NCBI GenBank assembly: GCA_044451405.1
Contig: JBIOKB010000011.1
Span: 1 to 27,762 of the forward strand
DNA from: Candidatus Babeliales bacterium
GTDB lineage: Bacteria > Babelota > Babeliae > Babelales > Vermiphilaceae
Direction of reading: 5' to 3'
DNA length: 27,762 nt
Shown here: piece by piece, positions 1 through 27,762 of the stretch
How positions within the stretch are numbered: position 1 is the first letter of the stretch
How the letters are laid out: each line of letters opens with the position of its first letter
Made by a program: the position numbers and the translations under genes
The notes under the pieces: generated by a model
What the model saw: the letters and a program-made list of their open reading frames with translations, nothing else
Database searches by the model: none
Told to the model about the DNA's origin: nothing

Positions 1-1
1 A

Positions 2-2278
2 AAGATTAAAGAAATACGCTCTAACATCCAACAGATGGGTGCAATTCTTACCCAGATACGGGGCGACACCTTTGTAGCAGTAAACGAAGCAAGCCTCAAA
101 ATGCTTTTAACGATAAATAACGCTGCTATTGATCATATCCGCAACGCCCTTTCTAACGGCTTTAAAGAATTCCCTGCTTTTGATTGGCAACAGACCCTCA
201 TAACTCAAGCTCCAACTAAAGCAATCACCCTTGAAGGTCTTCAAGGTGACGCCAAAGAAATCGATAAAAAACTTGTAAAACTTACCAAAGAGGCACAAAA
301 CGTTGGCCTTACCTGGTATAACAAAGCCTATCGCGCCCTTGATGATACTATTATCCACCCCGCACAAAAGTATAAAGTCGGTCGCTATGCATTTTTAGCT
401 ACCGTTACGGGAACCTGCGCATTTCTTATTTGGTGGGCAACAAATAATGACGGGACTGGTATGCGAATATTAGAACGCCCTCTCAAATATCTTCGTAATT
501 GGATAGGTTATGCTCCCAACTACATACGTCCAGGAGAAATTGATACAGAATATCATAATGGAAATGCTGCAAAAAACATCGCTCCACACCCTATGAGATC
601 TCTTGGGCAGGGTGCTGATTACCTGGTGCAATTCACGAAAGGGTACATGCCAATGCATGCCTTTGCCTTTACCCTCGCAGCCGCTGCATGGACCCCAGAA
701 TTAACAGCAGCTAAAGATTATTTAGGCAAAAAAGGTGATAAACTTGTTAACTTCTTAAAAGGTGGCGGCTATAAAAATAAAATAAAACCAGATGAAGATG
801 AAATTATTCCTAAAGTAACGCTTAAAGATTTAGTTGGCCTTGATCATGTTAAACAAGAATTCACACGCATCATTGAATTTCTTAAAGATCCTGAACGCTA
901 CGTTCGCTCTAAACTCAAACCTGAACTTGGCTTCCTGTTGACTGGTCCTACGCGTACCGGTAAAACATTCAGCGCTGAAGCATTGGCGGGTGAAATTCGC
1001 GCTATGTTAAAAGCACAAGGCAAAGACGAGAAAGAGTTCAGCTTTATTCCATTACATGCTTCATTTATCGAAGAAAAAGGCATTCGCTGGATTTTACATA
1101 AAGCACGTGAAGTTGCTCCATGTATCCTCTTTATCGATGAAATTGATTTACTTGGGTTGCAACGTGCTGGTGGTCGTCCTGAACGCTTGAGTGATTTCCT
1201 TTCAACCATGAGTGGTTGTTTGGAAAATAATGATCCAAGCAAACCAGTTATTATCATTGCAGCAACTAACAAACCTGAAAACTTGGATGTTGCCCTTAGA
1301 CAACGTGGCCGCTTTGGTAAAGAGATTCGTTTTGAATATCCACCTACTAAAGATCGTCGTGATTATTTCACGAACAAACTCAGCACATTAGCACTTTCTA
1401 TCGATGCCTTTAATATTGAACAACTGGTACGCGATACTGAAGGCTGTTCATATGAACAACTTAATGCTCTGATACAAAGTGCATTCCAAGTAGCTAAAAT
1501 TAATGGTGAACTCTTAACCCAAGCACATCTTGATGATGCATTTGATAGAGAAATTCGTCATATTATTATGGCACCATTACGGGAAATTAATGCACAAGAA
1601 AAGAGATTAATTGCTATTCATCAAGCAGGTAGAGCGCTGGCGGTTATGCTCCTTAACGGTAACCAAAAGCTCTCAAAAGTAACTATACGACCATACCTAA
1701 CCGAAATTAGAGAAGAAACGGTATGGGATCAATATTACTTAAGTGAAGATCAAAAGCAGAAGAAGATCTCCTATGGCCGTATCTTTACGCATCATGACCA
1801 GGATACGATTAACTTTGATAGCCTTGATGAGAAGATAAACACCTGCAAAATCTTACTTGCGGGCCATGCAGCAGAAAACATCGTACTTGGTTCATGTGGA
1901 TACAGTTATCACCCAGAAGCTTCTCAACGGGCGTTTGATATTGCAAAGAGCATCGCGTTACAAGGTATTGATCTCAGCACATTGCCTGATGATCTCAGAA
2001 AACAATACGTTGAAAAGGCACTGGCATTACGCACAACCTATGAACAGGAAATAATGGCGTTATTGAGCGCACATCAAGCAGAGCTTAAACTTATTGCTGA
2101 TGCATTACAACAACATGAAACATTAAGTTATGAAGATATTGATGCATTATTGCATCCGGAGAAATACAAGCAGGATGAAAAACCCGCAGTATCTGATAAC
2201 GCAGACATAAAAGCTGCAGTTCAACAAGAACTTGGTATTGAAGAGGTACCGGCGCCAGTTGCTGCCCCTGCTGCATAA
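2..2278 (+). CDS. FtsH-like membrane AAA+ ATPase with degenerate M41 protease domain (5' end probably outside the window)
   Basis: The frame is open from base 2 (KIKEIRSNIQQM...). Hydrophobic segments precede the AAA module: Walker A GPTRTGKT, Walker B ILFIDEID, SRH ATNKPENLDVALRQRGRF. The M41-like C-terminus has IAIHQAGR in place of HEAGH, and LLAGHAAE. Confidence 0.85.
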   Translation, partial: KIKEIRSNIQQMGAILTQIRGDTFVAVNEASLKMLLTINNAAIDHIRNALSNGFKEFPAFDWQQTLITQAPTKAITLEGLQGDAKEIDKKLVKLTKEAQNVGLTWYNKAYRALDDTIIHPAQKYKVGRYAFLATVTGTCAFLIWWATNNDGTGMRILERPLKYLRNWIGYAPNYIRPGEIDTEYHNGNAAKNIAPHPMRSLGQGADYLVQFTKGYMPMHAFAFTLAAAAWTPELTAAKDYLGKKGDKLVNFLKGGGYKNKIKPDEDEIIPKVTLKDLVGLDHVKQEFTRIIEFLKDPERYVRSKLKPELGFLLTGPTRTGKTFSAEALAGEIRAMLKAQGKDEKEFSFIPLHASFIEEKGIRWILHKAREVAPCILFIDEIDLLGLQRAGGRPERLSDFLSTMSGCLENNDPSKPVIIIAATNKPENLDVALRQRGRFGKEIRFEYPPTKDRRDYFTNKLSTLALSIDAFNIEQLVRDTEGCSYEQLNALIQSAFQVAKINGELLTQAHLDDAFDREIRHIIMAPLREINAQEKRLIAIHQAGRALAVMLLNGNQKLSKVTIRPYLTEIREETVWDQYYLSEDQKQKKISYGRIFTHHDQDTINFDSLDEKINTCKILLAGHAAENIVLGSCGYSYHPEASQRAFDIAKSIALQGIDLSTLPDDLRKQYVEKALALRTTYEQEIMALLSAHQAELKLIADALQQHETLSYEDIDALLHPEKYKQDEKPAVSDNADIKAAVQQELGIEEVPAPVAAPAA

Positions 2279-2301
2279 TACATTACATAGTACATAACAG
2301 A

Positions 2302-2336
2302 AACACCCGGAGTAAGAACCCTTACATCCGGGTGTT
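2302..2336 (+). terminator. Stem-loop downstream of the FtsH-like gene (probable terminator)
   Basis: AACACCCGGA-GTAAG / AACC loop / CTTAC-A-TCCGGGTGTT: 15-bp stem with one bulge, about 24 nt after the stop. The U-tract is short. Confidence 0.6.
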
Positions 2337-2420
2337 ATGCTTAAATTCTGCCCGCAGCCAGGCGTGAACAATGCTTTCAATAAGCTGATCCGATCGAATC
2401 AATATAATTTTATCCCCCGT
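2337..2420 (-). pseudogene. Diverged relic of the rpiB 3' region
   Basis: 2337-2365 is identical to 4369-4397 (29 bp). The minus frame reads TGDKIILIRSDQLIESIVHAWLRAEFKH, versus RpiB ..VIVIPADFVDCEYGLDIVYAWLRAEFKH. Confidence 0.65.
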
Positions 2421-2493
2421 TCGCCCTCCATCCTACTTTAGGCCTATAACCCCCTAAAGTCCCCTATGCCTTAACCAGAACACCTCCCACCAC

Positions 2494-2521
2494 TTGCATA
2501 TTCAAATAGAATATATATCAT
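2494..2521 (+). promoter_or_regulatory. Putative sigma70 promoter
   Basis: TTGCAT-N16-TATCAT upstream of the ankyrin gene. Confidence 0.4.
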
Positions 2522-2557
2522 AAATAATAAAGTATTAAAAATGCCCTAAAAAATAGA

Positions 2558-3514
2558 ATGGTTATTATGCATTTGTTATCTCTATTACTTATAGCAGCCT
2601 CTTTTTATATCCCTCTTCAAGCTTCTGAAGAGCAGGCTAGACAAAAGAGTGCCTTAGAAGCTGCCATGGCGTCTAAAAAATCTCCTGAGCAAGAACGGCA
2701 AGAAAAACTAAAAGATGCAATTATAAAAGGCAATGTTGAAACAACACAATCATTATTAGATGCTAAAGCAAATCCTAATGCCTCAACAAATACCGACGAC
2801 CAATATTATTATCCATTTTTAGTGATGGCAGTTAATGCAAGCCCTACCATTAGAGAGGTACCAAAACCAACTTTGGGCAAAACTGATGCCGTTGTAAAAC
2901 TTCTATTATCATATAAAGCCAATGTAAACGCTCATACCGGATTTGAGTGCAGAACCGCTTTATTAGAGTCTATCGATTACAATAATTCCCTACTTGTCAG
3001 GCTTATTCTTGATCACCAAGCTGATGTACATCATCGGGATATCAATGGACGTAATGCTCTTTTTGAAACACTTCGATATTTGCTCTATCGCGATAAAAAG
3101 TTTGTAGAAACTTACCAAACATTTGGGTATAACGATCTCGACGGAACATATTTAACACATCTTATTCTTACTCATCCTGAAACAACTGCCGATGATGTTC
3201 AACATGCATATTTTAGAATTAACCAGGATTATATTGATCCTGAAGACATGTATACTGATATACATCTGGAAAAAATGCACGCTCTCACTAATGCACGCAC
3301 ATACGCTTACGAATGCAGCAGAATTGAATTGCGAGAACTATTAAAGAAATTTGCTCATGAAAATGGTCTTCAAGAAAAATTGGCCCCGGGCATAATGGCT
3401 TATATCGCTGATTACGCCGCTTTATATCATCACATTCCTGAACACACTTTTCAGATCAAAGAATATCGCGATAATCCTAAAAACAAACAACTTATTCTGT
3501 ATAAAGGTTCTTAA
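2558..3514 (+). CDS. Secreted ankyrin-repeat protein with C-terminal F-box-like motif
   Basis: N-terminal signal peptide. Ank repeats: AIIKGNVETTQSLLDAKANPN, VVKLLLSYKANVN, RTALLESIDYNNSLLVRLILDHQADVHHRDINGRNAL. C-terminal LAPGIMAYIADY. Confidence 0.8.
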   Translation: MVIMHLLSLLLIAASFYIPLQASEEQARQKSALEAAMASKKSPEQERQEKLKDAIIKGNVETTQSLLDAKANPNASTNTDDQYYYPFLVMAVNASPTIREVPKPTLGKTDAVVKLLLSYKANVNAHTGFECRTALLESIDYNNSLLVRLILDHQADVHHRDINGRNALFETLRYLLYRDKKFVETYQTFGYNDLDGTYLTHLILTHPETTADDVQHAYFRINQDYIDPEDMYTDIHLEKMHALTNARTYAYECSRIELRELLKKFAHENGLQEKLAPGIMAYIADYAALYHHIPEHTFQIKEYRDNPKNKQLILYKGS

Positions 3515-3529
3515 AAAATGGAGATAATC

Positions 3530-4300
3530 ATGTCTATTAAATCAATGTTTATTAAACTTGTAATCTTAACCACCTGTATAGCATCGCACAGCTATGCCAT
3601 GGATTTCTTACAGCAACGTGTTATTACCCCTATTAAAGAGAAGATTGAAAAGCAGAAACACGCAGCATTAACTCAACAAGTCAGACAAATTCGCAGGAAA
3701 TACGACCGTAACACGTTATGTTATTTAGCAAGCCCAAAAGTGACTGATCCACAGCTTATCACCATATATGGTCAGATAGGCGGCAAACCACATCGCAGAA
3801 GCTTTGAGGGATTCAGCCCTTTACACCATTTTGCTATCGGAACATGGGAACTTACTGATACTCAATTAGAAAAGCTTAAACGACTTGTTGTATTTGGAGT
3901 TCCTTTAAATCGTCCCGTTAAAGCAGGAACCTTAAAAGGACTTCCCCCTATCTCCCTACTAAAAGCTCGTATGCTTCTCAATATCAATAATACGGAAGAA
4001 ATGGCTCAGTGTATTGCAATACAAAATGGTATACAGGATGGAATACGAGAAAGAAAATTGAGTATAATTAAGTTATTTGACGCGAATCCTCAATTACCTG
4101 CTCCTTTAATCAGAATAATTCTTACGTATAGTGAATCAGAGCTTCGCCATCTTCCACAACGTAAAATTATTGATACAAAAGATAGATTGTCAAAATATTT
4201 GGAAGAAAAAAAACGAGAAAAAGAACGAGAAAGACGTCGTTTAGAAGAAGATGCTGAACGAGAACTAGATAGAATAGGACGAATGGCTATTGGATTTTAA
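3530..4300 (+). CDS. Secreted hypothetical protein with degenerate ankyrin-like repeat, F-box-like motif and coiled-coil tail
   Basis: GGAG RBS before ATG 3530. Signal peptide ending SYA-MD; FSPLHHFA...LVVFGVPLN; LPAPLIRIILTY; E/R/K-rich tail. Confidence 0.6.
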   Translation: MSIKSMFIKLVILTTCIASHSYAMDFLQQRVITPIKEKIEKQKHAALTQQVRQIRRKYDRNTLCYLASPKVTDPQLITIYGQIGGKPHRRSFEGFSPLHHFAIGTWELTDTQLEKLKRLVVFGVPLNRPVKAGTLKGLPPISLLKARMLLNINNTEEMAQCIAIQNGIQDGIRERKLSIIKLFDANPQLPAPLIRIILTYSESELRHLPQRKIIDTKDRLSKYLEEKKREKERERRRLEEDAERELDRIGRMAIGF

Positions 4301-4314
4301 AGAGCATTAACGCA

Positions 4315-4761
4315 CTATTTAACGCCGCCCACGTTATCAATCATATCAAGGCGATCTTGGTAATGATCATGCTTAAATTCTGCCCGCAGCCAGGCGTATA
4401 CGATATCCAAGCCATACTCACAATCAACAAAATCTGCTGGAATCACTATAACATTCACGTTATCATCTTCTACTGCCTTAAAGGCGATGATCTCATTCCA
4501 CGCTACTGCAGCATAAATACCCGCAAAGCGATTTGCGATAATTGCCATGCCTGCCCCTGAGCCACAGATAAGAATCGCTTTTTGTGCCATACCGTTATGA
4601 ATATCATGGCATGCTGCAATGGCAAACTCAGGATAATCACTTGGTTCATTTGTATAGGCACCGACATCAATCCAGCCTATGGGTTTATCCCATACAAAAT
4701 TTTGTTTGATAAACTCTTTGTGTGCAAATCCTCGGTGATCGGCACCGATAATTAATTTCAT
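4315..4761 (-). CDS. rpiB: Ribose-5-phosphate isomerase B (RpiB/LacA/LacB family)
   Basis: IIGADHRG, SDYP, ILICGSGAGMAIIANRFAGIYAA motifs; 148 aa. Confidence 0.92.
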   Translation of the reverse strand: MKLIIGADHRGFAHKEFIKQNFVWDKPIGWIDVGAYTNEPSDYPEFAIAACHDIHNGMAQKAILICGSGAGMAIIANRFAGIYAAVAWNEIIAFKAVEDDNVNVIVIPADFVDCEYGLDIVYAWLRAEFKHDHYQDRLDMIDNVGGVK

Positions 4762-5654
4762 GCAGGGACTTCCTCTATAGAAGGCAATTCGTAATCATCA
4801 ACTGAGGGAATAAAAAGTTCTTGTGTTTCGGGTGCTTCGGGCGTCATGGTTGTTTCTTCTGGCATAACGGGCTGTATTTCTTGCTGCTCTTGGGTCGCCT
4901 CGGGTTGTGCGGCACTTTCCTGAACACTGTTTGATACTTCTGGCACCGACTGCTCTTCAGTTACTTCAGGAGCTGGAACTGTTTCTGGGATCTCAGTTAC
5001 TTCCTGCTCTTCATTATTTTCAGTAACAAGCGCAGGAACATTTACTTGCCAGCTGAGTATCGCTTCTTTTTCAATAGAACGGAAATGGAGATCCATAGTT
5101 TGCGCATCTTCAGTTATTAACGGTTTACCATCAGGTGTCTTAGCATTGAATTTTACCAAATATATGGATTTAAAGCGATTATAGCATTTGCCAAAAAATG
5201 CCTTAAATTCAGGTGTTAATTCCGTTACCCGTATCTCATTTGGCGCTACGGTGGTTTCCCCAACGGTTAAAAAGAATGCCCACGTATTATTCTGATCACC
5301 AATATTTAAGCTGAAATTTGTAAGCACGTAAAAGGAGATAAAATGTTTATTTTCTTCAAGCTGACGGCGTAAAAATGCTTTAGTCATCTGCTCATTTTTA
5401 CCATTTTTAACACCGTACGTTTGTGCATAGACAGTTCTTACTTCATCAGAAAGCCAGAGTGCATCAATTAATGCAACAGTACTAAATTGACGGTGAATGT
5501 AGGCTGAACGGAGATAATTGCGTGGAACTTTACTCACCGGTTCTAGAATTTCACCTTGATCAAAATTACTTTCTGCCCATCGAATAACATGGCCGCAGCC
5601 TGGTAACCCCATCAAACAGATAGCCATTGCTGCTAATTGATATATACGCTTCAT
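4758..5654 (-). CDS. Lipoprotein with acidic Pro/Glu-rich C-terminal tail
   Basis: Lipobox LPG-C after a hydrophobic stretch; low-complexity E/P/Q/T tail; ATGA overlap with the rpiB start. Confidence 0.7.
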   Translation of the reverse strand: MKRIYQLAAMAICLMGLPGCGHVIRWAESNFDQGEILEPVSKVPRNYLRSAYIHRQFSTVALIDALWLSDEVRTVYAQTYGVKNGKNEQMTKAFLRRQLEENKHFISFYVLTNFSLNIGDQNNTWAFFLTVGETTVAPNEIRVTELTPEFKAFFGKCYNRFKSIYLVKFNAKTPDGKPLITEDAQTMDLHFRSIEKEAILSWQVNVPALVTENNEEQEVTEIPETVPAPEVTEEQSVPEVSNSVQESAAQPEATQEQQEIQPVMPEETTMTPEAPETQELFIPSVDDYELPSIEEVPA

Positions 5655-5744
5655 AATTCACCTTCTTTTTTTTACACTCAACGTACTCAAGTATCCTAAA
5701 AAAACCCTCTATAATTTACAAGCTCTACATCATTAAGGAGTTAT

Positions 5745-6974
5745 ATGAACTACCAAAGCTTCTATCTTGCCTGGCGCTACATGAAAAGCAGCCATACAGA
5801 AAAAACAATTGCACTTATGACCAAACTCTGTTTCTGCGGCATTGTTATCAGCACGTTTTCCCTCACGCTCGTGCTCTTTGTTATGCGTGGTTTTGAAAAA
5901 GAAACCCATGCAAAATTGCAAGGGGTACATGCGCATATCATCATGCGTGGGTATGGACAACCGCTTAATTATCCGCACATAGCAGAAATACTCAGCGCAG
6001 AATTCCGTGAAATACAGGCGTTTAGCCCGACGAGTATGCGGCAGGTTCTTGTACAAACTGAAGAAGATGAACCCCAAGTCGTTATTATTAAAGGCATCGA
6101 TCCAGCAGCAGAAGCAACAGTAAGCTCATTGAGAAGTAAAATTATAGGACAACAGCGCACTCCCATTACTCTTGCCGATGCGGTACATGATGATCACCTT
6201 ATTATTGGTTCCCAACTTGCAAAAACGCTCGATGTTATGCCCGGTGATTCCATAACGTTGCTCTTTGCTGAATCAGAAAAAGCACGATCACGTAAAATAA
6301 TATTTGATGAACAAGAAGCTATCGTAAGCGGCATTTTTACTACCGGCATTGATGAATTTGATGCAGGAATTATCATCTGCTCGCTACCCTTTTTAAACCA
6401 GCTATTTCCCGATGCGGGCATTGATCAGATTAATCTCACCCTTGCATCATCAGCCCATGAACACACTGTTGTTGAGCGACTCAAAAAGCGATTTGATCTT
6501 GAAGTATATTCATGGAAAGACCTGTACCCTGCATTAGTTTCTGCATTAAAACTTGAAAAATATGCAATGCTCATTATTTTTGCGCTCATTGCGCTTGTTG
6601 CAAGCATGAGTATTATTTCACTGCTTTTTATGCAAATTACCCAAAAGCGTGGTGATATTGCCATTTTAAAAGCCATGGGAACATCTAATAGTACCATTGC
6701 ATCCATTTTTCTTATCATGGGCATGAGCATAGCCTTTGTAAGCTGTATGTGTGGCATAGTGCTTGCTCTTGGTGCAGGATGGTTCTTGCAACAGTACCCG
6801 TTAATAACCTTACCTGACGTCTACTATGTATCACACATACCCGTCACTATAGAATGGCATCTTATTGCCATGGTTATCGGCATTGTGATGTTGTTAAGCT
6901 TTATTGCTACCTGGATACCAGCACAAAAGGCGCGCTCGCTGATTGTTGCCCACGTGTTACGCTTTGAGGCATAA
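5745..6974 (+). CDS. lolE: LolC/LolE-family lipoprotein-releasing ABC permease
   Basis: LAWRY N-terminus; TM then VMRGFE; IIKGIDP; VSGIFTTGIDEFD; SWKDLYPALVSALKLEK; QKRGDIAILKAMG; PDVYYVSHIP; ATWIPA...LRFE. AAGGAG RBS. Confidence 0.88.
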   Translation: MNYQSFYLAWRYMKSSHTEKTIALMTKLCFCGIVISTFSLTLVLFVMRGFEKETHAKLQGVHAHIIMRGYGQPLNYPHIAEILSAEFREIQAFSPTSMRQVLVQTEEDEPQVVIIKGIDPAAEATVSSLRSKIIGQQRTPITLADAVHDDHLIIGSQLAKTLDVMPGDSITLLFAESEKARSRKIIFDEQEAIVSGIFTTGIDEFDAGIIICSLPFLNQLFPDAGIDQINLTLASSAHEHTVVERLKKRFDLEVYSWKDLYPALVSALKLEKYAMLIIFALIALVASMSIISLLFMQITQKRGDIAILKAMGTSNSTIASIFLIMGMSIAFVSCMCGIVLALGAGWFLQQYPLITLPDVYYVSHIPVTIEWHLIAMVIGIVMLLSFIATWIPAQKARSLIVAHVLRFEA

Positions 6975-7001
6975 TAGTATGATTATATAATAAGGAGCTC
7001 T

Positions 7002-8177
7002 ATGATTCCCCGTACGTCATTATTACCGACCTTTAATCTGCACAATAAACGCGTATTTGTGCGTGCTGATTTAAATGTGCCTATCAAACAGGGAATCATC
7101 AGTAACGATTATCGCTTACAAGCAGTGTTACCTACGCTGAATTATATTCAGAAAGCTGGCGGTAAGATTATCCTGGCAACCCACATTGGGCGGCCTCATG
7201 GCGTTGACCCTGCGCTCAGCACCCGAATTTTAGTACCCTGGTTTACTCAGCATGGGTATTCAGTACACTTCCAGCCTGATCTCGATAACGCATATAGTAA
7301 TAGCGTTAAAGATCCTGACACGATACTGCTCCTTGAAAATCTGCGTTTTTTTCCTGGAGAGCAGAATGCTGACACTTCATTTGCACAGAAACTCGCATCA
7401 TTAGGCGATTATTATGTTGATGATGCGTTTGGCGCCCTACATCGTACTGATGCATCAATTACGCTCACGCCAACATTTTTTAGTCCTGATAAACGCACCA
7501 TAGGTTTTTTAGTTGAGCGTGAACTGCAGATGCTTGATCGCTTACTCAAACCAGAACAACCGTTGAGCCTTATTCTTGGCGGTGGAAAAGTGGCCGATAA
7601 GATACCCATCATTAATGCATTACTGCCACGCATTCATGCATTATTATTATGCCCTGCCATTTCAAATACATTTGTAAAAGCTCTTGGCAACCCAATGGGA
7701 AAATCTCTGATTGATGAAGCTGCCATACCGCTCTGCAAAGAAATAATGGATCGTGCGCAAGAATTGGGTGTTATCGTATATGTGCCTGTTGATTATTATG
7801 CTGCGCGTGATTCTTTTAACGGACCACTCATTCCTGATCCTATTGATGCGCATGCATTCCCTGATGATGCCATTGCTATCAACATAGGTCCCAAAACCGT
7901 TGCATTATATGCACGCGAATTCATGAAAGATCATACACTTTTTATCAATGGACTTATGGGGGACGTAAACAGACCTGAAACATTGAAAGGCACAGAACTT
8001 CTGTATGCTGCCATTGGCCAATCGCCTGCGTTCAGCATCATTGGCGGTGGCGATTCGGTAGCTGCTGCCTATCAATTAGGCAAAGCATCTTCTTTTGATT
8101 ATCTATCAACCGGTGGCGGCGCTACACTTGCATATATCAGCGGGCAAGAATTGCCAGGGCTATCATGCATTACGTAA
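7002..8177 (+). CDS. pgk: Phosphoglycerate kinase
   Basis: VFVRADLNVP, THIGRP, LLENLRF, DAFGALHR, GGGKVADK, IIGGGDS, STGGGA motifs. Confidence 0.97.
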   Translation: MIPRTSLLPTFNLHNKRVFVRADLNVPIKQGIISNDYRLQAVLPTLNYIQKAGGKIILATHIGRPHGVDPALSTRILVPWFTQHGYSVHFQPDLDNAYSNSVKDPDTILLLENLRFFPGEQNADTSFAQKLASLGDYYVDDAFGALHRTDASITLTPTFFSPDKRTIGFLVERELQMLDRLLKPEQPLSLILGGGKVADKIPIINALLPRIHALLLCPAISNTFVKALGNPMGKSLIDEAAIPLCKEIMDRAQELGVIVYVPVDYYAARDSFNGPLIPDPIDAHAFPDDAIAINIGPKTVALYAREFMKDHTLFINGLMGDVNRPETLKGTELLYAAIGQSPAFSIIGGGDSVAAAYQLGKASSFDYLSTGGGATLAYISGQELPGLSCIT

Positions 8178-8705
8178 TTAAAAAATGGGACAAAAACTTA
8201 ATAAATGTAATCCTTTAACTAAATAATCATCTGCAAATGTATCTGCAGGGCGTGCCTTTTCATACATAATAAAACCATCGTTATCATACTTTAAAGACCA
8301 TGAACAAAGCCCATAATTGGTAAATCCAAGATCATGTGCTATCGTTTCTGCTAATTCCTCATGGCTTTTTGCTCGACGTTTACCGCTACATGTTTCAATA
8401 GTTCTTACCATCGCATTAAATGGAGCAGAGCGCATATATGAAATATAGTCTTGCGGATTATCCCATATCGATTCACCGTAATGGTGAGCGCGATCAATAC
8501 CAACCACCCCCTTCATACAATTAAAATCAGCATTATCTACAAAATAGGCCACCTTGCTCAAATCAAAACACTGTTCATGAGATAATTCATGCAGCACGAA
8601 TTCAGGCAAATATTCATTGCCATGTAATTGAATAATTTTATGGGGTAATTGTATAAGATTACTCAACAGCGCATGCTGTCTTTGTAAAATATCTGGTGCT
8701 CCCAT
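8178..8705 (-). CDS. Hypothetical protein, possible stand-alone GAF-like domain
   Basis: 175-aa ORF with AGGA RBS. The pattern LHEL..CFDLSKVAYFVDN..FNCMKGVVG resembles the start of GAF domains. Confidence 0.6.
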   Translation of the reverse strand: MGAPDILQRQHALLSNLIQLPHKIIQLHGNEYLPEFVLHELSHEQCFDLSKVAYFVDNADFNCMKGVVGIDRAHHYGESIWDNPQDYISYMRSAPFNAMVRTIETCSGKRRAKSHEELAETIAHDLGFTNYGLCSWSLKYDNDGFIMYEKARPADTFADDYLVKGLHLLSFCPIF

Positions 8706-8865
8706 AGTACTTCCTTTTACGTAAAGAGACTTACTATTACTACTTCCTTTTTTTGGTGCTTCCTTAGTACACCATACCTTAGTTAAAAAGTAACATCAAC
8801 ACCGTGACCAGAATCGTAAGTAAAGCAAGCATGACAAAGCGCTTTGCTAAAAAAGCAGCTCGTAG

Positions 8866-8893
8866 TTGACAGTGAATAACGGGCTTTTATAAT
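8866..8893 (+). promoter_or_regulatory. sigma70 promoter
   Basis: Exact TTGACA-N16-TATAAT about 50 nt upstream of the 8946 GTG start. Confidence 0.65.
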
Positions 8894-8945
8894 GTTTCAA
8901 TCTATATATTGAATAACACTACCGTATCTGTTCATAGTAGGAATT

Positions 8946-18449: not shown

Positions 18450-18478
18450 ACTGTATCAATCGAGCTGCTACCTGTCAA
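18450..18478 (-). promoter_or_regulatory. Putative sigma70 promoter for the paralog pair
   Basis: Minus strand TTGACA-N17-TACAGT with TG-n extended -10. Confidence 0.55.
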
Positions 18479-18493
18479 AAGGGGTAGGCGAAG

Positions 18494-18550
18494 CCAGGCG
18501 TAGCTTAACACTGCCTGAGGTTTAACTTCGATAGTAAGAGCGAAGACTGG
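18494..18550. repeat. Related palindromic repeat overlapping the tRNA CCA end
   Basis: Minus strand CCAGTCTTCGCT...AAGCTACGCCTGG; arms resemble CCAGCCTACGCT...AAGCTWCGGCGG of copies A/B. Confidence 0.55.
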
Positions 18551-18624
18551 TGCGCCCGACAGGGATTGAACCTGCGGCCTACAGATTAGGAATCTATCGC
18601 TCTATCCAACTGAGCTACGGGCGC
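18548..18624 (-). tRNA. tRNA-Arg(CCT)
   Basis: GCGCCCG TAGCTCAGTTGGATAGAGC G ATAGA TTCCTAA TCTGT AGGCC GCAGG TTCAATC CCTGT CGGGCGC ACCA; 77 nt, encoded CCA. Confidence 0.97.
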
Positions 18625-18693
18625 AACCAGGATAAGGATAGCCAATTGGGGGATTATTGCGACCTTTTTTGTAAAAACCAGGCCCCATGGCTA

Positions 18694-18721
18694 TTGACAA
18701 ATAAAAAATATTTGAGACAAT
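18694..18721 (+). promoter_or_regulatory. Putative sigma70 promoter
   Basis: TTGACA-N16-GACAAT with TG-n; GGAG RBS before ATG 18775. Confidence 0.45.
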
Positions 18722-18774
18722 TGTTAGTCCCAATAGATTTTTATTATTGAGAATTTAATACGTATGGAGCAAGT

Positions 18775-19545
18775 ATGAATATATATTCTTGGCTATTAGC
18801 CGGTATAACCATCCTAAGCATGGGGATAACCCAGGCAGGGGAAGCAATTTCTGGGGACAGGATAATGCGCAAGCACCCTGTGCGTATGATGCAAACAAGC
18901 CGCCAACACCCTATGCTATCACCCGCCTTATTAACAACTAAAAAATCACGAATCCGGAAACAACGCCCTAAGCCTGCCACCAAAGATATAGGGGTACAAA
19001 CTAACCCTATCATTCAAGACAGGATGTTGCCACGCCCCACAGAACATACTGATGTTGGGCATAATACTCATAGTTCACCCCCTTCACCACATCCTCTATC
19101 ATCAACCAGTCTTGGCCAAAAACAAGAAAGCAGCGATGTGCTCCATTTAGCTGCGGCCGAGATAATCTTGCCAAGTTTTGGCGAGCGAGCATCTCACGTT
19201 AAAAGTTCTGTTCTTTCTGAAAGAGATTTGTTTCTACTAGAAGTAGGAGCAAAATTGGCTCGCGTACACCAAAAAAATCACATCGCATTAAATTTCGAAG
19301 CTATAGAATTAGATGCTTTCGATAATCCTTCTGATGACAGACTAGATAAAGAAATCGAACAAATGGGAAAGCGAAAACATTATGCACGTTATAACGGACT
19401 AGTTCCGAGGTTGTCAGAAAATAAACATGCAAAAGTTGTGAGAGGATACGCGCAAGAAAACCGTGTATGGAAAGCTGAACAAGATCAATTGCGCAAGACA
19501 AAACAAGCTCACAAAGCAATTTTAATATCTATGAGTAGCAGATAG
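18775..19545 (+). CDS. Secreted hypothetical protein, basic and disordered N-terminal half
   Basis: GGAG RBS; signal peptide ending TQA; 256 aa. Confidence 0.65.
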   Translation: MNIYSWLLAGITILSMGITQAGEAISGDRIMRKHPVRMMQTSRQHPMLSPALLTTKKSRIRKQRPKPATKDIGVQTNPIIQDRMLPRPTEHTDVGHNTHSSPPSPHPLSSTSLGQKQESSDVLHLAAAEIILPSFGERASHVKSSVLSERDLFLLEVGAKLARVHQKNHIALNFEAIELDAFDNPSDDRLDKEIEQMGKRKHYARYNGLVPRLSENKHAKVVRGYAQENRVWKAEQDQLRKTKQAHKAILISMSSR

Positions 19546-19619
19546 AGAATCACACCATTGCATCTTACCGTAACACTGCGTAGAGTAACAACAAAGTAAT
19601 TACGCATGAGTGGTAAAGG

Positions 19620-20465
19620 ATGTTAATGCGCAGATACTCCATAGCATATCTTTGTATGATCGCACTACCGCTAGCAGCCAGTGATACCGTACAACCAGTA
19701 CACGATAATATTACCATCCAACAAATTGGACCACTTTTCTGCTTTGGACAAAACATACTACCGCGCAACACCGTTACCGTACGCGCTATCCCCTTTTACT
19801 ACAAACAAACACACCATTCATTCAGCTATATGTCAGCACAGCTGTTGTACGGCGTGACTGATCAATTAGTATTACTATTTGATACGCCCATCATCTTTAA
19901 CAATCATGGATATGGGAACACCCATCGCCTGGGTGACGTGCGCATACAAGCTGAATATGCGTATTACAAAAAAAGAGACGCTTCTAAAAGTATTGAGGCC
20001 ACAGTGCTTGGCAACTGCATCATTCCGCGTACATTTTCTACAGACAGAAATCCATTAACGGCAGGAGAAACCAGTTTCTTTTTTGGCACGACTGCGAGTT
20101 ATCTTACTGATTGGTACGCATATGCTTCACTGGGGGGCAGAATTGTTAATCCATTTAAAAGCACCCATTTTGGTAATCAGGTACTCTATGAATGGATTAT
20201 TGGACACAGACTCCCTGATATCCCTCACGTGAATACCTATCTTCTTATTGAATCAAATGGCATCTACACACAAAAAGATACCATTCACGGTTCATCCGAT
20301 CCCAATACGGGAAGCAATCTCATCTACTGCGGTCCAGTACTGGTGGTAACTTCTATTAATTGGGCATTGCTTGCGGGCGTACAAGGTGTAGCAACACAGC
20401 ATCGCAATGGCAATCAAGAACCATTTAATCTCCGCGCATCACTCATGCTTGTGTATAAATTTTAA
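19620..20465 (+). CDS. Outer-membrane beta-barrel protein, probable COG4313/MetA-pathway-like channel
   Basis: Signal peptide; LLYGVTD.L.L...P; LGDVRIQAEYAYY; GNQVLY; DPNTGSNLIYCGP; C-terminal VYKF barrel signal. Confidence 0.65.
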   Translation: MLMRRYSIAYLCMIALPLAASDTVQPVHDNITIQQIGPLFCFGQNILPRNTVTVRAIPFYYKQTHHSFSYMSAQLLYGVTDQLVLLFDTPIIFNNHGYGNTHRLGDVRIQAEYAYYKKRDASKSIEATVLGNCIIPRTFSTDRNPLTAGETSFFFGTTASYLTDWYAYASLGGRIVNPFKSTHFGNQVLYEWIIGHRLPDIPHVNTYLLIESNGIYTQKDTIHGSSDPNTGSNLIYCGPVLVVTSINWALLAGVQGVATQHRNGNQEPFNLRASLMLVYKF

Positions 20466-20477
20466 AGAAGTAGGATA

Positions 20478-20894
20478 TTACCGCTTAATCTTATTAATTT
20501 TCCACCTAGACGGTCCACCACTTGGGGGTATCACTACATCAATGATATCACCATCTGATATTTGAGTTGGATTGTCGGTTGAAAGACCACAATCACATGA
20601 TTCAGAAGGACGAGAATCATAATCTATTGAATAACAGGGAGCAGAAGAATTGCAGGTGCCCTTAAAATACCCATAAAAACAAATTTGATCTTGTGTTGCT
20701 GTTACTTGAGCTGAAGTGCTCGGGGCAATTGTTTTTAAAAGCTTAGGCTGTTGCATTGGAGCGCAGTTTTGCCAGACGTCTATCGTAATTTTTGATGATT
20801 TATTATTAATGGTAACTGTCTTTTCTTTTGCCCCAACAGACGCAGTAGCTATAAGACAAAGACACAGTATGCTTCTTTTCACGTGACCCTCCAT
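20478..20894 (-). CDS. Small Cys-rich secreted hypothetical protein
   Basis: Signal peptide ending VGA; six Cys in the mature part. The true start may be GTG (VKRSIL) after GGAGG. Confidence 0.6.
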   Translation of the reverse strand: MEGHVKRSILCLCLIATASVGAKEKTVTINNKSSKITIDVWQNCAPMQQPKLLKTIAPSTSAQVTATQDQICFYGYFKGTCNSSAPCYSIDYDSRPSESCDCGLSTDNPTQISDGDIIDVVIPPSGGPSRWKINKIKR

Positions 20895-21025
20895 TCAATT
20901 ATACGTTAAAGATTTTCTATACCATCATGATAGAAAGTATCGCGGCTAAAACGCAAGTTCTAGCAACCATACACAGGTCTATGATAGCATGCCTTTACTA
21001 TCACTATTTTATTTAAGGATAATCC

Positions 21026-21481
21026 ATGAATGCAATCATTAAAACGTCGTTGTGGTGTATACTTGCGTGTCTTATTACTCCTATAACCGTGCATGCTGGT
21101 GAAGAAGTAAAAAAGAAAATGGAAGAAGTGCCCAGCGAAGCTCTTTCCTGGTCAGATAACCTCTCTATAAAAATGTATGGCAATGAGTCTTTTACCAAAA
21201 CATCAAATTATATTCGTCTTACACCAGGGCAAAAGAAAACATTCTTTGAAGAATGGATACAGCATGGCATCAACAACAATCTCTTTATGGATATGTGTAA
21301 TGCGCGGAGAAATGCCGTAAGCGCTGGTATAACAATAAACTCCCAACTTCTTGCACAAGCGGCTGAAATCATAACACGAGATATGCATGAAGGAATGATA
21401 TTCTTAACAAAAACGTTACCTGCTGAGCGCGTACACGGGATTGGAAAGGATCTTGAAAAGTTGAGTACAGTAAAAGAGTAA
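21026..21481 (+). CDS. Secreted hypothetical protein
   Basis: AAGGA RBS; signal peptide ending VHA; 151 aa. Confidence 0.65.
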   Translation: MNAIIKTSLWCILACLITPITVHAGEEVKKKMEEVPSEALSWSDNLSIKMYGNESFTKTSNYIRLTPGQKKTFFEEWIQHGINNNLFMDMCNARRNAVSAGITINSQLLAQAAEIITRDMHEGMIFLTKTLPAERVHGIGKDLEKLSTVKE

Positions 21482-21713
21482 GAAATTGCCCCCTGGTTGA
21501 TATGTTCAGGAACCGACAAATACGCTTTGATTTCAGTTTGCAGAACATCCAGACCGTGTTTTCTGAGCTGGGCCTTGTTTCATCAGCAACGTATATTACT
21601 ACTGCTTAAAGGTGCAAAGACAGGACATATTTGTACGTGGAATAACCAACTCAGCCTTTTAATAGAAAAAAAAGATGCCATAATTTTAGTCTGCAAATGA
21701 AAGGACTAAAATT

Positions 21714-22922
21714 ATGGCATCGTCATCAAAAAAACATTTGGAAAATCTTAGAATATTATACGACAAAGCTCAAGAAACACGCTTATTAAAAATCTTTGTT
21801 CTCTCTTTATTAGATTTTGTACATGAAACTGAAGTTAATCCAAATCTACAGTCCATTATAAATCAACTTCTTAAAGAAGAAGAGATACGCAACAGTAATT
21901 TTCATGAGCTACGAAATTCCGCTACAGAGGAACTTAATACCCTATATAGTACATACAAATCTTATATGGGGTCTTCAGCACCGTATGATTCATTTTATGC
22001 GTATGGAAACGATGATCCTCAGCGATGTATAGATACTACACGAGACTTTCTGATAGAAAGACATAGCATACTTACAGATTTGCTTAGCCAATTAGTGAAG
22101 CAAGATCCTGCTCATATCCCCTTCATCGCACAATTTGCAGATGTACAATGCCTTTTAACCAATAGAGATGCTGCCTATAAAATACACCTATCGTTAAAAA
22201 CTCCTAGGTATAACAAGTGGCTTAAAGAAGCAGAGGATAGAGAATATGGAAATGCAGCTGAGCCGTTTTATCATTGGAATATTATTGCTTGGATATATCA
22301 AGTTCACAAAAATGGTGAAAGTGTAGCACAAGAATTGTATAACAAAGGCAAAGTACTTGAATCTACAAGGGTAATTGGATTTCGTCGAATATTGAAGAAT
22401 ATTTTACTATCGCCCAATGAACAAGGCTCTGGCATAACTTCTTCGCAAGTTGAAAATTTTAAGTATAGCCTGCAAAAAGTATGGCTTTATATACAAGAAA
22501 AATCAGAAAACGAAGAAACTTCTACAGAAAAACTATCCCTAGATATTGTTACCATTCCATCAGCAGAAGAGCCTAATCTTTTTAAAGGATATGACACATC
22601 AACAAAAACACTATTAATTGGCGCTCATAAGATACAATTCAAAAAAAAGGGATACCAGGGTCCAATCTTAACCATTCTAACTAAAGACGATGAATGCCTG
22701 CATGATGAATGGCCTTGGGATGAGGTTTACGAGAAAACTCAATACAACGTACCAAGCGGTTCAAAAACAAGAATAAAAAAACACAGGCGTAGATTATACC
22801 ATGCTTATGAACATTTAAATGAACAAGTATTTAAGCAAAGCAATGGCAAAATAAGCTACTTCTTGATCTTCAATATGGATAGCGTTCGCATCAATCCGAT
22901 ATACCTAGCTCATAAGTTTTAA
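21714..22922 (+). CDS. Hypothetical protein with helical N-terminal domain and probable C-terminal winged-helix DNA-binding domain
   Basis: AAGGA RBS. The C-terminal pattern YD..TKTLLIG..KIQF....QGPILTIL....W.WDEVYE....RRLYHAYEHLNEQV....YFL......VRINP resembles the OmpR/ToxR-type wHTH layout. Confidence 0.6.
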   Translation: MASSSKKHLENLRILYDKAQETRLLKIFVLSLLDFVHETEVNPNLQSIINQLLKEEEIRNSNFHELRNSATEELNTLYSTYKSYMGSSAPYDSFYAYGNDDPQRCIDTTRDFLIERHSILTDLLSQLVKQDPAHIPFIAQFADVQCLLTNRDAAYKIHLSLKTPRYNKWLKEAEDREYGNAAEPFYHWNIIAWIYQVHKNGESVAQELYNKGKVLESTRVIGFRRILKNILLSPNEQGSGITSSQVENFKYSLQKVWLYIQEKSENEETSTEKLSLDIVTIPSAEEPNLFKGYDTSTKTLLIGAHKIQFKKKGYQGPILTILTKDDECLHDEWPWDEVYEKTQYNVPSGSKTRIKKHRRRLYHAYEHLNEQVFKQSNGKISYFLIFNMDSVRINPIYLAHKF

Positions 22923-22972
22923 TAACAAGTCCCATACCTAATTTATCCTTTTAAATAAAGCATTTTTAGCCC

Positions 22973-23020
22973 CTAGGTCTACTGCTAGGTCTGAGTAAGT
23001 ATACATCGTGCCCCTATACT
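22973..23020 (+). promoter_or_regulatory. Tandem CTAGGTCT repeats plus TATACT -10 box (activator-dependent, leaderless promoter candidate)
   Basis: CTAGGTCT at 22973 and 22985; TATACT at 23015-23020; ATG at 23028 with no RBS. Confidence 0.5.
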
Positions 23021-23027
23021 TTTACTC

Positions 23028-23216
23028 ATGATTAAAAAATGCAAAATCGATTCAAAGCTCATCGCCGAACAAGCTGATATACCCAATACAGGGTATGAGT
23101 TGTCCCCTGATGAACTTGATAGGGTTACTGCTTTTTATTCATTACTGATAAAAATCGACCGTAGGAATAAAGCTAAAGAGAAAGCGAGCAGTACTCATGC
23201 ACCACAACATAAATAG
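23028..23216 (+). CDS. Small hypothetical protein
   Basis: 62 aa; amphipathic helix LSPDELDRVTAFYSLLIKIDRR; first ORF of the replication operon. Confidence 0.55.
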   Translation: MIKKCKIDSKLIAEQADIPNTGYELSPDELDRVTAFYSLLIKIDRRNKAKEKASSTHAPQHK

Positions 23217-23463
23217 TGAATTACTAGCATTAAAAGAACATATGATACAGAACCTATTAGCCCCATCAGGGGCGATCATTCTAGATAATCAAAGACACAT
23301 TTACTCAGTAAACGTTAACGGTAAATCACAGGAGGCGTGCTATGTAGCAACAATCGATCCTATAGGAAAAATGGGCCTCGATTGCTCTGCTCCTATGGTC
23401 TTACCAATGAAAAAGAGCAGCACACGTACTCATCATCAGCGAATAAAAAATAGTTTTAAATGA
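23197..23463 (+). CDS. Small hypothetical protein
   Basis: 88 aa, overlaps the upstream ORF, same strand as the helicase. Confidence 0.4.
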   Translation: MHHNINSELLALKEHMIQNLLAPSGAIILDNQRHIYSVNVNGKSQEACYVATIDPIGKMGLDCSAPMVLPMKKSSTRTHHQRIKNSFK

Positions 23464-23467
23464 CAAA

Positions 23468-23487
23468 CCACTGGCGACAACCAGTGG
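23468..23487 (+). promoter_or_regulatory. Perfect 7-bp hairpin before the helicase gene
   Basis: CCACTGG-CGACAA-CCAGTGG, just upstream of the GAGGA RBS. Confidence 0.45.
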
Positions 23488-23509
23488 CATAAACCGAGGA
23501 AGATTTTGT

Positions 23510-25084
23510 ATGAATAATCATACCAGAAAAAAAGATTCTCGCCAAAGTTATACTAATCGCCAAAAGCTAATAAAAGCAGCTCAGGAAGAATGGATTGAGC
23601 AAGCACAGCAATTAGCAGAAAACAAAGCTGCTCTTGGGTACAAGGATTATCCATGGGATGAGTTTCTATTAATAGACCCTGCTAATGTAATAGATGCGGA
23701 CATGTCAATTCAAACCCAAATTATAGCTCTGCAAAATGGCTATAGGACGTTAAAACAACGTGAAGAGATTATCTTGGCTGAACCTAGAGTTGTAGCAGAT
23801 TTTAATATAAGACATGCGGTCGTCCATCTCGATCAAACATATACATTAACCGAAAAAATAAACACGCTGGGTTATAAAGACTTTTCACTTGAGAGTCGAC
23901 AGTCATTCAGAGCTTTTTATGAAGATGAAAGGGTTATGTGCATAGATGGGGTTGAACGCTGCAAGGCGGACATCTGGCTTCAAAGTCCTGAGCGGCGTAA
24001 ATATAAAGGGATTACGTTTGATCCAACTACAACAGAGTGTGGTAACGATTGCTATAACCTTTGGAAGGGATTTGCCAAACAACCAAAGCAAGGCGATGCT
24101 GCAAAATACTGGGATCATGTACGAGATAATATTTGTGGTGGAAATGAAGAGTTATACATCTACGTACGCAAATGGTTGGCATATGTGTTTCAACACCCTG
24201 ATAGGGTACATACAGCCTTAGTATTATGCGGATCACAAGGTGTTGGTAAAAATAGCTTTGTTGAACCATTGGGAGTACTGCTCGGAACTCATTATGCGCC
24301 GCTCAGCAGTATTACCGAGCTTGTTTCCAACTTTAATTACCACCTTAAAAACGCTGTGCTTATTCACGCGAATGAAGCGCTCTGGGGCGGTAACAAGAAG
24401 GAACTTGGTACTGTAAAAGCAATGATCACTGAACATACATGCCTTATTGAAGGTAAAGGCAAAGATCGTATTGTGGTTCGCAATTTTAAACACGTCATTT
24501 TAAGCAGCAATGAAGATTGGCCAGTACACCTTGATCCGGATGATCGACGTTTTGTAGTTATTACTGTTTCAGAAAAACGCAAAGAGGATCATACGTATTT
24601 TGAAGCAATCCATGATCAATTACACGATGGCGGGTATGAAGCATTACTTTATGATTTATTACATGAAGATATAAGCACTTTTAATCCGCGTAAAATGCCT
24701 GCTAATTTAGATGCTTTTGATATAAAAATGCGCAGTGCGGAATCGGCACATCGCTATATTTTTGAGGCATTATCAGAAGGAGGTTTGTCTATAGGTAAAT
24801 TACCTGAAACGGATGCTCCTGTATGGCAGGATTCAATACCAAAAGATGTCATATATGCAGATTATGTAGCATGGTGTGAAAAAAGTGGTGAAGAAGCTCT
24901 GCCCAAAGATCAATTTTGCAAGATATTTAAAAAGCTTATCCCATCTACAGAAGATACACGACCTGCTGCTGAACATCGCGTACGTCACTTCAAATTGCCT
25001 TCATTAAGAAAATCACAAGAGGAGTTTTGCAAGATATTTAAAGAAAAACCGGAACGTCTTTTTGAGAACTATGAAATTGCTTAG
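23510..25084 (+). CDS. Phage/plasmid primase-associated helicase (DUF5906/D5-like P-loop NTPase), no primase domain evident
   Basis: GITFDP, YNLWKGF, WLAY.FQHP, Walker A GSQGVGKN, NEALWGGNKK, EGKGKD, LSSN...DDRRF, C-terminal IYADYVAWC winged-helix-like region. Confidence 0.85.
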   Translation: MNNHTRKKDSRQSYTNRQKLIKAAQEEWIEQAQQLAENKAALGYKDYPWDEFLLIDPANVIDADMSIQTQIIALQNGYRTLKQREEIILAEPRVVADFNIRHAVVHLDQTYTLTEKINTLGYKDFSLESRQSFRAFYEDERVMCIDGVERCKADIWLQSPERRKYKGITFDPTTTECGNDCYNLWKGFAKQPKQGDAAKYWDHVRDNICGGNEELYIYVRKWLAYVFQHPDRVHTALVLCGSQGVGKNSFVEPLGVLLGTHYAPLSSITELVSNFNYHLKNAVLIHANEALWGGNKKELGTVKAMITEHTCLIEGKGKDRIVVRNFKHVILSSNEDWPVHLDPDDRRFVVITVSEKRKEDHTYFEAIHDQLHDGGYEALLYDLLHEDISTFNPRKMPANLDAFDIKMRSAESAHRYIFEALSEGGLSIGKLPETDAPVWQDSIPKDVIYADYVAWCEKSGEEALPKDQFCKIFKKLIPSTEDTRPAAEHRVRHFKLPSLRKSQEEFCKIFKEKPERLFENYEIA

Positions 25085-25095
25085 TGTGTTACTGC

Positions 25096-25319
25096 GTCCA
25101 TGATACTGTCCAGGATAAACCATGTAATAAAGTACGTTAAATACAGTATCGGTCCATATAGACCATGCAGTCCATGCTGTTGCAGCGCCATAATTATCTA
25201 CAGCACAAAAAACAGTCTTAAAAAATTGGATAATAAAATTGCGTGGACTATATGGACTCCCTGGACAATGCCCTCTGGATCGCTGTTTTTGAATATCACC
25301 GCGTGGACCGATCATGGAC
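25096..25319. repeat. Inverted iteron arrays flanking an AT-rich core (putative replication origin)
   Basis: GTCCA at 25096, 25108, 25152, (GACCA 25161), 25170; TGGAC at 25244, 25253, 25262, 25304, 25315. Confidence 0.75.
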
Positions 25320-25334
25320 AGAAAAGGAGAAAGC

Positions 25335-26354
25335 ATGACCTTACTTGAATTAGCACATCAAACAGGTATTAACCCTAAATGGGTTGCTTCTACTGCAGGA
25401 GGAGAATTTCATTCTTCGTGTCCGCAGTGTGGTGGTACTGATCGTTTTTACATACAACCATATCGACAAATGAGTAAATGTGTTGGCTCTTATTGCTGCC
25501 GCCAGTGCGGCATTAATGGGGATGCTATTCAATTTGCGCGACAGTTTCTACATCTTTCATTTCAAGAAGCTGCAGCTATGGTAAATGCGGTTATTAAAGA
25601 AACACCATTATATGGTTTTAAACAGCTGCATGAACCACAAGCAGCGCCATTAAAAGTACCGCCAACTTTGTGGAAAGAACAGGCTACAGCATATGTTGAA
25701 CGCGCACATGCATTATTGTTACACAAGGCAGATATTCTCGATTTTTTAGCGCGTAGAGGACTACCTCTTGAAGCAGTACAACGGTATAAATTTGGCTGGT
25801 CTGATAGTAATGAATTCTTACCAAGATCAGCGTGGGGATTAGATGAGCAATGTGCAGATGGCAAACCACACAAATTATGGATACCTAATGGCCTTGTGAT
25901 CCCTACCAGGCAAGCAAATGGGCAAGTGCTGCGCTTGAAAGTGCGACGGTTTGATTGGAAGGAGAATGACAAGTTACCCAAGTATGTTGCCATCTCAGGA
26001 AGCATGAATGGACTGAATATCATAGGTGATACAAAACAACCCTGTATGATAATAGTTGAGTCAGAGCTTGATGCGTATGCAATTGATTATGTAGCACATG
26101 ATATTGCTTGTGCTGTTGCCGTAGGCAGCAATGTAAAAAATCCAGACAATATAACTGATCTCTATGCAAAGAAAGCGTCACGTCTTTTGATTTGTCATGA
26201 TAATGACGCGGCAGGAATACAGATGCTTAAGAAATGGAAACATTTATACCCACATGCTCGAGCTTTTCCAACACCTATAGGCAAAGATATCGGGGAAGCA
26301 ATACAACAGGGGTTTAATATAAGGGAATGGCTACTTCAGAAAGGCTTGAAATAA
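25335..26354 (+). CDS. Zn-ribbon + TOPRIM DNA primase (phage/plasmid DnaG-like)
   Basis: AAGGAG RBS before ATG 25335; CPQCGGTDRF...CRQCG..GDAI.F.....SF.EA; FLARRGL; PKY; IIVESELDA; CHDNDAAG; KDIGE. Confidence 0.87.
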   Translation: MTLLELAHQTGINPKWVASTAGGEFHSSCPQCGGTDRFYIQPYRQMSKCVGSYCCRQCGINGDAIQFARQFLHLSFQEAAAMVNAVIKETPLYGFKQLHEPQAAPLKVPPTLWKEQATAYVERAHALLLHKADILDFLARRGLPLEAVQRYKFGWSDSNEFLPRSAWGLDEQCADGKPHKLWIPNGLVIPTRQANGQVLRLKVRRFDWKENDKLPKYVAISGSMNGLNIIGDTKQPCMIIVESELDAYAIDYVAHDIACAVAVGSNVKNPDNITDLYAKKASRLLICHDNDAAGIQMLKKWKHLYPHARAFPTPIGKDIGEAIQQGFNIREWLLQKGLK

Positions 26355-27025
26355 TCGGAGCAAATTTTATCAGGATCATACACAGCATTCAATCCGTCTG
26401 GAACAAAAAAACCATAATAGCTATCGAGATATGGTTCCACTTTTGGTCCATACCAACTTATGAGCTCATGGTGTGAGGTATAAAACTTTTGCTCATCATG
26501 ATTGACGTATTTTTTCTTGAGACGGTGAAACGTCGACTGATGCATGCGCGGTGGCTTCTTATGCAAAGTGCCAGCATAATTTTGTAATGTCGTAACAACT
26601 TTGCCCTTCATATACTGGTGCCGTTCAGATGGGCGTAATCGTTGAGAAATATAACCCAAGTTAGCACATTTACGACACAGATATTTACCTTCTATGCAGT
26701 ACAATTTACGCATTCTCCTGTCACATTGTGGACAATGAAAGAAATGATAAAAGCCGCCAAAGTTGCATGGCTTTTTCTCTATAGGAATTACGTAAGAACC
26801 ATTGTTATACACGACATGAAGATTATCATTCTCTAATAACGTTGCTCGCAAATTATATTGAGGAATAATGAGCGAAACACGATCCTTACTCTCGCGTACA
26901 AATTGAACGAGTTGTTGATTTTTAAACATATCAAATGAATCGATCTCAGAGAAAGTAGACCACGTGCATAGAGCTTTTCTTTTATGCTTGCGCTTAACCT
27001 TCCAATACCAACCCCAATGCGTCAT
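26336..27025 (-). CDS. Zn-ribbon hypothetical protein
   Basis: AAGGAGG RBS before ATG 27025; PCNFGGFYHFFHCPQCDRRMRKLY....YLCRKC..LGY.SQR; KPPRMH.STF.RL. Confidence 0.7.
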   Translation of the reverse strand: MTHWGWYWKVKRKHKRKALCTWSTFSEIDSFDMFKNQQLVQFVRESKDRVSLIIPQYNLRATLLENDNLHVVYNNGSYVIPIEKKPCNFGGFYHFFHCPQCDRRMRKLYCIEGKYLCRKCANLGYISQRLRPSERHQYMKGKVVTTLQNYAGTLHKKPPRMHQSTFHRLKKKYVNHDEQKFYTSHHELISWYGPKVEPYLDSYYGFFVPDGLNAVYDPDKICSDYFKPF

Positions 27026-27172
27026 AGGCCCTCCTTTATCGAAATGTCCAGGATACGCTATCTCACTGCAATTATAAATCGTATAACTCTTTTTTAGCAA
27101 TCGGATCCAATTGTATTTAATAATAGAAAATTGTATATAAAATTCACTTATTTAATTGGCCTTTTGTTGCCT

Positions 27173-27200
27173 TTGACATTAGTTTCATGGAGTGTAGTTT
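27173..27200 (+). promoter_or_regulatory. Putative sigma70 promoter
   Basis: TTGACA-N16-TAGTTT upstream of ATG 27246. Confidence 0.35.
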
Positions 27201-27245
27201 TGTTAGTATAGGGGTATTTTAATACTTCATATATTTAGGGACAAA

Positions 27246-27563
27246 ATGAAGAAATTACTTATAGCGACTATGTTGATCATATCTACTCCGGTTTTAGCCG
27301 AGTTAGCGTTTTACCATAATGGGGTACCTTATTCAAGGGGTGCTGCAAGCAATGTAAATCAACAAGAATATCAATGGCTTTTCGGTTATTGCTTACAGCA
27401 TTTTTATCCTAGAGGATATGCTGAGTTAAGTGCGTATGAATTATCAGTAATTTTTCGCTATTTAAAAGGAATAGGAACTCCTGCTGCATTGCGATTAATT
27501 CATGATCTTGAAGAGATGATAAAAGAAGGAAGAAAAGACATGAAACGAATTGAAAAACTGTAA
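27246..27563 (+). CDS. Small secreted hypothetical protein
   Basis: AGGGA RBS; MKK signal peptide ending VLA. Confidence 0.7.
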   Translation: MKKLLIATMLIISTPVLAELAFYHNGVPYSRGAASNVNQQEYQWLFGYCLQHFYPRGYAELSAYELSVIFRYLKGIGTPAALRLIHDLEEMIKEGRKDMKRIEKL

Positions 27564-27642
27564 ATCTATTAAAAAAGATTATTAATCAGCGAGCTAATGC
27601 TTAGGCGCACTATTCATTAACCTTCATACTATTAGGGACAAA

Positions 27643-27762
27643 ATGAAGAAATTATTATTAGTTTTTCTTACGTATTCATGTGCACCAGTTATAGCACAAC
27701 AAGAAACATGGCCGGTAGTTTCAGCTGAAGAAGCGGAACTTGAATACATACGGCTAAAAATA
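27643..27762 (+). CDS. Secreted hypothetical protein (runs off the window end)
   Basis: AGGGA RBS; MKKLLLVFLTYSCAPVIAQQETWPVVSAEEAELEYIRLK, open to the end. Confidence 0.65.
   Translation, partial: MKKLLLVFLTYSCAPVIAQQETWPVVSAEEAELEYIRLKI

Follow-up and report, generated by a model that had tools for sequence, protein, structure and literature searches.

The window analyzed here is an entire contig of 27,762 bases (27.8 kb), and the question it raises is what the run of genes at 21714-27025 represents. An initial annotation had proposed a mobile, self-replicating module with an origin between a helicase gene and a primase gene, reading in order as a regulator, small ORFs, helicase, origin, primase and a convergent Zn-ribbon gene. 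Those ORFs are all present in that arrangement, and the central idea is supported. We consider it likely that 21714-27025 is the left half, devoted to replication and control, of a mobile element of about 7.5-11 kb integrated in a Dependentiae (Babeliales-like) chromosome. That degree of confidence covers the explanation as a whole, including the steps of its mechanism and a recombinase off the contig. Dependentiae are intracellular, have small genomes and have hardly or never been cultured, and literature searches found no description of a mobile element or phage of theirs.

Helicase, origin and primase

At 23510..25084 on the plus strand is a stand-alone SF3 helicase of the D5/DUF5906 type, 524 aa long, recognized by Pfam and PHROG and carrying a C-terminal winged-helix-like domain. 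Pfam matches DUF5906 (PF19263) above its cut-off with E = 1.2 × 10−18, also VapE-like and Pox_D5 C-terminal families, and finds no AEP or TOPRIM primase domain within the 524 residues. The translation contains the Walker A motif GVGKNS and the DDRRF motif, whose residues G244, G246, K247, N248, D344, D345, R346, R347 and F348 are invariant in 24 sequences. There are 292 relatives. The nearest solved structure by sequence is PDB ID: 6k9c/6k9e (E = 2.5 × 10−22, residues 216-370), named just "Primase" by its depositors and presumably the helicase domain of the phage NrS-1 primase-polymerase. Identity is 31-36% to fused phage primase-helicases (phrog_1156, phiVC8 group). In NrS-1 and in these phage proteins the primase is in the same chain, whereas the window helicase stands alone; a fusion to an NrS-1 polymerase-like domain occurs in one relative, L043. 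A PDB profile search aligns residues 433-492 to the RFX5 winged helix with E = 1.5 × 10−3, and SaPI Rep is none of the 3 PDB profile matches at E ≤ 0.01.

P4 alpha holds initiator, helicase and origin binding within one protein. The window helicase matches TIGR01613 ("phage/plasmid primase, P4 family, C-terminal") with E = 7.6 × 10−13, its 48 bits falling far below the family cut-off of 108.7, and distant relatives such as L045 have a fused TOPRIM-DUF5906 protein. Unlike in P4, the window primase is a separate downstream gene, and PHROG and Pfam scans gave no homologs of P4 sid, psu or delta.

In the 229-bp spacer between helicase and primase, 4 GTCCA and then 5 TGGAC pentamers flank an AT-rich center, forming the mirrored iteron arrays of the origin at 25096..25319. 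The left side has an outer pair and an inner group of GTCCA, and the right side has the mirrored inner triple and outer pair of TGGAC. Of the 31 such sites in the window, 9 are in these 224 bp, divided cleanly by strand, 4 on the plus strand at left and 5 on the minus strand at right. The center, 25175-25243, has a GC content of 0.33, its most AT-rich 30 nt reaching 0.17, and the last iteron includes the ATG of the primase. Relatives retain the mirrored layout while the iteron sequence varies by helicase clade: GTCCA, GTCAT(AG), GT(C/A)CAAG or GGTCAT. Counting exact 5-mers, 17 of 31 helicase-primase spacers have a mirror score S ≥ 2, compared with 18 of the 293 controls; for S ≥ 3 the counts are 8 of 31 and 3 of 293. 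In 14 of the 31 loci S ≤ 1, and most Chlamydiota-type spacers do not reach significance by this exact-match measure. Iterons and helicase C termini co-vary in a way confounded by phylogeny, the sole within-clade switch being L009. The family offers a natural set of putative cognate helicase-iteron pairs for the study of SF3 helicase self-loading.

An origin of this layout is already described for the SaPI Rep-ori replicon, so the helicase-origin part is not new in principle. In the portions of PMC9371898 that we draw on, the SaPI ori directly follows rep and has 6-12 iterons of five or six nucleotides, in opposed halves with an AT-rich middle, recognized by the C-terminal winged helix of the self-loading Rep helicase. 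The window origin agrees with that definition, lying just 3' of the helicase gene in two opposed halves, here of pentamers, around an AT-rich center. SaPI/PICI and the window also have in common separate primase and helicase genes, a small integrative island (both as set out in those portions of PMC9371898), and a C-terminal winged helix, which here would recognize the iterons. The differences are that the order is helicase-ori-primase rather than pri-rep-ori, that the helicase is DUF5906/D5-type with no SaPI Rep sequence match in the PDB search, and that the primase is a DnaG-type Zn-ribbon/TOPRIM protein. Since SaPI Reps are undetected by sequence, the likeness is architectural, and by analogy the replicon would work as a SaPI/PICI Rep-ori module with the primase moved downstream. 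Polyomavirus and papillomavirus origins also have inverted pentanucleotide repeats by an AT-rich tract, where two SF3 hexamers assemble; the hosts and DNA-binding domains are unrelated, and we would call the resemblance to the window origin a functional analogy only.

The primase gene, at 25314..26354 on the plus strand, is identified by Pfam, PHROG, NCBIfam and PDB profiles. Pfam scores Zn_Ribbon_Prim and Toprim_2 above their cut-offs, and the PDB profile search aligns DnaG 2au3 with E = 1.8 × 10−6. With C36, C39, C62, C65, E249, E251, D253, D296 and D298 invariant in 25 sequences, the protein has the N-terminal zinc ribbon and the TOPRIM domain with conserved Glu and DxD that define the DnaG type.

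We propose that the helicase is both the initiator and the replicative helicase of the element. Its C-terminal winged-helix domain would recognize the GTCCA pentamers, the first of which lies 12 bp past the helicase gene's own stop codon. One hexamer would load per mirrored array, the 69-nt AT-rich center would melt, and the two SF3 rings would travel apart, with the primase encoded downstream priming both forks for the host polymerase.

Putative regulator and small genes

The gene at the left end, ORF402 (21714..22922, plus strand, 402 aa), has no match in Pfam, PHROG or NCBIfam. Its AF2 model, with a pLDDT of 91.4, has a long helical N-terminal domain and a C-terminal domain at about residues 290-395 that, by Foldseek, resembles OmpR/PhoB-type winged-helix DNA-binding domains. 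The matches are to those of RstA, CovR, PhoB, VanR and KdpE, with a probability of 0.98 for 2mlk, 0.95 for 3rjp (TM-target 0.67) and 0.90 for 1gxp; the whole-model E-values, 0.35-1.1, are not significant. On the strength of this model, ORF402 is the putative regulator of the element. The family (cluster c13) has 176 representatives at E ≤ 10−3 and evolves fast, with 13-28% identity between ORF402 and 61 relatives, and it is found at the equivalent position in L001, L002, L005, L006 and L012.

Two repeats are placed suitably for regulation. A 19-bp perfect inverted repeat with a 10-nt spacer (21674..21721, plus strand) spans a −10-like CATAAT, the ribosome-binding site and the ORF402 ATG, and is a candidate operator or translational hairpin, folding as RNA at −27.4 kcal/mol (z −9.1). 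Matching hairpins with other arm sequences are found in L001 (z −6.0), L006 (−3.9) and L005 (−2.0), with no equivalent in L002, L012, L017, L009 or L003. Between ORF402 and the replication operon, at 22973..22992 on the plus strand, there is a tandem direct repeat, CTAGGTCT-N4-CTAGGTCT, with copies at 22973 and 22985 and thus a 12-bp period, which is a candidate binding site for ORF402. L002 and L009 have exact direct repeats with 11-12-bp spacing at the corresponding position, near-exact ones are seen there by eye in L005 and L012, and a consensus scan finds no sigma-70-like site at the window copies. From these features we infer that ORF402, having its own putative promoter and a palindrome, would control the operon, probably through the direct repeats.

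Of the two small ORFs that follow, ORF62 (23028..23216, plus strand, from the ORF list) is of doubtful reality, having no Pfam or PHROG match and a sole tblastn match of 28 aa in L006. ORF88 (23197..23463, plus strand) is a conserved small protein encoded upstream of the helicase, and clustering with the relatives' ORFs places it in c19 with proteins from 5 loci (L001, L005, L006, L009, L017). Between ORF88 and the helicase gene is a short hairpin (23468..23487, plus strand) with a 7-bp stem in the RNA fold, at −12.4 kcal/mol and z −2.85, which the terminator scan lists solely as a minus-strand terminator-like site.

To the right of the primase, the convergent gene with a 19-bp overlap at the primase 3' end was described correctly in the initial annotation. 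It is ORF229 (26336..27025, minus strand; cluster c8, present in 9 related loci), with an ATG start and a 4-Cys zinc ribbon in which C98, C101, C117 and C120 are invariant. The AF2 model has a pLDDT of 78.5, no PDB fold matches it at E ≤ 0.001, and its atlas neighbors are all annotated "hypothetical protein". Beyond it, ORF105 (27246..27563, plus strand) encodes a small protein with a signal-peptide-like N terminus, whose cluster, c29, recurs within the related elements L004, L005 and L007.

Related loci and integration modules

The gene order recurs elsewhere, as the initial annotation had suggested checking: helicase followed by primase is found in 35 of 58 related loci, from genomes labeled Dependentiae, Chlamydiota and Verrucomicrobiota. 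The module is mobile. Chromosomal surroundings always differ, with no flank in common between the loci or with the window, and several genomes have multiple copies (L009/L013, L011/L048, and two in L026). Relaxed selection, which the initial annotation had named as counting against its proposal, is not what the family exhibits; dN/dS is 0.06-0.16 in 5 closer pairs, indicating purifying selection, the comparison of the window with L001 being saturated.

We also considered a core replication module of the Dependentiae chromosome, located beside oriC. Cumulative GC skew reaches its minimum at about 22.5-23.5 kb with a change of skew sign near 23 kb, dnaA is 11 kb away at 10538-12025, the helicase is widespread, and relatives are on Mb-sized contigs, all of which would suit such a module. 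Against it, the window's flanking genes are common to no relative, insertions adjoin different tRNAs, there are several copies per genome, and in 5 relatives both flanks have the same skew sign with the element alone shifted. We rejected this explanation as extremely improbable given the lack of common flanks, the different tRNAs and the confinement of the skew shift to the element.

The mobile element, as the relatives show it, comes with two kinds of integration module. Dependentiae-type elements (~7.5-11 kb) have a large serine recombinase at the end, with Resolvase, Recombinase and Zn_ribbon_recom domains, and Chlamydiota-type elements have a tRNA and a tyrosine integrase at the start. Among the loci, 9 carry the serine recombinase (c6) and 30 the tyrosine integrase (c2). 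In L001, L002, L005, L008, L010, L012 and L013, the serine recombinase is 0.1-5 kb downstream of the primase. Of 13 recombinase gene copies in relatives, 7 run with their 3' end into that of a tRNA gene on the opposite strand, and the other 6 have no tRNA beside them; ending inside a tRNA gene is an unusual form of tRNA-site integration for serine recombinases. A quick helicase tree of 51 rows, with fragments <380 aa excluded, places the window helicase in a 15-row clade (SH-aLRT 98) to which every one of the 9 loci with the serine recombinase belongs and no locus with the tyrosine integrase does.

Family searches of the window ORFs agree with the initial annotation in finding no integrase, capsid, terminase or conjugation gene. 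As to the integrase, that statement holds for the window and fails for the family, whose members carry a serine recombinase or a tyrosine integrase by a tRNA. The contig itself shows neither a recombinase nor an att site or tRNA partner, its only tRNA being Arg-CCT at 18548-18624, 3 kb left of the element and in the wrong orientation. The contig ends 1.4 kb after the primase, and the recombinase end of the element is probably beyond it. Judging by the relatives, the right-hand extremity of the element would carry the large serine recombinase for integration and excision, abutting a tRNA as it does in some of them.

The missing end might instead mean that the window holds a replication module whose recombinase end was lost, leaving it stranded or decayed. 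We think this improbable. There is no recombinase in the stretch from the primase to the contig end, and broken copies do occur among relatives, with c13 split in L012 and both helicase and primase split in L040 and L041, but the conserved window genes are all full length with catalytic motifs intact, and the iteron arrays are complete and symmetric. The contig end also suffices to explain what is missing, for the recombinase is 3.2-5 kb past the primase in L001, L002, L005 and L012.

Spread, cargo and place among known elements

An integrated element with its own origin could travel in more than one way. It could be a phage satellite of the PICI kind, silenced by ORF402, induced by a Dependentiae helper phage, replicated from the window origin and packaged in helper capsids, which we hold to be possible and somewhat doubtful. 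The layout of regulator, small genes, helicase, ori, primase and tRNA-adjacent integrase is satellite-like, and satellite repressors evolve fast, as the ORF402 family does. A terS-like cluster (c14, 7 members) is found in 6 loci, Chlamydiota-type only, including the phrog_2538 match (E = 1.4 × 10−11) encoded after the primase in L016. Minimal satellites of comparable content are known as PICMIs in Vibrionaceae, defined in the portions of PMC10803314 used here by int, alpA and a DUF5906 or DUF3987 "primase", and so resembling our element in being small and integrative with an integrase, a small regulator and such a replication protein. PICMIs differ in integrating into fis, in using AlpA, and in host phylum and accessory genes, and those portions of PMC10803314 describe no mirrored-iteron origin. 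Against a satellite, no terS, ppi, cpm or other packaging, capsid or capsid-remodeling gene was found in the window or in the Dependentiae-type cluster representatives scanned, and no capsid or large terminase gene among 55 proteins, a sample of recurring gene clusters, from the 10-kb flanks of relatives. Dependentiae-type elements differ from SaPI/PICI in this lack of terS and capsid-morphogenesis genes among the proteins scanned, and also in the large serine recombinase of their clade and in the family's Dependentiae and Chlamydiota hosts. The literature searches also supplied no Dependentiae phage that could act as helper.

It could also be an integrative plasmid-like element that excises, replicates itself from the window origin and spreads without phage capsids, for example between bacteria in one protist cell, and this we regard as a fair contender that still falls short of probable. 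The replication module is complete, the proteins scanned include no packaging or conjugation genes, and copies are several per genome. By gene content alone, it can be set beside the 9.1-kb plasmid of the chlamydia-related Estrella lausannensis, which in the portion of PMC4333871 consulted has a primase, an integrase/recombinase and an excisionase. On the other side, no partition or mobilization gene is seen, and PLSDB has no close relative, giving weak matches only (11 for the helicase, 1 for the primase).

Whichever way the integrated element spreads, it is a compact replicon with an origin recognizable from sequence, which offers a way into gene movement among bacteria that live in protists and perhaps a basis for a shuttle vector in organisms without genetic tools. 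Chlamydiota, like Dependentiae, live inside protists. We suggest, speculatively, that the loci are an undescribed cross-phylum family of small self-replicating integrative elements, the first mobile replicons recognized in Dependentiae and common to Chlamydiota, with one core joined to two integration modules, and that they may carry effector-like cargo, namely ankyrin-repeat and small secreted proteins, from one intracellular bacterium to another within a shared host cell. The secreted-protein genes at 18.8-21.5 kb, to the left of the element, which the initial annotation had noted as flanking it, are absent from every relative and on that account look like host flank rather than cargo. The inferred element of L001 does include two ankyrin-repeat genes.

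A conserved helicase-primase module

The module that opens with ORF402 (21714-22922) is a real, conserved replication module of a family of integrative mobile elements, and it is probably functional. Every item of the gene-by-gene observation in the initial annotation is present in the window, and the gene order also recurs in other genomes, as a helicase followed by a primase is found in 35 of the 58 loci (numbered from L001, each a relative of the window helicase with its flanks) that came from one scan of species-representative genomes. Among the remaining 23, several contigs stop right after the helicase, and L043-L046 are longer forms, with an N-terminal primase-type domain confirmed in L043 and L045. 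A search of the protein collection gave 292 relatives of the window helicase. The top 120 share 51-80% identity with it, and the few named ones among these come from Babeliales/Dependentiae.

The helicase (23510-25084) stands alone as a DUF5906/VapE/D5-C protein and lacks a primase domain. Its PHROG phage relatives are fused primase-helicases (772 and 855 aa), and the alignment is confined to their C-terminal halves. Relatives in the phage collection are at or below 36% identity, and the plasmid collection gave 11 weak matches to the helicase and 1 to the primase. The nearest solved structure is 6k9c/6k9e, entitled "Primase." The C-terminus matches Pox_D5 (1.1e-5), the RFX DNA-binding family (2.4e-3), and RFX5 (1.5e-3), weak but consistent matches for a predicted winged helix. 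A zinc ribbon and a TOPRIM domain were identified in the primase (25314-26354), which also matches DnaG. Catalytic residues are invariant in 24 helicases and in 25 primases, and dN/dS is 0.06-0.16 in five closer pairs of the family, synonymous sites being saturated between the window and L001. DUF5906 is also carried by PICMI, described in PMC10803314 as minimal satellites of Vibrionaceae.

ORF402 has no family match, and a word-based search with it returned the self-match alone. An exhaustive profile search placed it in a diverse family, of which 176 representatives were found at E ≤ 1e-3. In the predicted structure (pLDDT 91.4 from 62 aligned sequences), a long helical domain leads into an alpha/beta domain at the C-terminus, for which the best local fold matches are the OmpR/PhoB-type winged-helix effector domains of RstA, CovR, PhoB, VanR, and KdpE, with probabilities of 0.87-0.98, TM-target up to 0.67, and non-significant E-values for the whole model. 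The direct repeat CTAGGTCT lying 3' of ORF402 (22973-22992) has a 12-bp period, and direct repeats of 11-12-bp period are in the equivalent place in L002 and L009, and near-exact by eye in L005 and L012. That spacing suits tandem winged-helix binding of the kind known from the OmpR/PhoB family, and the repeat is a candidate site. A 19-bp perfect inverted repeat (21674-21721; fold of -27.4 kcal/mol, z -9.1) brackets the start codon of ORF402 together with its ribosome-binding site and a -10-like hexamer. Equivalent hairpins with other arm sequences are found in L001, L006, and L005, and in none of five other loci examined, suggesting a conserved control element. A sigma-70 consensus scan of the window gave 18 sites versus 21.8 expected, none of them at the leaderless promoter that had been proposed.

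ORF229 (26336-27025), with its ATG taken at 27025, converges on the primase gene with a 19-bp overlap and encodes a conserved protein with a 4-Cys zinc ribbon; the predicted fold of this protein has no PDB match, and its atlas neighbors are exclusively hypothetical proteins. A small SpoVG-like protein (PF04026, 4e-10) is encoded in five related loci (L002 9676-9939, L003 9646-9924, L012 9614-9883, L017 9356-9610, and L013 16125-16394), in 4 of the 5 directly upstream of the helicase, which is the place of ORF88 in the window, and in L013 about 4.5 kb downstream of it. A link between the ORF88 family and SpoVG was rejected, since the SpoVG hits are to another gene cluster (c23) only and the alignment of the ORF88 family has no likeness by eye.

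The mirrored iteron origin

Of the 31 GTCCA/TGGAC sites in the window, 9 fall in the 229-bp stretch that separates the helicase from the primase. Four iterons on the left (25096, 25108, 25152, and 25170) are in one orientation and five on the right (25244, 25253, 25262, 25304, and 25315) are in the opposite one. Each side is made up of an outer pair (spacing of 11-12 bp) plus an inner group with a 9-bp period, the middle copy of the left inner group being degenerate. The 69-nt center has a GC content of 0.33 with a minimum of 0.17 over 30 nt, and the primase start codon falls within the outermost right iteron. An 82-aa ORF crosses the origin (25100-25348) with a tblastn match in L017; both are probably products of the repeated iterons alone and not a gene.

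Scored by exact 5-mers against a control set of 293 other spacers of similar length, at least 2 mirrored copies are present in 17/31 helicase-primase spacers versus 18/293 of the controls, and at least 3 in 8/31 versus 3/293. The signal is strongest in Dependentiae-type loci; 14 of the 31 spacers score 1 or less, and the exact test overlooks the degenerate repeats of many Chlamydiota-type spacers. The iteron varies by helicase clade with its spacing and symmetry retained, with GTCCA as one form, GTCAT(AG) in L009, L016, L024, and L037, GT(C/A)CAAG in L019, L031, L040, L041, and L047, and GGTCAT-like in L020, L021, L030, L036, and L054. Such clade-wise change would be expected of sites read by an element-encoded initiator, with a co-variation that is largely confounded with phylogeny.

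The arrangement matches that of the SaPI origin. PMC9371898 describes SaPIs as having penta- or hexanucleotide iterons right downstream of rep, in oppositely oriented halves flanking an AT-rich region; a self-loading helicase binds these iterons through its C-terminal winged helix and also works with a primase encoded by a separate gene. From that match the window helicase is read as a putative initiator as well as replicative helicase; two helicase rings would be loaded on the mirrored iteron arrays, and the downstream DnaG-type primase would prime the forks. No sequence homology between SaPI Reps and the window helicase was detected, and the window element differs from SaPIs in gene order, protein families, the serine recombinase of its family, and host. 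The operating principle, in which a helicase loads itself at an origin of mirrored iterons, is already known; the novelty lies in the order of the genes, the partnership with a recombinase, and the range of hosts.

Two architectures and the element ends

None of the chromosomal genes of the window recur beside the module in relatives, and some genomes have two copies of it, so the module is mobile. Gene clustering over all loci, with Pfam and PHROG annotation, gave two architectures. The Dependentiae type runs from an ORF402-like gene through one or more small genes, helicase, origin, primase, the zinc-ribbon gene or other small genes, and variable cargo to a large serine recombinase of about 490 aa. 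The type labeled Chlamydiota/Verrucomicrobiota begins with a tRNA (Met, Ser, Leu-TAA, or Asn) and a tyrosine integrase, followed by one or two genes, a small gene, helicase, origin, and primase, and in several of these loci the element is downstream of a conserved ribosomal-protein/rpoA/gapA block.

Seven of 13 serine recombinase genes run convergently into a tRNA gene on the opposite strand, with 12-57 nt shared at the 3' ends (L001 19244-19319, L002 18783-18859, L005 17392-17468, L012 17491-17567, L010 14549-14623, L007 4309-4384, and L017 6049-6126), the tRNAs being of five species (Ala-GGC, Arg-TCT twice, Asp-GTC, Asn-GTT, and Glu-TTC twice). The other 6 copies have no adjacent tRNA. A gene that ends inside a tRNA is an unusual tRNA-targeting arrangement for serine recombinases. 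Measured to the tRNA from the ORF402-like gene, or in L010 from whichever element gene comes first, these Dependentiae-type elements are about 7.5-11 kb.

A quick maximum-likelihood tree built from 51 helicases puts that of the window in a 15-row clade (support 98) that contains all nine recombinase-bearing loci and none with a tyrosine integrase. The recombinase is 3.2-5 kb beyond the primase in L001, L002, L005, and L012, and the contig ends 1.4 kb past the window primase, so the missing recombinase is most simply explained by the contig end. The left end of the window element is bracketed to about 21482-21674. A blastn-short search for att sites between element ends found only that, in the two related loci L002 and L012, 10-11 nt of the tRNA 3' end are repeated about 150 nt ahead of the ORF402-family gene (E 0.5-2); it found nothing in L001 or L005.

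As to whether such elements are satellites or plasmids, no capsid, large terminase, conjugation, or partition gene turned up in the window or in 55 flank proteins scanned from relatives. A terS-like protein (phrog_2538, 1.4e-11; a phage small terminase subunit family) is encoded in L016 (4380-4751). Its cluster has members in 6 loci, all Chlamydiota-type; the gene immediately follows the primase in L016 and L054 and has other positions in L015, L022, L028, and L039. A 9.1-kb plasmid of Estrella lausannensis is reported in PMC4333871 to have a primase, an integrase/recombinase, and an excisionase. A literature search for such elements in Dependentiae gave nothing relevant.

Two helicase-primase modules lie 8.5 kb apart in L026 (10001-12717 and 18544-20728), and L013, from Dependentiae, has several sets of recombinase and accessory genes, arrangements that suggest tandem or nested insertions. 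Dependentiae-type modules are also found on short contigs binned elsewhere, L006 and L014 being labeled Pseudomonadota and L011 and L048 Parachlamydiaceae, with helicase identities of 54-64% and, in L048, the zinc-ribbon gene; these could be mis-binning or transfer between phyla.

Chromosomal setting and cargo

The window appears to be one entire contig, 27,762 bases being the length listed for the longest contig on which its helicase is found. Its housekeeping genes are dnaA (10538-12025), pgk, lolC/E, psd, rpiB, and an amidase. Those relatives of its DnaA that carry a name belong to Candidatus Babeliales/Dependentiae (60-66% identity), and therefore the host is a Dependentiae bacterium, in agreement with the earlier suggestion of a probable intracellular bacterium. 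Cumulative GC skew goes from falling to rising at the element (22500-23500), about 11 kb from dnaA. In five relatives the skew has the same sign on both flanks, so the shift in the window is a property of the element and not of a chromosomal origin. A core chromosomal replication module or oriC is ruled out by this skew in relatives, the unshared chromosomal flanks, and the differing tRNA neighbors.

An Rfam search of the window found nothing except its single tRNA, tRNA-Arg(CCT), at 18548-18624 on the minus strand. Between it and the element (18548-21481) are four orphan genes of 256, 281, 138, and 151 aa with signal-peptide-like N-termini. They have no family match, and no counterpart of these secreted-looking genes (18.8-21.5 kb) adjoins any related element; given also that the conserved element starts at ORF402, they are probably host flank. 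The initial annotation had proposed effector cargo, an idea to which this left flank lends nothing and to which the variable stretch of related elements gives modest support, with two ankyrin-repeat proteins in L001, an Hsp70-like protein in L017, and the ORF105 family of small signal-peptide-bearing proteins, found inside related elements and in the window at 27246-27563.

At the other end of the window, an FtsH-like AAA protein (2-2278), whose Peptidase_M41 match is to the first 38 positions of the domain only, is followed by an ankyrin-repeat protein (2558-3514) that weakly matches a Dot/Icm effector family. To the left of the element in L001 (261-8050), two large proteins with an Ntox17 toxin domain at their end, interspersed with six members of a family of 134-279-aa proteins, form what looks like a polymorphic-toxin and immunity array.
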